Shown here: positions 1 to 64,000 of the stretch, one piece after another
Layout of the letters: each line of letters opens with the position of its first letter
Numbering within the stretch: position 1 is the first letter of the stretch
The notes under the pieces: generated by a model
What the model saw: the letters and a program-made list of their open reading frames with translations, nothing else
The model's database searches: none
What the model was told of the DNA's origin: nothing
Source: Candidatus Thorarchaeota archaeon
GTDB lineage: Archaea; Asgardarchaeota; Thorarchaeia; Thorarchaeales; Thorarchaeaceae
Reading direction: 5' to 3'
Assembly (NCBI GenBank): GCA_048882485.1
Contig: JBHLRP010000010.1
Location: forward strand, 8,431 to 72,430
Length of the DNA stretch: 64,000 nucleotides
Position numbers and translations under genes: made by a program

Positions 1-618
1 ATGATGGGAAATGGAAAGAGAGCATTGGAATATGCAGATACTGCAATTGAGCAAGTTGGCGTATACAGACAAATGGGCCTCTTGCGCTCGCAAAAGGCAT
101 GGGCCCTGATCAATCTTGGTAGGACCGATGAGGCAAGAGATGAGCTTGAGAAATCCAAGAGGTTGGCAGCAAAATCTGGCTCGATTGACCTTCTGTTGAT
201 CTCGCAAATGGTTGAAGGCATTCTTGACAGGGCAGAGAATGATAAAGATAGCGCTGTACTCAACTTTGAGGAGGTCTTGAGAGCACAACAACGAAAGATT
301 CTCAACTGGTGGGAAATCACATGTGTTCTCAATCTTGTGGACATTGAGATTGAAAGGCTTTTGCCTAAATTGCTTGACATCGATGCCGAATCTTCTGGAC
401 CATGGATGCAGAAGCTGGAAGAATATGTGAAAGATACAGATGTTCCAGGCATAGCCGCCCGTACTTTGCTTCTCAAAGCAAAACTTCGTCAGAAACAAGG
501 GCGACATGATGAGGTTCGGAGTCTGTTGAAGGAGGTCCTAAAGACGGCTGAGTCGCCAAGCATGAGGTATCTCAAGGATACTGTTGTGTCAACCTTTCCG
601 GACATAATTATTAGCTAG
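1..618 (+). CDS. TPR-repeat protein (probably 5'-truncated by window edge)
   Basis: Helical TPR-like repeats (KAWALINLGRTDEARDELEKS; KAKLRQKQGRHDEVRSLL). Confidence 0.7.
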   Translation: MMGNGKRALEYADTAIEQVGVYRQMGLLRSQKAWALINLGRTDEARDELEKSKRLAAKSGSIDLLLISQMVEGILDRAENDKDSAVLNFEEVLRAQQRKILNWWEITCVLNLVDIEIERLLPKLLDIDAESSGPWMQKLEEYVKDTDVPGIAARTLLLKAKLRQKQGRHDEVRSLLKEVLKTAESPSMRYLKDTVVSTFPDIIIS

Positions 619-681
619 AACCAAGTGGCATGGGTTAATTCAGGATTGTGTGTCAGTGATTCGTGACTGGTTTCTCTAGCT

Positions 682-1368
682 CTATCGGAACCATTCGAGA
701 ATCTGCTCTCGCGGCACAAGTTGTCTTGATATTGTGTTCAGGATTTCTTCTGACATCTGCCCATTTCTCACAATCTGTCTACCAGCTTCATTGAGTGCTT
801 TCCCCACGTCATCAAAATTGGCACCTCTCTCCTCGCCCACGGGTATGAACCAAGCGCAAGGTCGAAGGACTGCACCAACAAACTCTTTGTTCATGTTTAG
901 GGCTGCAGCTTTCATGTGCATAACAAGAGGATTGAAGTTATCAAGTTCTGTGAAGCCACTGACTGAAACGAGAGCAATCTTGCTAGGCTTCGTTCCTTCC
1001 CTCAATGGATGACGACAATGATTATCCCGCAACTCCCACTTTCCTTCAAGGAGGGGAATTGAACGGTCCATGAATGTCTTCATTGGTCCAGTCATGCCAT
1101 CAACGTATACCGGTGTGGCGTATACAGTCAGATCGGCATTTGCAAGCTTCGGGAGTATGTCCTTCATATCATCGTCCTGAGCGCATACGCCTGGAGTCTT
1201 CCACCAACAGTCAAAGCAACCTCTACAGGGATTAATCTTCAGTCTTGGCAAATTGAGCACCTCAACACTGGCCCCGGCACTCTCCATGCCTTCAATGAAT
1301 GGTTTGAGCACACCTGCAGTTGCTCCTCTATTTCCCCTGGGGCTGCCATTGATGACCAGAACTTTCAT
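682..1368 (-). CDS. Iron-sulfur flavoprotein / flavodoxin family (NADPH-dependent FMN reductase-like)
   Basis: INGSPR, CRGCFDCW...C..DD, ATPVY motifs. Confidence 0.85.
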   Translation of the reverse strand: MKVLVINGSPRGNRGATAGVLKPFIEGMESAGASVEVLNLPRLKINPCRGCFDCWWKTPGVCAQDDDMKDILPKLANADLTVYATPVYVDGMTGPMKTFMDRSIPLLEGKWELRDNHCRHPLREGTKPSKIALVSVSGFTELDNFNPLVMHMKAAALNMNKEFVGAVLRPCAWFIPVGEERGANFDDVGKALNEAGRQIVRNGQMSEEILNTISRQLVPREQILEWFR

Positions 1369-1487
1369 GACTGAAACGACATTTGCGGTCTTATTGAAGG
1401 TGTCGGCACATCTCTACTCTGATTAATAAGTGAAAGATGCCATGGTAGATTGTTGAGAGGTATTCTTCGCATAAGAGGGAGATTTCT

Positions 1488-3317
1488 TTGCAAAGGAAAG
1501 ATGGAGTCCGCCGGATTGCGGCATTAATGACAATCTGTACACTCATTTTGCCTATGATACCGAATGCAGTGTCGTTTGATCTAGAGCCTGTAGGTGCATC
1601 CTATATCGCGACTGTTCCACATGACCCCTTTGTCATCATAGGGGATGCCAACTTCAGTGACACAGCTTCAGCTGAAGGATGGTCTGGCAATGGTGCCCCA
1701 GATTCACCTTATATCATTGAGAATCTTGAAATTACTCTAGGACCCTCTCCAGTTGCTGCCATTAGCATCACAGGCACGCGCGTGCACTTCATTATTCGTA
1801 GCTGTTCCCTCGCGGGTCCATTAGCTACGCCCTCCTACGGTGTTCATTTCGAAAACGTTGCTAATGGCCAAATTGATGATACGCAATGCAGTGGTTTCTC
1901 GACCGCAATAAACATCACCGGATGCGATAGCATCAACGTATCAAACAATAATTGCAGTAACAACTCAGATGGCATCCACATTCAGTCTTCAAACTCAAGC
2001 ACAGTCATCAATAACATCTGTAGTAACACTTTCATCATTGGGATTCAAATTCTCAGGTCAAATTCTAGCATTGTGAGTGGCAACACCTGCAATGACGGCG
2101 ATATCAATGGAATCTATCTGTACAATTGCAACTCAACAACTGCGAATGACAATGTGTGCAACAATAACAACTACGGCCTTTTCCTAAATACATGCAATTT
2201 CAGCACCGTGAATCGTAATACCTGCAATGAGAACGCATTATCTGGCATCTATCTGTACAGGTCTCACTCCAGTTCTGCGGCTAACAACACCTGCAACAGC
2301 AACAGAGAGGGCATGTATATCCAAGAGATGGAATCAAACTCTGTAACCGGGAACACCTGCTTCAACAATAGTCTCAGAGGCATTGCCCTTCAAGTGTGCG
2401 ATTTGACAAACTTGACCTTCAATACAGTTTCAAATACCACGAATCAATTCGGGCTCTATATTGATGGTCTGTCTGACAACAATGATGTCACTTGGAATGT
2501 ACTTGTTCATAATGTGTTTAACTGCATAGATGATGGAATAGGCAATGTATTCAACTATAACTATTGGTCCGATTACGGTGGTGTTGACAATTATGGAGAT
2601 GGAATTGGCGACACGGCATATGTTTTCGCCACCACGAATTCCGATCCCAAGCCGTTGATGTATTATCCATTTCCGCCAGAACTCGAGCAGGCTCCTGTTG
2701 ATCAAATCAGTGAGTTAGGGACATATTGGAGCTATGCACTTGACTTCATAGTCACAGCTACTACTGCACCGTATTATCTATCAGTCAACGATTCAGTGAA
2801 CTTCGTTGCTGGTTCTGACGATTCAATAGGTACCATGTTTTTCCTGCCAGTTGGAGCCTATCCAATTGAGGTTACGGCCACCAACATATATGGATTCATT
2901 ACCAAATGTACGTTCACTTTGTCCATCATTGATACAACTCCACCTATCATAACACATCCTGATGACATGAGCTACATCAAAGGAGAGAGTCCTCCCGAGA
3001 TCCAATGGAATGCACAGGACTTGAGCCTCATAGGCTATGTAGTGCTCCTAGACGGATCCGAGCTCACTTCATCAAATGGTGCAGTTTCAACTTCAGTATC
3101 ATTCGGAATGATACTGGAAGACAAGGAGCCTGGAACCTATAATTACACCATGGTTGTAGAAGATGTGTGGGGAAACATGGCATTTGACACAGTCATAGTC
3201 ACAGTGCATCCAGTCCCGCTTCTGGAAGCACTTCTTCCATGGCTTGTTATCGGTGCCGCAGCTGTTGTTATAGTAATTGTGTCATTTGTGATCCTCAGGA
3301 GGCGGAAATCGTCCTAG
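1488..3317 (+). CDS. Cell-surface parallel beta-helix (NosD/CASH-like) protein with Ig-like domains and C-terminal membrane anchor
   Basis: Signal peptide; GNG..DSPYIIENL; NNxCxxN-GI repeats; DTTPPII; C-terminal TM followed by RRRK. Confidence 0.8.
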   Translation: MQRKDGVRRIAALMTICTLILPMIPNAVSFDLEPVGASYIATVPHDPFVIIGDANFSDTASAEGWSGNGAPDSPYIIENLEITLGPSPVAAISITGTRVHFIIRSCSLAGPLATPSYGVHFENVANGQIDDTQCSGFSTAINITGCDSINVSNNNCSNNSDGIHIQSSNSSTVINNICSNTFIIGIQILRSNSSIVSGNTCNDGDINGIYLYNCNSTTANDNVCNNNNYGLFLNTCNFSTVNRNTCNENALSGIYLYRSHSSSAANNTCNSNREGMYIQEMESNSVTGNTCFNNSLRGIALQVCDLTNLTFNTVSNTTNQFGLYIDGLSDNNDVTWNVLVHNVFNCIDDGIGNVFNYNYWSDYGGVDNYGDGIGDTAYVFATTNSDPKPLMYYPFPPELEQAPVDQISELGTYWSYALDFIVTATTAPYYLSVNDSVNFVAGSDDSIGTMFFLPVGAYPIEVTATNIYGFITKCTFTLSIIDTTPPIITHPDDMSYIKGESPPEIQWNAQDLSLIGYVVLLDGSELTSSNGAVSTSVSFGMILEDKEPGTYNYTMVVEDVWGNMAFDTVIVTVHPVPLLEALLPWLVIGAAAVVIVIVSFVILRRRKSS

Positions 3318-3391
3318 CAGATTCTGTCGTTTGATAGCATGTATCGAAGAATTGATTTGCTACGATTAATCCATTGGCCTGAAGAATTGAA

Positions 3392-4012
3392 ATGCCAAAC
3401 ATCTTCACTACTAGAGTTTTGAAACGATTTGAGAAGCAGGTGCCTGAGCTCAAGAGCGCTCTAGCGAAATCAGAGATGAAGCTAGTACCAACACTTACAC
3501 CTCCATTTGAGATGCTTGTCAGATCAATTGTCTACCAGCAGCTCGCCTATAAGGCTGCAAAGACCATTCATGATCGAATGCTGGGACTCGTTGGAAAACT
3601 CACTCCAACATCGATGTTGGCGAAAAGTCAAGAAGAGCTTAGAACCGTGGGGCTCTCTCGCCAGAAAGCCTCTTACCTGCATAACGTTGCCAACGCCTTC
3701 AAGAGAGGGGGCTCTCTTTGGAGGTACAGGAAGATTGAGTCATTGAAGTCCCTGTCGTCTGAAGAGATAACCACTCTATTCACAGCGATTAAGGGAGTGG
3801 GGGAATGGACGGTCCAGATGTACCTAATTTTCTCATTGGGCCGTCTAGATGTTCTATCCGCCAGCGACCTAGGTGTTCGAAAGGGTGTGCAGAAGTTGTA
3901 TGGACTTCAGGAAATGCCAACGCCTAAGCAGGTAAAAGCCATTGCAGAGAAGTGGCATCCTCTGGAGACCGTAGGGACCTACCTTGCATGGCGTGTCCTT
4001 GAGAACGATTAG
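3392..4012 (+). CDS. alkA: DNA-3-methyladenine glycosylase II (HhH-GPD)
   Basis: SIVYQQL, GLSRQKA, IKGVGEWT, DLGVRKG. Confidence 0.85.
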   Translation: MPNIFTTRVLKRFEKQVPELKSALAKSEMKLVPTLTPPFEMLVRSIVYQQLAYKAAKTIHDRMLGLVGKLTPTSMLAKSQEELRTVGLSRQKASYLHNVANAFKRGGSLWRYRKIESLKSLSSEEITTLFTAIKGVGEWTVQMYLIFSLGRLDVLSASDLGVRKGVQKLYGLQEMPTPKQVKAIAEKWHPLETVGTYLAWRVLEND

Positions 4013-4055
4013 ACAGCGTCTTTGCGTCTAGAATTTAAGATATGGATGTTGCCAG

Positions 4056-4754
4056 TTGAAGCATCTGTTGGTGAAAGGCATGACTGACAATAGCATTCGG
4101 CTCAAGATGGCTTCAGTCTTCGTGTTCATCGGGTTCCTGATGACGCTAGGGCTGACAGCTGTGACCCTCATGTCACCAGGAGGTTCACAGCTACATGAGG
4201 CAATGGACCCTCAGGTCATAATTGATGACCTCTCTAGTGCTACCGCAGCAGACGTCGATATCCGTCTGGCAGGCATTGTGTTCGACACGTTCTTCATGGT
4301 CGGCTATATGGCTGTCTTCTACGGTCTCTATGTGCTGACGAAGGATAAGGAGGCGTTCTTTCCAAAACTGGCACTCGCTCTTGGCCTTACAACTGGCTTT
4401 TGTGATCTCGTTGAGAACGCAATCCAAGTGGCTTTATTCAATGGAATTCCTGCAGGATGGAGTCCTGATGGACTGTATTTCGCCACTCTGTGGTCATTCA
4501 CCTTCGTGAAGGACTTGACAAGCTACATGGCTGGCATGGTGTTCATAGTCCTGTTAATGCTCACGTTGAGTGACCCGCCTAATCTGAGGTCAAGCAAGCT
4601 GACCCTGGCTATACTCGTGGGACTATATGTGGTGATTGGCTCAATTGCAATAGTCGAAAGCTCATTCCTTCTGGTGAGAAACCTGAGCTTCATGATAGAT
4701 ATGCTGTTGGGCTCGTTAATCCTATTTCGAGTATCAAATACGTTGGTTCCATAA
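4056..4754 (+). CDS. Multi-pass membrane protein of unknown function
   Basis: About 6 hydrophobic segments; D..EN motif; start may be ATG at 4080. Confidence 0.6.
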   Translation: MKHLLVKGMTDNSIRLKMASVFVFIGFLMTLGLTAVTLMSPGGSQLHEAMDPQVIIDDLSSATAADVDIRLAGIVFDTFFMVGYMAVFYGLYVLTKDKEAFFPKLALALGLTTGFCDLVENAIQVALFNGIPAGWSPDGLYFATLWSFTFVKDLTSYMAGMVFIVLLMLTLSDPPNLRSSKLTLAILVGLYVVIGSIAIVESSFLLVRNLSFMIDMLLGSLILFRVSNTLVP

Positions 4755-4785
4755 TGGCGACTGATGAGCGAGTTCTTATTGTAGA

Positions 4786-5472
4786 CTACTCTGCAGTAGA
4801 CTCCTCATCCCATTCATACCCATAAGTCTTCCATATCTCGAGCAGGGAAGGATTCCTACTCAGATAGTCATACGCTATGGCTTTTGGTACTTTGTTCATA
4901 ACACAGGACAAATTGACGCATTTGGCACAATAGCTGTCTGCAAGAAACCTGCCCAGATAGACGGATCCGATGAGCATTGCAAGAGTAAGGGCAATCATCA
5001 ATGCTATAGAGGTCAGACCAGCTCCTTCTGAGATGAGCACCCAAACTCCGAAGCCACCCGCTACGATGGGAAATAAATCGATAAATCCTCCAACCGCCAT
5101 CATAGCATATTGCTCAGGTCTCCTTATCGGCGCCGGGTCATAGTTCCATAGCCTTGGTATTCCTTTCAGCGTGATGCAATAGAGAGTCTTGCCATCCTTC
5201 GAATAGAAGGGGCAATGTCTACACAAATACCATGTTTCAATCAAAGTGAAGTTTAGAACAGTTACAAGCGCAAAGACTAGAAATGGCCAAATCGAATTAA
5301 CAGCGAGAGATGCAAAACCTGTGACAGCAAAGCCCAAGAGGCGAAAGGGAATATGACGACTGCGAAAACAAGACACTAGCTTATCGTCATATCTGCAATT
5401 CAGGTCCTCTGAAAGGCTGCAGTCTTCACAGATTGACTCGTCTTTCCAAGTGCATGGAGTTGTCTTTTCCAT
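4786..5472 (-). CDS. Cys-rich four-TM membrane protein
   Basis: Cys clusters (C..CEDC..C; CRHCPFY..C; CAKCVNLSC) flanking TM pairs. Confidence 0.6.
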   Translation of the reverse strand: MEKTTPCTWKDESICEDCSLSEDLNCRYDDKLVSCFRSRHIPFRLLGFAVTGFASLAVNSIWPFLVFALVTVLNFTLIETWYLCRHCPFYSKDGKTLYCITLKGIPRLWNYDPAPIRRPEQYAMMAVGGFIDLFPIVAGGFGVWVLISEGAGLTSIALMIALTLAMLIGSVYLGRFLADSYCAKCVNLSCVMNKVPKAIAYDYLSRNPSLLEIWKTYGYEWDEESTAE

Positions 5473-5596
5473 TCTGAGCCCTTCAGCTGCTTCATGTAGT
5501 ATCCAGATACTTTAGAGTTCCCTTTTCATGTCCATTTCCACTCATCTATAAGTCAGAGCACTCTTCCATGAACATGGCTTGAGCCATTAGGCTAAG

Positions 5597-6790
5597 ATGG
5601 GAGTATCAACAATGAATAACAAGAAGCGAAAGGCTTCCACATTATGCGTCCAAGGCACTGAAGCCCAAAAGTCCGGACCAGCGGTGGTGCCGATTGTTCA
5701 AACATCAACATTTGTCTTCGAGGACCAAACCGACATGGTTGATTCCGTCACTGGCAAATCCGGGAAAGATGTGTATACGCGTTGGAGCAATCCTACAACA
5801 CGAAATGTGGAGGCAAAGATTAGCTCACTTGAAGGAACTGAAGACACGCTAGCGCTTTCATCAGGAATGGCTGCAATTTCTACTGCCATAATTGGCCTTG
5901 TGAAGGGTGGTGAACGAATCCTATCGAGCGAATCAATCTATGGCGGCACCGTCCACTTCTTCGATGAGGTGCTTCCTCAATATGGTATTCAAGTCGACTA
6001 TGCCGAAACAGATGATTTCCATGATCATGTGATGGCATCAGGAGACAAGTACAAGCTATGTTTCTTTGAAACTCCCACAAATCCAACTCTCAAGATAGTT
6101 GACATTGAAAAAGTGGCAGATGCAGCACGTGCCACAGGGTCAATCAGTATGATTGACAGCACATTCGGGACTCCTATCAATCAGAGGCCTCATGAACTTG
6201 GTATCGACATTGTCATGCACAGTGCCACCAAATACCTTGGCGGCCATAGTGACATTATCGCTGGAACCCTTTCAGGCTCCAAAGAGACCATGGCCAGGAT
6301 TCGTAGTGCTGCGAAGCTTCTAGGGGGGACCATGGATCCCTTTGCTGCATTCCTACTCGATAGAGGAATCAAGACCTTGGCAGTTCGTGTTGAGAAGCAT
6401 AATTACAATGCATCATTCTTGGCAGAAGAGATGTCCAAAGACTCGAGAGTTAGGCGTGTTCATTACCCAGGCCTTCCTGGGCATCCAAATCATTCAGTTG
6501 CTAAGAAACAGATGCGAGGATTTGGAGGTATGCTCTCAATTGAATTGGATTGTGACCTAGAGGCTGCTAAGACCTTCGTTGATTCACTGGATATATTCCT
6601 CAACGCTGTGTCACTTGGCGGCGTAGAGAGCCTAGCCAGTATTCCTGCTTTGTCCACTCACTATGGCCTAGATTCAGATGTTCTTGCTGAAATGGGGATC
6701 TCAGAATCTACGATCCGATTGTCTGTTGGAATTGAGGATTCCAACGATTTGTTGCTTGACCTCAAGAATACTCTTGACAAGACATGTTGA
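5597..6790 (+). CDS. Cys/Met metabolism PLP enzyme (cystathionine gamma-lyase/synthase or methionine gamma-lyase)
   Basis: YTRWSNPT, SSGMAAI, ETPTNP, HSATKYLGGHSD, SLGGVESL, IRLSVGIE. Confidence 0.92.
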   Translation: MGVSTMNNKKRKASTLCVQGTEAQKSGPAVVPIVQTSTFVFEDQTDMVDSVTGKSGKDVYTRWSNPTTRNVEAKISSLEGTEDTLALSSGMAAISTAIIGLVKGGERILSSESIYGGTVHFFDEVLPQYGIQVDYAETDDFHDHVMASGDKYKLCFFETPTNPTLKIVDIEKVADAARATGSISMIDSTFGTPINQRPHELGIDIVMHSATKYLGGHSDIIAGTLSGSKETMARIRSAAKLLGGTMDPFAAFLLDRGIKTLAVRVEKHNYNASFLAEEMSKDSRVRRVHYPGLPGHPNHSVAKKQMRGFGGMLSIELDCDLEAAKTFVDSLDIFLNAVSLGGVESLASIPALSTHYGLDSDVLAEMGISESTIRLSVGIEDSNDLLLDLKNTLDKTC

Positions 6791-6993
6791 GCCTGCCAGA
6801 ATGGCCGTTTGTTAAGTTGTCGCGTGACCTCCAAGACACCTCCGAATCTCCAATGGAAAAGAACCCGAGTAGAGTTGATGTGATTCTGGAAGACCTTGCA
6901 CAGGGCTAAGCTAGACGCTTAATCTCGCAAGATTATTGGTGGAGAGTTTTTCTACAATCCCCTATATACTCACTTCCAACTGGATTTCTTGCA

Positions 6994-7332
6994 ATGACTG
7001 TCTGGACCCATCAATCCCTATATGACTTTGCAGAGTGCAAGACACCTTGCGGAAAAACCGGCTGTATCACACTTTATACTGGTGATGGCTGCTTCTTCTG
7101 CGACGCTGCTTGGGAGATATTGAAGGAGGTCGTTTCTGACTTCAGTCTTCCATACGAAGCGATATCTTTGATCAATGCCGACTCTGTCAACCCGGAGAAG
7201 CTTGATTTGACTGGACCATTGGGTCTCCCAACTATACAAATCTGTGGGGAAGTAATAGTAGGAATTCCAGACGTTGACCACATCAGAGGAGCCATCATGC
7301 ATGCGGTCCTAAGGCAATGCTTCACCGAATGA
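6994..7332 (+). CDS. Thioredoxin/glutaredoxin-fold protein
   Basis: LYTGDGCFFC (CxxC) and cis-Pro motif GLPTI; extra N-terminal Cys residues. Confidence 0.65.
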   Translation: MTVWTHQSLYDFAECKTPCGKTGCITLYTGDGCFFCDAAWEILKEVVSDFSLPYEAISLINADSVNPEKLDLTGPLGLPTIQICGEVIVGIPDVDHIRGAIMHAVLRQCFTE

Positions 7333-7333
7333 C

Positions 7334-8359
7334 TCATGACAATTGCAGATTCTTGTTGTATGCTCTTTCAATCTCATTGAGCAAGGCTTTCTTCTTGGAA
7401 TCTGATAGAAAGGCGGACCTGATTCCATTCTGTGTAAGTAAGTAGAGATCCGACAGAGAGAATCCAAGCTTGTCATGAAGTTGCTTATATTCGAATGAAA
7501 TGTCAGTGTCAAAGAATGCAGGGTCATCGCTATTCACGGTAACGAGGAGACCTCTATCATAGAATTCTCTGATTGGATGTTCTTCTATTGAAGAAACTAC
7601 CCCTGTTCTCACGTTACTTACTGGGCATGATTCAATAGCTATTCCATGTTCCTTGATATGGTCCATCAATTTGGTGTCATTAGATGCTGACGTACCATGG
7701 CCAATCCGTTCTATGCCCAGATACTTAATCGCATCCCATATTGATTCGGGTCCTTCTGCCTCTCCTGCATGCGCAACAAGATGCAATCCCATCTTTCGGG
7801 CCTCTTCGTAGACAGGAGCAAATGGCTCTGCAGGAAACTTGTGTTCACTGCCACCAAGGTCCACAGAAACAATGCTGTCAAGTCTATCTCGAATCAAATC
7901 TAGGACTTCCAAACCTGATTCAGGTCCATAATTCCTAACAAGGTCGATTCTCAAATCTGCTTCAATCCCCTCCTTCCGCTTCGCGCGACGTAAACCTCTG
8001 CTTATTGCATCGATCATTGCATTGAATTCAAGCCCCTTTCTCATGTGGTCTGGAGCTGAGAAGCTAATTTCTGCATAACGGACGTTGTGGGCTGCAAGGT
8101 CCTCAAGCATCTCATACGCAAGTCGCTCGAACTGCTTCTCCTTAGTTATGTAGGTGACTACTTCTCCATAAACAGAGATAAAGTGACCAAAGTCTTGATA
8201 TTGAAAAAGCTGTGCCAGATCTGCCTCTGACCTGTAAGGGGTTTCAATTCCAGCTTCATCTATGAACTGAAGCAATGTCTGAGGTCTTATGGTGCCAAGC
8301 AGGTGTATATGGAGTTCTGCCTTTGGGAGCGCTGCGATTGCCTTGTGAATATTCATCAA
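7334..8359 (-). CDS. add: Adenosine/adenine deaminase
   Basis: PKAELHIH, HAGE, RIGHG, CPVSN, VNSDDP. Confidence 0.92.
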   Translation of the reverse strand: MMNIHKAIAALPKAELHIHLLGTIRPQTLLQFIDEAGIETPYRSEADLAQLFQYQDFGHFISVYGEVVTYITKEKQFERLAYEMLEDLAAHNVRYAEISFSAPDHMRKGLEFNAMIDAISRGLRRAKRKEGIEADLRIDLVRNYGPESGLEVLDLIRDRLDSIVSVDLGGSEHKFPAEPFAPVYEEARKMGLHLVAHAGEAEGPESIWDAIKYLGIERIGHGTSASNDTKLMDHIKEHGIAIESCPVSNVRTGVVSSIEEHPIREFYDRGLLVTVNSDDPAFFDTDISFEYKQLHDKLGFSLSDLYLLTQNGIRSAFLSDSKKKALLNEIERAYNKNLQLS

Positions 8360-8482
8360 TCGCTTTGATTCAGAGTCCGCGATAAGTCATTCTGTCATCT
8401 AGCACTATAGATGTGAGGTCCTCTCGGTTCCCACAGGAGCAAGAGGACCTATTGAGGAGTGCGAATATAATCAAACAAGCGC

Positions 8483-8767
8483 TTAGACTCGGAGATGCAA
8501 TGTAGCAATTGATTTCCAAATTTCAATTTCCTTTCTAAGCTTCTGAACCCTGGCTACATCTGCGTGATAAAGCGGTTTACGCATATCCTGGAAATTCGCA
8601 ACCTTATGACAAAGATCCTGTTTCAAGAGATTTCGGAGTGCCAAAGTCACCGTTCTGGGAGCGAGTCCCACCCTAGTTGCAATCTCCTGTGGGTACATCG
8701 GACCGTCAGAAGCCAATGTGTCTAATATCACAATTGAGCTTCTAGTAAGATTGAAAGGCAGGCGCAT
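8483..8767 (-). CDS. Small winged-helix (MarR/ArsR-like) regulator
   Basis: GPMYPQEIATRVGLAPRTVTLALRNL HTH followed by wing. Confidence 0.7.
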   Translation of the reverse strand: MRLPFNLTRSSIVILDTLASDGPMYPQEIATRVGLAPRTVTLALRNLLKQDLCHKVANFQDMRKPLYHADVARVQKLRKEIEIWKSIATLHLRV

Positions 8768-8937
8768 CAGTTATCACCGTCAGGCGTATTATAGCAACTC
8801 TCGGCCATATTAAGGCCATCGTGTTGCCACAAACACTTGCTCAACCTCAGTAGAGTCATTTTATTTTTTATAAGCGTTGCCAATGAAGTAATCTTTTGGT
8901 GCTTAGAAACACATCGTTAAATGAGAAACTCCGTTGA

Positions 8938-10053
8938 TTGGCCGTCGGAAGTGATTTTCTGACACACGAGATGGCTTTAGACAAGAAAGACCTGGCCATC
9001 ATTGGAGCGCTCGACAGGGTTGGCGCAAAAGTATCAGCGGAGCAGCTGGGTGAAGTATTGGGCATTCCATCTCGAACTGTCCGATATCGCCTCTCCAAGC
9101 TTAGGAAGAAAGGGCTCCTATATCCACCGAGAGCATTGATACATGAGAGAAAGGTTGGTCTCGGTGAGTCAGTAATCTGTATGAAGGTCACAAAACTAGG
9201 GGCTATGCACCTTCCAGATATCATAGACACATTGCCATCAATCTACTGGATGACTGAGTCCTATGGGGCATATGATGGCTTTATGGTCCATGGTGTTTAC
9301 CCTCTAGAACTGGTCGATAACATCCCCTCATTAATGAGTACATTGGCCAAAGAGGGACTTGTGCTAGACTATCACATATTTGACATTGTGGACTACGAAC
9401 ATAAGCTGGCGAATTACGAACATCTAACAACAGATATTCACTGGGATTGGGACTGGAAGTCCTGGTACAAGATAATCAAGAGAAATCTGAAGCGCAAATC
9501 CAAATTCATAATCAAGATGGACGAGAGCCCTCATGTTGTCAAATTTGATTCAACGGATCTCGCCCTCCTGAAATATCTAATCAATAACGGAGAGTCCACG
9601 CAACGACAGCTGGCTGAAACCCTATCAATGTCCGAAACTCGGGCCACGAAAAGGCTCCAAAGGCTGGAAACAACTGGTGTGATAAAGGGCTACAAGTCAA
9701 CTCGCATTCCGGCGAGCAATCAATTCTCACATAGTTTGTTTCTTGAGCTAGAAGAGCCTGTTGAACGAGTTCTGTCGAGCTTTTATGAGCTTCCCTTTCC
9801 TTTGCATATTATGATGGAGTCGAGGACCCGCTTTTGCATTCAATTCCGTCTAAATGCATCAGATTATACTGGATTTCTGATGGGTTTTGATTTATTGCGA
9901 CCACACATGAGTTCCTATTTCTTTCAGACAATGCATAATCCTCGCCGAACCAGTTCTCCCCACCCTCTGGAATTGTATAATGCCGAATTGGAGAGGTGGG
10001 AGATTCCAGAAGACTCACTTGATGTCATACGTTATCAAATTGAGAGTCGTTGA
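8938..10053 (+). CDS. Lrp/AsnC-like regulator with two HTH domains
   Basis: LDKKDLAII...LGIPSRTVRYRL and FDSTDLALL...QRQLAETL...RLETTGVIKGY; start probably ATG 8971. Confidence 0.75.
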   Translation: MAVGSDFLTHEMALDKKDLAIIGALDRVGAKVSAEQLGEVLGIPSRTVRYRLSKLRKKGLLYPPRALIHERKVGLGESVICMKVTKLGAMHLPDIIDTLPSIYWMTESYGAYDGFMVHGVYPLELVDNIPSLMSTLAKEGLVLDYHIFDIVDYEHKLANYEHLTTDIHWDWDWKSWYKIIKRNLKRKSKFIIKMDESPHVVKFDSTDLALLKYLINNGESTQRQLAETLSMSETRATKRLQRLETTGVIKGYKSTRIPASNQFSHSLFLELEEPVERVLSSFYELPFPLHIMMESRTRFCIQFRLNASDYTGFLMGFDLLRPHMSSYFFQTMHNPRRTSSPHPLELYNAELERWEIPEDSLDVIRYQIESR

Positions 10054-10120
10054 AAATACTGAAATATGAGGTCCAAAGGAGCTTCTCTTGCTTCATATCT
10101 GATCGCTTGGAGGAAGTATC

Positions 10121-11368
10121 TTGAAGAATGAATCCCGCGAATGCAGCTTCACATGGCCCGGGAAAGAGGCCGCCAGAAATGCTGCAGCTGGACATTCACC
10201 TCATTCATTGAAGATCCTAAAAAGGCGATCCATTTGCCCTGATACTACTGAGAATGTCTTCATTGAAGGTGACAATCTAGAGGCTCTCAAGCTCTTAAAC
10301 GAAAGTCATAGTGGCTCGGTCAAAGTTATCTATATTGACCCGCCCTATAACAAAGGTGGCAGCTTCGTCTATAGTGACAGACTTGATCAAACACACGCTG
10401 ATTGGCTTTCTATGATATTCCCGCGCCTTCTATTGTCAAAAGAACTCCTATGCGAAGACGGAGCAATCTTTGTATCAATTGATGATAATGAGGTTCATAA
10501 TCTACGAATGGTTATGAATGAGGTATTTGGTGAGAGCAACTTCGTGGCCACAATAATATGGGAAAAGAAGTCCTCTCCCCAAAATGATGCTCGATGGTTC
10601 TCAGATAATCATGATTACATTCTCGTCTATGCGCGAAACAAGGAACTGTGGAGACCTCGCCTACTCCCAAGAACTGACGAGACCAATTCGCGCTACAAGA
10701 ATCCTGATGACGACCCTCGAGGTCCTTGGACATCAAGCGACTTGACTGTCAAGACATACAACAGAGACTATGATTATGTGATTACAACACCGTCCGGACG
10801 AGATGTGAGTCCTCCTCCGGGACGATGTTGGGGCATGAGCCACGACTCTTTCAACAGTCTAGTGACTGATAATCGCATATGGTTTGGCTCTAACGGAAGC
10901 AATGTTCCTCGGCTAAAGCGATTCTTGTCTGAAGTCAGGCAAGGTCTAACTCCTTGTACGATATGGCGTCGAAGCGAGGTTGGCGATAACCAAGAGGCAA
11001 GGAGAACAATTCGCCAGATATTTGGCGACGTAGGTGTCTTCGAAACTCCAAAGCCACTTAGACTCATGAAACAGATATTGCATATTGGCACAGAGCCGTA
11101 TAGAAACGATACAGTATTGGATTTCTTCGCTGGATCCTGTACGACCGCTCATGCTGTCCTAGAGCAAAATAAAGCAGATGGAGGGAACAGGAGATTCATC
11201 ATGGTGCAATTGCCAGAAACTGTGCCAGAATCATCTCGAGCGTATGATGCAGGTTTCACCACTGTATCGGAGATAGGTGCTGAACGAATACGAAGGGTAA
11301 TTGAGAGTATGAAATCGGACTCAAAGGATGCTTCTCCACTTGGTTTCAAACTTTATCATATTGCATGA
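10121..11368 (+). CDS. Type III Mod-like N6-adenine DNA methyltransferase (no res gene adjacent)
   Basis: IEGDNL, IYIDPPYN, SIDDNE, TPKP, LDFFAGSCTT (beta-class motif order). Confidence 0.88.
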   Translation: MKNESRECSFTWPGKEAARNAAAGHSPHSLKILKRRSICPDTTENVFIEGDNLEALKLLNESHSGSVKVIYIDPPYNKGGSFVYSDRLDQTHADWLSMIFPRLLLSKELLCEDGAIFVSIDDNEVHNLRMVMNEVFGESNFVATIIWEKKSSPQNDARWFSDNHDYILVYARNKELWRPRLLPRTDETNSRYKNPDDDPRGPWTSSDLTVKTYNRDYDYVITTPSGRDVSPPPGRCWGMSHDSFNSLVTDNRIWFGSNGSNVPRLKRFLSEVRQGLTPCTIWRRSEVGDNQEARRTIRQIFGDVGVFETPKPLRLMKQILHIGTEPYRNDTVLDFFAGSCTTAHAVLEQNKADGGNRRFIMVQLPETVPESSRAYDAGFTTVSEIGAERIRRVIESMKSDSKDASPLGFKLYHIA

Positions 11369-11373
11369 ATATA

Positions 11374-13440
11374 TCATTGCATCACATTATCTTTTACAAA
11401 CGACTCAAAGTCCTTGATGCATTCATCAGTTATTCTCCCCTCATTTACGCTTGGGTATTGCGAGTAGGCTGCTAATGCCTTTCCAAGTTGAAGCATGCGA
11501 GATGAGCAGCATCCTTCCCCTATACTATCAACTGCAACATCACTGGGGGCTTGCTTTGCTTTGGCTTTTGAGTCGATTACCTTTCTGCATACAATAAGCG
11601 CATTGTGGTTAATGCCATGTGCCCTAACACCGCTGGGTGTTTCGCCATGTGTCGGATACACCGCCTCCACAAAGAATCCGGTATTCACAAGAATCTGCAA
11701 AATGGCAGACCACGCTTTGAGTCGCTTATGCTGGAAGACGAACACGAGTTTGGCATCATCTTTCATCACTCTACGGAGTTCACTATACACCCGCATCATA
11801 GATTCGATGAAAAAGTTAGAGTCCTTGCCAGTCTTATTGTACACGAGGATCTCGCTTTTACTGCTGCTGGTTTCTTGACCGAATATCATTGGATATGCGT
11901 CATACAATTGCCTACGCAGCCATACATAGAAGAAGTTCGAAAGCTCTGAGTACATGATATTATCGAAATAGGGTGGATCAGTGACGACAGCATCAATAGC
12001 TTTGTCTGGAATGAAGCCTAAGTCTTCTGATGACTGACATTTCAGCAAAGCACTCCTTCGTGACTTCAGCTCCTGGAAGCTTTCTACAAACTTAGCTCCT
12101 ATCCTATCCCCTACAATGACTCTCTCCCTATTTCTTGTAGGTTCGCTCTCTCCAGAGTGCCCCTCAGTAAAACGTATCTCGTAGGGATTTTGCTGAAATC
12201 TTAGAGCACGTATTCCTTTGATGATATATCTTCTGAAGCTTCCACGACCAACTTTCGCGCCCCACACGTTGTTCTCAACTGGAGTAGTGGGCGGAGAAAA
12301 GTAGTGTCCGCCGAATAAGGGCTCAAGCTTTGAGGCATGAATGTTATAGATACAAAACATGTTGTTAGCATTGAGAGTGTCTGAAAATGTGAGAAGTAGG
12401 AATTCTCTAACGGGGTCTTCGCGAACTTCTAGAATCTGTTCGAGAATCATAGAAAGGGCAAGCAACTGGCGAGAATTGAAGAAATCACAAAATTCCCTGT
12501 ACACTTTACAACGCGGACGCATTGTAGCCATGTTATTCCACGGAACCTCATCGTCCGGAATCAGTGTACCCATTACCCTCTCTTTTCGTTGACTGAATTT
12601 TCTCTCAGCTTCATCTATCCTCTTGAAGTCTAAATCCTCTGGTGTCTTGTATCCTCTCCCACATTTACCACAGTGGAACTCAAGGGCATATGGCCTCTCC
12701 CTGGGAGGGCTATCTTCCGACAACCATGCTTCTGTCAAATCCCCTTTTTGGTTGCAATTTGGACATCGGTAGCTCTTGTTTGTTGCATATGGATCATTCA
12801 GGTTCATTCCACAGGGGCATAGAGGTCCATCTGCTGTGATCTCATTGCAGGATGGGCAGAAATAGACTACACTCTTGTTTTTGGGTTTCGCAATGATGAA
12901 GGATTTGAAGAGAGGAACTTCGAAGTCACAGGACTGGCATTTTACACTTCTTACCCAGAACGTATACATTGTGTCTGCTTCATGTCCCTCAGGACAAGTT
13001 GTCATGTAGAGGGAAAGAATTTTTGACGCAACAGCATCTCTAATCCGATAGAATTCAGCCTCCAATTGAGTGACATCAACAGCCTCTAACTCCTTCTTCG
13101 TGATGAACCATGCCATTGGATTGATGTCTACGCCAATTGTCCTACATCCAAGGCGATGCCCTTCTACAATGGTGGTTCCGCCTCCCATGAATGGGTCTAA
13201 TATGATTGGTGATTTTCCGCTAGCGTTCTTCAAGACGACTTTTTCGTAGAATCGTGTCATTGGATTCTCGTCAAGAAAAAGGCCTATGATTATGCTTCTG
13301 AAGGTGCTGCCCACTCTTCTCGCGAACCATTTGTGCATATGATAAATAGGCTTCCTCGAGTTGCTCTCACTCCACGCAATCTCATCGATTGCCTCACTAG
13401 GGAAACCTCTCTCTATATACACCAAACTTCTTTCCCTCAT
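11374..13440 (-). CDS. DUF1156-like Zn-ribbon-containing adenine DNA methyltransferase
   Basis: MHKWFARR, LDPFMGGGT, several CxxC pairs, VVTDPPYFDNI. Confidence 0.8.
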   Translation of the reverse strand: MRERSLVYIERGFPSEAIDEIAWSESNSRKPIYHMHKWFARRVGSTFRSIIIGLFLDENPMTRFYEKVVLKNASGKSPIILDPFMGGGTTIVEGHRLGCRTIGVDINPMAWFITKKELEAVDVTQLEAEFYRIRDAVASKILSLYMTTCPEGHEADTMYTFWVRSVKCQSCDFEVPLFKSFIIAKPKNKSVVYFCPSCNEITADGPLCPCGMNLNDPYATNKSYRCPNCNQKGDLTEAWLSEDSPPRERPYALEFHCGKCGRGYKTPEDLDFKRIDEAERKFSQRKERVMGTLIPDDEVPWNNMATMRPRCKVYREFCDFFNSRQLLALSMILEQILEVREDPVREFLLLTFSDTLNANNMFCIYNIHASKLEPLFGGHYFSPPTTPVENNVWGAKVGRGSFRRYIIKGIRALRFQQNPYEIRFTEGHSGESEPTRNRERVIVGDRIGAKFVESFQELKSRRSALLKCQSSEDLGFIPDKAIDAVVTDPPYFDNIMYSELSNFFYVWLRRQLYDAYPMIFGQETSSSKSEILVYNKTGKDSNFFIESMMRVYSELRRVMKDDAKLVFVFQHKRLKAWSAILQILVNTGFFVEAVYPTHGETPSGVRAHGINHNALIVCRKVIDSKAKAKQAPSDVAVDSIGEGCCSSRMLQLGKALAAYSQYPSVNEGRITDECIKDFESFVKDNVMQ

Positions 13441-13895
13441 AGATGCAGAGTCCAGATTACAGCATCATCATGTGGATAGAGGTCTGGAACATCTGCAACC
13501 TCCTTGAACCCAATAGACTTGTAGAAAGCTCTTCCTGCCTCATTGCCCTTCTCCATGAAGAGGTAGATGACTCGCAGCTTATGGTCATGTTTTGAGTAGT
13601 GCTTCGATACATCATGGATTAGTGTTTGGACAAGTTCTCTTGCGACACCTTTTCTTCTATAATCAGGGTTTACTCCAAGTCCAATTAGCTCAACTACACC
13701 ATCATCAAGGCCACCCCTGACATCCCAGCTTACTGTGCCTACAATATTGCCATCATAAAGACTGAGAATGGTCTGAAATCTTAATAGGTCAGTAGCAAAG
13801 GCTTCAGCGCGGTCTCTATTGTCTTCTACCTCTGAAATGAATAGCTTGACAAGGAGCTGCTTATCAGAACTTGCGGCTTTTCTCACTGTTCGCAT
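13437..13895 (-). CDS. GNAT acetyltransferase
   Basis: VNPDYRRKGVA, N..GRAFYKSIGF. Confidence 0.85.
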   Translation of the reverse strand: MRTVRKAASSDKQLLVKLFISEVEDNRDRAEAFATDLLRFQTILSLYDGNIVGTVSWDVRGGLDDGVVELIGLGVNPDYRRKGVARELVQTLIHDVSKHYSKHDHKLRVIYLFMEKGNEAGRAFYKSIGFKEVADVPDLYPHDDAVIWTLHL

Positions 13896-13944
13896 ATTGC
13901 TAATGAAGCAGAGCAGGCAATTGTATCTGCCGGATTGATTGAAA

Positions 13945-14727
13945 CTAGTCGATTAATACAACCGCATCTACGAATAGTTCGTACTTCTCATCCTCATCGA
14001 GATTATGTACTAGTACTTTCTCCACTTCAAACTCGCCTCGAATCTCCAACAGCCGCGACTCAGTGATTACTTTCACACTGGAGTTTTCAAGTTCTTCGCG
14101 TAATGCGTCATTGGTGACAACTTCTTTCTCTTGAGTCAACAAGACTACACGATCTGTTTGTGCTGTGAGTTCAAGAGCTGCCTCAACTGATTCATCACCG
14201 CTATGGAGGACTAGCACCCTTTGATTGGTGAAGTCCTCGAGATCACTCACATCAAGATAAACACCCTTGTCAAGGAATTCATCCTGTCCTATGATCGCGC
14301 AAGCCGGCTGCTCATACTTAGGTTCCTTTGCTGCTACCTCATCGGGATTCTCCCTTGCACGGTAGGCTTTGATAGCTTCATGAAGTGCATCCGCAGCAAG
14401 ATTTGAGCAGTGCATTTTGATTGGCGGCAGACCATCCAGTTCTTCAGCGACGTCTTCTCTGGTGACTTGCATAGCTTCATCGAGTGTCATCCCTATAACC
14501 ATCTCTGTGGTCATGCTACTTGTGGCAATCGCCGATCCACATCCAAAAGTCCTGAACTTTGCGTCGACTATTTTTCCATCCTCGACCTTGATGAAAACTT
14601 CCATCAGGTCTCCACAGGTGGGATTTCCTACACGACCGCTCGCTACGTCATCTCCTTCTAATACGCCCACATTTCGTGGATTGCGAAAGTGCTCGAGTAC
14701 CTTTTCACTGTATTGAGTAGACTTCAT
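13945..14727 (-). CDS. iscU: IscU/NifU Fe-S scaffold fused to a degenerate thioredoxin-reductase-like domain
   Basis: YSEKVLEHFRNPRNVG, PTCGD, FGCGSAIA, LPPIKMHC; C-terminal GQDEFLDKGV...RVLVL.SGD.SVEAALEL. Confidence 0.85.
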   Translation of the reverse strand: MKSTQYSEKVLEHFRNPRNVGVLEGDDVASGRVGNPTCGDLMEVFIKVEDGKIVDAKFRTFGCGSAIATSSMTTEMVIGMTLDEAMQVTREDVAEELDGLPPIKMHCSNLAADALHEAIKAYRARENPDEVAAKEPKYEQPACAIIGQDEFLDKGVYLDVSDLEDFTNQRVLVLHSGDESVEAALELTAQTDRVVLLTQEKEVVTNDALREELENSSVKVITESRLLEIRGEFEVEKVLVHNLDEDEKYELFVDAVVLID

Positions 14728-14733
14728 TCTTCA

Positions 14734-15912
14734 TCACATCGCCTTTGGTTTATATATTGGAGACATTCCTCGAATTCGATTGAGTATCTCTGGAGTTGCT
14801 TCGAGGACCCTTTCAATGTCATCATCAGTGTTGAATCTTCCAGGTGTAAGCTGTAGTGATCCATGTGCTTCTTCGTGAATAAGCCCAGTTGCAATAAGAG
14901 TTGTTGATGGGGCAAGAGTCTTGGAGGTACAGGCAGAGCCCGTCGACACAGCGATTCCTTTGTCCTTGAATGATAGGAGTAACGACTCGCCTTCCACGCC
15001 ATCAAACCTGAAATGGGCATTGCTTGCGAGTCTTTCTGTTGGATGGCCATTGAGATGGCTATCTGGAATCTCGCTCAGTATTGTACTAATCAAGCGGTCA
15101 CGATATCCCTGAAGCCGGCTGACTTCGTCTGGCATTTCTGTCTTCATTATTTCGATGGCATGTTTCATCCCAACGATTCCTGCAACATCCTCAGTCCCTG
15201 ACCTCAATCCTCTTTCCTGACCGCCTCCAATCAAAATGGGATTGACTCTATATCTCTTCTTCATGAACAGTACCCCTACTCCTCTGGGGCCATAGAAGTC
15301 ATTCGATGACAGGGACATGAGGTGAATTCCATCTCTCTTGACATCAATTGGCACCAATCCTTGAGCTGCCACCGCGTCTGTGTGAAATGCAATTCCCTTA
15401 TCCTCAGCCAATTTTCCAATTTCTCGGATTGGCTGAATCGTACCGATCTCATTGCTGGCATATTGAATTGAGATGAGTAATGTATCATCTCTTATTCTGC
15501 GTTCTAGCTTCTTCAATGGCACCCGTCCATACATATCCACAGGCACCTGTGAAACCTCGAAGCCTTGTCGCTCCAGGTATTTTCCTATATTTCTAACAGA
15601 GATATGTTCAACCTCTGAAATGATTATGTGGTTCCCTTTTCTCTTGTTCTTCATGGCGTAGCCTATTAGGGCCATGTTGTTTGACTCAGTTGCACCAGAT
15701 GTGAAGATGATCTCATCATAGTCGGCATTGATGTAATCTGCAATAACCCGTCTACTCTCTTCAAGAGCCTCCGTGGCTACGTCCCCCACATGGTGAAGAG
15801 CTGAAGCATTACCAAAGCGCTCATGGAAATAAGGTAGCATGCCCTCAATAACACGCGGATCTACAGGCTTTGAGCTTTGGTAGTCCAGATACACCTCTCT
15901 TACGTCGCCCAC
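14734..15912 (-). CDS. iscS: IscS/NifS-like protein with Asp replacing the PLP-binding Lys
   Basis: FTSGATESNN, FHTDAV, SSNDFYGPRG (canonically SxHKxYGPKG), GGGQERGLRSGT, STGSAC. Confidence 0.88.
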   Translation of the reverse strand: MGDVREVYLDYQSSKPVDPRVIEGMLPYFHERFGNASALHHVGDVATEALEESRRVIADYINADYDEIIFTSGATESNNMALIGYAMKNKRKGNHIIISEVEHISVRNIGKYLERQGFEVSQVPVDMYGRVPLKKLERRIRDDTLLISIQYASNEIGTIQPIREIGKLAEDKGIAFHTDAVAAQGLVPIDVKRDGIHLMSLSSNDFYGPRGVGVLFMKKRYRVNPILIGGGQERGLRSGTEDVAGIVGMKHAIEIMKTEMPDEVSRLQGYRDRLISTILSEIPDSHLNGHPTERLASNAHFRFDGVEGESLLLSFKDKGIAVSTGSACTSKTLAPSTTLIATGLIHEEAHGSLQLTPGRFNTDDDIERVLEATPEILNRIRGMSPIYKPKAM

Positions 15913-15922
15913 TCACTTTCAC

Positions 15923-16276
15923 CTAGAACCACATTGTGGCATCGTGCTCTAGGACCAAGTCATTGAGTGTTGCCGCACCGACTATGTCGCACCCCTCAAC
16001 TAGCTCTACCTTCTCCCATCCGAGCATCTGCTTTGAGGCTTCACACACGTAGACCTTTATTCCCATATCCATAGTCTTCTTGAGCATTTCAGCGACGCTT
16101 GGAAAGCTGCCAACCTGTATCTTCTCAGCTGCCCCCGGCCGGAGTATCCTCAGGCCTTGACCGAGATAGTATATCGCTGCTTCGATGTCCATCGCCTTTG
16201 CGCTCTGAGCAAGGACAAGAGGTGAATACTGTCTCTCCGGGTCGTCGCTGGTCTGCACGTAAAGTATACTGCTCAC
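15923..16276 (-). CDS. DsrE/DsrF-like sulfur relay protein
   Basis: KVYVCEAS and IVGAATL pattern; in operon with tusA. Confidence 0.75.
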   Translation of the reverse strand: MSSILYVQTSDDPERQYSPLVLAQSAKAMDIEAAIYYLGQGLRILRPGAAEKIQVGSFPSVAEMLKKTMDMGIKVYVCEASKQMLGWEKVELVEGCDIVGAATLNDLVLEHDATMWF

Positions 16277-16283
16277 GATTTAA

Positions 16284-16538
16284 TCACTCCTTTCTTCTGA
16301 TCAGGAATCTTTGCGTACCGTCCTCCAGTCTCTCAAAACTGAGGAGTTCATGCCCAGTTCTCTTACAGAATCGTTTGATATCTTCCTCTGCCGCAGGATC
16401 ATCGGCGAGCAGTTCAAGAACCTCGCCGGCTGCGATACTGTCTATTGCTTCTCTTGTCTGGAAAAGCGGCTGTGGACAATACAGTCCTATGCAATCAAGG
16501 GTTTCAACAGGTTCGTTACTTGACATGGAGGATTTCAC
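16284..16538 (-). CDS. tusA: TusA/SirA sulfur carrier
   Basis: LDCIGLYCPQP, GEVLELLADDP..EEDI. Confidence 0.9.
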   Translation of the reverse strand: MKSSMSSNEPVETLDCIGLYCPQPLFQTREAIDSIAAGEVLELLADDPAAEEDIKRFCKRTGHELLSFERLEDGTQRFLIRRKE

Positions 16539-16608
16539 CTAACCATCGTTAAGTAAATCATAGTTAATTGCTTATAACTTCATCGTTGAGAACATCATTT
16601 GATTAGAC

Positions 16609-17025
16609 CTATTCCTTACTATGCGCCTTCCTCTTCTCCTCCAGTTCTTCTTGCATTATCTTGCATCTCTCGTACCAGAGAATTTCGTAGTCACTATGAT
16701 CAATGACTCGATTCTTCAGGTCTGCAATTGAGGTAATACCCTCCTCTTTGCACCATTCTATGCAAATCTCATAGGCTTCCCAATCAAGCTCAAAGGTTTC
16801 CCATTCAACCTCGACCTCTTCATATCCTTCCAGCAACCAGGCAACTCCTCGCGTGTGCCCATCTGTTGACACGAGCTCCCCACCTATCTCCTTGATCGGA
16901 ATTGGCGCATACATGGACAGGTCTCCTAGGTTCCTTCCATTGATGACCGCATCCAGCTTCGCCTTGCTAATGTAAAGTTGACTTGGCTGAATCTCGTGAA
17001 GGTAGAGCTTGAAAGTTTCTTCCAT
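16609..17025 (-). CDS. ParB/Srx-fold small protein
   Basis: IQPSQ...PIPI...DGHTR motif. Confidence 0.55.
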   Translation of the reverse strand: MEETFKLYLHEIQPSQLYISKAKLDAVINGRNLGDLSMYAPIPIKEIGGELVSTDGHTRGVAWLLEGYEEVEVEWETFELDWEAYEICIEWCKEEGITSIADLKNRVIDHSDYEILWYERCKIMQEELEEKRKAHSKE

Positions 17026-17153
17026 GAGCTCGAAAGCAAAAGCGTCACTCTTTAGCGTTTCTCATTAACCGCATAATTGTCAAAGCCTCAGTGTTAAATC
17101 GGGGTTTTCCAGTCAACTGCATAAGATTTGTTGACAGTGAGGTATGAGTCAAG

Positions 17154-18263
17154 ATGCCTAAGACTAGTCGTGCAGCTGTGATCCCCAAACCAGATGCTCC
17201 TGTTGAAATTCAGGAGTTTGAGATTCCTGAGTTGAAACCCGGTGCTGCTTTGCTAAGGGTGGCAAATGCAGGAGTTTGCGGAACTGATGTTCATTTATGG
17301 CACGGCAAACTGGCTGGTGTGCCATACCCCTTGATTCCTGGACACGAAATGGTGGGAACAGTTGAAGCCATAGGACCAAAGAAGATCAAGAATGTAGATG
17401 GTCATGAGATAAAAGTTGGAGACAGGGTCACAATTCATGATGTGACGAAGACCTGCTACTCCTGTTGGTTTTGCCTAATTGCTAAGGCTCCCACGAAATG
17501 CCCCAATCGGGAGGTGTATGGCATTACAATGGACTCTACCAAATGGCCTCACCTCATTGGAGCCTACAGTGAGTATGTGTATCTTTCACCAGGAACGCAT
17601 GTTATTCAAATACCTGATCATGTGAGCTTTGATGGTGCAGGTGCTGTGGGGTGTGCGATGCCAACTGCTGTTCATACAGTGACTCGTAGCCCCTTGAAGT
17701 GGGGTTCAAATGTTGTGATTCAAGGGGCAGGTCCTGTAGGGCTTATGCTCTTATCACTGGCAAAAATCAATGGAGCTGCAACAATCACCTCAATCGATAT
17801 GGAATCTCACCGACTCAAGCTGGCTGAGAAGTTCGGAGCTACTCATACATTGAACATCAGGGAGACCTCTTTGAAGGAACGGTATGATTTCCTGAGGGAC
17901 ATCACTGATGGACATGGTCCTGACATTGTATATGAAGCAACAGGGAGTGCTTTGGCTGTTCCTGAGGGGATTGAGCTCGTGAGGGAGGGTGGAACCTATA
18001 CGATTTGCGGCCAATACACAGACAGTGGAACCGTAGAAATTAATCCCCATCTTATGAATCGAAAGCATCTCGATATACGTACGGTCTGGGGTTCAGAAAC
18101 GACACATGTGTATCAAGCAGTTCGTACTATTGCTGACAATTATGACGAATTTCCGTTCGAGGATGTCGTGACACACAAGTTCTCACTAGACAAGACGCAA
18201 GAGGCATTAGAAACGCAGGAGCGCCACGAATCAGTCAAGGCGGTCATCACTCCAAATGATTGA
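17154..18263 (+). CDS. Zn-dependent alcohol dehydrogenase (MDR family)
   Basis: GVCGTD, GHE, CYSCWFC...C, GAGPVG. Confidence 0.92.
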   Translation: MPKTSRAAVIPKPDAPVEIQEFEIPELKPGAALLRVANAGVCGTDVHLWHGKLAGVPYPLIPGHEMVGTVEAIGPKKIKNVDGHEIKVGDRVTIHDVTKTCYSCWFCLIAKAPTKCPNREVYGITMDSTKWPHLIGAYSEYVYLSPGTHVIQIPDHVSFDGAGAVGCAMPTAVHTVTRSPLKWGSNVVIQGAGPVGLMLLSLAKINGAATITSIDMESHRLKLAEKFGATHTLNIRETSLKERYDFLRDITDGHGPDIVYEATGSALAVPEGIELVREGGTYTICGQYTDSGTVEINPHLMNRKHLDIRTVWGSETTHVYQAVRTIADNYDEFPFEDVVTHKFSLDKTQEALETQERHESVKAVITPND

Positions 18264-18281
18264 CACATCTACTGAGAGGAT

Positions 18282-19469
18282 ATGATCATGAATAACGAAT
18301 TACAGAAGGAAAAGGTGAACCAAGTAAGTCAAATTCTAAGAGAAGATGACACTGATCTATGGCTTGTGTGGGTTCGAGAAACTTCCCAAATGGCTGACCC
18401 CGTTCTTGAGTTGATATATCCAGGCAGTTTCGTTTGGCAGTCTGCCTTGCTATTCCCATTGAACAAGAAGCCCATTGCTATAGTCGGTAACTTCGATGCG
18501 GATGCCACAAAAGCCACCGGCCTCTTCGGCGGAGTTATTCCCTACACGGAGGGCATCAAGGAGGCTTTCATCAAGGAATTAAACCGGCTTGGACCATCAA
18601 GAATAGCAATCAATTACAGTAGAAATGATGTTGCCGCAGATGGTCTTTCCCATGGAATGTACCTTATTCTCCAGGACTATCTCACTGACTCAGACTTCAA
18701 GAATCGTCTAGTGAGTGCGGAGAATGTCGTATCAAAGCTGCGCGGACGCAAGACCAAGACCGAGGTTGAGAGAATAAGAGAAGCAATTCGGATTACAGAA
18801 TCCATCTTTGAAGAAGCACGGACATTCCTGAAAGCAGGAATGACTGAGATAGAAATCCAGAACAAGTTCCATGAAGCGATGAACCGATATGGAGTAGGTT
18901 TTGCGTGGGGAAGGGACCATAATCCTGCGGTCGATGCTGGTCCCTACAAGCAATTTGGCCATTTAGGCCCCACCTCTAATGTTACGAAAGAGGGGCACTT
19001 GCTCCACTTTGATTTCGGTGTGAAGTATATGGATTATTGCTCTGACATACAACGGATGTTCTTTTTCGGAAAACCAGAGGATGTGCCTGAGGAAGTGCAG
19101 CATGCCTTTCAAACTGTCAGAGATGCAATTCAAGCTGCAGCTGACTGGATACGGCCGGGTGCTGTGGGATACGAAGTCGACACGATAGCGCGTGAGTTTG
19201 CAAAAGATCATGGATATGAGGAATATCAACATGCATTAGGCCACCAAGTTGGAAGGCAAGCTCATGATGGTGGCACACTACTTGGGCCACGATGGGAACG
19301 ATACGGTGATACGCCCATGGGTGTAGTTGAAGTGGGGAACGTATTTACGCTTGAACTATACGTCACGACCGAACATTATGGTCAAATCAGCTTGGAAGAG
19401 GACATACTCATCACAAGAAAGGGGTGTGAGTTCCTCTCGCGCCCTCAAAGGGAATTAATCTACATCTAG
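18282..19469 (+). CDS. Xaa-Pro aminopeptidase/dipeptidase (M24)
   Basis: DFG...YCSD, HALGHQVG..HD, FTLE, LEED. Confidence 0.88.
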   Translation: MIMNNELQKEKVNQVSQILREDDTDLWLVWVRETSQMADPVLELIYPGSFVWQSALLFPLNKKPIAIVGNFDADATKATGLFGGVIPYTEGIKEAFIKELNRLGPSRIAINYSRNDVAADGLSHGMYLILQDYLTDSDFKNRLVSAENVVSKLRGRKTKTEVERIREAIRITESIFEEARTFLKAGMTEIEIQNKFHEAMNRYGVGFAWGRDHNPAVDAGPYKQFGHLGPTSNVTKEGHLLHFDFGVKYMDYCSDIQRMFFFGKPEDVPEEVQHAFQTVRDAIQAAADWIRPGAVGYEVDTIAREFAKDHGYEEYQHALGHQVGRQAHDGGTLLGPRWERYGDTPMGVVEVGNVFTLELYVTTEHYGQISLEEDILITRKGCEFLSRPQRELIYI

Positions 19470-19492
19470 TAAAATTCTTCGCAAAAGTTTAT

Positions 19493-19717
19493 GTGACTAC
19501 CATGGCTATTAGGTATGATTCTAGAAAAGGAATGTTTCCAGGAGGGTTTCCTTTGCCTAATGCTACGAAGAAGTTGCGAGAGCAGTATCTGAACTCATTC
19601 ATGATGAGAAAGTGGATATCCGAGAAAATGCCACGTCTCAAGCCAGATCAGATAAAGCATCTCTATATTTTGGTCAAGCAGTGGACTGGGGAGGACATCG
19701 AACTAGAAATTACTTGA
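19493..19717 (+). CDS. Small hypothetical protein
   Basis: Fills the gap between convergent genes; start probably ATG 19502. Confidence 0.45.
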   Translation: MTTMAIRYDSRKGMFPGGFPLPNATKKLREQYLNSFMMRKWISEKMPRLKPDQIKHLYILVKQWTGEDIELEIT

Positions 19718-19758
19718 TAGATTCCAATCAGCCTATCTAATCGAGGGCATGATAGGCA

Positions 19759-20583
19759 TCAGCTTTCATCCATAGCCCCAGTCCTGTATCCAAATACGTC
19801 AATAGTAACGAAAGTGAAGCCCAGGCCAGTAGCATACTTTTGGAACTCGTCAAGCTTCCTTTCATCAAATAGCTTTGAGCGTTCATTTCGTCCAACTTCC
19901 ACTCGCACCAAATCTCCATGATAGCGAGCGCGAACACTCTTTACACCAAAATGGAGCTTAGCGAAGTTTTCGATCCCGGCGACCATCTCAAGCTTCTCAC
20001 TCGTTATCTGGGTCCCATATGGGAATCTCGTGGCTAAACATGCCATGGAAGGACTGTCAGAAACCGAGAGGCCATTCTCTCGCGCGATTTCACGGACCTC
20101 ATCCTTTGTCATACCAGCCTCAAGTAATGGTGAGCGAACGCTGGTTTCTCTAAGGGCTCTTTCTCCCGGTCGATAGCTCTCAACATCACTTGCTGTAGTA
20201 CCCTCGATGACCGTATCGAGTCCTCGTTTCTCTGCTTCTTGGATCCATCGCTGTGCAAGTTTCTTCTTGCATTGATAGCATCGATCTCGTGGGTTTTCTA
20301 CAAGCTCGCCCTCTGCCAACCAGTTATGCCATTCAATGTCATGCTGCAGCCCAAGCTCAGATGCGACACGCTTGGCTACTTCAAGTTCTGATTCAGCAAA
20401 GGTGACAGTATTCATCGTAAGGAGAACCACTTCATTAGCTATATCTCGTGCTATCAAGGCTAGAGTTGAGCTGTCAACGCCACCACTAAAAGCTACAAGC
20501 ACTTTCTTTCCTCTAAGTGACTCTCTCACAATTTCCAGCTTGGAATGATATGACTCTGTCATTTCTAGTCCTATGTCAGCCAC
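19759..20583 (-). CDS. larE: LarE-like PP-loop sulfur transferase
   Basis: AFSGGVDS, NPRDRCYQCK, RPG..A, PSMACLATRFPYG. Confidence 0.85.
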   Translation of the reverse strand: MADIGLEMTESYHSKLEIVRESLRGKKVLVAFSGGVDSSTLALIARDIANEVVLLTMNTVTFAESELEVAKRVASELGLQHDIEWHNWLAEGELVENPRDRCYQCKKKLAQRWIQEAEKRGLDTVIEGTTASDVESYRPGERALRETSVRSPLLEAGMTKDEVREIARENGLSVSDSPSMACLATRFPYGTQITSEKLEMVAGIENFAKLHFGVKSVRARYHGDLVRVEVGRNERSKLFDERKLDEFQKYATGLGFTFVTIDVFGYRTGAMDES

Positions 20584-20630
20584 CCTCTCTAGTCTTAAGC
20601 GTTGAGAACTAGCATAGAATCATTTAGAGA

Positions 20631-22457
20631 TCAGGAAATGTACGGGTCTTCGTCTATGTCGAACCCAACGAATCCCATCTCCTCTAGAATGTCCTCCATG
20701 CTTTCAGCTCCGGTCATCCACCTGACCTGCCACTTCCCATCTTTGCTAAGGATGATCTCAACATCAGGAAGGTCTCCAAGTAGATTGTGGTTCATCTCAA
20801 TCACATCTTGATATGCGCCTGTGAGTGCGATAGCGAAGTATGAGCCTGGTATGTTCTCGATTGACCCAACAGGAATTCCCTCTCCCATCTGACCTATTGG
20901 CATGGTCACAGGGCGGTAGTCCCGAGTGAACCAAATTTCTCCAGTGCCTTTTCGATGAAACTGAGAAATCTCACCATCCGAATCACAAGTTAAGTCACAA
21001 AGCCGCACAGTTGTTTCGGGGTGAAGATGAAGATCACGAATTGGTACAATCGGGAAGTGCTGTTTCACCAGGACGTAATCGCAGGCGCTGTTGAACACAC
21101 TGAAGTTTCCTATCACAATGTGGTCTGGATGCCACAGGCTCTCACTCAGTGCGTCAGACCTCAAGCTCGTTGCTCCTAGTCTTGCGATTCTTCTGCGAAT
21201 CTCAGCTCTCACCTGACCGATCAGTGCCTCTCTCTCCTTCAGTGCAACCAGGGAGTCCGCTAGGGTGCTCTTACCAATCTGAAAGGTGTTCCAGACTTCA
21301 GCAAGCTCGCTGATAGAAGCAGCATCTGCTATCTCTTTCAGCACTGCCTTGTATTGACTCATGCTGCTCTTGCCAATGTCCTCAAGGCTTGGGAATACAG
21401 ACCTTACCTCCAAGGCTTTGATTAGCACCACTGATCCGAGGGCTGTTAGTCCTCGGCCAGATTCAACCAATATGTTTGGAGCTAATCCCTCCGGCCATTT
21501 GATTAGCTCATTCTGGATGCCTCTAACTATCGATTCAGCGTATTGCTCCATCAAGTTTGGTGCGTACGTACTAGTATAGTCAATGGGGAGTCCACCACCA
21601 AAGTCAATCAGGTTGAGATTTGCGAGGCCATTTTGCCGCAACTCCAGAAATGTCCTCGTCATAAACTCTGCAAATCCTACGAAATCCTCAATCGCTGTGA
21701 TTTGAGAACCAACATGTCCCAGAATAGTGGAGACAGAGTCCTCGAATCCTTTTGCCTTCAGCAGGCCTACCACATCGAACAGGTCATGTATACTCAAGCC
21801 AAACTTGGAATCGCGTCCTGCAGAGTGTGACCAATGGCCCCTGGCCGTTATATACGGTTTTATTCTCAGAACCATGTTGACTTTCCCAGGACGGAATCTA
21901 TTTACAATGAGCCGGGCTTCGTGAAGTGACTCAATTGATACCGCAATGTTGTAGCCCTCCTCAATGCAATCCTGAATTGTGTTGAGATATTCAGGATCTT
22001 TAGCACCATTGCAGATTATGAGTCGATGCTTCTCCTTCTCTACCACGGATTTGATGAGGAACAGCTCTGCCTTCGTACCTGCCTCAAGGCCGTAAACAGG
22101 ATTGGTATGTAGGACTTGAACTACATAGTCACGTCGCTGATTCACCTTCACTGGATATACAGCACTAAATTCACCTTTGTAATCCATAGCTTTGATTACT
22201 TTGTAAAACGTGGCAACTAGCTTCCTGACCTGGTACGAGATGAGCTGGGGGATTCGCAGGGTAAAGGAAGATGTATAGCCTGTTCGAGTTCCATTTGCAG
22301 CTTCAATTCGCTTCACAATCTCACGGATTGAGATTGTCCTGCCATCAAGTTTGATGACCAAATCACCTTGCTCATTGATGTCCAGGAAATGAAGATCGTT
22401 GCTACTGAGTCCATAGATTAACCTCGACTTCTCTATCGACCAATCGTCTAAGGTCAG
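20631..22457 (-). CDS. speA: PLP-dependent biosynthetic arginine decarboxylase (SpeA-type); probable CUG start at 22457
   Basis: VYPVKVNQ, GLEAGTKAE, CNGAKD, SKFGL, HVGSQI, DFGGGL, ESGR, LTCDSDG, GAYQD; frame stays open upstream of the track start and encodes WSIEKSRLIYG...FLDINEQGDL. Confidence 0.85.
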   Translation of the reverse strand: MTLDDWSIEKSRLIYGLSSNDLHFLDINEQGDLVIKLDGRTISIREIVKRIEAANGTRTGYTSSFTLRIPQLISYQVRKLVATFYKVIKAMDYKGEFSAVYPVKVNQRRDYVVQVLHTNPVYGLEAGTKAELFLIKSVVEKEKHRLIICNGAKDPEYLNTIQDCIEEGYNIAVSIESLHEARLIVNRFRPGKVNMVLRIKPYITARGHWSHSAGRDSKFGLSIHDLFDVVGLLKAKGFEDSVSTILGHVGSQITAIEDFVGFAEFMTRTFLELRQNGLANLNLIDFGGGLPIDYTSTYAPNLMEQYAESIVRGIQNELIKWPEGLAPNILVESGRGLTALGSVVLIKALEVRSVFPSLEDIGKSSMSQYKAVLKEIADAASISELAEVWNTFQIGKSTLADSLVALKEREALIGQVRAEIRRRIARLGATSLRSDALSESLWHPDHIVIGNFSVFNSACDYVLVKQHFPIVPIRDLHLHPETTVRLCDLTCDSDGEISQFHRKGTGEIWFTRDYRPVTMPIGQMGEGIPVGSIENIPGSYFAIALTGAYQDVIEMNHNLLGDLPDVEIILSKDGKWQVRWMTGAESMEDILEEMGFVGFDIDEDPYIS

Positions 22458-22475
22458 ACTTCACACCTCATATAG

Positions 22476-23924
22476 CTACTGTGACTCATCATCCTTAATT
22501 GAATCCAGCATTCCCTGGAATGCTCGTGCTAGCTCTCCTATTTCGTCATCCTTTGAAGTATATGTCGTGTCCACTTGCAGGTCAAGGGTATCGAGCGGTT
22601 CTTGTTTTATCATAGCTGCGACATTCTTTGTTGCGAGGTCCATCATGTATTGCAGAGGTCCCGTGATTTGGTTTGATATCACAACAGCAACAGCTGCGGC
22701 TATCATGATTCCTGCTACTGTTATCGCTAGGATGAATAATGTTGCTTGAGTGTTTGCAGCCTCGATACGTGCCTCTAATTCAGGAATTGCACTCAATACT
22801 TCATCAACCGGTACGACTATGACGCAAATCCAATTTGCCTTGCCAACTGGAGTGTAAACTAGGATGAAGTCTTCACCATCACGAGTGTATCTTAGGAATC
22901 CGGTTGCGCCTGAACGTATCTGGTCCACATCTTGGGATGATAATGCTGGACTTCCATCAGTATTACGTTCAACGAATGTAAGCGCAGGCAATCCTGTTTC
23001 GTATGCTTCGTCTGGAACCTCTGGGTGTGCAACTACCAGTCCAAGACTGCTCTCTACAAGAGCGGCATAACCTGATGTTAGAACAGTAACATCAAGAACT
23101 TCCTGATTGATGTCTGCAATTGTAATGTCTCCAGCAACAATTCCAATGAGGGTGCCATTCTCGAAGTAAATCGCCCGACCAATGGTCACAAGGAGAACTC
23201 CTTCAAGCGGGTCGAAATATGGTTCTACAAAGACCATATCACCATCACCGTCCTCAACCTCTGTGTAGAAGAAATCTGTCGTTGGATACCATGGATCAAT
23301 TAGTCGATTCTCGATGGGCAGCAAGCTTCCTGGATAGTTGATGAACATGTTAGTATCTTTGAAAACAACGTATAGCCACCTGAAGTCAAGCTGTTCATGG
23401 ACTGATTGAAACATTTGGTCGATGTTTGAAATCCTTGCGAGCCTCTCATCCTCATACAGTTGATAATCAGCAACTGTTGAAGGCGGGACGTACCAGCTGC
23501 TAAATGTCCATGACACATTAAGTTCATAGTTGGGATCATAGGCTGTATCAGCTGGATACTCTCCTGGAGATCCATATTCGAAATAGTAGTCGTAGTAAGT
23601 TCTTCGAGGTATGTACGTTGATTCATCACTCAGAAGCCCCTCTGCTTCCTCAGCTAGTGCTGCAATCATAGACTCAGCATTCGTTAGTTTCTGATTGATC
23701 ACCAGTGCTGTCTTCTCACCGGTAAGATCCATGTTGGTCTGAATCTGTGATTCGAGAGCATTTGTACTCTCTGTAGTGGTGAAGTCTCCAATCAAATTCA
23801 CAAAGAAATATGAGATTCCTCCAGTGACTCCTAGAGAAATGATCGAAATTGTGACGAAGGTCAGTATGACATTCCTGCGGAAACTACCTTTCTTCTTGGT
23901 CCTTGCCATCTTTGACAACATCAT
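22476..23924 (-). CDS. Membrane dCache + HAMP sensor with no cytoplasmic output domain
   Basis: TM, Cache (EPYFDP, GIVAGDITI, GYAALV...AHP), TM, HAMP (DDEIGELARAFQGM), then stop. Confidence 0.8.
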   Translation of the reverse strand: MMLSKMARTKKKGSFRRNVILTFVTISIISLGVTGGISYFFVNLIGDFTTTESTNALESQIQTNMDLTGEKTALVINQKLTNAESMIAALAEEAEGLLSDESTYIPRRTYYDYYFEYGSPGEYPADTAYDPNYELNVSWTFSSWYVPPSTVADYQLYEDERLARISNIDQMFQSVHEQLDFRWLYVVFKDTNMFINYPGSLLPIENRLIDPWYPTTDFFYTEVEDGDGDMVFVEPYFDPLEGVLLVTIGRAIYFENGTLIGIVAGDITIADINQEVLDVTVLTSGYAALVESSLGLVVAHPEVPDEAYETGLPALTFVERNTDGSPALSSQDVDQIRSGATGFLRYTRDGEDFILVYTPVGKANWICVIVVPVDEVLSAIPELEARIEAANTQATLFILAITVAGIMIAAAVAVVISNQITGPLQYMMDLATKNVAAMIKQEPLDTLDLQVDTTYTSKDDEIGELARAFQGMLDSIKDDESQ

Positions 23925-23931
23925 ACACCTC

Positions 23932-26781
23932 CTAGAAATCTACTGTACTTCCTCCTACTTCCAGTTGAGCCATCATCACTCCAACCTCCTGGAACGCTTT
24001 CTCAATGTCACTTCTCACATCTATGCTGTCAAGGACTGAGAGATATTGTCCCTGAGGGATGTGGTCACACACTGAATCAAGTAATTCTTCAAAGGTCATT
24101 CTCCGCCCTGTAATCGGGGATCTCACCTTGGCTTCAATTGGTGCTTTCAGCTCATCACCTACACCGATTATAATTAGGTTGACATCGAGATGATTATCCC
24201 TGATGAATCCTTCAATGGTCAGATGTCTCTTTCTCCGATGTCTATCTTCCTCAGTGAAGATCCCTTCCAACGCATCAAGCGAGTACATCTCAGAGCTATT
24301 GTCTTGGCCATCGGTCAAGGCGATTACCCATCTGTGCTCGCTTGACTCGATTCTATCAAGCTCCTCCAGAGCCCTACCTAGAGCATCGTAGAATGCTGTC
24401 GCATAATTGGGATGCCTGAGAGAGTCTAGGGCACGAATGATGGGGCTGTCTCTCGGACGCTTGTATTCTCCCTTCCTAGTTAGCGGGAGAATCTCTCGAA
24501 ATGATGAGTTGAACACTATAATGCTCACTTCATCTTGTGGATTGACTTGACTCTCTACAATCTCCTTGGCACCTTGAACTGCTGCTCTAATCCTGTTCTG
24601 AGCCTGCATGCTACCTGAGTAGTCGATAACGAGAATCACACTCTTCTTGAACATGATTGAACGTTTCAATCTCTCAGCTTTGCGTCTGATCTCGTGACTC
24701 GGCTTATCTCGCTGATCCAAGACATCAGCTAGATTCTGCATGGCATAGACGACTAACCAGAACTCCTCAGTTATTTCTCCCAGACGAATTGCATCATTGT
24801 ATTCATCTTCAGCCTTCTTCAGTTTCCCTTGAACTTGGAATAGCTCGCCCATGTGATAGTGAATGTATGCCATGCTTCTTTCATAGCCTTCAGCAGCAGC
24901 TGTCTTAAGCGCCTCTTCAAATTTTGAAAGAGCTTGGCTGTATCTGCCTTCCCTTACCAAGACAAGTCCCTGTGCATCGAAGCGCTTGGCAAGGCCTCTC
25001 TGGTTGCCTAGAGTAAGGTCAATCGCTACAGCATCCTCTAGCAGCTCCATTGCCTTTTTGGGATTGTTCTTGTCCATCTCTACAAGAGCCATGTTGTGAT
25101 ATACTGAAGCGACTCTGACCAAGGCATCAGTTTCTTCTGCGCCCTCTTGCCGGGCTCTTTCAAGGAGCATCTTTGCTAGTGCCAATGCTTGTTCATAGTA
25201 ATCCATTGCGTTACCTGTATCTCCACGCTGACGAAACACATTTCCAATGTTCAGATACATTGTTTGCTCGCCAATCTCAATATTGAGGCTGCGACTAATT
25301 TCGAGCAAATTCTGATAGTTCGCCAGGGCTCTGTTCAGGTCACCCCGAATGAAGGCTTGATTTCCGAATCTGATTGCTTCCTGGAAGTTCAGCAGTGCGT
25401 CAACGGTAGTACCAACCTCTTCATACATTGCTCCTGCAGTTGAAACACCGCGAGTAAAGTCCTGGCCTGCCATCTTCGTCACTAGACGTGTCATCTCCTT
25501 TATGGGCTCCACTACAGCGTTTCCTCTCCTGTAAGAAATGAAAGCAACCCCTACAGCCACGCCAGCCAGCATTGCGCCTAGGATTATGGTAAGCAAGAAG
25601 GTCTGGCCAAGGACGAGATTCAGAATATTCGTAGCAGGTCCTATCACTTCTGCTGAGGGGACAACGATGGCAAGCACAAAGCCTGTCACATTGACCTTCG
25701 AGTAGGTGATATACCATTCCTCACCTCGTTTCTGGAATGTATCATGTCCACTGTCTTCAGATAGAATTGTAGGCAGAAGCGATGTGAATTCTGCAATCTC
25801 TGTCGAGCTAGCTCCAGAGAACTCAGCTTCATTTAGGGTCTGCCCTTCAGCAACCAGGTCCGGATGTGCTATGAGTCCTCCATCTGATTCCAAAAGATAG
25901 GCATAGCCGCTCTCTAAGACTTCTATGCCAAGCACATTCGCCATGATGGTGTCAAGGGTCACGTCAGCCGATACGACCCCGATTAGCGTTCCATTGTCAA
26001 AGTGTATGGGGCGTCCCATTGAAATGACTAGACCAGTGGAGGGGTCTCCATAGGGACTTGTAAACGCGATGCTGTCATCTAGTACGGCAGCTGCATTGAG
26101 GTACCACTCTTCTATAGTTGGATCATAATCCAGACCCGGACCGTACCAGTCCTCGAAGTAGAAGAGATTGTCGTAGGGATAGTTCCTGAAAAGGCGTGTA
26201 TCGCTAACGTCCGGAGAGAAGCCCATGTATAGCCATATATAATCCTCACTGGCCTGATGCAGCGAGCGATAGACATTGTCCATGTTGCTAGAAATCTCTA
26301 TGAGACTTCGAGTGGTAGGACTCCAGTCCCAAGGATCATTTGGAGTTTGGTAATCATCAGTTGGCATGTACCAGCAGCTGACATCGAAAGAAATGTCATT
26401 CGAATCATACGCTTCGTCGTATGTGGCCGGATTTCTCCCGGGTATATCCCTTCCACTGTTATACCATTCCAAGGATGGATCCCAGAAGTACGAGTATTGG
26501 GGTGTCGCATTGATTCTCTCATTGAATAAGTCCTCAGCATACTTCTCCATCATGTAGACGCCATCGAAGTATTGCTGCATTCTTTCCGAAATGAAGGACG
26601 CAGTGTCCTCTGAAATCCTCAGAAGATTGGCAAGTTCCTCAGTCCTAAGTGCTTCTGCGGCATCAGCAGCATTTTCATTCGATGTTGTGAAAACACTGTT
26701 TGCTGAGAGTGCCGCTATAATCAGAATTGGCACCAGTGACACGACTACAAAGGTCACCACTATTCGTTTGCTGATATCCAT
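23932..26781 (-). CDS. Membrane dCache-HAMP-TPR-vWA signalling protein
   Basis: Cache (EWY, SPYGDP, GVVSADV, GYAYLL..GGLIAHP), HAMP, about 6 TPRs, vWA with intact MIDAS (DYSGS...T...LTDG). Confidence 0.8.
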   Translation of the reverse strand: MDISKRIVVTFVVVSLVPILIIAALSANSVFTTSNENAADAAEALRTEELANLLRISEDTASFISERMQQYFDGVYMMEKYAEDLFNERINATPQYSYFWDPSLEWYNSGRDIPGRNPATYDEAYDSNDISFDVSCWYMPTDDYQTPNDPWDWSPTTRSLIEISSNMDNVYRSLHQASEDYIWLYMGFSPDVSDTRLFRNYPYDNLFYFEDWYGPGLDYDPTIEEWYLNAAAVLDDSIAFTSPYGDPSTGLVISMGRPIHFDNGTLIGVVSADVTLDTIMANVLGIEVLESGYAYLLESDGGLIAHPDLVAEGQTLNEAEFSGASSTEIAEFTSLLPTILSEDSGHDTFQKRGEEWYITYSKVNVTGFVLAIVVPSAEVIGPATNILNLVLGQTFLLTIILGAMLAGVAVGVAFISYRRGNAVVEPIKEMTRLVTKMAGQDFTRGVSTAGAMYEEVGTTVDALLNFQEAIRFGNQAFIRGDLNRALANYQNLLEISRSLNIEIGEQTMYLNIGNVFRQRGDTGNAMDYYEQALALAKMLLERARQEGAEETDALVRVASVYHNMALVEMDKNNPKKAMELLEDAVAIDLTLGNQRGLAKRFDAQGLVLVREGRYSQALSKFEEALKTAAAEGYERSMAYIHYHMGELFQVQGKLKKAEDEYNDAIRLGEITEEFWLVVYAMQNLADVLDQRDKPSHEIRRKAERLKRSIMFKKSVILVIDYSGSMQAQNRIRAAVQGAKEIVESQVNPQDEVSIIVFNSSFREILPLTRKGEYKRPRDSPIIRALDSLRHPNYATAFYDALGRALEELDRIESSEHRWVIALTDGQDNSSEMYSLDALEGIFTEEDRHRRKRHLTIEGFIRDNHLDVNLIIIGVGDELKAPIEAKVRSPITGRRMTFEELLDSVCDHIPQGQYLSVLDSIDVRSDIEKAFQEVGVMMAQLEVGGSTVDF

Positions 26782-26827
26782 TGCACTGCCTCCTCTCGTT
26801 TGTAGTGATTTGATTCCATTTTCTGGT

Positions 26828-28297
26828 TTACGCCTCTAATTCTTTTTGTAGTATGTTCAAGAATTTCCTAATACTCTGCTCCTTGGCTAGAACGAATGCA
26901 TTACCTTCTATGGTGCCTTCAATCAATCCCTCTCCAAGGAGTATAATCAGTGTTCTTCGAAGAATATTTTGGGGCACTCCAGTTTCCTTTTCCACATCTG
27001 CAATATCGAAGCGCTCATTCTTGTCAAGAAGGTCCTTTGTCATTCTGACCGCAGCTTGAGCCTGAGCGCTTGAAGGCTTGAGTGGCGTTCTAGGTTGCTT
27101 TTCCATCGTTCGTACAAAAACATCTTTGTTGAAATGTCCATCAAGTATCCCTTTCTCAATCATCGTCTGAATGCTTCTTCTCAAGTTATACGCAGCTGGT
27201 CTAGGGAGAGTCTTTCTGAGAATCCTATCCAACTCCTTCAGCTGAATTCTGCTGTGTTTTGATGTGATTGATTCAATGCTATCCTGCATATACTCCTCAA
27301 TCATGTACTCATCTAGAAGCTCAAGCTTAGCTCCGCATGATGAACATTCATGGGCCTCCGGGGATGTGGGTGCTCCACAATTGCCACACTTGATCGCACG
27401 ACGATATAATGTCATCTTCGTTGATCCTATCTCTTGAAGAGTCGCTTTCTCTGACTTCTTCACTTTGACAGTGTCTTGGGCCTCCCAGAAGAGGAGCTTC
27501 CTGTCACGCGTACTTACGACCAAATATGCGACATCAGAAACATCATCAGGTATTCCCGTAGCCAAAGCCTTAGGCGGAGCTGGAAGCATTAATGATGTAA
27601 CCGTATTCCCCTCAATGTCCCAGATCTGCAACTGAGGCGAATGGTCTCCTGTGACAAACAGTTTCCTCTTTCCGAAAGTCAGTACCCCAAATACCGTGAT
27701 TACATTGCCAAGGTCTAGTCGCTTCAGTTCGTAACCAGCTGCAGATAGAATCAACACAGTGCCTTTCCGCTGTGCAATGACTACTTCGAGCTCTGAATCG
27801 TTCGTTATATCTTCCAGCCAGACATCGGATATTGCCTGGTCAACGGTACGACTGAATAGGGCAGTCTGTTCATGGTTCCACAGAATGACTCTCTTATTCT
27901 GTAGGGCTGCGACAACTTCCGCGGCATCATCGCCGTCAACATCTCGTGCATCACATGCAATGACCGTACTTTCAAGGTCGTTTTTCCATAGTACTCTGCC
28001 TTTTTGATTCACAACTAGGAGTCTTTTACCGGCTCCCCCAATAAGAGCATCTTCTCCGCTGCTTTCAACATCTCCTACTGCTATGCATCGAACTTTGCTG
28101 CTGTAACCCCTCGATGACTTTTGAGATCCCACAGTGTCAAAAATCCGTAGCCTTTCTCCATAATCGAGTGAGAAGACCTGCGCCCTCGCGTCCCTCTGCT
28201 GCCTCACGTAGAGACTGTAAACATTGGCGGGAAGAGAAACAACTGAAGTTTCCTGGAATCGCACAGTCCAACAAGCACCTTGTGGAGTTCTGCTCAT
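26828..28297 (-). CDS. Beta-propeller (FG-GAP-like) + Zn ribbon + tandem winged-helix (PCI-like) protein
   Basis: DVDGDDAAEVV and DITNDSELEVV; CGNCGAP...CSSCG; IEKGILDGHF and GEGLIEGTIEG. Confidence 0.6.
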   Translation of the reverse strand: MSRTPQGACWTVRFQETSVVSLPANVYSLYVRQQRDARAQVFSLDYGERLRIFDTVGSQKSSRGYSSKVRCIAVGDVESSGEDALIGGAGKRLLVVNQKGRVLWKNDLESTVIACDARDVDGDDAAEVVAALQNKRVILWNHEQTALFSRTVDQAISDVWLEDITNDSELEVVIAQRKGTVLILSAAGYELKRLDLGNVITVFGVLTFGKRKLFVTGDHSPQLQIWDIEGNTVTSLMLPAPPKALATGIPDDVSDVAYLVVSTRDRKLLFWEAQDTVKVKKSEKATLQEIGSTKMTLYRRAIKCGNCGAPTSPEAHECSSCGAKLELLDEYMIEEYMQDSIESITSKHSRIQLKELDRILRKTLPRPAAYNLRRSIQTMIEKGILDGHFNKDVFVRTMEKQPRTPLKPSSAQAQAAVRMTKDLLDKNERFDIADVEKETGVPQNILRRTLIILLGEGLIEGTIEGNAFVLAKEQSIRKFLNILQKELEA

Positions 28298-28333
28298 GTA
28301 AGCATATAAGGATGCGCAGAAAACAACTCCATA

Positions 28334-29413
28334 ATGAGTCCTTCCATTCCCAAATGTGATGTAGGGTTCCTATGGAGTCCAGAACTCGAAACCTTTGACT
28401 TTGGCTCAAAACACCCCATTCGTGTTGGCCGTTTTCAAATGGTCAGGGATTTCCTTCAGGAAACTCGATTCCTTGAACATCCCAGAGTGAGGATAATTAG
28501 ACCGAAGCCTTTGGCAAGGACGCTTCTAAGTCGAATCCACTCTCAGGAGTATTTGGAAAAGGTCAGAAAGATATCAGAAACTGGAAAAGGTGAGATTGAC
28601 ATCGACACTCCGGGGTTTAAGGGAATATACAATAATGCCAGGATTACGAGCGGTGCAACTGTGACTGGAGTTGAGGCTATCCATTCGAAGAAGGTTTGTC
28701 ACACCTATTCTCCAACGGGAGGATTTCATCATGCTCGCTACGAAACTGGTGGCGGATTTTGCATATTCAATGATGTTGCAGCCTCCGTGTATCGTCTTAA
28801 AGACCTGGGATATGAACGCATTCTGATAGCAGACTTCGATGTTCACCACGGAAATGGAACTCAAGCTTATTTCTATGATGATCCTGGAGTCATGCAGATT
28901 TCGTTCCATGAAGATCCTGAGTGGATGTATCCACATGATGGTTTCATCAAGGATATAGGAGAAGGAGAGGGCATTGGCTATAATATCAACATGCATTTTC
29001 CTATGGACTCAGGAGATGAGGTATATCGATATGCGTTCGATATGATTGTACCACCTCTCTTCAAGTTCTACAAACCTGATTTCATTCTCTTCCTTCCTGG
29101 ATTTGATGCACATTATGATGATCCCATGACTCATTTGAATCTGACAATGAACACAATTCGCTATGTAACGGAAGAAATCCACGCTGCCGCCCACAGATGG
29201 GCTGGCGGCCGTCTAGGTGTCATATCAGGTGGTGGGTACAATCGTGAAGTCTTTCGATATGGAGCAGGAGTAGTGATGTCTGTCCTTACCGGAGCTGTCT
29301 TTAATCCTCCCACACAAACGCCACCCTTTGAGGATGACGATGAAATCTGGGCAGTAGTCAAAGAAAACACTCAGAAGGTTCAGGATTTGGTCTTCTCAGC
29401 ACTCGGAATATGA
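28334..29413 (+). CDS. Histone deacetylase / AcuC family Zn-dependent deacetylase
   Basis: GGFHHA, GGFCIFND, DFDVHHGNG, GFDAHYDDP, GGGY. Confidence 0.9.
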   Translation: MSPSIPKCDVGFLWSPELETFDFGSKHPIRVGRFQMVRDFLQETRFLEHPRVRIIRPKPLARTLLSRIHSQEYLEKVRKISETGKGEIDIDTPGFKGIYNNARITSGATVTGVEAIHSKKVCHTYSPTGGFHHARYETGGGFCIFNDVAASVYRLKDLGYERILIADFDVHHGNGTQAYFYDDPGVMQISFHEDPEWMYPHDGFIKDIGEGEGIGYNINMHFPMDSGDEVYRYAFDMIVPPLFKFYKPDFILFLPGFDAHYDDPMTHLNLTMNTIRYVTEEIHAAAHRWAGGRLGVISGGGYNREVFRYGAGVVMSVLTGAVFNPPTQTPPFEDDDEIWAVVKENTQKVQDLVFSALGI

Positions 29414-29422
29414 AGAGAGATG

Positions 29423-30307
29423 CTACGGTTTCCAGAAATGCAGTAGGTACTCAAATGTTGTCGAGAGAGTGATGTAGTTGCTTGGCCATCCGAAAATCCC
29501 AGCCTTATTCACAATGTTCCTTCGATCCCAGATGATTGTATTCCTGAGTTCAAACCCTACATCTTGTAGCGCGTCGATGACATAGACATGCGCAGGTACT
29601 CTTTGACTCTTCCACCAATAATCAGTGATATTGATTACACAATGTCCTCTATAACGCATTTTGGGGAGAATTCCTTCGAAGATGGTCCCAATTGTTTCTG
29701 CGTATTTCCTCACATCCATAGTTCCGAGGTCTCTAGGATCATCAGAATATTGCTGTACCTCGAGATAATGTTCGTCTTTTCTCAGGTCTCCCCGCATGCT
29801 CTTGTTTCGTCTCTTTCTATTTAGCAAGTTCGCATAAGGAGGAGATGTGATGCACAGAGATACTGTTTCATCATTCAGATAGTCCTTTACATTATGCGCT
29901 TCGACACAAATTGCTAGCTGCGTTCCATTGTTCTTCTCCTGAGGCTTCACCCGTTCGTTAGAAATATCAACATATTCCTGCTTCAAATCAAAACCAACTG
30001 CATTTCTATTGGTGTCCTTTGCCGCCACAAGTGTGGTACCACTCCCCACAAATGGATCAATGACCAGTTCTCCTTTGTGCGTAAAGAGTTCAATGCATTT
30101 CTTGGGAAGTGCGATTGGGAAGACTGCGGGGTGGATTTTCTTATCCCTGATGTCGCGTTTCTCGTAGAAAAACTCCCAGACAGCAATCTGATGCTGCATC
30201 CACTCCTTTGCAGTCAAGCAATTGATATGATTTGGTGGACAATCGCAAGTTCTGGTGTAGTTGATATCTAGCGGTCCTGCAAGCTCTTCTCCAGACAATC
30301 GAATCAC
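29423..30307 (-). CDS. N4-cytosine/N6-adenine DNA methyltransferase (orphan)
   Basis: HPAVFP, DPFVGSGTT, ITSPPY. Confidence 0.85.
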   Translation of the reverse strand: MIRLSGEELAGPLDINYTRTCDCPPNHINCLTAKEWMQHQIAVWEFFYEKRDIRDKKIHPAVFPIALPKKCIELFTHKGELVIDPFVGSGTTLVAAKDTNRNAVGFDLKQEYVDISNERVKPQEKNNGTQLAICVEAHNVKDYLNDETVSLCITSPPYANLLNRKRRNKSMRGDLRKDEHYLEVQQYSDDPRDLGTMDVRKYAETIGTIFEGILPKMRYRGHCVINITDYWWKSQRVPAHVYVIDALQDVGFELRNTIIWDRRNIVNKAGIFGWPSNYITLSTTFEYLLHFWKP

Positions 30308-30358
30308 TACAATCAGGTAGAACTGGCATTTGGCCGTTTCGCCTTCAATGGATGAAAG

Positions 30359-30988
30359 CTAAATCAGGAGCTTCTTAGCCACTTCCACTGCACTGACTGC
30401 GTCCCTTCCAAATGCATCTGCGCCGGTTTGATCTACAACTTCCTGATTGACATCACATCCTCCTATCATGACACTGACCTTGTCACGAATGCCAGCTGCC
30501 TTCAAAGCATCGACAGTTTCTCGCATTACATCATGCGTCGTAGTGATAAGTCCACTCAAAGCTAAGATTGTGGCTCCTGTTTCCTTTAGCTTGTCAACGA
30601 ACTTCTCTGGCTCTACATCCTCACCCAAGTCATAGACCTCAAATCCATTAGACTTGAGAAATGCAACAACAAGGTTCTTGCCTATATAGTGGATGTCTCC
30701 CTTGACTGTTCCAATGACGACCTTGCCCTTCTCCTCTCCTGATTGAGTTTCCAAGAGTTTTGGTTCTAGGACTTCTAATGCTTTATTGAAGATCTCTGCA
30801 GACATCACAAGCTCAACCAGAAAGTACTCGTTTTCTGAGAATCGTTTGCCCACAATATCCATTCCCTCTTTTAGGGCTTCGAGGATTTTGAGCGGATTTC
30901 TACCTTCAGCAATCTGTTTCTCAACCATCTCTTGGACTGTAGTTTCTTCTAACTCAGCCAAGGCTTCTGTGAGTTCATTCATAGACAT
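30359..30988 (-). CDS. Corrinoid (cobalamin-binding) methyl-carrier protein
   Basis: GTVKGDIHYIGKN (DxHxxG), LSGL, GG. Confidence 0.9.
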   Translation of the reverse strand: MSMNELTEALAELEETTVQEMVEKQIAEGRNPLKILEALKEGMDIVGKRFSENEYFLVELVMSAEIFNKALEVLEPKLLETQSGEEKGKVVIGTVKGDIHYIGKNLVVAFLKSNGFEVYDLGEDVEPEKFVDKLKETGATILALSGLITTTHDVMRETVDALKAAGIRDKVSVMIGGCDVNQEVVDQTGADAFGRDAVSAVEVAKKLLI

Positions 30989-31109
30989 TGCACCATTCCT
31001 ATTCGATTGCCCGCCAACCTTGCATTCTTCTAGGTGCTTGAGTTATTCATTACACGCTCAGGGAAGCTCTCATGCAGCCTGCCATATATGTCTCATCATG
31101 CTGACGGCA

Positions 31110-32714
31110 TTATAGAGGCATCCTTGCCTCAAGTGTAGTCGCCCGAGCGAAGATCTTGTCGAAGTTTTCATACCTTGCCAGCTCAAGGTAGTTTGTCTTC
31201 TTGACAATCTCTTCAATCAATGTCCTCTCTTTGGTAGACAATAGCATTCTCTTAGCACCTTCTCCAGCTGCATTACCAACGGGAATCACCCTGTCTATGC
31301 CAATTGGGGGCAGAAGTCCGATACTAAGTGCATTCAATGGATCGATGTAGTTCCCAAATGCACCTGCTAGCAAGAGCTTGTCGATGTCCGATATCGCTAT
31401 CCCCGCAGATTCCATCAAGATGCTTGCTCCAGCAAGAATAGCTCCCTTTGCCAGCTGCACCTGTCTAACGTCTTTCTGCGTGAAAACAATCCGCCTTTCT
31501 GAGTTGTTCTCTACTGAATCGACGATGATGTAGGCCTTGCCCTCATCTGTATGAATTACTCTGGTTGAATCTAGCATCAGACCTCCGGGCTCAACAATGC
31601 CTGATTTTAGTAGCTGGGCTGTAGCATCTACAATAGCTGAACCACATAGGCCCTTAGGCAATACATTTCCGATGACGAAAATCTGAGGTTTCTCTTCTGG
31701 ATTCGCTATTGACAGATGCTCTATTGCTCCTTCTTGGCCTCTCATACCATGTTTAATCGTTGCACCTTCAAAGGCAGATCCCGCGGCAGCAGAGCAACAG
31801 AATAATTCCCCTCGAACAGAGAGAACAATCTCGCCATTTGTTCCAATGTCAATCCCCAGTACAATTTCGTCAGTGGCATCCAATCGTTGTGACAGAATGA
31901 ATCCAGCAGTATCTCCCCCTACAAATCCGGCAATATTTGGAGCAATGTATACACTTACCTTGGAATTAGACTTGATCCCCAATACCTCTCCGTTGGTATT
32001 GAGAGCATCACGCACTACTGGCTCAAAAGGGGACTTTCCCAAGGAGGTGGTGTCCAATCCTAGCATAAGGTGATGCATTGCAGGATTGCCAACAATAGAC
32101 AGTCTAGTGACAGTCTCAATGTTGATGCTAGTTGATGATGTCAACTCCATAATGAGTTCATCAAGCCTACGCAGGACAATGTCCCTGAGGGTCTTCGCAC
32201 CGCTTTCTTCAAGACTAGCATAAGTTATGCGGGACATAACGTCCTCACCATAGATGACTTGTGGATTGAGCGATGCCGTTTGTCCAAATTGAATTCCATT
32301 CTCCATGTTCATCAAGTATGCAACAATTGTTGTGGTTCCCAAGTCAATAGCGATGCCCATCTGACCGGCAAGACCATCGTCAATATGCCAATCCATAGGG
32401 CTCGCGGTCCCATCTATGAGTATCTTGGCTTTTGACGAATGTGGAATAACAACCCTTGCGTCAGTCAGTATTCTATGTTCACAGGCTAGCCGAACACCCC
32501 GCTCTATGTCTTCTTCTGATATGTGTTTCATGTCTTCTTGTGATGGTTCTGTGGCTGGCTCCATTGTAACGAAACACTTGCCACAGGTGCCTCTTCCAGC
32601 GCACTCGGATGAGATGTGCAGACCAAGTTTTCGTGCTGCATCCAAGACAGTTCTTGATTCCTCAACTGCAATCCGCAGCCCTGAAGGCTCGAAGATGACA
32701 TGTTTCTTTGGCAC
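31110..32714 (-). CDS. ATP-dependent corrinoid reductive activator (RACo/DUF4445, ASKHA) with N-terminal 2Fe-2S domain
   Basis: CAGRGTCGKC...RLAC, DLGTT, DIGTNGE, AFEG, GLCGS, LAGAFG, GNAA. Confidence 0.88.
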   Translation of the reverse strand: MPKKHVIFEPSGLRIAVEESRTVLDAARKLGLHISSECAGRGTCGKCFVTMEPATEPSQEDMKHISEEDIERGVRLACEHRILTDARVVIPHSSKAKILIDGTASPMDWHIDDGLAGQMGIAIDLGTTTIVAYLMNMENGIQFGQTASLNPQVIYGEDVMSRITYASLEESGAKTLRDIVLRRLDELIMELTSSTSINIETVTRLSIVGNPAMHHLMLGLDTTSLGKSPFEPVVRDALNTNGEVLGIKSNSKVSVYIAPNIAGFVGGDTAGFILSQRLDATDEIVLGIDIGTNGEIVLSVRGELFCCSAAAGSAFEGATIKHGMRGQEGAIEHLSIANPEEKPQIFVIGNVLPKGLCGSAIVDATAQLLKSGIVEPGGLMLDSTRVIHTDEGKAYIIVDSVENNSERRIVFTQKDVRQVQLAKGAILAGASILMESAGIAISDIDKLLLAGAFGNYIDPLNALSIGLLPPIGIDRVIPVGNAAGEGAKRMLLSTKERTLIEEIVKKTNYLELARYENFDKIFARATTLEARMPL

Positions 32715-32722
32715 AAGAATTC

Positions 32723-33649
32723 CTATCCTACTAGGTATCTCGGGTGTGGACGTTCCGGTCTGATACGCTCTTCTATCAAACTCCCAGATAAAGCAACATC
32801 AATCATGGCAACTGAGGGGAATACTACTGGGGCATGCTTGATTGGTCCATAAAGAACGAAATCCGCCCCTAAAGCTATAGGCATGAGATTGGACCCAACA
32901 AATGCAGGAGTCTTTGCGTCTTTTCCGAATTTCGGCACAAGACCATTCCACATTGCCACTGCATTGTGCGCTCCGCATCCAACAGGAAGACCAAACTTGT
33001 CCTTTATCATCATGAGTGCTCTACAAGCGAGTCCAAGGGTTGGAAGATCGACTACTCCTGTGTCAAACATTATGTTGTCGACTCCTACACTAGTCGCCTT
33101 GCCATATAGCTCATCAGCGAGCTCTGCTCTTTTCGTGGCTGAAGTCATCGCTACATTGGAGAATGTCAGGATGATAGCATTTCCGAGACCTACCTCTTCC
33201 ATTTTAGAATAGATTGCTTCATCATCATCCGGTGTGAGAGAGTTGAGAGCAACTCTATCAAGTAGGCCTGCGTCCTTTGCAATTTCGAGACCGGCGATAT
33301 TGACTTCAGCTGAGCCTGAACCATCGATTAGCAGAGGCATGTTAGTCACATCTGCTAGATATCGGAGATAATATTCCATTGCTTGAGGAGAGGATGCGAC
33401 CACATCAAGGACACTTGGAAGTCCAGTTCTCTCCGATATGTCGGCAAGTTGGGTCAACATCGTTTCAGTGCCTACCTTATCGATCTTTCCACTCTTAGCG
33501 TTCTTAACGAGTCTATCTTTGGAGTAGAAAATAGAGCCTACCATCACTGTTGGAATTAGGCCTGGAGTCCCGCCTATCTTTACAGATCCTATTTCCAATG
33601 TTTTCTGTTCAACACTATAGTTGTACACATTACAGGTCTCCAATTTCAC
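32723..33649 (-). CDS. MtrH/MtgA-like corrinoid:pterin methyltransferase
   Basis: KIGGTPG..PTVMVGSIFY, GLPVGCGAHN, GADFVLYGPI. Confidence 0.85.
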   Translation of the reverse strand: MKLETCNVYNYSVEQKTLEIGSVKIGGTPGLIPTVMVGSIFYSKDRLVKNAKSGKIDKVGTETMLTQLADISERTGLPSVLDVVASSPQAMEYYLRYLADVTNMPLLIDGSGSAEVNIAGLEIAKDAGLLDRVALNSLTPDDDEAIYSKMEEVGLGNAIILTFSNVAMTSATKRAELADELYGKATSVGVDNIMFDTGVVDLPTLGLACRALMMIKDKFGLPVGCGAHNAVAMWNGLVPKFGKDAKTPAFVGSNLMPIALGADFVLYGPIKHAPVVFPSVAMIDVALSGSLIEERIRPERPHPRYLVG

Positions 33650-33766
33650 TGCATTACTCCTCTCAGTAATCCAACCTACCCATGAATCTTTGGTTGAGAA
33701 CTAGTACTCATAGTAAGTGTTTAATGATGTTGTATTGATATCCGGTGAGTCTGGGAATGTGAAGCG

Positions 33767-35101
33767 ATGTACATCGACCAACAGCTATGCAAATCAAATG
33801 AGTGCAATAGGGACTGCATAGCGGCTTGTAATCGTTTACATAGTAAGGATCCATCGCTTGTTTTCGAAGAGGGTGTTGCTTATCCCAGAATTGTCAGAGA
33901 TTGCACAAACTGCCTGAGTTGTGTTAGAGCCTGCCCCTTTGGAGCGATTTCTAGCACTAGAATTGTAAAGGCTGGAAAATTGAAGGACCAGCAAGAGGCT
34001 TCTCGCAGGAAGGATTACACTCGGCCTTATCAGATAGATGATGAGCTTGAGCAGTTTCCTGAAAGAGACATGATATTCGCTCGAGTCTTCAATGATCCTG
34101 ACTTCGAATACTACGGTAAGCATGCCTTCTACGGTGGAGAGGCCATGGTTTCTCGAAACATACCAGGGTATGACCGATTTGAATATGAAAGAGCAGAAGC
34201 GGGTTGGAAGTTGTATGACAACAGAGCTGCTGTAGTAGGCCATCTTCTGGGAGACGCTCAAACTGACCCCGATTTAGAAAAGCGGGTTGAGTGGGGAGCT
34301 AGGAAATTCACTGATGAAATCAGGAGAGCTGCAAGAATCTACGGAGCTTCTCTTGTTGGCATCGCTGCTTTGGACAGAAGATGGTTGTACAGTGTTAACC
34401 GGCGTGGAGAGCCATATGATGTTCCTGAACGCTTCACTCATGCAATTGTGATGGCCATTGAAATGGACTATAAAGGCATCTCGAAGTCACCTGCATTTGC
34501 AAGTGCTACAAGTACTGCAGTTGGCTATTCAATGATGGCCTTTACTGAGATTGAGCTAACGGCCTTCATTAGGAGACTTGGATATGGCGCAATCCCCTGC
34601 GGGAATGATATAGCTCTCAGCGTCCCTCTTGCTATTGATGCAGGACTGGGTCAGTATGGACGGCATGGTCTGCTAATCACAAAGGAGTTTGGCCCGAGGG
34701 TCAGAATTGCCAAAGTTCTCACAGATATGCCCTTGCTAGACGATTCTCCGGATTATGGTTTCTGTGACGCTGTAATTCGTTTCTGCGAGGTGTGCGAGAA
34801 ATGTGCTCATCATTGCCCTTCGAAGTCAATTCCTGTTGGTAAAGATCGGGGTTGGTCTGGCGCCACCAAATCCAACAATCCGGGTATCAAGAAGTGGTTT
34901 GTGAATCCAGAAACCTGCTATGGCTTCTGGATTGAGAATGGGAGTGATTGCTCCAATTGCATAAGATCCTGTCCCTATAATAAGCAAGATGGACTACTTC
35001 ATCGCGCTGTGCTATGGGTTATCCGTTATTTCCCATGGCTGAATCGACTGATTTTGAAATTTGATGATATCATTGGCTATGGCAAACAAAGATGCCCCTG
35101 A
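33767..35101 (+). CDS. Reductive dehalogenase (RdhA-like) with N-terminal ferredoxin-like domain, no Tat signal
   Basis: GASLVGIA, AIVMAIEMD, PLAIDAGLGQYGRHG, FGPRVR..KVLTDMPL, FCEVCEKCAHHCP, C..CSNCIRSCPYNK; N-terminal CxxCxxCxxxCP. Confidence 0.85.
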   Translation: MYIDQQLCKSNECNRDCIAACNRLHSKDPSLVFEEGVAYPRIVRDCTNCLSCVRACPFGAISSTRIVKAGKLKDQQEASRRKDYTRPYQIDDELEQFPERDMIFARVFNDPDFEYYGKHAFYGGEAMVSRNIPGYDRFEYERAEAGWKLYDNRAAVVGHLLGDAQTDPDLEKRVEWGARKFTDEIRRAARIYGASLVGIAALDRRWLYSVNRRGEPYDVPERFTHAIVMAIEMDYKGISKSPAFASATSTAVGYSMMAFTEIELTAFIRRLGYGAIPCGNDIALSVPLAIDAGLGQYGRHGLLITKEFGPRVRIAKVLTDMPLLDDSPDYGFCDAVIRFCEVCEKCAHHCPSKSIPVGKDRGWSGATKSNNPGIKKWFVNPETCYGFWIENGSDCSNCIRSCPYNKQDGLLHRAVLWVIRYFPWLNRLILKFDDIIGYGKQRCP

Positions 35102-35236
35102 TATATGTCAAAAATCGACACATTCTTGCCCCAAATGATTTATCGCTACAGCTGAATATCTCTTATAATACAATGTCATTTAATTTACTTCCCAAATAGG
35201 GATAAACGCGTCCATATGACTGGAGACTAGGTTCCA

Positions 35237-37027
35237 ATGAGCAAAGGTGCGAGAAAACCATCTGGCTCTCCTGGCCTACGAGAGTTCAGAGAAATCGCAG
35301 AAGAATTTCCATTTGCAGTGTTGGAATCGAAGATGGACCTAAAACTTGTTTACATGAATGAATATGCTCAGCGCCTTCTTCGGGTCGATGACAAGAAACA
35401 CATCAAGGATTTGTCCATCAAGTCATTAATCCCGTCTGATTACAAGGGCCGCTTCAAAGATGCAATTAAGGAGTTGAAGAAGAGCAATCAGTTCATTGTG
35501 CAGACAATGTCACTTCAGAGACTAGATGGAACCACAATTGATGCTGAGCTTCGACTTCAGACAATTGGCAAGGGAATAGCTCGGAGATTACGAGTCTATG
35601 CAAACGATGTCAGCATAACAGGGTCTCTCTCTCCAAGTTTCCCTTTCAACGAAGAAATCCTTAGATCAATGATTGATAACACACATGAAGGCATTGCATT
35701 AATCGGCGATGATTTCAAAGTTGAATATGTTAATGCACAACTAGCCAAACTCTTTGGCGGAATGAAAGAGGATCTCATCGGGCACGATTTTAGGAGGTTT
35801 CTAACAAAAGAAGTAGCCACTCAAATGAGTGAAAGATATACTGAACGAAGAGATGGAAAGGAGGTTCCAGAAACCTATCCCGTTCAAATCCTCTCCAAGA
35901 ATCAGCTGCCCCTGATGGCTGATATCAGAGTTTCGTTGGTTAGAGCTTCCGATGGGTCCACAAAAACCCTCGTACACATCCTCGATATCACTGATAGACG
36001 TAGGGAACAGGAAGCTCTCGCGGAAACCGAGGAGCGCTATCGAGTTCTTGTTGAAACCATGAATGACGGATTGGCCATTGATGATGAAAAGAGCAGGCTT
36101 GTCTATGCCAATGAAGCATTCTGCGAAATGCTGGGCAGAACGCAGAAGGAACTGCTGGGTCAGGAGTGGGTTCAATTCGTCAAAGATCGAGGTCCAGGTT
36201 GGGTAAAAACCATGGTTGCTGAGCGGCGTTCTGGGAAAGGAGCTCGCTATGAACTTGAATGGGTACGGAAAGATGGGGAAACAGTTCCGACCATCATCTC
36301 AGCCACGCCATTATTTGGAGACGACGATATCTTCGATGGAACCTTCGCTGTTATCACAGAGATAACCGCACAAAGGGAGGCGGAGGATACAATTCAATTC
36401 TATCTGGATTTGCTTACTCATGATGTTGCGAACCAGCTTCAGGTGATCATCACAGCATCCGGCCTCCTGGATGTTGACTTACCAAGATCATATCTTGTTG
36501 ACGCTCAAAACGACATCTTGGACGCCGTAGAACGGTGCAACAGACTCATTACAAAAGTAAAGCGCGCAGGAGAGTTTAGAAGACTTCCAACAACGAAAAT
36601 TGAGCTTACAAGCATATTGGATGAGAAAATTAACACATTGGCACGAGTCCATGGTGCAACAGTTTTCCTTGAAGATATCGAGGCTCCTATATTCGTCAAA
36701 GCAGATACATTGCTTGGAGAGTTAATATGGAACCTTCTTGAGAATGCGGCGCGACATAATCCAAAAGAGAAGCCCCGAATCTGGGTTGGCGGCAGTAGGG
36801 AAAACGGGATGTACAAACTATCAATCTCTGATGACGGTCCTGGCATAAGCAGTGCCCGAAAGAAGACAATCTTTGACAAGCGAAAACATTCTGGCGGTGT
36901 TGGTCTGACTCTTGTGGCTCAGATGGTTCGCAAATATGGCGGGTCAATCGAAGTACAAGACCGTGTGCAGGGAAAACCGAGTCATGGTGCAAAATTCATT
37001 ATCTCTTTGCATGAACTAGAGATCTAG
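35237..37027 (+). CDS. Soluble PAS-domain histidine kinase
   Basis: Three PAS repeats; THDVANQL, NLLENA, DDGPGI, GGVGL. Confidence 0.88.
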   Translation: MSKGARKPSGSPGLREFREIAEEFPFAVLESKMDLKLVYMNEYAQRLLRVDDKKHIKDLSIKSLIPSDYKGRFKDAIKELKKSNQFIVQTMSLQRLDGTTIDAELRLQTIGKGIARRLRVYANDVSITGSLSPSFPFNEEILRSMIDNTHEGIALIGDDFKVEYVNAQLAKLFGGMKEDLIGHDFRRFLTKEVATQMSERYTERRDGKEVPETYPVQILSKNQLPLMADIRVSLVRASDGSTKTLVHILDITDRRREQEALAETEERYRVLVETMNDGLAIDDEKSRLVYANEAFCEMLGRTQKELLGQEWVQFVKDRGPGWVKTMVAERRSGKGARYELEWVRKDGETVPTIISATPLFGDDDIFDGTFAVITEITAQREAEDTIQFYLDLLTHDVANQLQVIITASGLLDVDLPRSYLVDAQNDILDAVERCNRLITKVKRAGEFRRLPTTKIELTSILDEKINTLARVHGATVFLEDIEAPIFVKADTLLGELIWNLLENAARHNPKEKPRIWVGGSRENGMYKLSISDDGPGISSARKKTIFDKRKHSGGVGLTLVAQMVRKYGGSIEVQDRVQGKPSHGAKFIISLHELEI

Positions 37028-37044
37028 TTCAACAAAATCCGATT

Positions 37045-37314
37045 TCAACTAATTAGACGCTTAATTCGGTCATAGAGCGATTCGAAGAATTCCTTCTTCC
37101 TAATGTCCTTATTTACATCAAAGAAACTGGTCTTAATGCGGTACAGCTTTCTCTTCAGATCCTGATACTTCTTTAGTCTGCCTCGATGGACATTCTTCTC
37201 AAAGACATCTGCCACAGCCTCAGGAAAGTCATCGATATACTGACACTGTTTCAGTTGAATGTGAAAAAGAGTGCTCTGAATTATTGCGTTTCTGTTGGTA
37301 CTCTGACTCACCAT
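37045..37314 (-). CDS. Small basic hypothetical protein
   Basis: ORF fills the gap; no motif recognised. Confidence 0.45.
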   Translation of the reverse strand: MVSQSTNRNAIIQSTLFHIQLKQCQYIDDFPEAVADVFEKNVHRGRLKKYQDLKRKLYRIKTSFFDVNKDIRKKEFFESLYDRIKRLIS

Positions 37315-37512
37315 TGCACACGTCCCCGCTTATGATGACCTAATAGTTCCTCTTAAAGGTTATAGTAACGTCCTTCGAGATTTCGAGCTATTCTGTTCTT
37401 ATTCGAATAGTCTCACTAGAAAAGAGCATGTATTCTCTCGTGAATATTCACAGGTTTACAGGGGAAGTTATATCCATCATATGTAATCCAGTGTTGAGGC
37501 TGGACATTACTT

Positions 37513-38205
37513 ATGCGAATTGCATCTATAATTGACATCAGCTTGGTAGATGTCCCAGGAATTCCCGTGACAGTCATATTCACTGGTGGCTGCAATTTCG
37601 ATTGTCCCTATTGTCAGAACGCCGAAATAATACCTCATGATTCCGGAATTGAGATGTCCATTGAAGAGATAGTCCAGAAAACCACTGGAAACCTTGTGGA
37701 TGGGTTCTGTGTAACGGGAGGCGAACCTACAATCCATCAAGACCTGCCCGAAATGCTCAAAGCTTTGAAATCTACAGGACTGCATGTGAATCTGAATACG
37801 CAGGGCTCAGTCCCATCTATCCTCGAGAAATGCCTTCCCTTCTTGGACTCGGTCTGGTTTGACATAAAAGCTCCTCCTGCCAACTATACGCGCATCAGTA
37901 GAACTACAGCAGATCCATGGTCCAAGGTTGTGGATTCGATGAAGCTCTTGATCTCTTCTGATGTGGAATTCTGGCCTCGTACAACCTTCACAGGAAGTCT
38001 GCTCTCATCTGCTGACATCACAGCTATCGCTCACGAGCTTGATGATTTGGGTTTCAGTGGCGAGTATGTAGTCCAAAACTATGTGGCGTCTTCAGGGGTT
38101 AGGCAATCAGAAAAGGCCTATCTGGAAGTCCCAGATATTTCCGAGCTTGAGGCTGCCACACAGGATGTTCCCGGCAGAATAGAGGTGCGACTTGAGTGGC
38201 GGTGA
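37513..38205 (+). CDS. Radical SAM protein, anaerobic RNR-activating (NrdG-like) family
   Basis: GCNFDCPYCQN, VTGGEPT, LNTQG. Confidence 0.8.
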   Translation: MRIASIIDISLVDVPGIPVTVIFTGGCNFDCPYCQNAEIIPHDSGIEMSIEEIVQKTTGNLVDGFCVTGGEPTIHQDLPEMLKALKSTGLHVNLNTQGSVPSILEKCLPFLDSVWFDIKAPPANYTRISRTTADPWSKVVDSMKLLISSDVEFWPRTTFTGSLLSSADITAIAHELDDLGFSGEYVVQNYVASSGVRQSEKAYLEVPDISELEAATQDVPGRIEVRLEWR

Positions 38206-38295
38206 GCCTCAGCAAAAGGAATCCAAGAACAAACACACAGACAAGCTTTTAAGATTCAGATTTGGGTTTCAAAATAGTGGAGTGTTTATTATAGC

Positions 38296-39048
38296 ATGTT
38301 TGGTCCTACACAGAGTATGGGCTATGACCGAGCGATTACGGTGTTTAGCCCTGAAGGCCGATTATATCAAGTCGAGTATGCAACCGAGGCTGTTCGTCAT
38401 GGGCCTCTTGCTGTTGGAGTTAAGGCTACTGATGGCGTAGTCTTGGCTGGAGAGAAGCGCTCTCCCCACACTTTGGTTGATCTTGATACCCTTAAGAAAA
38501 TCCTGCTCATTGATGACCACGTCGGAACTGCAATCGCTGGTCTGCATGCTGATGCTAGAAAGCTAATCGACCAGGCGCGAGTGCAAGCCCAGGTTAACCG
38601 TTTGAGCTATGATGAACCCATCTCGATTCAATCACTTGTAGTCAACATTTGTGACACTAAGCAATTACATACACAGTACGGAGGAGTCCGCCCATTCGGA
38701 GTGTCGCTCCTAGTCGGTGGTGTTGACCATGATGGTCCCCAGCTATACACTACAGATCCCTCTGGCTCTTTCTGGGGTTGGAAGGCTGCAGCTATTGGCA
38801 GAGAAGCAGATGATGTTCGTGAATTCTTCAAAGAGAGCCTCAAAGACAAGGAGGAACTCTCTCTGCCCGAAGCAACTGACCTAGCCCTTAGAGGACTTCT
38901 AAAAAGTGGCGAAATCGCAAGTCTTGAACCTGCAGAGCGACCTCGAAGGGTAGAGATTGGAAAGATCGATATCGAGGAACGAATCTTCAAGCCTCTATCA
39001 TTGGAGGAGGTTGAAGCGGCTCTTGGCTCAATCAGCGCAGAGGATTGA
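38296..39048 (+). CDS. psmA: Proteasome alpha subunit
   Basis: GYDRAITVFSPEGRLYQVEYA, RPFGVSLL, DPSG. Confidence 0.95.
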   Translation: MFGPTQSMGYDRAITVFSPEGRLYQVEYATEAVRHGPLAVGVKATDGVVLAGEKRSPHTLVDLDTLKKILLIDDHVGTAIAGLHADARKLIDQARVQAQVNRLSYDEPISIQSLVVNICDTKQLHTQYGGVRPFGVSLLVGGVDHDGPQLYTTDPSGSFWGWKAAAIGREADDVREFFKESLKDKEELSLPEATDLALRGLLKSGEIASLEPAERPRRVEIGKIDIEERIFKPLSLEEVEAALGSISAED

Positions 39049-39062
39049 GTGTTTTCTTGAAC

Positions 39063-40001
39063 CTATACCCGAGCCTGTTTAATCATCCTGTCAACTATAA
39101 GGCTTGCAATATCCTTTCCAGTGACTCGAGACAATGCACTCCATGATGGTGCTGCATTTGCTTCAATGACGCATGGGCCATCAGGAGACTCCAGTATATC
39201 TACGCCAGTGTAGTCGAGCTTCAAAGTTTCTGCAGCCTTTATCGCGCACTCTTTATACTCCAGATCAAGCTCCGCAATCTTCGCACGCCCCCCTCCATGA
39301 ACATTAGTTCTCCATTCATCGCTTTTCCCTTCAGGAAGATATCTGTACATTGCTCCAACCAATTGATTCCCTATCACAAACGCTCGAATATCCCGATTTG
39401 GCTTTGGTATCATTTCCTGCACATACAAGACTTGCCCCAACTGATGAATGAACTTCATCGCCCTGTAATTCAGTTCCCTGTTCTGTGCTCGGATTGATCC
39501 TAGGCCTCTTGCTCCAATTAGTGGCTTGATTACTACATCACCGACCTCATCAGCAAAATCAATTGCAGCCTCTAAATTCTCTCCAATGAAGGTTCTTGGC
39601 ACTTTGATGCCAGCCTTATGAAGTGCAGTCAGTGTGGCATACTTGTCCTTGGCTCTTCTGAATGAATAAGCTGGATTCATTACATAGATTCCTGCATCCT
39701 CAAAGTGTTCAAGTAAGCTGATTCTGAACGTGATTTGGTCACCATTACCGAAACCAACAGTTCTAACCATCACACCGTCCAAGGTGGACATATCTTCATT
39801 CTCCAGGTGTGTAAACCTGTGAGGCAGTTCAGCAGCCACATCCGGGAGTCGAAATGGCCTAGGAATATGTCCCTTAGCTTTTATGGCTTCCATTAGGCTT
39901 GCAGTAGCCCAATTATTCACATTCTCATGATATACAATCCCGAATTGAGCCAAGATCATCAATCCTTTCGAGGAGGTCGTCTGGCTTGATGCGTTTTTCA
40001 A
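39063..40001 (-). CDS. RimK-family ATP-grasp ligase (CofF/MptN-like)
   Basis: DKY, VVIKP..G.RG.G, YVQE, DIR, WRTN.HGGG, GVD, EAN..P. Confidence 0.82.
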   Translation of the reverse strand: MKNASSQTTSSKGLMILAQFGIVYHENVNNWATASLMEAIKAKGHIPRPFRLPDVAAELPHRFTHLENEDMSTLDGVMVRTVGFGNGDQITFRISLLEHFEDAGIYVMNPAYSFRRAKDKYATLTALHKAGIKVPRTFIGENLEAAIDFADEVGDVVIKPLIGARGLGSIRAQNRELNYRAMKFIHQLGQVLYVQEMIPKPNRDIRAFVIGNQLVGAMYRYLPEGKSDEWRTNVHGGGRAKIAELDLEYKECAIKAAETLKLDYTGVDILESPDGPCVIEANAAPSWSALSRVTGKDIASLIVDRMIKQARV

Positions 40002-40008
40002 TTTAAAG

Positions 40009-40830
40009 ATGAACTATCCGCGTTTGACAAAGGCTAAGTGCTGCGGGAGAAGCCAATCTAGTATGTGTTTGCCAGGTATCACGGGCGAGCAGATGATTGC
40101 GGTTGATCACATTATGGTCAATGAACTGAAGGTTCCTATTGAGCTAATGATGGAGCAAGCCGGGCTTTGCTTAGCTAGACTTGCTGTAGCTTATTCGAGC
40201 CACAATGCTCCACGATATCATGTTGTAGTTGGTCCTGGTAACAACGGTGGTGGCGGACTAGTCGCTGCAAGGCGTCTAATCAACTGGAATCATGATGTGA
40301 CAATCATTATTCCAACGGGGTATAACAGTCTTCGTGCGGTTCCTATGACTCAGCTAGAGCGGCTCCAGAGAATGGGAGTATCTCCTGAGGAAGATATGCC
40401 AAATGACCTTCCAGAAGATACGACAGTGCTTGATGCATACATAGGCTATGGCTATCAGAAGAGAAACGATGCAGTAACAGCACAGGTGTTCGCCTCACTG
40501 ATAGGCCATAACCGAATCATATCGCTTGATTCCCCATCCGGATTGGATGTAACAACCGGAGTGAATGACAGTGGAATTAAGCCAATCTCTACACTCACGA
40601 TTGCATTCGTTAAGACGGGACTGCTCTTAGCCCCATCACGGGATATTGGCCAGCTGTATGTTTGTGATGTCGGTGTTCCCACAGAAATATACCTCAATCG
40701 TTTGGGAATCGATTGGTCATATCCGTATGATGCGAGTGCTATTGACAGACTAAATGATGCGTTTGCCATTGATCCCTTGACCAAAGCTCATGTGTCTTCA
40801 TCAAATAGCCATCATTGGTGGAATGTGTGA
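40009..40830 (+). CDS. nnrE: NAD(P)H-hydrate epimerase (YjeF N-terminal domain)
   Basis: LMMEQAG, GPGNNGGGG..AAR, DAYIGYG, SLDSPSG; start may be ATG 40062. Confidence 0.8.
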   Translation: MNYPRLTKAKCCGRSQSSMCLPGITGEQMIAVDHIMVNELKVPIELMMEQAGLCLARLAVAYSSHNAPRYHVVVGPGNNGGGGLVAARRLINWNHDVTIIIPTGYNSLRAVPMTQLERLQRMGVSPEEDMPNDLPEDTTVLDAYIGYGYQKRNDAVTAQVFASLIGHNRIISLDSPSGLDVTTGVNDSGIKPISTLTIAFVKTGLLLAPSRDIGQLYVCDVGVPTEIYLNRLGIDWSYPYDASAIDRLNDAFAIDPLTKAHVSSSNSHHWWNV

Positions 40831-40835
40831 TTCTC

Positions 40836-41507
40836 CTACCCCTCATAATCACAGGATGACGTCGCTATCATATCCTCATAGATGGATAAGTCCTGCAAAA
40901 ACGAATTCAGCAAGAACACTGGGACAATAGGAACGCCCTCATGGAAAACAACCTCTTCCACCATCCAAGTCACCAAAACTGGTTTCAATATGTATTGTCC
41001 AGTGGTCAGCCCATTCAGTCCTTTTGCCAAACGCGAGATCATCCCACAGAGTCTTTTCGTTCTCTCCTTCTGTTTTTCTGCTGCGGTTTTCAAAGCTGAT
41101 GACTTTCCAGTTCTGATGCCCCACATCTTTGCATCAATAGAAACTATGCTATTACCCCGAACGCCAATCACATCAATTTCCATTCCCCGAGTTTCAGCTG
41201 CGCCACGTTTCCTGAAACTCTCAACACATCGAAAGTTGTTCTCCACCAATATGCTTGCGACGAATCCCTCGAAGTCCTTCCATGTTAATAGGTCGACTAC
41301 ATCCTCAACTTCCGCTCCAATGGAAACCGCGCGAAGTGCCAAATCAATACGAAGTGCTCTCTCGATTTCCCAGGCGCCGGAGTCCAATCTTCGAGCTCTA
41401 ATTGCTTTCAGAACGCCATCAAGAGTACTCTCGGCGTCTTTGATGCAATTGTCTTCCTTGGACTCCTTCAGAATCCTCAATATATCTCCGAGAAGCATCT
41501 CCCTCAT
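40836..41507 (-). CDS. Mrr-like PD-(D/E)xK nuclease
   Basis: WKDFEGFVA, EIDVIG...IDAK. Confidence 0.7.
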   Translation of the reverse strand: MREMLLGDILRILKESKEDNCIKDAESTLDGVLKAIRARRLDSGAWEIERALRIDLALRAVSIGAEVEDVVDLLTWKDFEGFVASILVENNFRCVESFRKRGAAETRGMEIDVIGVRGNSIVSIDAKMWGIRTGKSSALKTAAEKQKERTKRLCGMISRLAKGLNGLTTGQYILKPVLVTWMVEEVVFHEGVPIVPVFLLNSFLQDLSIYEDMIATSSCDYEG

Positions 41508-41564
41508 GATATATCCTAGTAGCTCGCGCTAGTTTATAACCTCCATTGATGACAGACTTTCGGG

Positions 41565-42065
41565 ATGAACATGTCTGAAACGACAGAAGGTTGGCACAGA
41601 GTTCTAGGTGCTTTCGATAATTGGATTTATTACGAGAGTTCTGAATTCGGTCCTTGGACAGGGTATTTTTCGCTTGAGAACCTGAGGGGACTTACATCGG
41701 AAGAACGTCTTGGTTGGATGAATTCGATGTACGACGAGATTATTCCTGGCAGAGTTGATAAGGCGAAAGAAACAGCTGTGGCTTTAGAAGACTTCATGCC
41801 CTATATGCCCGATCCTGATGCTCGTGAGATTGTTCAATCAATGATTGACCTGAGTGATGTGATTCAAGGGGCAATGCTTCGTATGAGCGATGTTATTCAC
41901 ACCATGATGGATGAATACAAGACAAGTGCACTGGAGGAGGTTGTCCCCTATTTGACCTCCCTTGCTGAGATTGAGGAGGACATTCGACATCATATGAGTC
42001 TGTATAGTCAAGGATTTGCCAAATTGGGTTCACTTGGACTCGAGATACCTGATGAAATGTCGTGA
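41565..42065 (+). CDS. Acidic helical hypothetical protein
   Basis: Clean ORF filling the gap; no motif recognised. Confidence 0.55.
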   Translation: MNMSETTEGWHRVLGAFDNWIYYESSEFGPWTGYFSLENLRGLTSEERLGWMNSMYDEIIPGRVDKAKETAVALEDFMPYMPDPDAREIVQSMIDLSDVIQGAMLRMSDVIHTMMDEYKTSALEEVVPYLTSLAEIEEDIRHHMSLYSQGFAKLGSLGLEIPDEMS

Positions 42066-42215
42066 CCTTCACTTTATTACTCAAAATCGCGTTACTGCAA
42101 ACGCTTAAGTGCAATTGACTTGAGGCTGATTTTGACCCCCAAAACGAGGTGAAAAGCGAAATGGGTGTAGAAACGACAACCGCCGCCCATCGATGTCGGG
42201 TCGTACAGACTAGAG

Positions 42216-42608
42216 GTGAGTGCCAAATTCGCCAAAGAGGTGAATGTATTCTCTAGTGCCAACCAGGTATTCCAAGAGACTCACGAACCTTTCGTCAAGC
42301 CTTCTTTTGAGAGCCTCGCTGCATCATTCTTGTCTCTAGCAGATATGAGAATGAGTGAGACTCAGAAATACGTTCTGAGAGTGAGTGCCCAGCTGTTAAG
42401 GCATAATGATCTGACAGTGACGGCATTAGCAGACCAGGTATCACGCAGGGCTTCAGTTGCCTATAGCACTGTGAAATGGAATCTGCGATCCTTAATGGAC
42501 TTGGGTTTGCTATCTGGCGGTGATATGGAAAACAGAGGACAGCTGGCAAAGCTTACAGCAACTGCTGTAATGTTGGCTAACTTCCTCGAAGAACAGTATT
42601 ACAAGTGA
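42216..42608 (+). CDS. Winged-helix DNA-binding protein
   Basis: TVTALADQVS....VAYSTVKWNLRSLMDLGLL followed by wing LT. Confidence 0.7.
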   Translation: MSAKFAKEVNVFSSANQVFQETHEPFVKPSFESLAASFLSLADMRMSETQKYVLRVSAQLLRHNDLTVTALADQVSRRASVAYSTVKWNLRSLMDLGLLSGGDMENRGQLAKLTATAVMLANFLEEQYYK

Positions 42609-42655
42609 GAGGCGGGATCACCTTCGAGAGTAATCCCCTCTCATTCTCTTTTTTT
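42605..42655 (+). terminator. Hairpin plus U-tract terminator between convergent genes
   Basis: GTGAGAGG-CGGGATCAC...GTAATCCC-CTCTCAT followed by TCTCTTTTTTT. Confidence 0.6.
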
Positions 42656-42676
42656 CCACTGCTTGCCGCGGGTTGC

Positions 42677-42728
42677 AACCCGGCCTCCATCGACACCGCA
42701 TTACTTTAGGTGTAGATATCATCGGATT
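42677..42728 (-). promoter_or_regulatory. Eukaryote-type SECIS element overlapping the stop codon
   Basis: AAUCCG-A-UGAU-AUCUACACC-UAAAGUAAUGC-GGUGUCGAU-GGAG-GC-CGGGUU: helix I, AUGA/GA core, about 10-bp helix II, apical AAA. Confidence 0.75.
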
Positions 42729-43522
42729 TTCTTGTTGAAGAAGCCCCATGCCATATTGATGAGGCTTCGAACCTCGTCAAGACCGTGCGCGGAGGCGAGG
42801 ACAAGATCAACCGAACTGCTATCACCCGGCTTCAAATCACCTAGGTTGCACTGCAGACCGGTGGCAATGTCCTTCGGTCCCGCTTCGGGATTGTTCTTTA
42901 GGTCGCGCTTTTCTGATTCTACCTTGAGCTTCAGTGGAGATGATATCTCCCAGCCATCAGGACTCGGCTGTGAGGAAATGGCTACAGAAACCTGGCTTTC
43001 ATCATAGGCAATGACGATTCCGTTCTTTTCGTCATAGGTGCCCATGTCGTCTTTGTAGCTCATTGGACCTCCTATATCGAAGTCGAAGATGCTGTAGACC
43101 TTGAGGTCTTGGACCATGCTGGAACTGACGTTCGTTGTCGTATGCCGGAGTAGCAAGACAGGTTTGTTGTAGCTCCACAAATCAAGTGTGAAGTTGACCA
43201 CAGGTTCCTCGAATTCTTGAGGTGCGTGGCTCATCACTAGTCTTAGGCTACCTTTCTTCTGCTTTCGCTCCACGACAGCGATGGTGTCAGCTTCCGTCGA
43301 CTCGACGACAGCTACAGTCCCATCTGCGACATAAGACGCCCAGATACCGCCTTTATAGTCAGCAGGATTCTTGAGCAGTAGTCGTTCCTTTCCGGTGGGA
43401 TCTATCAGTCCGAGGCGTCTGATGTAGAAACCGATGCGACCTACGCCTCATGACGCACATTCAACAGCATAACTGATGTCGAGCCTTGGACGTCGGTTAC
43501 CGGTTTCAAAGATCTCGGACAT
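42719..43522 (-). CDS. Candidate selenoprotein, 267 aa, N-terminal CxxU motif (CASU) on a predicted beta-sandwich body
   Basis: ATG 43522; MSEIFETGNRRPRLDISYAVECAS-TGA(43450..43448)-GVGRIGFYIRRLG... continues in frame into track ORF 42719..43273; SECIS at 3' end. Confidence 0.8.
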
Positions 43523-43663
43523 GACCGACCACGTTCCTATGCTGATTTCTCCGAGTTTCCTAGAGTTAAAAGCTCTACCATACATAAGCCGCACAACTAC
43601 GCCTGGGTCACAAAGTTGATAAAGTGCACTCGGGAAACCCTTTCGAATCTCAGGTGGATTTCA

Positions 43664-44899
43664 ATGACGACCCTCACAATCGATCAGCTTCAGAAATGGT
43701 ATCGAAAGCGTCTAAGCAATATGTCCAAGGATTTCACGAAAAAGGCAGAAAAGAGCTACAGGATTGTAGAGCGGTCTTTGAAAGATATTCAGGATATATC
43801 TCGAAATCTGAAGGAACCAGGTGAAGATGATGACCCTGATTCCACAGGGATTGCTACGAGATTCGCAATGAAGATTGAAGACATTACAAATGATTTCTAT
43901 GTTGGTAAGGACATAACATATGAAAGCACCGAGTCACTTCAAGAAGGGATTCGAAGCTTCATCCAAGAACTCTGGGGTGCCGGCGCTCGTTGGATTAGAC
44001 GGATGGACAAGAAGCACAAGAGTACTATCAAGCAGCTAGATGTCAGCATGAAAGAACTTATGTCCGAGATGAACAAGATACAGAAGCTCCTTTACGAATT
44101 CAGCTGGCTGAAGGATTTAGAGCGTATAGGTGGTAGAATCCAGACTCTGCAAGATCTTGGCTTTAGTAAAGAGGTATACGAAGAGCAAATTCGTACAACT
44201 CGAGCAAAGATCGAAACAGCAATGACAGAATATGACTCAGCAAAGAAAGCCTATGAGGAATTCACTGAAACTTCAAATGTAGCTGATTTGCTGAACATCG
44301 ACTCTGAAGCAGACCATATTGCGAGTCTATTGAGAATGAAACTGAATCCCCTCAAGAAGCAGGTGAAGAAGTTCTTTCAACATGATACTGGAGTAAGAGT
44401 AGGTTCGACAGGGCAGAAGGCATTGAACGACTACTTCGAGAACCCCTATGATGCCATCGTGGAAGAGCCAATCGGCTATCCTGGATTATTGGAGGGATTA
44501 GCCGGTTTGAGAGAGGCAATTGAGAAAGGCAAGCTTCCTATGAAGGACCGGCTGGCAAGAAGGGCTATTGAGGAGGTCCAAGCCATCAGTAGTGGATCTC
44601 TGAGTGAGCTTCAGGAGAAAGCAAAGGAACTGGAAGAGAAACGTCATGCTTTTGCTGATTCTGATGTATACACGAAGAGTGCAAAACTGCAAGAGGAATT
44701 GAATGAAGCTGAGAGGAACTTGGAGTATCATCGAAGTGACATGCTAAGGATTAGAGATGATATCAATCGTGAGATTGATCGTGCAAAGGACTTCAAGGTG
44801 AGGATTGAATCCGAGATTCTAGAGTCCTTTGAGGAAAAGGTAAAGCTTCAGATAGAGATTTCTCTTGAGCCCCTTCTCGAGAAGACCAAAACTGCATAG
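43664..44899 (+). CDS. Coiled-coil protein of unknown function
   Basis: Heptad-rich; AGGTGG RBS before ATG 43664 (track start 43616). Confidence 0.65.
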   Translation: MTTLTIDQLQKWYRKRLSNMSKDFTKKAEKSYRIVERSLKDIQDISRNLKEPGEDDDPDSTGIATRFAMKIEDITNDFYVGKDITYESTESLQEGIRSFIQELWGAGARWIRRMDKKHKSTIKQLDVSMKELMSEMNKIQKLLYEFSWLKDLERIGGRIQTLQDLGFSKEVYEEQIRTTRAKIETAMTEYDSAKKAYEEFTETSNVADLLNIDSEADHIASLLRMKLNPLKKQVKKFFQHDTGVRVGSTGQKALNDYFENPYDAIVEEPIGYPGLLEGLAGLREAIEKGKLPMKDRLARRAIEEVQAISSGSLSELQEKAKELEEKRHAFADSDVYTKSAKLQEELNEAERNLEYHRSDMLRIRDDINREIDRAKDFKVRIESEILESFEEKVKLQIEISLEPLLEKTKTA

Positions 44900-44911
44900 A
44901 CTCTTGGTGAT

Positions 44912-45739
44912 TTGATGAGAGTCCTGGTGACTTCCACTGAAGATACAGCAAGCCAGACGATTGCTAAAGCCCTCCGCGATGAGTATGAATTCGAAAGGAC
45001 GGATGAACTGTTCGAGGGTAATCCGGTCTACAAGCTGGATGAATCTGCGCTACTCATCACAATAAACCAAGACATGATTCATTCAGGCTACCTAGAGGAG
45101 CATTTTCAAGCTGAGGTGTTCATCTATTGCTCTCGCCATCGAGCTGCATCAGGGAAACCTGCTCTTCTCGTTCATAGTACAGGGAATTTCGGTCCTCAAG
45201 CGGACTTTGGAGGAAGACCCAGGCAGCTATCAGTTTCAGCTCCATCCCTTGTTTCGATTGCCCTCAAGAGTCTCAACCAACAAAAGATCGAACGGAATCT
45301 GAGTGAGTTTGATGTAACATTGGAAGTCACACATCATGGTCCCACATCACTGAATACTCCTCTTCTTTTTGTGGAGCTTGGCAGCGATGAGAAGTATTGG
45401 AGCCATGAGGAAGGAGCACAGGCAGTTGCCGCATCAGTGATGAATTGTGTCAAAGAACCAATGACTGGTGATGCCTCAATTGGATTCGGCGGGACTCATT
45501 ATGCCAGCAAATTCAACAAACTTGTGCTTGAGAAAGATGTCACGATTGGACATATGGCTCCAAAATACGCATTGAACGAGATTACGGAGGGTGTTGTTTC
45601 TCAGATGTTGAAACGGAGTGCTCAAGGAATAACACAAGCAATCATTGACTGGAAAGGAACTAATGCTGAGAACAAGGCTGTGCTATTTCCGATTCTGGAG
45701 GACCTCGGCATTCCTGTCGTACGAGCCAGTAAACTATAG
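44912..45739 (+). CDS. dtdA: Archaeal D-aminoacyl-tRNA deacylase
   Basis: SRH....PAL.VHSTGN, LEVTHHGP, FVELGS, GFGGTHYA. Confidence 0.92.
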   Translation: MMRVLVTSTEDTASQTIAKALRDEYEFERTDELFEGNPVYKLDESALLITINQDMIHSGYLEEHFQAEVFIYCSRHRAASGKPALLVHSTGNFGPQADFGGRPRQLSVSAPSLVSIALKSLNQQKIERNLSEFDVTLEVTHHGPTSLNTPLLFVELGSDEKYWSHEEGAQAVAASVMNCVKEPMTGDASIGFGGTHYASKFNKLVLEKDVTIGHMAPKYALNEITEGVVSQMLKRSAQGITQAIIDWKGTNAENKAVLFPILEDLGIPVVRASKL

Positions 45740-45833
45740 TCGACTGTTATTACACAGTCTCAAATGCAGTACGAAAATCTAAATATGCAGGGGCTATCCT
45801 CCACACAGCGGCCACACAGGTTGGGGTGCTTTC

Positions 45834-46754
45834 ATGCCTGGCGACAAATCCGAAGCAGCTCTTGAATCCATTGAAGAGAAAATTGACAAGGTCACAGATG
45901 AGCTCGCTTCCGTCAAGAAGGAATTGGCGGAATTATCTTCAGTGAAAGGTATCGAAAAGAAGATTGAAACAATGTCCTCCGACTTAGTTGAAGTCCGTGA
46001 CTCGAAGGAGATGGAAGTTCTCTTCAAGAAGATGGATGACATCCTCGTTGGACTATCGGATCTTAGTACTGAAGTGAGCAATTCCAGCACAGCAGACGAT
46101 GTTGGAAAGAAGATTGAAGAATTGGTTGGTTCTCTTGATGGTGAAGCTATCACTAAGAAGATTGATGACCTGCAGCAATACGTTGCTGGCCTTTCTGGCC
46201 TCGAGGAAACAGTTCAAGAAGTGTCGGGATCCCTCACAGAAACGAAAGAAATAGTTGGAATAATTGTCCGTCAGCTTGATGACATAGAGCGCAAGTACAA
46301 CCTAGCTATTGATAAAATTGAAGAAGCACTGGAAACACTAACTAGTCTTCCTGCACCTGAATCGGCTGAATCCGCTGAGAAACCAGCGAAGAAGCCAGCC
46401 AAGAAGACGGTCAAGGAGAAAGCAGAGGAGGAAAAAGAAGAAAAGGAGGAAAAGGAGCCTCCCCCGAAGAAGGTCAGCATGTCTACTATTGAAGAGATTA
46501 TGAAGGGGCTTCTGAAAGAAGTGACTCCTCAGACAGAGGCTCGCGAAATGGCTCGCGTTTTGGAAGAAACTCGTGATAAGCTGACCACAATGATCTCTGG
46601 ACATACCCCTGTTCTCTTCCAGTTTGGCAAGAAGGCAAGAGAACTCAAGTCATATCCACCTACTGCGACTCTCAATGAGAATGACATAGCAAATCTGAAC
46701 ACAGAGATTCGCAATTGGGCCACCAAGCTTAAAGAGATGGCGAAGACAAGTTAA
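45834..46754 (+). CDS. Coiled-coil protein with K/E/P-rich linker and helical C-terminal domain
   Basis: Heptads, then EKPAKKPAKK...EEKEEKEEKEPPPKK. Confidence 0.6.
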   Translation: MPGDKSEAALESIEEKIDKVTDELASVKKELAELSSVKGIEKKIETMSSDLVEVRDSKEMEVLFKKMDDILVGLSDLSTEVSNSSTADDVGKKIEELVGSLDGEAITKKIDDLQQYVAGLSGLEETVQEVSGSLTETKEIVGIIVRQLDDIERKYNLAIDKIEEALETLTSLPAPESAESAEKPAKKPAKKTVKEKAEEEKEEKEEKEPPPKKVSMSTIEEIMKGLLKEVTPQTEAREMARVLEETRDKLTTMISGHTPVLFQFGKKARELKSYPPTATLNENDIANLNTEIRNWATKLKEMAKTS

Positions 46755-46930
46755 GCTTCTCTCTATTATCTGAAATGCTACTCAGATGTCGATTGAAAGG
46801 CATGTCACCTGCCATAAACTTATCAAACTGAAATGCGCATTCGCATTTGGAGCCTTATGTGCTGCACATGAACTGGTCGAGGTCATGCAGACTGCCTCAG
46901 GTCACTCAAAAGTCTGAACCATAATCAGAG

Positions 46931-47758
46931 TTGAATCGATTAATGAAGCTAAAGAAGCATGCTAATGAACTTGCGACGCGAATGGAGCTTTTAGACCTCC
47001 CTGCAGATAGTCAACTGGCCAGGGAGTTCATAGAGCTTTATGAGGAGCGATGCCGCGAATGTCAGGAGGATCGCCTCGGTTGCACCGTAAGACCAGCCTG
47101 CAACAACCGCAATTTTCTCAACATGCTGATAGAGATAGGTGTTGAGCCCGAGGACCTACCGAGCTTCTGCTACAGTCAATACTTGGAGCAGCTAAAGCGT
47201 TTCATTCTTGAGAGAAAAGGAAGAGGCATGATAGATAGGCGTCTACAGACGAAAGACTTTCTTTCGACCCTGAGAGTCAGTTCAATCAAGCATTTTGTTT
47301 CTCGATTCAAGAAAATCTGGAAAACCACCTCCGATGTCCAAGAGGATAATATCATGCTTGTTGCAGGAGATGATTTGATTTTCCATTTTGATTTTGCAAG
47401 GGGCATTGTCATTGTGAATCCTAGTCATCATGAGGTTAATTCCTTCCAAGTCTTCAGGATGTACGTGGAGCTATTGTCAAAGCATTATGGCATTAATGCA
47501 TCTGTATCAGATTTGGCAATCAACTGGTGGCTTCTAACTATCGAACTTGATGGTGTGAAGCCCCCGAAAGAAGGGTCTCTGCTAGAGGAGAATACCCTCC
47601 AAAAATACGAAGATCTGCATATTGACATGGCTAACGGTTCTGGGCACATTGAGGCTGAGGTTATTTCGAATGGAGACAAATCTCCATTTGAGGTACAGGA
47701 TTTGGTTTCTCTATTTGAAAGAGTTGCCAAATCCAAACGACGTAAGAAGTCGGAGTAG
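46931..47758 (+). CDS. Hypothetical protein with 4-Cys cluster
   Basis: CRECQEDRLGCTVRPAC motif. Confidence 0.55.
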   Translation: MNRLMKLKKHANELATRMELLDLPADSQLAREFIELYEERCRECQEDRLGCTVRPACNNRNFLNMLIEIGVEPEDLPSFCYSQYLEQLKRFILERKGRGMIDRRLQTKDFLSTLRVSSIKHFVSRFKKIWKTTSDVQEDNIMLVAGDDLIFHFDFARGIVIVNPSHHEVNSFQVFRMYVELLSKHYGINASVSDLAINWWLLTIELDGVKPPKEGSLLEENTLQKYEDLHIDMANGSGHIEAEVISNGDKSPFEVQDLVSLFERVAKSKRRKKSE

Positions 47759-47791
47759 TCCAGACCTGGGCTGCTTCTTGAATCACTAGCG

Positions 47792-50700
47792 GTGGGATTC
47801 ATCTTGAGTGGAAATGTAGTAGCTGAAAGCATTCCAGTATTAAAGAGAAGTTTGGGAATAACGAATATTGAAGCTAAGGCAATCCTCCCTGTGTTTGCCG
47901 GTGGCAACATGACAGCTGGCGGGGTTTCTATAGCTTCGGGAGAGCCTCTCAAAAAGGTTGAGAGTGCATTGGCCCGGTTGGAAAAGAAAGGACTCGTGAC
48001 GCGAATTGAAGGCGTGGTGCCAATTTTCCGCCTGTCACCATCTATCTTCGCATTGGAGGGAACATTGTCTTCAGTGCGGGATGATTTACAGGTCAACTTG
48101 GAAGATATCCAGAAACTGTTTGACGGCCATCTCAAAGGAATTGACGAATCAGTCAATGCGGTTTCTGACCTGCACAAAAATACCATGAACGACGGGAAAG
48201 TTGCATTTCAAACGTACGAAACCGATATGGTCGCAGCTGTTCAGTCACAGGTGGACATAATCACGTCAATTGCCACTGAAGCACTCGCCGCGTTCACAAA
48301 GAGTATTGAAGAATCAATAAAGACATTCGACCTTTCTCTCGATGATGGATTAGGCACTCGGCTCTCAGCACTTCAGCTTGAGCTTGACAAGAGCCAGAAG
48401 GAGCTTGGAATCGCGGCAACTAACATCTCTAAGAGCTTCGAAAAATGGCTCACCTCAGAGGGTAAGTCTACCACCACCGCAATGAAGGCTCTGGAGAAAG
48501 AGGTGCTTTCACTAACCCAGACATTGAGTGATTCAGTTTCCAAAGCATTGAACACCTCAAAAGCTGCTCTGGATGTAACTGTCAGTGCATTAGCTGATGA
48601 AATTCTAGCAAAATCCACCGCTTCATCAGATGATGCAATTACTTCTATTGGTGAAGCCACAAGAGCACTAGACGACACTATCTCTGGCATGGACTCAGAT
48701 CTTGCTGCAGCTTTCCTTGCGGCAGAGGAAACACTGCAAGGAATCACTACCAAGGGTCGTTCAGACATCGCCGAAGAATCGGAAGCAGCTAGAACTCGGA
48801 TAGCAGCAGCTCTTGAAATTTGTGAAGCAGCAAAAGCAGCTATTGGGGCTTGGAGGGAAGAAGTAGCCACATTTGGTGATGTTGCGATGCAGTCTTTGCG
48901 ACTTCAACTCGATAGAGTTAGCGCCACTGAGAATGATTACTTAGAAAACGTGAAGACTGCGGTGCGAGGGAATCTCGAGAAGACACAAGCTCATTTTGCG
49001 AGTGAGTATCAAACCCTAAAAGAGATGTCTATAGAGGGCATCACGCAGTTTGAAGCTCATCTAAACAGTTGCCGTACCTCGACATTGGACCTCCTGAAGA
49101 AGCAGCTGAACTCACAAGAGAAAGATCTCGATTCCACCAATCTCGAGATTAGGTCCAACGTCGATAAGTGGTCTGCAAGCACAACGAAGAATGTAGACGC
49201 CAAATTATCAAGGATTATTACCGATGTCAGCAAGATTCTGGAAACAGAAGTTTCTGAAATGGACACTCTTGTTGATTCCATTGACAGTAGACTCAAATCC
49301 GCATTCAGCACCGTGATGTCTACGTCATCAACAAAGAATGCATCCGCTCTAGCCTCAGTAAAGAAGTCAACTCATGACTTCGAATCCGAAATTGGAACAC
49401 ATCTTTCTGAGCTTAGTGCGGGATATGTATCAACCACACGCTCTCACATACGAGATGCCAAAGCACTTTACGAAAATCTAAATGAGAAACTTGATGAACG
49501 ACTGGTTCAAAGTGTAGGCACTCTTACAAGTCAGGCCAATAAGGTACAGAGAGAGATAGACAAGGCTCTGGCGGGCCAGGTGGAGCGTATTGACCAGCAT
49601 GCATTGGGAATACGAGAGGAGCTTCATGTTCATCTTGAAGATTTGGCACAGCAATTCACTAACCTCATCAAGGGATTGGAGGCAACATTCAATGGATTCC
49701 TCTCCAGCCAGACATCTGAGGCGAGAGACCTCATTGCTTCTGCACATACTGAGTTCAAGGGCGCTTTGAAAACTGAAATAGCATCGCTACAAGAAGACTC
49801 AAAGCTACTCCAAGAAGATTTCTCATCACAGTGGGGCGGGCGCATTGATGAGCTCGTGGGAGCCGCTGAGACGATCAAGAATGCTCTCGATGAATTAGCT
49901 ACAAGCAAACGAACCGAAATCTCGGAGTCTATGGCGGATACGCTTCACCGAATTGAAGATGCAGTCAGGAGCACAGAGGATGCGCTCAATGAGATGGAAA
50001 CTGGCACAATCCATCAATTTGGGGAGAATCTACATCAGGTTTCAAGGGAGTTCAGTGCAACTGTCACAGGTGCTCGAGACAACATAGCTGAGCGCATTTC
50101 AAACATCAAGGAATCAACTCAGGACGGCATAGCAAAGAGTACAGGGAAACTCCTTGAACTAGTAGACACCTACACAACAGGACAGCGAGAGTCGGGAAAC
50201 CTTCTGCTAGCAGACACCAGCAAGAAGATGGACAACCTCGCATCTCAGCTTGTAAAATCCTCGAATTCCAATGTTCAAGCATTTCAAAACTCTCTCGCTG
50301 AGAAAGAAACCTCTCGGCTGGAATCAGCAAGGGCAATTAGGGAAGAAGCATTGACGGCAATTGAGGATAGAAGAAATGAAGTCGCTCTGGCCTTCACTGG
50401 CGCCTCAGAAACAATCGAGACCTCCTCATCCAATCTAGTATCCTCCCTTGAGCAGCTTTCCAATAAGCTTGAAGGTGAGATTACCACGCTTGGAAACAAG
50501 TTGGAGAAAGCCGCAGATACGACTGCTGCAAAGGTTCTGGAACGTGGGGAGAAGAATCTGAAGGTAGTCGAGACCAAAAGCCGTGCCCTCTTCAAGAAGA
50601 CAGAATCTGAGATAAAAGGTAGGGCTGTGCAGTTTGGTGATGATGGATTGGATGTTCTTACTAAGGCGGCTGAGGCGCTATCTGACCTGCCTAATACATT

Positions 50701-51697
50701 GACGGATGTTATCGCAAAATCCTCATCAAACGCCATTGAGCAGACATCCAAGATAGGGAGAGAAACAAAAGCCACCATTGACACGGCACTCGCAGACTTC
50801 TCTGAATCATCCAAGTCTATCACAAGTACTTCCAAGACGCTTATTGATGGAATGGTGACGCAAGCAGCCAAGGGCCTTGATAAAGCCCTCGAGGAAGCGA
50901 AGCAGAGTTCAGTGTTGTCCAATCAATATGCATCTCGCAAGCTGGAGTCCATAGGCATTGAATTAAAGACATACGTGGGCAGCGAATCTGCACGAATAAC
51001 AGAGCATGCCCAAAATGATGCAACAGTGAAGAATGCAGAAATTGCTAGTGCCTCTGCAAAGGCAATGAATGATGCAAATGAAGGCCTCTCAGATCTTCGC
51101 CAAACCCGAAATGATGCATTCAACGGCTTGAGTGAGCACGTAGACAAGATTCTGAGGCAATGGAGTGCCGAGCATAAAAAGGACATCGCCTCGCTCAAGG
51201 GAGGCCTGGATGAAACCATAGGTGCCATATCTGATCTGACCAATCAGTCTGTTGAAACAATTGAAGCTGTCAAGAGTGCTCGGGAGGAGCTGCTTTCCCT
51301 CGCAAGTGAGAACACCTGGTATCTAACTGGTACCGATGAGATTTGTGCACACATGCTTGACATGGTTTCCCGAGCTGAAAAGTCAGTGGTGCTTTCCGTA
51401 TTGGACCTTGAATGTTTAGACCTGAAGAAGCTAGCCAAAGCGAAAGGACCTCGTCGAAGGATACTTGTTGTCCCTGACACCGAAGAGATGGATTCAGCAT
51501 TGAGTTCCCTCGAAGGCTGGAGGATATGGCATACGAAGATACCGACAACCTTGGCTCTTATTGACAAATCGGAGGTTTTGGTTGGCGGAACCGAAGCGGC
51601 TGGTACTCCCCTAGCTCTGGTATCCCGCGATGAATCATATCTTCGTTTATATCACGACTATCTCGGTCCGGCAATGACAAGGGCGAGAAGGAGCTAA
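47792..51697 (+). CDS. TrmB-like regulator with a helical/coiled-coil insertion of about 1100 aa
   Basis: N-terminal TrmB HTH (LGITNIEAKA...LARLEKKGLV); C-terminal TrmB effector-like domain (TWYLTG..EI..H..DMVSRAEKSVVL...ALIDKSEVLVG). Confidence 0.7.
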   Translation: MGFILSGNVVAESIPVLKRSLGITNIEAKAILPVFAGGNMTAGGVSIASGEPLKKVESALARLEKKGLVTRIEGVVPIFRLSPSIFALEGTLSSVRDDLQVNLEDIQKLFDGHLKGIDESVNAVSDLHKNTMNDGKVAFQTYETDMVAAVQSQVDIITSIATEALAAFTKSIEESIKTFDLSLDDGLGTRLSALQLELDKSQKELGIAATNISKSFEKWLTSEGKSTTTAMKALEKEVLSLTQTLSDSVSKALNTSKAALDVTVSALADEILAKSTASSDDAITSIGEATRALDDTISGMDSDLAAAFLAAEETLQGITTKGRSDIAEESEAARTRIAAALEICEAAKAAIGAWREEVATFGDVAMQSLRLQLDRVSATENDYLENVKTAVRGNLEKTQAHFASEYQTLKEMSIEGITQFEAHLNSCRTSTLDLLKKQLNSQEKDLDSTNLEIRSNVDKWSASTTKNVDAKLSRIITDVSKILETEVSEMDTLVDSIDSRLKSAFSTVMSTSSTKNASALASVKKSTHDFESEIGTHLSELSAGYVSTTRSHIRDAKALYENLNEKLDERLVQSVGTLTSQANKVQREIDKALAGQVERIDQHALGIREELHVHLEDLAQQFTNLIKGLEATFNGFLSSQTSEARDLIASAHTEFKGALKTEIASLQEDSKLLQEDFSSQWGGRIDELVGAAETIKNALDELATSKRTEISESMADTLHRIEDAVRSTEDALNEMETGTIHQFGENLHQVSREFSATVTGARDNIAERISNIKESTQDGIAKSTGKLLELVDTYTTGQRESGNLLLADTSKKMDNLASQLVKSSNSNVQAFQNSLAEKETSRLESARAIREEALTAIEDRRNEVALAFTGASETIETSSSNLVSSLEQLSNKLEGEITTLGNKLEKAADTTAAKVLERGEKNLKVVETKSRALFKKTESEIKGRAVQFGDDGLDVLTKAAEALSDLPNTLTDVIAKSSSNAIEQTSKIGRETKATIDTALADFSESSKSITSTSKTLIDGMVTQAAKGLDKALEEAKQSSVLSNQYASRKLESIGIELKTYVGSESARITEHAQNDATVKNAEIASASAKAMNDANEGLSDLRQTRNDAFNGLSEHVDKILRQWSAEHKKDIASLKGGLDETIGAISDLTNQSVETIEAVKSAREELLSLASENTWYLTGTDEICAHMLDMVSRAEKSVVLSVLDLECLDLKKLAKAKGPRRRILVVPDTEEMDSALSSLEGWRIWHTKIPTTLALIDKSEVLVGGTEAAGTPLALVSRDESYLRLYHDYLGPAMTRARRS

Positions 51698-51698
51698 G

Positions 51699-52169
51699 CT
51701 AGAGTCTAATCGTATAGATAAGCGCGTCTTCATCCTCGTAGTATTGGTCCTCATGGCATAGCACGGACATGCCTACGTTGGCGTACAGCGCTTGAGCAGG
51801 CGTGTTACTCTCTCTCACTTCCAATCGACATGATGACATATTGCGTTCACGCATCATGCCAAAGGCGTAATCTAGTAGTTCTCTTCCTAGCCCTCTAAGT
51901 CTGCTTTGCTGGCGAATTGCTATATTGAGAAGGTGGCTTTCTTCTAACTGGGCGTCCTCTTCCCAGACGATGTATCCGGCCAATTCGCTATTTTCCTCAA
52001 TTACATACATGAAGACGGTCTTTCCTTTTTGGGTCCGAACTCGGCCTCGCCAAGCCCCCAAAATGCGGAAGATATCATCATCCCAGGGTTTCGGGAAGCT
52101 TGTGCTTTCTATTGCGATAATATCTTGCACATCATCTCTGGTGACAACTCTAATCCGATTTCGACTCAT
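51699..52169 (-). CDS. RimI/Ard1-like N-acetyltransferase
   Basis: IESTSFPKPW, HLLNIAI, RGLG, LEVRESN..AQ.LY, YY..EDA. Confidence 0.85.
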   Translation of the reverse strand: MSRNRIRVVTRDDVQDIIAIESTSFPKPWDDDIFRILGAWRGRVRTQKGKTVFMYVIEENSELAGYIVWEEDAQLEESHLLNIAIRQQSRLRGLGRELLDYAFGMMRERNMSSCRLEVRESNTPAQALYANVGMSVLCHEDQYYEDEDALIYTIRL

Positions 52170-52184
52170 CCTAGAAGGCCTCCA

Positions 52185-52547
52185 TTAATACATCCGCCCA
52201 TCGCTATCTGCTGATTCTTCTCCAATAGGACGTCCACATGAGGGACAGAAGGCCGAGCCACTGGGAATAGGATTGCTACAGTATTCACACAGATGCGTTA
52301 TCTTCACGTATTTCTCAATCTCTTTGTAACTGCTAGCTTTTAAAAGCCAGAAGAAAAATACTATGAACATCAAGAGCATAGACACTAAAATTGGGATCAT
52401 GAATGCTCCAGACACATCACCAATGAAGAAGAATGGGAAGACAAACACAAAGCCAGCTTCGGTGGTTGAACTTGTGAGAGCAATGATAAGAAATCCTATG
52501 AGCGCTAGCGCTAATCCAAGAATGATGAGTCGTTCTGACACTCGCAA
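52185..52547 (-). CDS. Small membrane protein with C-terminal zinc ribbon
   Basis: TM helices, FVFPFF, CEYC...FCPSCG. Confidence 0.65.
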   Translation of the reverse strand: MRVSERLIILGLALALIGFLIIALTSSTTEAGFVFVFPFFFIGDVSGAFMIPILVSMLLMFIVFFFWLLKASSYKEIEKYVKITHLCEYCSNPIPSGSAFCPSCGRPIGEESADSDGRMY

Positions 52548-52580
52548 AATTCATCCCACACCAAAAGGATGCTCGGTATT

Positions 52581-52949
52581 CTAGAGCATTCCGCGTTCCT
52601 TCAATTGCTGTACGATTACATTGTACTTTGCGTCATCCGATATCATCGAATTGACTTCCTTCTCTCTTGTATGCGAACCTGGTAGCACCTTAACAGAAAC
52701 AGCACTATCCGGATATGTTTTTTCAAGGTGATGGCGTATCAAGATTCCAATTAAACCTCCCATCGGACAATGCGGAACGGTTGGCTTGAATTTGACTTGA
52801 ATTCCCTCTTTTGTTATGGATATGTATTCCTCTTTGACAATAGCCATTCTGGGATCTGTTATACTGATGGGATGTTCTGGGTCTTGAACAGGTTTCAAAG
52901 CCTCGAAGACCTCTGCAACTGATGCCAACGATATCGCCTCAGTATGCAA
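52581..52949 (-). CDS. DUF59 / MIP18 (CIAO2/FAM96)-like Fe-S maturation protein
   Basis: DPEHP, FKPTVPHCPMGGLIG, PGSH..E.EVN. Confidence 0.78.
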   Translation of the reverse strand: MHTEAISLASVAEVFEALKPVQDPEHPISITDPRMAIVKEEYISITKEGIQVKFKPTVPHCPMGGLIGILIRHHLEKTYPDSAVSVKVLPGSHTREKEVNSMISDDAKYNVIVQQLKERGML

Positions 52950-53086
52950 TCCCCTATTCGGGGCTTAAGAATCTATACAGCTCTTGCAGATTCTAAAGTC
53001 ACACAACACATATCAATCAAGGGGCTGTCAGAAATCAGTGTTTGTTGAGTCACGCCATATACTCAACAATAACGAGGGGTGCCGGA

Positions 53087-53545
53087 ATGTCACCTAAGAA
53101 GAAATCAACGAAGAAAAAGAAAGAGAAGTCGCGCTATCTCTTCAAAGTAACAGTAGTTGGTCCTGAGGATGGACTGTTGGAGCAGGTCCTGAGCGTCTTC
53201 AACGAACAAGTGATGTCTGTCGATGGCATTCGCATAGGAGCTGCGAAGATGGAGTGGGAGGACTCTGATGTATCCACACTCTTCATGTCTCCGAAACACT
53301 CTGCACTTGATATCCTGCTATCGCTTACATACAAGGGGGCAACTGGTGTTATCATTGTCTTGAAAGATGCTGATCCTGAAATCGAAACAATGTATAGGAA
53401 CGAAATTCGTGAGAATCTAGGTGAAGGCATTCCTACAAGAGTTGTCTGTGTAGGTTCAGATATTGATGATTTCAAAAGAACCGAAATCCAAAACCTACTC
53501 GATGAACTGATGGAAGAGATTCTTGCCCTCTCAACACAAGAATAA
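53087..53545 (+). CDS. Degenerate Rab/Ras-like small GTPase-fold protein
   Basis: YLFKVTVVG and TYKGATGVIIV match Rab beta1/beta4; no GKS/T, DxxG or NKxD. Confidence 0.55.
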   Translation: MSPKKKSTKKKKEKSRYLFKVTVVGPEDGLLEQVLSVFNEQVMSVDGIRIGAAKMEWEDSDVSTLFMSPKHSALDILLSLTYKGATGVIIVLKDADPEIETMYRNEIRENLGEGIPTRVVCVGSDIDDFKRTEIQNLLDELMEEILALSTQE

Positions 53546-53610
53546 GGTGTGAAATGTAACTACTGTATGATACAAAGCCTTTATTCCGTTCTGATAACTG
53601 AAGCAAGTAG

Positions 53611-54549
53611 GTGGCACATATGTCCTCAGAGGAAAGAGATGACAATTACTGGATGGGCGTCCGCGATGCACTTCGAATGGTAGATTCATTTCTGCGTTGG
53701 GCGCGAAAGCATCCAAAGGATGCCAAGACCATTGATGATTTCTTAGCTGAAGGATTGGTTGCAGCGGCAAAGCGATGCGAGTCCTGCCTAGGCAAGGAGC
53801 TGGGAATGAGGTATGGTTCAGATGATCCAGAGGTAGATGAGCCACGAGAAATCGAAGAACCAGCGCATTTCGAGGAACCAATTCCATACGTCGAGCCAGA
53901 GGTTGAAGACATTCCTGCCAATGATGAAGAGATGGTTTCTACAGAAACTGTTAGTGAACCTGATGCACCGGACGAGGTGATAGATACGCCTGAGATGCCG
54001 CCTGCTGAACCAGTCTCGATAGATGAGATTGAAGCTTCCGCAGATGCTGAGGAATCGATGTCAGCAGATGAACTTACATTTGAAGGGGTGAAACGGGATT
54101 TTCTGTCTGACTTTCCGTTAGACGAACCAAGGCCCATAGTCGACAAGGAAGATGATATGGAAGTAGCGCCCTCCACGCCGGAAGATGTCATGAGGGCTGT
54201 GTTGGCTGAAGCAGACGAAGAAGAACTGATGCCTCCGGAGGAAGAAGACTTGGAAGTCGAAACCTATGATGATGTCTTGGAGGTTCTAGATACTCCTCCA
54301 AGCACTGACGAATCACCACCAGTAGCTGCACCGAAGCGCGAATTATGGAGCCCATATGACGAGCCGCCACTTGAAGACGAGGATGAAGATGATGATTTCA
54401 TCTCAACGGATGCCGAAGATGAGGAGGTATCTGAAGAGTCGGAAGCCCCTACTACAGTAAAGCCTCCGCCGCCGCCCCCGCCTCCAGAGACCGATGAAAC
54501 TGAGGAAGAGCGCCGAAGGAGAGCTAGGCGTTTATTCTTTGGCACTTGA
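53611..54549 (+). CDS. Acidic disordered protein with poly-Pro tract
   Basis: Folded N-terminus (YWMGVRDALRMV...CESC), D/E-rich linker, P8, EEERRRRARRLFFGT. Confidence 0.65.
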   Translation: MAHMSSEERDDNYWMGVRDALRMVDSFLRWARKHPKDAKTIDDFLAEGLVAAAKRCESCLGKELGMRYGSDDPEVDEPREIEEPAHFEEPIPYVEPEVEDIPANDEEMVSTETVSEPDAPDEVIDTPEMPPAEPVSIDEIEASADAEESMSADELTFEGVKRDFLSDFPLDEPRPIVDKEDDMEVAPSTPEDVMRAVLAEADEEELMPPEEEDLEVETYDDVLEVLDTPPSTDESPPVAAPKRELWSPYDEPPLEDEDEDDDFISTDAEDEEVSEESEAPTTVKPPPPPPPPETDETEEERRRRARRLFFGT

Positions 54550-55299
54550 TTGACCACAGACACTGCATGTTTCAGATCGAGTGATATCGAAGATATCAAA
54601 GCTCAAGGAGCTAATGTCTATTGTCATGAGCTTTTCTGCAAGATTTGGTTCTCTTTGGAGAGCCAAAAGCACTGCTTCCCTCATTTCTATTCCGGCCACC
54701 ACTGAGAGCAGCTCAGGCGATACACCAATTGCAGCTACGGTTCTATCTTGATGGTCTTTCGCCTCACCCATGACGCAGTTTAGGCAACCGGTCATACCTG
54801 GAATGAAGGTGGATAGATTGGCAAAATACTCAACTGCTCCTGCAAAAACATATGGTATTCCCCTTTTCACACTGACTTCGTTGACAGCACGACGTGCCTG
54901 AAAGGAGTCTAATCCATCCAAAATGAGACTTGATCCTTTCAGGATATCCTCTGCATTTCTGTGATTAATTTGTTCCACAATGGGGATGAATTCCACCTCG
55001 GGATTGAGGAGAGCAAGATTCGCTGCAGCACACTCAGCCTTCTTCTTCCCAATATCATTAGTGTTGTAGAGATTCTGTCGCTGGATATTGGATAGCTCGA
55101 CTGTGTCTGCATCAATTATGCGTACCACACCGAATCCCATTGAAGCCAAGAGTCTTAACACTGGGCTGCCAATTCCCCCGGCGCCAGCCATAGATACTAC
55201 TGTGTTTGCCAGCGTTAGCTGGTCTTTCTCGCTGAAATCATGTAACTTGAGAGTTCTAGAGTACCTTTCAAGCTGGTCTGGTCTGAGGCCCATTTTCAA
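54532..55299 (-). CDS. ThiF/MoeB/E1-like adenylyltransferase
   Basis: RYSR, GAGGIG, DTVELSNIQRQ, DGLD, CLNC and CSVC. Confidence 0.88.
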   Translation of the reverse strand: MKMGLRPDQLERYSRTLKLHDFSEKDQLTLANTVVSMAGAGGIGSPVLRLLASMGFGVVRIIDADTVELSNIQRQNLYNTNDIGKKKAECAAANLALLNPEVEFIPIVEQINHRNAEDILKGSSLILDGLDSFQARRAVNEVSVKRGIPYVFAGAVEYFANLSTFIPGMTGCLNCVMGEAKDHQDRTVAAIGVSPELLSVVAGIEMREAVLLALQREPNLAEKLMTIDISSLSFDIFDITRSETCSVCGQSSAKE

Positions 55300-55349
55300 A
55301 CAGTCCTACGGATAGACTCACTTAAAGCCTTGGACTCCAGGTCAATCCT

Positions 55350-56177
55350 ATGGGCAGTTCAGCAGAAGTAGCAATAGCTGTAAAGAAGAATCCGCGCCAA
55401 GCTCTTGCAATCGCTCTATCAAAGCTAACGCAACCCCTACCCATTGCAGGGACTGAAACACGTGTTTTGATAAAGCCCTCAATTATGGATCCGGAAGTTC
55501 CAGGAAATACTTCTCTTGAAGTAATAAGAGCAGTTGTTGGCCTTTTTGAGAACACTACTGAGGTGCTGCTCGTAGAGAGTGATAATACATCTAGGACTGT
55601 TGAAGATGCCTACTCGAAACTCGGATACAGGGATCTTGCTACTGAGAGTGTCAAGCTGTTCAATCTTTCATATGATACACTCGAACCGATTGCTATGCCG
55701 GGTCATCACTTCTCCACAGCCCACAAAATGCCCCTAGCACTTAAGGACCCCCTTTTTCTCGTTAATGTGGCGACTCTCAAATTTCGCCCGGATGAAGGCT
55801 TGGTTTGGGGCGGGATAAAGAATCTCTTTGGTCTATTGCCAGAGGTGGAAAAGCAGCATCTTCATTCTCACCTAGCAGATGTCTTGCTTGATCTTCTGAG
55901 CGCATTTCGTCCGAATTTGACAGTCATAGACCTGTCTGAGGTTGTCGTAGGGAAGAGACGTACAGGACGAAGGATGAAAGTTGGTGGCGTAGTCGTCGGT
56001 GTAGATCCAGTTGCGGTGGACTCCTACTGTGCTGGTCTATTTGGTTTAGATCCGATGAAGGTGCCTTATCTCAAACATGCTTATGACCTAGGCCTTGGCG
56101 AGGCGCTGCTTGATCGGATCGAAGTCAGAGGCACAGAACATCAGAAGCACATCCTGTCGGAGCGAATGATTCTATAG
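55350..56177 (+). CDS. DUF362 family protein
   Basis: VLIKP, GGIKNLFG, DPVAVD, YL..A...GLG. Confidence 0.75.
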   Translation: MGSSAEVAIAVKKNPRQALAIALSKLTQPLPIAGTETRVLIKPSIMDPEVPGNTSLEVIRAVVGLFENTTEVLLVESDNTSRTVEDAYSKLGYRDLATESVKLFNLSYDTLEPIAMPGHHFSTAHKMPLALKDPLFLVNVATLKFRPDEGLVWGGIKNLFGLLPEVEKQHLHSHLADVLLDLLSAFRPNLTVIDLSEVVVGKRRTGRRMKVGGVVVGVDPVAVDSYCAGLFGLDPMKVPYLKHAYDLGLGEALLDRIEVRGTEHQKHILSERMIL

Positions 56178-56273
56178 TATCACGCCGGAAGTAATATTAG
56201 TTCTAGAAGCCAGCGCGCATTTCTCTGGACACTCATGGCTGAGTGTCGTGAAGATAAAGGTGAGGCATGACGT

Positions 56274-57440
56274 ATGGACTGGACAAGTCATCATATGGAA
56301 CGAATACCACCTTCTGGAACCCTGAAGATGTTTGAGCTGGCTACCCGATTGGAAGCCAAGGGGAAGACCGTATACCATTTCGAAGTGGGACAGCCAGATT
56401 TCCCCACACCTCCCCATATCGTGGAAGCAGCAAATACTGCTTTGAGCAAAGGTCTCACAAAATACACCTCATCTCGGGGGATTCCGCAACTACTTGATGC
56501 TATCCAGAATCATTATGCGACTCGAAGCATTGAGATCAATGGGCGCAAGGATGTGATAGTGACTCCTGGAGCAAAGATGGCTCTATTCAAAGGCTTTCTG
56601 AGCACGCTTGATGCTGGTGATGATGTGCTTCTTCTATCTCCGGCCTGGCCCACGTATCGTGTGCTAGTCCGAATGGCAGGTGGGAAACCAAGGGATGTTT
56701 CAACTTTGCCCGGATATAAACTGGATGAAGAAGCACTGAAGTGCAGTGTCAACAAGACTGTTACAGCCATCATCATTAATAGTCCTAATAATCCATCTGG
56801 AGGAGTTCTATCCAAGGACCACTTGAAGCTAATCTATGACCTTGCCACAGACTATGATTTTGTTGTATTCAGTGATGAAATTTACGAGTCGCTTGTCTAT
56901 GATGGCATTAAGCAATCATCCATGCTTGAGGTGGATCCGGTTATGGAGCATACACTTGTAATTAGTGGATTCTCCAAGGCCTACAGTATGACTGGTTGGC
57001 GTCTCGGATATGCAATCGGGAATCCTGAAACAATCGGGAATATGGTGCGGATTCAACAGAACACTACTTCATGTCCTACATCATTTGTGCAATATGCGGG
57101 TGCTGTGGCATTAGAGAGTGACCAGAGTCATATCACTAAAATGCGTGAGGCTTACGAAGCTCGTCGGAACTATATGGTCGAGCGGTTTCGTCATATAGAA
57201 GATGTCGAGTGCGAGATGCCAGCAGGTGCTTTCTACGCATTCCCAGACTTCAGTGCATATGGTCTAAGCAGCAATACAATCGCTGAGTTGCTTCTCATGA
57301 AGGCGGGCGTTTCCACTGCTTCTGGTTCAGTATTTGGAAGAGCGTTTGACGGTTATCTGCGGTTCTGTTATGCCGCGTCTCAAGAAACGATAGAGCAGGG
57401 ACTAGATTCTCTAGTGGCGTTTCTTCCTTCATTAAGATGA
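56274..57440 (+). CDS. Class I aminotransferase (aspartate aminotransferase-like)
   Basis: GQPDF, NSPNNPSG, SDEIY, GFSKAYSMTGWRLG. Confidence 0.92.
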   Translation: MDWTSHHMERIPPSGTLKMFELATRLEAKGKTVYHFEVGQPDFPTPPHIVEAANTALSKGLTKYTSSRGIPQLLDAIQNHYATRSIEINGRKDVIVTPGAKMALFKGFLSTLDAGDDVLLLSPAWPTYRVLVRMAGGKPRDVSTLPGYKLDEEALKCSVNKTVTAIIINSPNNPSGGVLSKDHLKLIYDLATDYDFVVFSDEIYESLVYDGIKQSSMLEVDPVMEHTLVISGFSKAYSMTGWRLGYAIGNPETIGNMVRIQQNTTSCPTSFVQYAGAVALESDQSHITKMREAYEARRNYMVERFRHIEDVECEMPAGAFYAFPDFSAYGLSSNTIAELLLMKAGVSTASGSVFGRAFDGYLRFCYAASQETIEQGLDSLVAFLPSLR

Positions 57441-57499
57441 TTTGTCTTTTGCCTTCCTTTAAGAGGCCAAATTGATAGTTTAGAGAGAGGTGGCTAAAT

Positions 57500-58075
57500 C
57501 TGGAAACTAAGGTCCATTTCGAGTGTACAAAATGCGGAGCCTGCTGCAAGGAGGAGGAGCTTCTAGTGACTGTCACCGGTAACGACATAGTTCGACTATC
57601 GTTCTTCTTGAGTATCTCGGCATCCGAAACACTTCGCGCATTGGACTTCTATGTGCTACCAGAAAATGGTGGTAACCCCCCCGTTGGTATGAGAGATATA
57701 CCTTCTGTGAACACTGAACAGGGAGCGGCCTATATTGCTCTCCGCCGGATGGAAAACAATGAGTGCATATTTTTGTCAGACGATCTATGCATGATTCATC
57801 AGTTTAGACCTGGAGTGTGCAGGTCCTTTCCTTTTGTATTTCAAGAGAAAGAGGGGAAAACTACGTGGGGCTTGAGCGCGGTGAAAGAGATATGTCCGGG
57901 CTTGGGTACAGGACCTGAAATTGAAATCGACGAACTTGAGGATATATCATTCGACATCTTGAGAGAATTGTCGTTATACCGGGAATTCGTATCAGAATGG
58001 AATGAAACTCAAGAAAATCCCAGTGCCTCGTTGCTGATTGAAACCATCCTTTCCGATAGCCGTTTCACGACCTAG
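57500..58075 (+). CDS. YkgJ/CxxCxxCC cysteine-cluster protein; probable CUG start at 57500
   Basis: In-frame extension upstream of the track start encodes FECTKCGACC; later CIFL..CMIH..RPGVCRSFPF...CPG. Confidence 0.82.
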   Translation: METKVHFECTKCGACCKEEELLVTVTGNDIVRLSFFLSISASETLRALDFYVLPENGGNPPVGMRDIPSVNTEQGAAYIALRRMENNECIFLSDDLCMIHQFRPGVCRSFPFVFQEKEGKTTWGLSAVKEICPGLGTGPEIEIDELEDISFDILRELSLYREFVSEWNETQENPSASLLIETILSDSRFTT

Positions 58076-58117
58076 CAAGACTTAATGCCAAAGTTAAGAA
58101 CTTGCGAACTGAATGCA

Positions 58118-59068
58118 ATGGCAAGAATACTAGTGACTGGTGGGGCTGGCTTTCTTGGTAGCCATCTCGTTGATCGTCTATTGATAGAAAACGAAGTGGT
58201 TGTGCTAGATGACCTTTCAACTGGATTCATGAATAACCTTCGGCAACACGAAGACAATGTCAAGTTCCTATTTGTGGAAGGCTCAATCACCTCCGACGAT
58301 GATATTTCTAAAGTAATGAGTGGCGTTGATTTTGTCTATCATTTTGCCGCACAGCCAGACGTAAGGCTTAGCATAGCTCAACCGCTTTTGGACTTCGGAA
58401 TAAATGTGCAAGGAAGTCTCCAGCTACTGGAGGCTATGAGGCTGAATGATGTCACCAAGATTGTTTTCGCATCCTCCGGAGGGACTGTATACGGTGATTC
58501 GGAAATTCTGCCTACCCCTGAATCAACCCCGCTCAAGCCCATCAGCAACTATGGAGCTGCGAAGTGTGCCGTAGAAATGTATCTTTCATCGTATTCGGAA
58601 TTGTATGGGTTTGAATCTGTGAGTCTAAGACTGGCAAACATCATTGGACCTCGACTGACTCATGGCGTGATATTTGATTTCTATGAGAAACTAAAGGAGA
58701 ATCCGAATCGACTCGAAGTCCTTGGAACTGGCTTGCAGGAGAAATCCTACATCTATGTGACAGATGCTATCAATGCGACTATCACATTAGCTGAGAATAT
58801 GAGTTCGGGGTATACACCAGTCAACGTGGGTTCAGGAGAACGATTAAAGGTTAGAGAAATTGCTGAGCTGGTTGCTAAAGAGCTCACTGAAAAAGATGTT
58901 GAAATCCACTACACCGGATCTGAACGTGGTTGGTCAGGTGATGTTCTGCTTACTGACCTAGATGTTGGATTGTTGCGAAAAGCTGGCTGGAAGCAAGAGG
59001 TTTCCTTGAAGCAAGGAGTAAAGCTATATCTTCACTGGCTTGCGGAATCTTTTGGCACCATCAAATAA
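58118..59068 (+). CDS. NAD-dependent epimerase (UDP-glucose 4-epimerase-like)
   Basis: TGGAGFLGSH, ASSGGTVYG, YGAAK. Confidence 0.9.
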   Translation: MARILVTGGAGFLGSHLVDRLLIENEVVVLDDLSTGFMNNLRQHEDNVKFLFVEGSITSDDDISKVMSGVDFVYHFAAQPDVRLSIAQPLLDFGINVQGSLQLLEAMRLNDVTKIVFASSGGTVYGDSEILPTPESTPLKPISNYGAAKCAVEMYLSSYSELYGFESVSLRLANIIGPRLTHGVIFDFYEKLKENPNRLEVLGTGLQEKSYIYVTDAINATITLAENMSSGYTPVNVGSGERLKVREIAELVAKELTEKDVEIHYTGSERGWSGDVLLTDLDVGLLRKAGWKQEVSLKQGVKLYLHWLAESFGTIK

Positions 59069-59087
59069 TAATGATGGAAGTGCAGAA

Positions 59088-60071
59088 TCACAGCTTGCTT
59101 AGGATTTGAAGGATATTCCCGAAGTTATGCTCAACTGTTCTACTCTTGTCTCCATAGGATGCCAGAATATCCAATCTGGAGTCTGACTCTGCTTTCTTGC
59201 AGAATGTTCTGGATCGTATCTCAGTATGGATTTGATCATTCAGATTCAGAATATCGCTGGACGTCTTGAGAATGAACTGGAGCATTTTGATTAGCATATT
59301 GAAGTCGTTTATGTCTCTTATCTGCAGTGTCTGACTGTAGAATTGATACTCTAGTCTTGCTAGGCGGACTCTCATTTCCACAATGTTTCGTAGCCAAATA
59401 TCTGCTTCATCAGAGAAATCGTTCAAAAGCTCGGTCCAGGACTGCTGCTGTTCAAGGAGCTGCACTAGATACTTCCTGAGGAATTCAAAGTGATCGACGC
59501 CCTCCTCAATATCATCCTCAGTTCCTATCGGTTCCATCATCTTGTCAGTTTGGCTCGCTTTTACAGCTATCATGAGTGAGAATTTGTCAACATAGCGCTT
59601 TACTTCGTCAGTCTTCTCCTTCTTCGACATAGTGTCTGCAAATTTATCTGAGAGGGTGAGTAGGAATTTATAGAGGCATTCTGAGCATATCTCGGCACTC
59701 GCTGAAAGGTCCTTCGTCGAGAGGAACTGCAATGCATCTTCCAAGTCGTCGCCCGGAACATTCCTTCCATGGATTCTTAGAACCCATCCTTGGGAGATAC
59801 AAAAAACTCTATTATCCGGATAATTGACGAAGATTGATGTATAGCATACATTTTCATCCATGGCCTCTTCTGCCTTCATGCTTTCTCTGGTCTTGTGATA
59901 CGAGAAGAGCATGGGATCTATTTCGATGGCCTCAACTTCGAGGACTTTATCATCATTGACACAAAGCTTCTCATCACCGAAGACCTTGTAGCATGGGCAG
60001 CCTCTGACCAGCTTTATTTGACTCTGGCTCTGCCCATCATTCAGTCCTACAGTCACTCCATCGGGCTCCAT
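59088..60071 (-). CDS. Cys-rich hypothetical protein, paralogue A
   Basis: GCPC..FG.EK.C.NDD, CY, CISQG, CSECLYK. Confidence 0.65.
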   Translation of the reverse strand: MEPDGVTVGLNDGQSQSQIKLVRGCPCYKVFGDEKLCVNDDKVLEVEAIEIDPMLFSYHKTRESMKAEEAMDENVCYTSIFVNYPDNRVFCISQGWVLRIHGRNVPGDDLEDALQFLSTKDLSASAEICSECLYKFLLTLSDKFADTMSKKEKTDEVKRYVDKFSLMIAVKASQTDKMMEPIGTEDDIEEGVDHFEFLRKYLVQLLEQQQSWTELLNDFSDEADIWLRNIVEMRVRLARLEYQFYSQTLQIRDINDFNMLIKMLQFILKTSSDILNLNDQIHTEIRSRTFCKKAESDSRLDILASYGDKSRTVEHNFGNILQILSKL

Positions 60072-60129
60072 TTACGATTTCTATCTAGCAGGTCTTTTAC
60101 TTAACCTCACTTCTCAGTGACGCGCACGT

Positions 60130-61101
60130 TTATGAGGATTTTTGTGCCGTGCGTATCTCAATCGTATTAAGCAATTTCACAAGATTTGTGAACCAATCTT
60201 CTGTTCGATTGCGATCTTCGATTTGTTCGTCCAAGAGATCACGTATGTGTTCTGGCACATTATTGGACTCTGCCACAGAGTGTGTCGAATCTCTGATTAG
60301 TGAAATCAGTCTGACAATACGCTCTGCAACATCCACCATGAATCTCAAGAGACCGAGGGAAACCTCTTTGTCTTCTGACTCCCTCAGGGTCGAAACTTGA
60401 AAGAGGAATATTGTTTCAAATCTCGCTAGCTGTCTATAGCGACGAATTAGGTCAATGAGTTTTCTGTCACCGTTGTCTTTATTGAGATCATGCAGAATTG
60501 ATGCCCAAGTTATTCTCAAGGTGAGGAGCTTGCTGATTCGACTGCTTACGAGTTCATCGATCATTTCTGGGTCTGTGGTTGTATCGCTCCCAATCAGCTC
60601 TGTAGCCATCTGAGACGTGATATTCTTCACATAGGCAGAAATTAACTCTGAACGTTCGGCTTCCGAAAGGACATCGTCAAACGTTTCTCCAAGTGTGACA
60701 AGATACTTGTAGAGGCATGAAGAGCACGCAATGCCATCACTTGCCTGTTCCGCGGTAGTTACAAATTGGAGAGCGGCAAGAATCTCAGAGGCCTTGACAT
60801 CTTGTGAATTAATCCGAATTTTCTGGCCCTGGCTAATACAATGGGTATGATCAGCATCAGCATCAAGAAAAATCAGAAGGTAGCACATACTCTCATTGTC
60901 GCTCTTGAGATTAGCAAGGTCCGCGGGTGTTGTGGCTTCTCCCAGGAACATTGGATCGACTGCGATAGTGACAATTGGGACAACATCATCATTGTTCAGG
61001 CAGACCTTCTCACTGCCAAACTCCTTGAGACAAGGACATCCCTTCACAAAGCGACTATTGCCACTCAAAGGTCCCGCCATGGCGGTTGAGTCTAGTCCCA
61101 T
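60130..61101 (-). CDS. Cys-rich hypothetical protein, paralogue B
   Basis: GCPC..FG.EK.C.NND, CY, CISQG, CSSCLYK. Confidence 0.65.
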   Translation of the reverse strand: MGLDSTAMAGPLSGNSRFVKGCPCLKEFGSEKVCLNNDDVVPIVTIAVDPMFLGEATTPADLANLKSDNESMCYLLIFLDADADHTHCISQGQKIRINSQDVKASEILAALQFVTTAEQASDGIACSSCLYKYLVTLGETFDDVLSEAERSELISAYVKNITSQMATELIGSDTTTDPEMIDELVSSRISKLLTLRITWASILHDLNKDNGDRKLIDLIRRYRQLARFETIFLFQVSTLRESEDKEVSLGLLRFMVDVAERIVRLISLIRDSTHSVAESNNVPEHIRDLLDEQIEDRNRTEDWFTNLVKLLNTIEIRTAQKSS

Positions 61102-61336
61102 TCACATGATGCTCCTGGTCGATGTTGCAGCCAAACTCCGAGTCGCGAGGTCTAGCAGGTTCCCGCCTGCCATTGATTATATTATATGAGGCCATATCAA
61201 AGTTTGTATCTGTCTGTAAATAAATCGCGACTAGGAGTCGACATTGCATCCGAAGAAAAAGCGCTTTTCAATCAATCTCGGATGCCTAAATTGGGCTCGT
61301 ATCAATTTTTCGCTGGCGCCAAATTCAAGTGTGCTT

Positions 61337-61477
61337 CTAACCCCAGAGCTCTCTTTTCAAGAGGTCTCGTATAGCTATACGAATAGCCTCGGATCTGTTT
61401 GGATAGAGTTTGTTGTCAACCAACTTCTCAAGACCTTCTATATACTGCTCAGGGACATGAAGCGTGATTAGCTTCAT
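61337..61477 (-). CDS. CopG/CdrS-like ribbon-helix-helix protein, copy 2 (46 aa, absent from ORF track)
   Basis: Manual translation MKLITLHVPEQYIEGLEKLVDNKLYPNRSEAIRIAIRDLLKRELWG; GAGGAGG RBS. Confidence 0.88.
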   Translation of the reverse strand: MKLITLHVPEQYIEGLEKLVDNKLYPNRSEAIRIAIRDLLKRELWG

Positions 61478-61494
61478 TTTTTCATCTCCTCCTC

Positions 61495-61635
61495 TTAGCT
61501 CCACAGCTCTCTCTTCAGAAGATCGCGAATGGCAATCCTGATTGCCTCAGAGCGATTCGGATAGAGATTACTGTCCACTAATTTCTCAAGTCCTTCAACG
61601 TATGTTTCAGGAATGTGCAAAGTTACGAGCTTCAT
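61495..61635 (-). CDS. CopG/CdrS-like ribbon-helix-helix protein, copy 1 (46 aa)
   Basis: MKLVTLHIPETYVEGLEKLVDSNLYPNRSEAIRIAIRDLLKRELWS; AGGTGA RBS before ATG 61635. Confidence 0.88.
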   Translation of the reverse strand: MKLVTLHIPETYVEGLEKLVDSNLYPNRSEAIRIAIRDLLKRELWS

Positions 61636-61795
61636 GTGGGTATCACCTGTGTGAAACCCACGTAACACACGAATATGATTGTGAGTAATACTGGGTTTCA
61701 TATATGAAACCGGATGCGCCGCTCCCTTCTTGGATGTCTAGTTTGCCTCATAGGCAGAAGGTATATCATCCATCTCTCGTACGAACATTCCAGCA

Positions 61796-63940
61796 TTGAT
61801 TTGGTCCTGGTTGTGCTTGAAGGTGGACAGACAGAAGGGCATTGATGTATTATTCAATCCAAAATCGATAGCGGTGATAGGCGCATCAGCAACTAAGGGA
61901 AAGCTGGGCAATGATGTAGTACGAAACCTGATCGAAAGCGGCTTTCAGGGAAGAATATACCCGATAAATCCCAAGGGTGGAGAGATTCTGGACCTCAAGG
62001 TGCATCGTTCTGTTTCCGAGATTGCGGGGGACGTTGATGTAGCAGTTGTAGTCATTCCTGCTAGATTTATCTTTCCAGTCATAGAGGATTGCGGCGAGAA
62101 GGGCGTCACTGCTCTAGTCATAATCACTGCGGGTTTCAAGGAGATCGGGCACGAAGGCCAAGAAGCTGAGAAGAAGATAGTTGAGATTGCAGAGAAATAT
62201 GGTATGATTGTGCAAGGGCCGAATTGCTTAGGGATTATAAACACCTTCGCACCCTATAATGCATCATTTGCCGCAGGCACTCCGGTGAAAGGCAGTGTAG
62301 CTTTTGCCTCTCAATCTGGCGCCCTGATGACAGGGATTCTTGATTGGAGTCTAATGGAGAAGATTGGTTTTTCAAAATTCGTGAGTCTAGGAAATAAGGC
62401 TCAACTGGATGAAGCAGATTTCATAGAAGCCTTCGGAAGAGATCCCGACACGAATTTCTTGCTTCTTTACATCGAATCCGTGGTTGATGGCAAGAAGTTC
62501 ATGGAAGTTTGCCGGAAGATTGCTCCACACAAGCCTATCTATGTTGTCAAATCCGGGATTAGCAAAGCAGGTGCTAGAGCAGCATCATCCCATACCGGCT
62601 CATTAGCGGGGAGCGATACTGCCTATTCTGTCGCCTTCAAACAATGCGGTGTGATTCGAGCAGATAGTATGTCAGAATTATTCGATGTGGCAAATGTGTT
62701 TGATGACTGCTACTTGCCAAAGGGGAATCGTGTAGCGATTGTAACTAATGCTGGTGGTCCTGGGATCCTCACGACTGATGCCGTCGAGACGAATGGTCTG
62801 CAGATGGCTCAATTCTCCCCATCCACTATTGAGAAGATGAAGAATGGATTGCCTTCTGCAGCATCAGTATACAACCCAGTGGATGCACTTGGGACTGCTC
62901 AACCAGAGGATTATGCTCTTTGTGTTGAAGCTACGCTTCAGGATGAAAATGTCGACTCTGTTCTGGTTCTGCTTACGCCGCAAGCGATGACAAAAGAAAC
63001 AGAAACCGCTCAAATAATTGTTGAATCTCACAAGAAGTATCCGAACAAGCCTCTCCTAGCTGTGTTTATGGGCGGGAACTCGATGATCTATCCACGAATT
63101 GTGTTGAATGAGGGGGGTATTCCTGTCTTCGACTTTCCTGAGCGTGCTGTAAATGCCATCGCTGAACTCTATCGATATATTGTCCTGCGGGATAGCCTAA
63201 AGGATGAAACACCTCCTAGGTTTAAGGTGGATACGAAGCGTGTCAAGGAGATAGTCAAAAGCGTTCGAAATGACCGAAGAAGAGTGATGCTGGGCAGTGA
63301 AGCGCACGAGATAGCTGAATCATATGGTATTAGAGCTGCGAGAACGAAACTGGCTACAAGTGCAGAGGAAGCCAAGGCAATTGCTGTGGATATTGGTTTC
63401 CCTGTTGTCATGAAAATTGCTAGTCCAGATATCGTTCATAAGAGCGACATTGGCGGTCTAATGATTGGCATGAACTCCGAAGAAGAGGTCGAAAATGCCT
63501 TTCTTCAGATTCTTGACAATGTTAAGTCCCATGTGCCTAGAGCTGTTGTGTATGGTGTAGATGTTCAAGAACTGGCAGAAAACGGAAAAGAGCTGATTAT
63601 CGGATGCTCGCGAGATATTCAGTTTGGCCCAATGATCATGTTTGGAGCTGGAGGTATCTTTGTCAACTATCTGAAGGATGTAGCATTCAGACTTGCACCG
63701 ATGACCCGTAGTGATGCAGCGGATTTAATTTCTGAAACAAAAATGGGCACATTGCTTAGTGGAGTAAGGGGCGAGGAACCAAGTGACATTGATGCAGTAG
63801 TTGACACTATCTTGCGGATATCACAGCTTGTATCCGATTTCGAGGATATTGTAGAATTGGATATCAATCCTGCATTCGCCTACGAGAAGGGCAAGGGTGC
63901 CATTGCAGTGGATGTGAAGATTACTATTGGAGGAGAATGA
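61796..63940 (+). CDS. ADP-forming acetate-CoA ligase, fused alpha/beta
   Basis: LFNPKSIAVIGAS, GPNCLG, SQSGA, ASSHTGSLAG, HKSDIGG, ELDINP; true start probably slightly downstream. Confidence 0.92.
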   Translation: MIWSWLCLKVDRQKGIDVLFNPKSIAVIGASATKGKLGNDVVRNLIESGFQGRIYPINPKGGEILDLKVHRSVSEIAGDVDVAVVVIPARFIFPVIEDCGEKGVTALVIITAGFKEIGHEGQEAEKKIVEIAEKYGMIVQGPNCLGIINTFAPYNASFAAGTPVKGSVAFASQSGALMTGILDWSLMEKIGFSKFVSLGNKAQLDEADFIEAFGRDPDTNFLLLYIESVVDGKKFMEVCRKIAPHKPIYVVKSGISKAGARAASSHTGSLAGSDTAYSVAFKQCGVIRADSMSELFDVANVFDDCYLPKGNRVAIVTNAGGPGILTTDAVETNGLQMAQFSPSTIEKMKNGLPSAASVYNPVDALGTAQPEDYALCVEATLQDENVDSVLVLLTPQAMTKETETAQIIVESHKKYPNKPLLAVFMGGNSMIYPRIVLNEGGIPVFDFPERAVNAIAELYRYIVLRDSLKDETPPRFKVDTKRVKEIVKSVRNDRRRVMLGSEAHEIAESYGIRAARTKLATSAEEAKAIAVDIGFPVVMKIASPDIVHKSDIGGLMIGMNSEEEVENAFLQILDNVKSHVPRAVVYGVDVQELAENGKELIIGCSRDIQFGPMIMFGAGGIFVNYLKDVAFRLAPMTRSDAADLISETKMGTLLSGVRGEEPSDIDAVVDTILRISQLVSDFEDIVELDINPAFAYEKGKGAIAVDVKITIGGE

Positions 63941-63941
63941 G

Positions 63942-64000
63942 ATGGCGAAGAATATTGTAATCAGTGGCGAAACACTGACTGGAAAGACCATGGTTGCTCT
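63942..64000 (+). CDS. Start of a P-loop protein (probably BioD-like/DRTGG phosphotransacetylase family), partial
   Basis: MAKNIVISGETLTGKTMVA directly after the ligase; GGAGG RBS. Confidence 0.55.
   Translation, partial: MAKNIVISGETLTGKTMVA

Follow-up and report, generated by a model that had tools for sequence, protein, structure and literature searches.

Here we describe a locus from a Candidatus Thorarchaeota archaeon that, on balance and with moderate confidence, we interpret as a four-gene operon built around an Asgard-specific, enzyme-free, heterodimeric transmembrane receptor, which would sense amines, act by recruiting partner proteins and tune agmatine synthesis. The locus lies in a window of 64,000 nucleotides, the whole stretch of DNA that was analysed. 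Transmembrane sensing in prokaryotes is usually described as ending in an enzyme or in a DNA-binding domain. The receptor presented here, deeply conserved in Asgard archaea, ends solely in docking domains and comes as a fixed pair of paralogues. Were our interpretation correct, it would give the archaea most closely related to eukaryotes a pathway of the recruitment type, explain how the only detected agmatine source of these cells is controlled and provide a clean natural case of ligand re-tuning through one charge reversal. Literature searches for the architecture found no publication describing this receptor unit.

Architecture of the four genes

A sequence-only reading of this DNA had described three tightly packed, co-oriented genes, and we confirm them as minus-strand open reading frames with gaps of 46 and 7 nt. 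The genes are real, but the unit does not stop there: it extends to a fourth gene, speA (22457..20631), that had gone unnoticed. The features of the locus are as follows.

26828..28297, minus strand: gene 1, soluble propeller/Zn-ribbon/tandem winged-helix protein, 489 aa (AlphaFold models)
26782..26827, minus strand: spacer between genes 1 and 2, 46 nt (GAGGAGG 8 nt before the ATG)
23932..26781, minus strand: gene 2, long receptor, 949 aa, with TM1, dCache_1, TM2, HAMP, TPR and VWA (Pfam, hydropathy, alignment)
25612..26691, minus strand: extracellular dCache_1 of the long receptor, residues ~31-390, pocket Y219, E224, W226, Y227, Y244, D273 (PDB alignments with Mlp24/Mlp37/PctA)
25366..25524, minus strand: HAMP of the long receptor, residues ~420-472, running unbroken into the first TPR helix (invariant residues, orthologue Pfam matches)
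24667..25365, minus strand: cytoplasmic TPR array, residues ~473-705 (TPR_12 68 bits, TPR_2, TPR_1, TPR_MalT)
23935..24648, minus strand: cytoplasmic VWA with MIDAS and a conserved acidic-aromatic C-terminal tail (VWA_2 46.4 bits, invariant columns)
22476..23924, minus strand: gene 3, short receptor, 482 aa, with TM1, dCache_1, TM2, HAMP and a short acidic tail (Pfam, alignment)
Within gene 3: pocket W212, D217, F219, Y220, Y236, D266 (table of pocket residues)
20631..22457, minus strand: gene 4, SpeA-like PLP arginine decarboxylase, 608 aa (NCBIfam and PDB matches)

Shine-Dalgarno-like motifs precede genes 2 (GAGGAGG) and 3 (GGAGGTG). Hydrophobic segments are found only on either side of the dCache domain in the receptors, and the propeller protein and SpeA have none. 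Pfam and AlphaFold bear out the domain assignments first made for the three proteins: propeller, Zn ribbon and winged helices for gene 1, Cache-HAMP-TPR-VWA for gene 2 and Cache-HAMP for gene 3. Both receptors pass the Pfam gathering cut-off of 45 bits for dCache_1 (PF02743), the long one with 64.8 bits and the short one with 61.1 bits. For the long receptor, Pfam misses HAMP in the Thorarchaeota protein of this locus and calls it in two orthologues, L021 (37.6 bits) and P0125 (39.7 bits); P426, E455, R471 and N474 are invariant in the orthologue alignment. The short receptor scores 23.1 bits, just below the 25-bit cut-off, with orthologues at 27.8, 27.6 and 29.9 bits. HAMP (PF00672) is identified in both receptors by the orthologue scores and, in the long one, also by the conserved Pro in AS1 (P426) and Glu before AS2 (E455).

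The MIDAS, read from the start as intact, consists of D720, S722, S724, T795 and D824 (DxSxS...T...D), all invariant in 11 diverse orthologues. Likewise, Pfam detects neither a kinase nor an MCP or cyclase domain in the three proteins: HisKA/HATPase_c and GGDEF/EAL have no match at E up to 0.1, and NCBIfam kinase matches to the receptors are confined to their TM-HAMP or TPR parts. MCPsignal and CheW have no match in the genome (90.5% complete), and the receptors do not classify as methyl-accepting chemotaxis proteins. A word-based search with the cytoplasmic half of the long receptor returned solely Thorarchaeota-type proteins with generic names.

For gene 1, sequence matches are limited to weak propeller matches and the Zn ribbon. 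The AlphaFold model (pLDDT 83.4; 88.5 for the C-terminal half alone) has a six-bladed propeller of 24 strands (residues 12-275), followed by a four-Cys ribbon (C304, C307, C318, C321) and two winged helices. Translation may in fact begin at the GTG at 28264 (V12), since most homologues start at this position and residues 1-9 have a pLDDT below 50. Foldseek and VIA searches with the propeller returned generic NHL, WD40 and BBS propellers and nothing specific; an integrin-like FG-GAP reading was rejected (FG-GAP_3 reaches only E 0.032, and the model is six-bladed). The winged helices have no significant match in Pfam, PDB sequence or fold, their best comparisons with DNA-binding families being a Foldseek E of 9e-4 with a TM of 0.25 and a VIA Z of 7.5 or less. 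The protein had also been called PCI-like, a label that finds no specific support: its C-terminus is a tandem winged helix with generic matches at Z 7.5 or less and no helical-repeat part in the model, and PCI winged helices match it at Z ~6, no better than many others. The likeness to the proteasome lid is one of domain types only.

The fourth gene starts at the CTG at 22457, 18 nt past the stop of gene 3: this codon aligns with a GTG in relatives and follows a GAGGTG at a distance of 5 nt. A GTG-TGA upstream of speA was rejected as a read-through start, its GTG being part of that Shine-Dalgarno motif. The product matches NCBIfam PRK05354 over its full length (E 3e-100, 336.5 bits, against an equivalog cut-off of 369) and the SpeA structure 3nzp in the PDB (E 1e-57), and it carries PVK, HxGSQ, GGG, EsGR and CDSxD, which we take to be the PLP and fold-III motifs of SpeA. 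It is the sole Orn_Arg_deC_N match and the sole arginine decarboxylase detected in the genome, in which pyruvoyl ArgDC had no match at 90.5% completeness. Archaea need agmatine for tRNA-Ile modification and for polyamine synthesis.

A conserved receptor pair and its neighbours

The two receptors were first read as paralogues, and they are 30% identical over residues 5-438 (E 1e-37). The long and short genes lie side by side, in that order, in nine or more Asgard families, and the order is kept in every surveyed locus in which the contig continues, except one broken copy, so that the genes do co-occur in other genomes. Nor is the short receptor a lineage-specific truncation: the long/short split is supported at 100/99 with mirrored topologies on its two sides, a tree best read as a single ancient duplication followed by mirrored divergence of the two receptors. 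Relatives found by scanning 185,579 prokaryotic species genomes for one VWA motif are Asgard, bar one Bathyarchaeia-labelled bin. The cultivated Lokiarchaeum ossiferum has the module, and the receptor pair also occurs in AT-rich giant-virus bins.

We infer that the two chains, long and short, pair as a heterodimer. Translation of their genes appears to be coupled, with spacers of 7 nt or overlaps and a Shine-Dalgarno motif; in family f22 both partners have lost dCache together, leaving a 574-aa TM-HAMP-TPR-VWA protein beside a 154-aa TM-HAMP protein; and pocket residues change in parallel in both partners. To our knowledge, the HAMP receptors characterised to date are homodimers, which speaks for two separate homodimers here, the short receptor, with no output of its own, tuning the long one as a competitor or by soaking up ligand. 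We consider this arrangement quite unlikely, because a decoy would be more easily lost, whereas strictly adjacent, closely spaced genes across at least nine families, mirrored trees, joint dCache loss and parallel pocket changes are the pattern of obligate partners.

Two genes recur beside the pair in several arrangements, the propeller gene and speA. The full-length propeller family is limited to Thorarchaeia, and a propeller gene lies 1-3 kb from the pair in five families and three arrangements: upstream in Thorarchaeia, downstream in f21, f22 and f23, and convergent in f11. Outside Thorarchaeia, the propeller matches of ~350-630 aa (f11, f21, f22, f23) lie 1-3 kb from a HAMP-TPR-VWA match wherever the genome had one; weaker matches in other families are unrelated or giant repeat proteins. 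The speA gene adjoins the pair in 15 of the 16 non-Thorarchaeia cases with both on one contig, lying downstream in two families (f10, f13) and divergently in two others (f8, f11). Since f8, f10 and f13 combine the pair with speA and no detectable propeller gene, and f21-f23 have the propeller gene without speA, each of the two is an optional partner.

These neighbours could simply be inherited in place, the propeller protein and SpeA working independently of the receptors. Within Thorarchaeia the wider neighbourhood is indeed highly syntenic (HDAC-like, methylase, M24 peptidase and PP-loop genes), and adjacency inside this class alone therefore weighs little. Inheritance without shared function nevertheless appears very improbable: outside Thorarchaeia only the propeller gene and speA are kept, with their orders and orientations rearranged, and in one genome (G076) the first three genes were deleted together, leaving a 44-codon remnant between the HDAC-like gene and speA. 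The HDAC-like neighbour was considered as a polyamine deacetylase partner and rejected; it lies beside the unit only in part of Thorarchaeia, along with unrelated neighbours.

Another reading, without signalling, likens the unit to Bat/MoxR systems: the VWA domain would bring substrates to a MoxR-type AAA+ chaperone, and a protein such as SpeA would be remodelled or inserted. A MoxR partner is common among VWA proteins, there are weak matches to NCBIfam BatC and PDB BatB, and the genome carries one clear MoxR-type AAA_3 gene (208.7 bits) on a different contig and a few weaker AAA_3 matches. Against this, no MoxR or DUF58 is found among the annotated genes of the loci examined, only the propeller gene and speA recur beside the pair, and HAMP and a conserved ligand pocket point to signalling. 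We therefore give such a chaperone role very little credence.

Ligand pockets and a probable link to agmatine

The sensor domains provide, together with speA, the best functional clue, and it is one that the sequence-only reading missed: its heterodimeric, recruitment-based interpretation is supported in part, and the acid-substituted ligand pockets were overlooked. PMC10589655 describes R126 of PctA as binding the ligand carboxylate in amino-acid sensors, and derives the dCache_1AM amine sensors from these by loss of the Arg, with the shared aromatics and Asp retained. The amino-acid motif, dCache_1AA, comprises Y121, R126, W128, Y129, Y144 and D173 in PctA numbering. The full amine motif, dCache_1AM, additionally has an upstream insertion with an R-D pair. 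Both receptors at this locus depart from it at the R126 position, occupied by E224 in the long and D217 in the short one, and both have the shared dCache_1AM positions (aromatics, Asp) without the Arg. Among speA-linked loci, Arg is absent from this position in all 55 long and all 56 short receptors; long receptors have E, Q, S or Y and short ones D, E or Q, with Glu or Asp usual. At the Lokiarchaeum and Promethearchaeum loci, from families that lack a SpeA-like gene, both partners have the full YRWYYD motif. This correlation between pocket and speA represents few independent evolutionary events.

Because the carboxylate-binding Arg has become Glu or Asp in otherwise amino-acid-type pockets, we infer that the receptors bind a decarboxylated amine, for instance agmatine, putrescine or another polyamine. 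The same pair with the same recruitment output could instead respond to a different kind of ligand; speA, no longer supplying the signal molecule, would then be a target of regulation or a client that docks on the TPR-VWA arm. At the critical site, a number of speA-linked long receptors carry Q, S or Y, and PMC10589655 gives many ligand classes for dCache_1 domains. Still, both partners retain five of the six positions and replace only the carboxylate-binding Arg, which reappears only in lineages without speA, and a non-amine ligand is in our judgement rather unlikely. An amine-responsive unit would probably couple amines outside the cell to agmatine and polyamine synthesis.

Proposed mechanism and comparison with known systems

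In the mechanism that we propose, ligand binding would be relayed through a mixed bundle of long and short HAMP domains and would alter the grip of the TPR-VWA arm on cytoplasmic proteins, which it would hold or let go by means of its MIDAS. The propeller protein would be the chief partner of this arm in Thorarchaeia. Its winged helices may influence how the operon is transcribed, and agmatine synthesis would therefore track the outside amine supply. A role as transcription factor cannot be general across families, since the C-terminal part of the propeller protein differs between them. More broadly and only tentatively, the pair may define a class of its own in transmembrane signalling: a Cache-HAMP receptor that is obligately heteromeric and has, as its sole output, the capture or release of cytoplasmic proteins by MIDAS and TPR. 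Such a class would be ancestral to much of Asgard, shared with giant viruses or their eukaryotic hosts, and a candidate forerunner of the scaffold-based receptor logic of eukaryotes.

Among the closest known systems are the dCache_1AA receptors (PctA/PctB/PctC, Mlp24, Mlp37), which have the same fold and TM-dCache-TM-HAMP layout (PDB E ~1e-12); the Lokiarchaeum orthologues retain all six of their motif residues, against five in the Thorarchaeota receptors. Their output is an MCP signalling domain, whereas the Thorarchaeota pair consists of two paralogous chains ending in TPR-VWA or in nothing. Among dCache_1AM proteins (PctD, PacA, McpX and the M. mazei kinase sensor 3LIB), 3LI8 and 3LIB are the best PDB matches of the short receptor; unlike the Thorarchaeota pair, known members feed kinases, MCPs, cyclases or phosphatases.

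Animal alpha2delta and CACHD1 also combine dCache_1 with a MIDAS VWA, CACHD1 matches the dCache of the long receptor at E 9e-12, and the Lokiarchaeum short partner passes Pfam VWA_N, part of the Cache region of alpha2delta. In alpha2delta, however, both domains are extracellular and the VWA is inserted in the Cache, while in the long receptor the VWA is cytoplasmic, behind TM2, HAMP and TPR. BatA and BatB, which act with MoxR, are likewise membrane-anchored proteins with VWA and TPR and match weakly in sequence, but they have neither sensor domain nor HAMP, and the Thorarchaeota locus has no MoxR or DUF58 partner. Transcription factors are known to be sequestered at the membrane, as Mlc is by PtsG. 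The likeness to Mlc/PtsG is one of working principle and not of homology, in that an enzyme-free membrane protein would hold and release a soluble regulator, here a propeller protein with putative DNA binding.

A four-gene unit ending in speA

The sequence-only reading described an operon of three genes without a kinase. Its ORFs, gaps, domains and lack of any kinase, MCP or cyclase domain are correct as described, but the description is incomplete, a fourth gene, speA, belonging to the unit.

Genes of the unit in transcription order (window positions)
28297..26828, minus strand, first (propeller) protein, 489 aa
26781..23932, minus strand, long dCache-HAMP-TPR-VWA receptor, 949 aa
23924..22476, minus strand, short dCache-HAMP receptor, 482 aa
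22455-22457, minus strand, apparent CTG start codon of speA in a clade of five genomes

The gaps between the four genes are, in order, 46, 7 and 18 nt, and Shine-Dalgarno-like sequences lie directly 5′ of the second start codon (GAGGAGG) and the third (GGAGGTG). In Pfam the long receptor matches dCache_1 (64.8 bits), several TPR families and VWA_2 (46.4 bits), the short receptor dCache_1 (61.1 bits) and, slightly below the 25-bit cut-off, HAMP (23.1 bits), and the first protein a Zn ribbon and, weakly, propellers; no kinase, MCP or cyclase domain was found in the three proteins. The receptors share 30% identity over residues 5-438. Hydropathy places two strong hydrophobic segments in each, one on either side of the dCache domain, so that the sensors face outward with HAMP, TPR and VWA in the cytoplasm; the first protein has no such segment. 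One source names an orthologue 'McpC', which is wrong because the proteins carry no MCP domain and CheW and MCPsignal have zero matches in this genome (90.5% complete).

The next ORF downstream encodes a SpeA-like PLP arginine decarboxylase, which matches NCBIfam PRK05354 over its full length (E 3e-100; 336.5 bits, cut-off 369) and PDB SpeA structures at E 1e-57. It is the sole Orn_Arg_deC_N match in this genome, where no pyruvoyl arginine decarboxylase was found. The TTG start proposed by the ORF lister, 114 nt past the short receptor, was rejected because relatives conserve the 32 codons 5′ of it at the protein level. The start codon, which lies five positions ahead of a conserved Trp, is CTG in this clade and GTG in more distant Thorarchaeia, and GAGGTG lies 5 nt upstream of the CTG. 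Together these observations place the start at 22457, 18 nt past the short-receptor stop, so that speA appears to start at CTG in this clade. Gene callers restricted to ATG, GTG and TTG would lose the 32 conserved codons.

Divergent from the propeller gene, with 36 nt between the starts, is an HDAC-family gene (28334-29413, plus strand; Hist_deacetyl E 5e-76) that could be an acetylpolyamine deacetylase. This layout recurs at 44 Thorarchaeial loci and is absent in the most divergent Thor genera and in other families.

Conservation and rearrangement across Asgard archaea

The long receptor occurs in 72 of the 87 species genomes of this organism's class, with the short receptor immediately downstream, and 116 of 400 Asgard genomes, spread over nine families, contain relatives of its cytoplasmic HAMP-TPR-VWA half. 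By a scripted survey of 97 fetched loci, about a dozen of them the same places fetched twice, we found co-occurrence of the pair, in same-strand long-then-short order wherever the contig continues, with G059 as the sole exception. In that single-contig genome the long gene has an internal TAA (L008, G059:C1, about 196.7-199.6 kb), and ~180 kb away, on the other strand, are the short receptor and speA (L046, 380-383 kb); the copy is either rearranged and decaying or the product of a misassembly.

In a maximum-likelihood tree of the sensor halves (13 long, 13 short) the two types split with 100/99 support, and the branching order of the two subtrees is nearly identical. The topology fits a single old duplication followed by co-divergence of the long and short receptors; that the short receptor is a lineage-specific truncation, which would have counted against the sequence-only reading, is not borne out. 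Both partners lack dCache in family f22, where the pair consists of a TM-HAMP-TPR-VWA protein of 574 aa and, after it, a TM-HAMP protein of 154 aa; one such minimal module (L022 5747-9945, genome G286) adds a 616-aa propeller protein with a Zn ribbon at its end. In the Hermod-type family f14 a Zn ribbon and then HEAT repeats are fused to the short receptor past its HAMP (L023 293-2290 and L028 9110-10858), and no propeller gene was seen near these two loci.

The propeller gene precedes the pair in Thorarchaeia and follows it in f21 (Lokiarchaeum ossiferum), some Promethearchaeum and f23 (Sigynarchaeum); in f11, which comprises Hodarchaeum and further genomes of Heimdall type, it converges on the pair. 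Between families only the propeller part is common, and the C-terminal parts differ. In the Thorarchaeial genome G076 the three signalling genes are gone and a 44-codon propeller-gene remnant remains between the HDAC-like gene and speA (L029 6328-6459; G076:C7:15328-15459), which suggests that the trio was cleanly deleted.

speA follows the pair in Thorarchaeia, f10 and f13, and diverges from it in f8 and f11. In non-Thorarchaeial genomes it adjoins the pair in 15 of 16 cases with both genes on one contig. Other Thorarchaeial neighbours show synteny within that family only and were left out of the neighbour count. No SpeA-like gene was found in f21 (0/14 genomes), f22 (0/135) or f23 (0/4). Hodarchaeum mangrovi has a SpeA-like gene (G143:C139:9290-11095, just upstream of L017) with one in-frame TGA within the match, for which recoding, pseudogene formation or a sequencing error could account. 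At the f13 loci (L026 12493-13875, L027 12635-14074) a second fold-III PLP decarboxylase comes after speA; at 460-479 aa it is the shorter of the two, and it is LysA/ornithine-decarboxylase-like.

Beyond Asgard, a scan of 185,579 prokaryotic species genomes with one conserved VWA motif, which misses relatives without the exact motif, gave 93 relatives. Of these, 80 were retained as loci, and all but one carry titles of Asgard lineages or unclassified archaeal MAGs; the exception, a MAG labelled Bathyarchaeia (L097, DATKZI010000011.1), has a long/short/speA locus that resembles the Heimdall-type form of f13 and may therefore reflect mis-binning of the contig or a transfer. On three AT-rich contigs (~30% GC) binned as giant viruses (L119, L120 and L121; IMG/VR GVMAG) a dCache-TPR-VWA gene adjoins a ~500-aa dCache partner; the long protein has an intact MIDAS and YRWYYD-type (amino-acid-type) motif, and this form has ~26 metagenomic relatives. 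One of these contigs, of 116 kb, also carries a photolyase gene.

The propeller protein and the output side

The AlphaFold model of the first protein (alignment of 28 sequences; pLDDT 83.4) has 24 strands in residues 12-275, forming six four-strand blades, followed by a helix, a 4-Cys ribbon and two winged helices; the C-terminal half modelled separately reached pLDDT 88.5. The propeller matches NHL, WD40 and BBS propellers equally (Z ~23). The winged helices have low-scoring matches (Foldseek E 9e-4 with TM 0.25; VIA Z <=7.5) to UFL1/DDRGK1, ESCRT-II, Stn1, cullin and PCI winged helices, and to bacterial repressors too, with nothing significant in Pfam. The tandem winged helix is thus established as far as a confident model goes; PCI-like and DNA-binding are candidate descriptions of it. 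The propeller-blade repeats also occur in a ~2,260-aa open frame on another contig of this genome (G000:C18:16909-17307; E 1e-4 here, as low as 1e-10 in relatives), found in most Thorarchaeia.

The MIDAS residues do not vary in an alignment of 11 diverse orthologues that takes in the dCache-less form, nor does the junction between HAMP and TPR (R471, N474); in this alignment the C-terminal tail of the long receptor is acidic-aromatic and conserved. The aligned short receptors also end in an acidic tail, and we speculate that either tail might be a MIDAS or TPR ligand.

The ligand pocket and known dCache sensors

In PDB alignments E224 of the long receptor aligns with the Arg of the R-x-W-Y motif in Mlp24, Mlp37 and PctA. 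W128, Y129, Y144 and D173 of PctA are common to the amino-acid (dCache_1AA) and amine (dCache_1AM) sensors (PMC10589655). At the six motif positions (PctA Y121, R126, W128, Y129, Y144 and D173) the long receptor here has Y, E, W, Y, Y, D and the short receptor W, D, F, Y, Y, D. No surveyed speA-linked locus has Arg at the R126 position (0/55 long, 0/56 short receptors): the long receptors have E (45), Q (7), Y (2) or S (1), the short ones D or E (53) or Q (3). The Lokiarchaeum and Promethearchaeum pairs, without speA, have the complete YRWYYD motif in both partners. As the substituted residue contacts the carboxylate, the group that arginine decarboxylase takes off arginine, we infer, from few independent events, that the Thor-type pair would sense amines and the Loki-type pair amino acids.

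The earlier proposal of a heterodimer signalling by recruitment is thus far unproven, though well motivated by the comparative data. Our literature search found no publication describing this receptor system, for which the functional interpretation with the best support is that of an enzyme-free amine sensor made of two chains and linked to agmatine synthesis.

Follow-up and report, generated by a model that had tools for sequence, protein, structure and literature searches.

Does the locus at positions 42719 to 43522 of the window, the whole stretch of 64,000 nucleotides analyzed here, encode the 184-residue protein reported by open reading frame calling, or does a TGA codon conceal the first part of a longer selenoprotein? 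The original prediction favored the latter, placing a start at ATG 43522, a TGA at 43450-43448 and a C-A-S-U motif around it, and these coordinates and the motif were confirmed on the minus strand. Between ATG 43522 and TGA 42721-42719 there is one internal stop, the TGA at codon 25, and readthrough at this position yields the peptide ...Y-A-V-E-C-A-S-U-G-V-G-R.... Codons 26-83 are free of stops, and because they also lack any ATG, GTG or TTG, the shorter open reading frame was called from GTG 43273, which is codon 84; it is a truncation of the longer gene. The features of the proposed coding sequence are as follows:

42719..43522, minus strand: full selenoprotein coding sequence as proposed, 267 sense codons (Met1...Arg267) plus the terminal TGA
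43522-43520, minus strand: ATG start codon
43457..43459, minus strand: TGT codon 22, Cys22, three residues before the putative Sec (C-x-x-U)
43448..43450, minus strand: UGA codon 25, putative U25, TGA in 32/32 loci and Cys in CxxC homologues

Judged from the sequence and its conservation, the locus is very probably one gene for a 267-residue selenoprotein, in which UGA 25 specifies selenocysteine (Sec) by means of a eukaryote-like SECIS element. A word-indexed search of 5.8 billion proteins returned 28 homologues of 159-241 residues, all from Asgard MAGs, and all 28 begin past the UGA position, which marks them as N-terminally truncated ORF calls. Annotations of the family invariably give a truncated hypothetical protein whose conserved N-terminus is lost at the UGA. 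A single metatranscriptome contig, from a relative with about 94% identity, spans 43280-43529 only, without the 3' end or SECIS; it could be DNA carry-over and is too weak for a claim of expression.

The DNA comparison drew on 33 related loci from named Thorarchaeota, Hermodarchaeota and Promethearchaeota MAGs, 31 of which span codon 25. The original prediction called for a TGA kept at this codon and for conservation on both sides of it, and both were found. Codon 25 is TGA in all 31 loci, which together with the window makes 32/32 Thorarchaeia from different assemblies. Likewise, in a phylum-wide sample of 201 genomes, all 34 genome matches that cover codon 25 have exactly one TGA, located there, a recurrence well beyond chance. 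The start ATG is retained in 30 of 31 loci; 5' of it, in-frame stops are present in the 31 loci and the window, and conservation is absent. Across the UGA itself, the peptide M-S-E-x-L-x-T-G-N-R-x-P-R-L-D-x-x-Y-x-V-E-C-x-S-U-G-x-G-R-x-G-F is conserved. Pairwise divergence at codon positions 1, 2 and 3 is 0.23, 0.13 and 0.53 in codons 1-24 and 0.22, 0.14 and 0.48 in codons 26-60, compared with a flat 0.63 at all three positions 5' of the ATG. Both flanks of UGA 25 are under purifying selection with the same codon-position pattern. Conservation is highest in the first 60 residues, which account for 21 of the 40 invariant columns of a 31-sequence alignment, and Cys22 is invariant in all 31 Thorarchaeia sequences.

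No conserved start codon follows UGA 25 in the Thorarchaeia loci compared; the earliest possible start past it ranges from codon 27 to codon 109. A sequencing error was another way in which the prediction could have failed, but contigs from independent sequencing runs cover the site, and none among the differences listed falls there. UGA is not reassigned in this genome and is an ordinary stop, terminating 348 of the 932 open frames of at least 400 codons (37%).

Forms with cysteine in place of Sec, also anticipated in the original prediction, were found among Asgard relatives. A profile search of 1.84 billion representatives gave 102 matches, and full-length Asgard MAG proteins (P0049, P0079 and P0130) carry V-x-C-x-Q-C-x-x-C-x-G with Cys at the site, while I-C-x-N-C-x-E-K-G, again with Cys at the site, occurs in P0082, P0048, P0053, P0056 and locus L056. 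The CxxC or CxxCxxC of these Cys forms aligns to C22/U25, and both columns are invariant in the joint alignment (A5). In three Cys-form clusters, CxxCxxC is joined by a fourth Cys, carried on the strand that aligns with residues 122-131. Other subfamilies are called as truncated ORFs and have TGA at the homologous site, where they read C-T-V-U (L040), C-K-W-U (L041), C-I-T-U (the L054 group) or C-S-K-U (L055 and L079). In many genomes of one coded family of the 201-genome sample (f9), the motif is L-A-T-U or Y-A-T-U, with Sec kept and the Cys at -3 replaced by Leu or Tyr.

Overlapping the stop codon is a structure that would serve as the SECIS element. Its predicted parts are listed here together with a neighboring hairpin:

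42684..42724, minus strand: eukaryote-like SECIS element, type II, from the RNAalifold stem and covariation
42722-42719, minus strand: SECIS AUGA, formed by the last base of codon 267 and the stop UGA
42717-42710 paired with 42696-42689, minus strand: SECIS upper stem
42709-42697, minus strand: SECIS apical region, unpaired UAAA plus a 2-bp ministem
42687-42686, minus strand: SECIS core GA
42665..42684, minus strand: second short G+C-rich hairpin with a UGCA loop, directly 3' of the SECIS core

The base before the terminal UGA is A in 30 loci and G in two, which gives [A/G]UGA. Next come a single spacer base, a stem of 8 bp, [C/G]-U-A-A-A, a 2-bp ministem and a 3-nt loop; the 3' half consists of the returning stem strand, one spacer base and G-A-G. 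The bulge comprises [C/G]UAAA and one base on the 3' side, and the ministem is GC/GC, with G-C and U.G in the window. All 32 loci terminate with TGA, since the stop doubles as the UGA of the AUGA...GA core of the SECIS. RNAalifold predicted the 8-bp upper stem without guidance, and compensatory double changes are found at all eight pairs. Among the 32 sequences, 94.9% of stem cells pair; for the whole tested structure 84.3% of cells pair unslid, against 35-52% when the 3' partners are slid by one to three columns, and none of 500 shuffles attains any of the observed pairing measures. The upper stem of the window contains a single U.C mismatch. A lower helix (AAGAAGA/UCUUCU) finds support in about 70% of cells and is absent from the window's own clade, and an alternative helix I (AAUCCG/CGGGUU), possible in the window, was rejected: it is not kept elsewhere and competes with the conserved second hairpin. 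That hairpin folds with a GCA-containing loop in 29 of 32 loci, its outer pairs varying, and a similar one follows all seven SECIS-like elements compared in the genome.

Huang et al. 2024 (PMC11227280) define the type II eSECIS-like element by a 5'-GA...[G/A]A-3' core, an upper stem of 7-15 bp with at most two mismatches, a bulge of 4-12 nt, a ministem of 2-8 bp and an apical loop of 2-6 nt. The element in the window falls within every one of these limits, and its loop, GUAAA, is of the G[U/G]AAA type described there as typical of Thorarchaeia frhA. That a stop UGA can form part of the AUGA has been noted by the same authors and, for Loki VhuU.1, by Mariotti et al. 2016 (PMC4989117). Rfam gave no match in 42400-43600 at E values up to 10, the eukaryotic SECIS models missing the element. 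A covariance model built from the family's SECIS (R1), against which the window scores 49.9 bits, recovers its own element and one other genome-wide; it does not recognize the SECIS of frhA/selD-type genes or of distant subfamilies and is too family-specific to act as a cross-check. A loose descriptor has 271 matches in the genome and is usable only beside candidate genes, with shuffles as a control. Applied to 3' ends, this descriptor found SECIS-like elements at 21 of 22 Sec-form loci (f9, 18/18; f16, 2/2; L041, 1/1; L040, 0/1) and at neither of two Cys-form loci (L060 and L078); shuffled sequences match in 0.5-8% of trials. The f9 element is mostly AUGA-U-UCAAAUAA-AAAA...-UUAUUUGA-U-GA, which is the A-rich Loki type.

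A decoding mechanism is proposed where translation would start at ATG 43522 and Sec-tRNA(Sec) and SelB would decode UGA 25 as selenocysteine, directed by the kink-turn-type AUGA...GA SECIS. The SECIS sits approximately 730 nt downstream of UGA 25, and its AUGA holds the gene's own stop; the nearby UGA would therefore terminate translation while the distant one is recoded, a scheme proposed for Lokiarchaeota by Mariotti et al. (PMC4989117).

Such decoding is contingent on Sec machinery, and the genome was searched for it as the original prediction had suggested. It encodes tRNA-Sec (59.3 bits, exceeding the Rfam cut-off), SepSecS (374 bits) and SelB (277 bits), clustered on one contig (C88), as well as SelD (211 bits), which contains one in-frame TGA and is itself Sec-containing. 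PSTK is represented only by a fragment of 91 positions at a contig end (57 bits, below the cut-off) in an assembly that is 90.5% complete. The Sec-SelD gene is followed by a SECIS of the same design, its stop again being the UGA of the AUGA, and a frhA-type gene (...C-Y-D-C-U-L-S-C-G-A-H...) is likewise followed by such an element.

The family is Asgard-specific and was found in 78 of the 201 genomes sampled across the phylum. Within this sample, in which families were coded by f-numbers and f1 is the family of the window genome, the gene is confined to four families, and none was found in the other 23. Sec forms are read in f1 (gene in 34/43 genomes, SepSecS in 37/43), f9 (36/40 and 38/40) and f16 (5/5 for both), while both loci of f24 (gene in 2/3, SepSecS in 3/3) read as Cys forms. 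SepSecS is present in seven families, the others being f7 (4/5), f13 (3/3) and f19 (6/6), where the gene occurs in 0/5, 0/3 and 0/6 genomes, respectively; in the 20 other families both were absent (0/95). In this sample the gene was seen solely in coded families with SepSecS, and thus only in Sec-using lineages. These counts are descriptive and carry no statistical test, since the sampled genomes are related.

An AlphaFold2 run on the 31-sequence alignment gave a nearly all-beta model with one C-terminal helix (pLDDT 88.7, pTM 0.89). In this model the N-terminal 60 residues are built into the sandwich as two strands, and C22 and U25 lie in a tight turn between strands 13-21 and 30-40. Foldseek (E about 1e-9) and VIA-align both matched the model to beta-supersandwich domains. 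VIA-align gave Z >20 to ten entries, with supersandwich matches at Z 21-23 and rmsd 2.3-2.6 Å over 226-237 residues. The N-domains of GH15 glucodextranase and glucoamylase reached Z 23.2 and 22.7 (rmsd 2.3-2.4 Å, about 227 residues), the former value being for 1ulv (rmsd 2.3 Å, 227 residues). Further matches were to the GP domain of cyclic glucan synthase, GH94 phosphorylases, GH116 and GH65, and galactose mutarotase-like proteins ranked lower (Z 14-16). The protein is thus predicted to be a stand-alone beta-supersandwich like the N-domains of GH15 and GH94 and not a thioredoxin fold, in agreement with the expectation of a beta-sandwich or carbohydrate-enzyme-type domain. The likeness to the GH15 (1lf6, 1ulv), GH94 (2cqs), GP (8rf9) and GH116/GH65 domains extends over the whole chain, but sequence identity to GH15/GH94-type domains is only 8-17%, and the 267-residue protein ends after the sandwich, without the (alpha/alpha)6 catalytic domain of GH15, GH94 and GH65. 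We know of no GH15/GH94-type supersandwich domain with Sec or a CxxC turn at the corresponding place.

Sequence searches gave no match for the protein in Pfam (E up to 1) or NCBIfam release 20 (E up to 0.1), and a search of PDB sequences with the family profile returned only noise (E ≥0.26). Protein-language look-alikes of the part after the UGA comprised unnamed clusters and weak GH94_b-supersand/SOGP_N hits, which are a lead only. Distant profile matches (P0050-P0129) fall in unannotated supersandwich domains at the start of long proteins that also carry transglutaminase-like, CarboxypepD_reg or PKD domains; with E values from 1e-15 to 1e-4, they cover residues ~100-260 of the query and share its D-F-D-x-G-G and G-P-x-D motifs. 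Those examined lack the N-terminal Cys/Sec hairpin and carry no functional annotation, and some are secreted. Inspected by eye, the family protein shows neither a signal peptide nor a membrane segment, which would suggest a cytoplasmic location.

Other explanations for the interrupted frame were weighed against insertion of Sec at UGA 25. If the TGA came from faulty sequencing or assembly, or from a recent mutation that had turned the gene into a pseudogene, its treatment as a stop by gene callers and the truncation of every database protein would be accounted for. This explanation has practically no chance of being right, given the same TGA in 32/32 independent assemblies and 34/34 genome matches, with purifying selection on both flanks and contigs of independent runs covering the site. 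The common use of UGA as a stop in this genome would also allow two cistrons, with a conserved 24-residue leader ending at the UGA and a downstream protein made by reinitiation or from a non-canonical start. We give this arrangement a very slight chance: the start codon after the TGA is unconserved (codon 27 to 109), Cys-form homologues run uninterrupted through the site, the SECIS tracks Sec forms and not Cys forms, and the fold model builds two strands of its sandwich from residues 1-60. Finally, UGA 25 could be read through without Sec, either by near-cognate insertion of Cys or Trp or by a SelB-free local recoding, which would make the 3' structure a stability or termination element. One public record (P0038) does have W at the site, although this evidently reflects gene calling with a TGA=Trp table. 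The element has the core, spacing and A-rich loop of a SECIS and resembles the Sec-SelD and frhA-type elements of the genome, the family is restricted to SepSecS-bearing lineages, and alternation of Sec and Cys at a single column is the classical signature of Sec; readthrough without Sec is therefore very improbable, and a selenoprotein remains the preferred reading of the locus.

What the Sec does is a separate matter. It would be located with Cys22 in the turn between the first two long strands (C-A-S-U-G), and its selenol would presumably be the functional group. The constant feature across the Sec subfamilies is the Sec itself, to which the Thorarchaeia add a Cys at -3 and a Gly at +1. This pattern fits one essential selenol on an exposed hairpin, which could bind a metal or could serve as a redox nucleophile, helped by a resolving Cys where one is present. 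We give a little less than an even chance to the redox role, in which Cys22 would be the resolving thiol in Thorarchaeia. The CxxU motif of the original prediction is present in the Thorarchaeia, which have C22/U25, but a redox pair of this kind may not fit the whole family, as many relatives keep Sec without the Cys; the absence of the Cys at -3 in many f9 relatives weakens a selenenylsulfide mechanism as a family-wide feature. The motif also differs from that of thioredoxin-fold CxxU/UxxC oxidoreductases (SelW/SelT-type, Prx-like, DsbA-like and AhpF-N-like). These resemble the family in having a Cys spaced three residues from Sec and homologues with Cys in place of Sec, but here the motif is in a beta-hairpin turn and not at the N-terminus of helix 1, and the Cys is dispensable in many relatives (L-A-T-U). 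A C-x-x-[C/U]-G sequence in a beta-hairpin turn resembles rubredoxin-type knuckles, a likeness that raises the possibility of a metal-binding turn in which Sec ligates a soft metal or cluster with other residues or a second subunit. The fourth Cys that accompanies CxxCxxC in three Cys-form clusters is in its favor, and Sec without Cys in many f9 proteins is more in keeping with one essential ligand or nucleophile than with a dithiol-type pair. On the other hand, the Thorarchaeia turn offers two candidate ligands only, and the matches to the aIF2-gamma knuckle region among PDB sequences (E 0.26-0.6) were dismissed as noise. Overall, a role as soft-metal ligand is possible but unlikely, and the probability left by the redox and metal readings goes to some other role of the selenol.

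The gene neighborhood differs between lineages. All 20 loci examined in f9 and f24, Sec and Cys forms alike, have a same-strand gene for a Roadblock/LC7-Ras fusion GTPase directly upstream, and in f16 (one genus) the family gene and SepSecS are about 1.5 kb apart or less, separated by a GcvH-like gene. Neither linkage holds in the Thorarchaeia loci, whose neighbors encode a coiled-coil/BAR-like protein, a small winged-helix-like protein and a D-aminoacyl-tRNA deacylase; kept in approximately 30 of 32 loci, this neighborhood looks like general synteny and gives no functional hint. Complex prediction for one pair of Roadblock-Ras GTPase and Cys-form protein (L060) scored 0.01, which speaks neither for nor against binding. 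As a speculative proposal, to which we assign only an outside chance, the family could be a new selenoenzyme or selenium-dependent sensor with a lone Sec on a carbohydrate-binding-type supersandwich, working with the upstream Roadblock-Ras GTPase in Loki-type lineages. If true, its chemistry would be unlike that of known selenoproteins, and selenium or redox state would be linked to a eukaryote-like GTPase module.

To our knowledge, Sec has no earlier instance on a supersandwich fold. In a homology-based survey of more than 400 Asgard genomes using known selenoproteins, Huang et al. 2024 (PMC11227280) reported seven families; Mariotti et al. 2016 (PMC4989117) and Sun et al. 2021 described subsets of these, and a 2026 review gives the same list for archaea. 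None of the families in these lists is a supersandwich protein, and the present family is unrelated to the seven in both sequence and fold. It does share features with the Asgard genes that have eukaryote-like SECIS elements, namely SelD, FrhA/VhuU, HdrA, FrhD/VhuD and Prx-like (PMC4989117; PMC11227280): an in-frame UGA, an AUGA...GA kink-turn-type SECIS just 3' of the gene, unpaired A's topping a stem of 8-10 bp, and the option of using the UGA of the AUGA as stop codon. Homology-based selenoproteome searches would miss the family because it has no characterized Cys homologue. Its position outside the seven families and the lack of any Pfam or NCBIfam model uphold the suggestion of a new selenoprotein family, which is unpublished within the limits of the literature searched. 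The Asgard decoding mechanism is known; what is new is the protein family, the fold context and the Cys-less Sec variants.

The conserved N-terminus has been lost through a systematic annotation error that can be corrected in databases, and the covarying set of SECIS elements will be useful for studying the transition from archaeal to eukaryotic SECIS. With 78 of 201 genomes, the family would rank among the more widespread Asgard selenoproteins. Its existence would mean that the archaeal selenoproteome has been undercounted. Sec would be placed on a fold that is new to it, and the natural Sec, Cys and Cys-less Sec variants should help to work out the role of the selenol.

Eight loci of the Asgard family f9 (L061, L068, L070-L074 and L076) retain Sec but have the cysteine three residues upstream replaced by leucine or tyrosine (I-L-A-T-U, I-Y-A-T-U), which indicates that the CxxU pair highlighted in the original prediction is not family-wide. 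A single database entry of the family, the public 119-residue fragment P0038, has tryptophan at the UGA position; this is evidently an annotation artefact of a translation table that reads TGA as Trp, rather than a real Trp form.

Gene neighbourhoods were compared across families. The selenoprotein gene of the window has a divergent neighbour, which is syntenic with it at 32 loci and gives a weak BAR-domain match that falls below the cut-off (E 8e-4):

Window 43616-44899, (+) strand, 427-residue coiled-coil protein

Each of the 20 f9 and f24 loci read (L058 and L060-L078) encodes a Roadblock/LC7-Ras fusion GTPase, about 310-320 residues long, directly 5' of the family gene and on its strand; this gene accompanies Sec and Cys forms alike. 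In f16, no more than about 1.5 kb separates the family gene from the gene for the Sec-synthesis enzyme SepSecS in 5/5 genomes of a single genus (including L059 and L079). A GcvH-like gene stands between the two (Pfam check in L059 only), and a radical SAM gene is found on the other side in L059.

Comparison of seven SECIS-like elements of the organism's own genome revealed a short G+C-rich hairpin 2-6 nt past the core GA of every one compared, with a loop that is usually UGCA(A) or AGCA:

Window 42665-42684, (-) strand, post-SECIS hairpin
C6:~30100, post-SECIS hairpin
C46:~18690, ~21280 and ~22440, post-SECIS hairpins
C8:~77615, post-SECIS hairpin
C65:~15730, post-SECIS hairpin

The sequences on either side can pair into a lower helix that encloses the SECIS and this second hairpin, giving a predicted layout that resembles a three-way junction. 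No description of the hairpin or of this layout was found in the selenoprotein and SECIS literature searched.

The frhA-type gene's terminal ~20 codons (R-E-I-V-R-K-E-L-V-T-G-G-G-stop) and its SECIS together make up a cassette that occurs in four near-identical copies:

C46:18730, 21321 and 22481, (-) strand, frhA-type 3'-end cassettes
C8:77572, (+) strand, frhA-type 3'-end cassette

An open frhA-type frame continues into only one of these; the other three look like duplicated frhA-type 3' ends that serve the genes beside them.

Sequence and a SECIS-like element also mark a further candidate:

C65:15415-15723 (L042:1501-1809), candidate selenoprotein locus, 69-codon ORF, stop TAG

An N-terminal membrane helix is followed by a Thr-rich linker and then P-P-C-T-T-G-[TGA]-G-P-P-L-L. 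The SECIS, ~60 nt 3' of the ORF, is almost identical to that of the window's gene (56 bits with R1, the covariance model built from the family's SECIS) and is accompanied by the GCA-loop hairpin. Two other genomes of the same genus keep the TGA, the 12 codons past it, the TAG and the SECIS. This ORF could represent a second unlisted selenoprotein beside the window's gene.

Follow-up and report, generated by a model that had tools for sequence, protein, structure and literature searches.

Archaeal selenoproteomes are tiny. For the Asgard archaea, the main-text lists of a 2024 census (Huang 2024, PMC11227280) and of a 2026 review hold seven selenoprotein families, all of them found by homology to known selenoproteins. 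Among the SECIS elements described from this group, that of VhuU.1 in Lokiarchaeota has an AUGA core that overlaps a UGA stop codon (Mariotti 2016, PMC4989117), and overlap of this kind is frequent in Lokiarchaeia (Huang 2024, PMC11227280). In the literature, Asgard archaea are not known to have an SBP2.

We analyzed a stretch of 64,000 nucleotides from a Candidatus Thorarchaeota archaeon (contig JBHLRP010000010.1), referred to below as the window. A preliminary description of its sequence had reported a SECIS of eukaryotic rather than methanogen type, whose core UGA doubles as the stop codon of the gene, so that one mRNA would carry one UGA to recode and another at which to terminate. Both UGAs are present: the terminal TGA (42721..42719) ends the open reading frame, and an in-frame UGA occurs upstream, at codon 25. 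The overlap of stop and core is real, but it is not new: Mariotti 2016 and Huang 2024 both describe it in Lokiarchaeia. What the element flags here is an apparent eighth Asgard family, a single-copy protein with a CxxU motif. The features of the locus are listed below in the direction of transcription.

42719..43522, minus strand: putative selenoprotein gene, 267 codons plus stop, with its ATG at 43522 and its terminal TGA at 42721..42719, translated with TGA read as U
43448..43450, minus strand: putative Sec codon UGA, codon 25, in the motif V-E-C-A-S-U-G; TGA in 40 of 41 full-length loci
42724..42726, minus strand: 5' strand of the K-turn C-stem, U-C-C, within the last two codons (Ile, Arg); pairing conserved
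42719..42723, minus strand: K-turn bulge G-A-U (L1 to L3) followed by G-A (1b, 2b); T, G and A invariant in 44/44
42709..42717, minus strand: 5' arm of helix II, AUCUACACC; compensatory changes at 8/8 pairs
42698..42708, minus strand: apical loop of 11 nt, UAAAGUAAUGC; AA invariant in 44 orthologous 3' ends
42689..42697, minus strand: 3' arm of helix II, GGUGUCGAU; covaries with the 5' arm
42683..42688, minus strand: 3' core G-G-A-G (N, 2n, 1n, -1n) and 3' strand of the C-stem (G, G, C); the A and the next G invariant
42665..42684, minus strand: second hairpin, adjoining the core on its 3' side, GCCGGG-UUGCAA-CCCGCGGC; GGG/CCC stem conserved
42649..42655, minus strand: A-run, ~65 nt past the stop, at consensus columns ~100-110 of the orthologues

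Between the ATG and the terminal stop, the CxxU gene contains a single internal in-frame TGA, at codon 25, and the terminal TGA is the first in-frame stop beyond it. The SECIS lies downstream of UGA-25, at a distance of 729 nt. A scan of GTDB species genomes recovered 43 orthologous loci, 41 of them full-length, with protein identities ranging from 45 to 97%, and the 3' ends were aligned over the interval –24 to +85 relative to the stop codon (44 sequences). Both flanks of UGA-25 are conserved. The 24 codons on its 5' side, in particular, are strongly conserved in the 41 full-length loci (M-S-E-I-L-E-T-G-N-R-x-P-R-L-D...). In a class-wide search, every full-length match except one had one TGA inside it, and the TGA of codon 25 was present in 60+ genomes. 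The gene ends on TGA in 41/41 full-length loci, and the base before this TGA is A or G in 44/44 3' ends. By comparison, TGA accounts for 38% of stops in the genome, and TGA preceded by A or G for about 23%.

One full-length locus encodes Cys at codon 25 (L013; 3272-3380 of JAEOUG010000096, Thorarchaeota FT1_004), and its motif reads E-C-S-S-C-G. This locus keeps the UGA stop of the K-turn, helix II, the A-rich loop, the GAG and the second hairpin, and hence the SECIS is not strictly tied to the Sec codon. The element of L013 looks like a 'fossil' SECIS, and a recent change from Sec to Cys would explain its retention. Among the 43 Sec-form 3' ends examined, there was no case of UGA-25 without the element.

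Of 87 Thorarchaeia genomes, 69 (about 80%), representing 15 of 17 genera, carry the CxxU family, each in a single copy. Its clustered homologues (n = 28) are all annotated as hypothetical, and those that are named come mostly from Thorarchaeota MAGs. All 28 were called short, with annotated starts at varying points past the TGA; gene callers, in other words, always truncate this protein at its UGA. We obtained no match to the protein in Pfam or NCBIfam, and no significant sequence match in the PDB. An assignment as aIF2-gamma was dismissed, the sequence matches behind it being weak (E = 0.16). The AF2 model of the full-length protein (pLDDT 90.8, pTM 0.90) is an all-beta supersandwich, and Foldseek finds it to resemble the N-terminal domains of GH94 cellobiose phosphorylases, GH116 and GH15, as well as GalM (E ~2e-9, TM ~0.6). 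The predicted fold is thus that of a sugar-enzyme-like (GH94/GalM-like) beta-supersandwich.

Outside the Thorarchaeia, we found relatives only of the C-terminal ~170-235 residues, and these contain no internal stop codons. Four such distant non-Sec homologues from other Asgard families (L063-L066, in genomes G104, G190, G292 and G122) lack the N-terminal CxxU module. Their stop codons are TAA or TGA, and no SECIS-like element was found at any of the four. Three of them (L064-L066, ~292-295 aa) carry a C-terminal Cys, in ...T-E-E-C or ...K-Y-E-C, which may represent an alternative placement of a redox residue. The CxxU protein shows no sequence homology to any of the seven Asgard selenoprotein families named in the main-text lists. 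Judged on those lists, it is probably an unreported selenoprotein family, the eighth for Asgard archaea.

On the minus strand, 42745..42637 reads ...AAAAUCCG-A-UGA, where the TGA is 42721..42719. The AUGA of the SECIS corresponds to 42722..42719 and the GGAG to 42688..42685. Helix II spans 9-10 bp in the window copy, with a single U.C mismatch. For the core, helix II with its mismatch and the loop with its unpaired AAA, the letters and positions given in the preliminary description are correct. Comparison of the 44 orthologous 3' ends, a check which that description had also proposed, provides strong evidence for the structure. RNAalifold recovers helix II, with compensatory changes at 8/8 pairs, and 93.7% of its alignment cells are paired. 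When helix II and the C-stem of the K-turn are considered together, 90.7% of cells are paired, compared to 30-52% after sliding of the 3' partners, and none of 500 shuffles reached the observed covariation score. The terminal TGA, the AA of the loop and the 3' AG are invariant. A third loop A is present in at least 90% of the 3' ends, the loop consensus being GUAAAGC...GCA, and the 3' GA occurs in 41/44, the other three having UA.

Below helix II, the sequence satisfies the canonical description of a kink-turn: a Watson-Crick -1b/-1n pair, a 3-nt bulge and tandem G.A/A.G pairs, the latter predicted between G42720/A42719 and A42686/G42687. In this kink-turn, positions L3, 1b and 2b are taken by the U, G and A of the gene's stop codon. 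The pair C42724-G42685 is C-G in 44/44 sequences and always lies 3 nt 5' of the GA. The second pair of the C-stem covaries (CG15, GC11, UA5, AU2, UG1), and the third, U-A, is found in most clades. The last sense codon is C-N-R in all orthologues (Arg CGA or CGG, Gln CAA or CAG, Pro CCA), a constraint at the RNA level that holds whatever the amino acid.

These features agree with those of Asgard eSECIS-like type I elements. In that type, the stem is flanked by [A/G]UGA directly 5' and by GA (rarely AA) directly 3'; the upper stem has 7-15 bp with no more than two mismatches; and the apical loop has 8-20 nt, with unpaired adenines at its start. The window element shows each of these features. 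The element also sits at the 3' end of a gene whose in-frame UGA aligns with a Cys (that of L013), in a genome that encodes Sec machinery. In the 44 3' ends, we found no conserved GAA/A bulge of the methanogen (eaSECIS) type, and the conserved helix is continuous. The assignment to a eukaryote-like, Asgard-type SECIS therefore stands, given the AUGA/GA core and the lack of a GAA_A bulge.

No Rfam family matched by gathering score or at E <= 10, so the covariance-model check suggested at the outset came back negative, and the eukaryotic SECIS model, SECIS_1, had no match to the window element. The suggested RNAfold check did no better: the window copy folds no more stably than shuffled sequence (z = –0.17), and its unconstrained MFE structure lacks helix II. 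A single-sequence fold is uninformative here because the non-canonical pairs of the K-turn are not modelled. Tools for archaeal, bacterial and eukaryotic SECIS elements likewise failed on the SECIS of Lokiarchaeota (Mariotti 2016, PMC4989117). We then built a covariance model (R1) from the CxxU-family elements and ran it on the whole genome. It returned only the window element and one element on contig C65, and missed the SECIS of selD and FrhA, which makes R1 too family-specific for counting SECIS elements. A hand-written loose motif scan recovered the FrhA-type SECIS, along with about 25 probable false matches in the genome.

The lower part of the element differs from the one initially drawn. 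The helix I first proposed, AAUCCG/CGGGUU, is not conserved (51% of cells paired, with no real covariation) and was rejected; its GGG is part of the conserved second hairpin. Judging from the alignment, the conserved lower part consists of a canonical K-turn C-stem plus the second hairpin. The flanks of this hairpin covary, with 75% of cells paired, and it is seen in 38/44 single-sequence MFE folds. In most orthologues, the last codons (F-x-K-K-I, AAGAAGAU) additionally form a helix of 10-17 bp with UCUUCUU located past the second hairpin. This coding-sequence helix (KKI codons/UCUUCU) appears in 32/44 folds, with 67-72% of cells paired. Together with the second hairpin and helix II, it would form a three-helix junction in most orthologues, and the presence of a third helix near the C-stem is reminiscent of a k-junction. 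The UCUUCU 3' arm is absent in the window's own clade (the window and L001-L006). In that clade, some folds only show GCUUCUUC paired with GAGAGG, located after the A-run, a contact that is weaker and spans a longer range.

The A-run (42649-42655), which reads as a T-run on the plus strand, keeps its position in most of the orthologous loci. It lies ~40 nt past the stop of a convergent 130-aa gene, 42216..42608(+), which has a weak winged-helix (Penicillinase_R) match, and may be the T-run terminator of that gene.

The assembly encodes tRNA-SeC, SepSecS and a SelD with an in-frame TGA, and a PSTK fragment lies at a contig end. Elements of the same design follow other TGA-bearing genes or ORFs in this genome, namely selD, FrhA-like genes (contigs C46 and C8) and a small ORF on C65. 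The selD SECIS is at ~30040-30160 (-) of contig C6 (locus L045; further loci L076-L095). In 21/21 loci from 21 Thorarchaeia genomes, Sec-type selD ends on an [A/G]UGA that starts a covarying helix, and next in the element come an A-rich loop, the sequence GAGGA and another hairpin, CUGCUGC-GCRAG-GCAGCC (21/21 loci). Nine other genomes have a long (~750 aa) fused SelD without an in-frame stop.

Four near-identical SECIS elements follow the motif GGCGGCGG-AUGA, at 22480, 21320 and 18729 (-) on C46 and at 77573 (+) on C8. The one at C46 22480 (-) ends an FrhA/VhuU-like C-terminus, D-C-U-L-S-C-G-A-H ... T-G-G-G-stop (...TGGG-UGA). For the other three (C46 21320 and 18729, C8 77573), the upstream in-frame ORF has only 39-61 codons, and the gene models are doubtful. 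Hairpins analogous to the second hairpin follow both the selD and the FrhA-like SECIS elements. Stop/core overlap is thus the rule in Thorarchaeial selD and holds too for the FrhA-like gene.

Overlap is not obligatory, as the element on C65 makes clear. Here, a 69-codon ORF (L052; C65:15415-15730, +) has an in-frame TGA at codon 57, in the motif C-T-T-G-U-G-P-P, and ends on a TAG at 15622. The encoded protein would have an N-terminal hydrophobic helix and a Thr-rich linker. The SECIS lies 62 nt beyond this TAG, with its AUGA at 15685 and an R1 score of 49 bits, and has its own second hairpin, GGGG-AGCA-CCCC. The L052 ORF is a candidate for a second unannotated selenoprotein.

Covariation, invariance, linkage to UGA-25, the presence of Sec machinery and the recurrence of the same architecture at selD and the FrhA-like genes together indicate an Asgard-type SECIS. 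On this comparative evidence, the window element is very probably functional, directing Sec insertion at UGA-25 (43450..43448) of a 267-aa CxxU selenoprotein. Against this count the lack of an Rfam match, the unremarkable fold of the window copy and the retention of the element in L013, as well as, for elements of this type, the inactivity of a lokiarchaeal SECIS in M. maripaludis (PMC11881835). Could the element instead be a K-turn hairpin with some other role, such as regulation through L7Ae binding, stabilisation of the mRNA from its 3' end or termination, with an incidental link to Sec? It is established that K-turns are common L7Ae targets in archaea (cited in PMC11881835), the Cys-form locus L013 still has the element, and Rfam SECIS models give no match. 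However, our scan found this shape only downstream of TGA-bearing genes or ORFs (the CxxU gene, selD, the FrhA-like genes and the CTTGU ORF), the non-Sec homologues lack it, and its features match those of published Asgard SECIS elements. We regard such another role as very improbable. As for the idea that the AUGA...AAA...GA match arose by chance, the upstream TGA being a real stop or a sequencing error, the z of –0.17 for the single-sequence fold and the roughly 25 unrelated genome matches of the loose motif scan would be in keeping with it. Against these stand the covariation and invariance across 44 loci, the conservation of the 24 codons 5' of the TGA and the occurrence of that TGA in 60+ genomes, which refute this explanation and leave it virtually no probability.

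If the element is a SECIS for UGA-25, then in its folded state it would be expected to recruit the archaeal Sec elongation factor with Sec-tRNASec, either directly or via a K-turn-binding protein, and the factor would deliver Sec-tRNASec to ribosomes at UGA-25, 729 nt upstream. The last ~7 codons, together with the stop, lie within the lower helix and K-turn, which a ribosome close to the end would therefore have to unfold; this unwinding would occur as it reaches the last ~10 codons. With the K-turn unfolded by the arriving ribosome, the terminal UGA would be met without a SECIS and hence read as a stop, in agreement with the argument that a minimal-distance rule keeps nearby UGAs from recoding (Mariotti 2016, PMC4989117). 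That termination might in turn couple or limit Sec insertion, as originally suggested, is plausible. On this view the overlap itself would be functional: terminating ribosomes would melt the lower helix and K-turn and thereby reset or dislodge the SECIS complex, which would pace or limit insertion at UGA-25, and the terminal UGA would never be recoded. The minimal-distance rule, by which nearby UGAs are spared, is consistent with this proposal, as are the invariance of the stop/core arrangement over 44 orthologues (45-97% protein identity), its recurrence in selD (21/21) and the FrhA-like gene, and the restriction of the last codon to C-N-R at the RNA level. On the other hand, the C65 element, 62 nt past its TAG, is of the same type, so overlap is not required for function; VhuD genes of Lokiarchaeota have diverse stop codons, UGA included (Mariotti 2016, PMC4989117); and economy, in the form of short archaeal 3' UTRs combined with an obligatory core UGA, explains the arrangement equally well. 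We therefore consider a functional overlap unlikely. Further from likelihood is the idea that the stop within the K-turn has been selected as a translation-coupled gate, such that each terminating ribosome displaces the Sec-delivery complex, the termination rate sets SECIS availability for the next ribosome at UGA-25, and the terminal UGA is unrecodable. Were this gate real, then along with the branch hairpin and the lower helix from coding sequence it would define a Thorarchaeial three-helix SECIS, a form nearer to the eukaryotic SECIS, with its two helices, than published lokiSECIS elements are.

How, then, does the CxxU-family SECIS compare to known elements? With the lokiSECIS, or Asgard type I element (PMC4989117; PMC11227280), it shares the AUGA at a stem of ~9 bp, the A-rich start of a loop of ~11 nt and the GA that follows, as well as the location at the extreme 3' end of the gene, where the AUGA overlaps a UGA stop. 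Its loop, GUAAA, matches the G[U/G]AAA published for the SECIS loops of Thorarchaeia frhA. In contrast to the lokiSECIS, the overlap is invariant across the family rather than occasional, and the gene family served is absent from the published main-text lists. Moreover, the CxxU-family element has a K-turn with a 3-nt bulge and a C-stem that covaries, besides a second hairpin, and most orthologues add a coding-sequence helix of 10-17 bp. We found no description of the second hairpin or of the three-helix layout in main texts on Asgard SECIS elements.

With the methanogen SECIS (eaSECIS; GAA_A, GC clamps), the common ground is a 3'-end site serving a distant UGA; the CxxU-family element differs in having no asymmetric GAA/A loop, its covarying helix being continuous. 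The likeness to the canonical kink-turn (Kt-7 or box C/D, bound by L7Ae) extends, at the level of predicted pairs, to a C-stem closed by C-G, a 3-nt bulge ending in U and tandem G.A/A.G pairs, with the non-canonical helix after them. With the eukaryotic SECIS (Rfam SECIS_1; bound by SBP2), the CxxU-family element shares the AUGA_GA quartet, the unpaired As of the loop, predicted action from the 3' end over a distance and the logic of helix I, core and helix II. It differs from the eukaryotic form in its shorter upper helix, its overlap with the coding sequence and the branch hairpin in its 3' strand. The 44-sequence alignment thus provides a covariation-backed picture of the Thorarchaeial SECIS, with a canonical K-turn, one additional hairpin and a lower helix in which coding sequence takes part, and this layout bears on the origin of the helix I - core - helix II design of eukaryotes.
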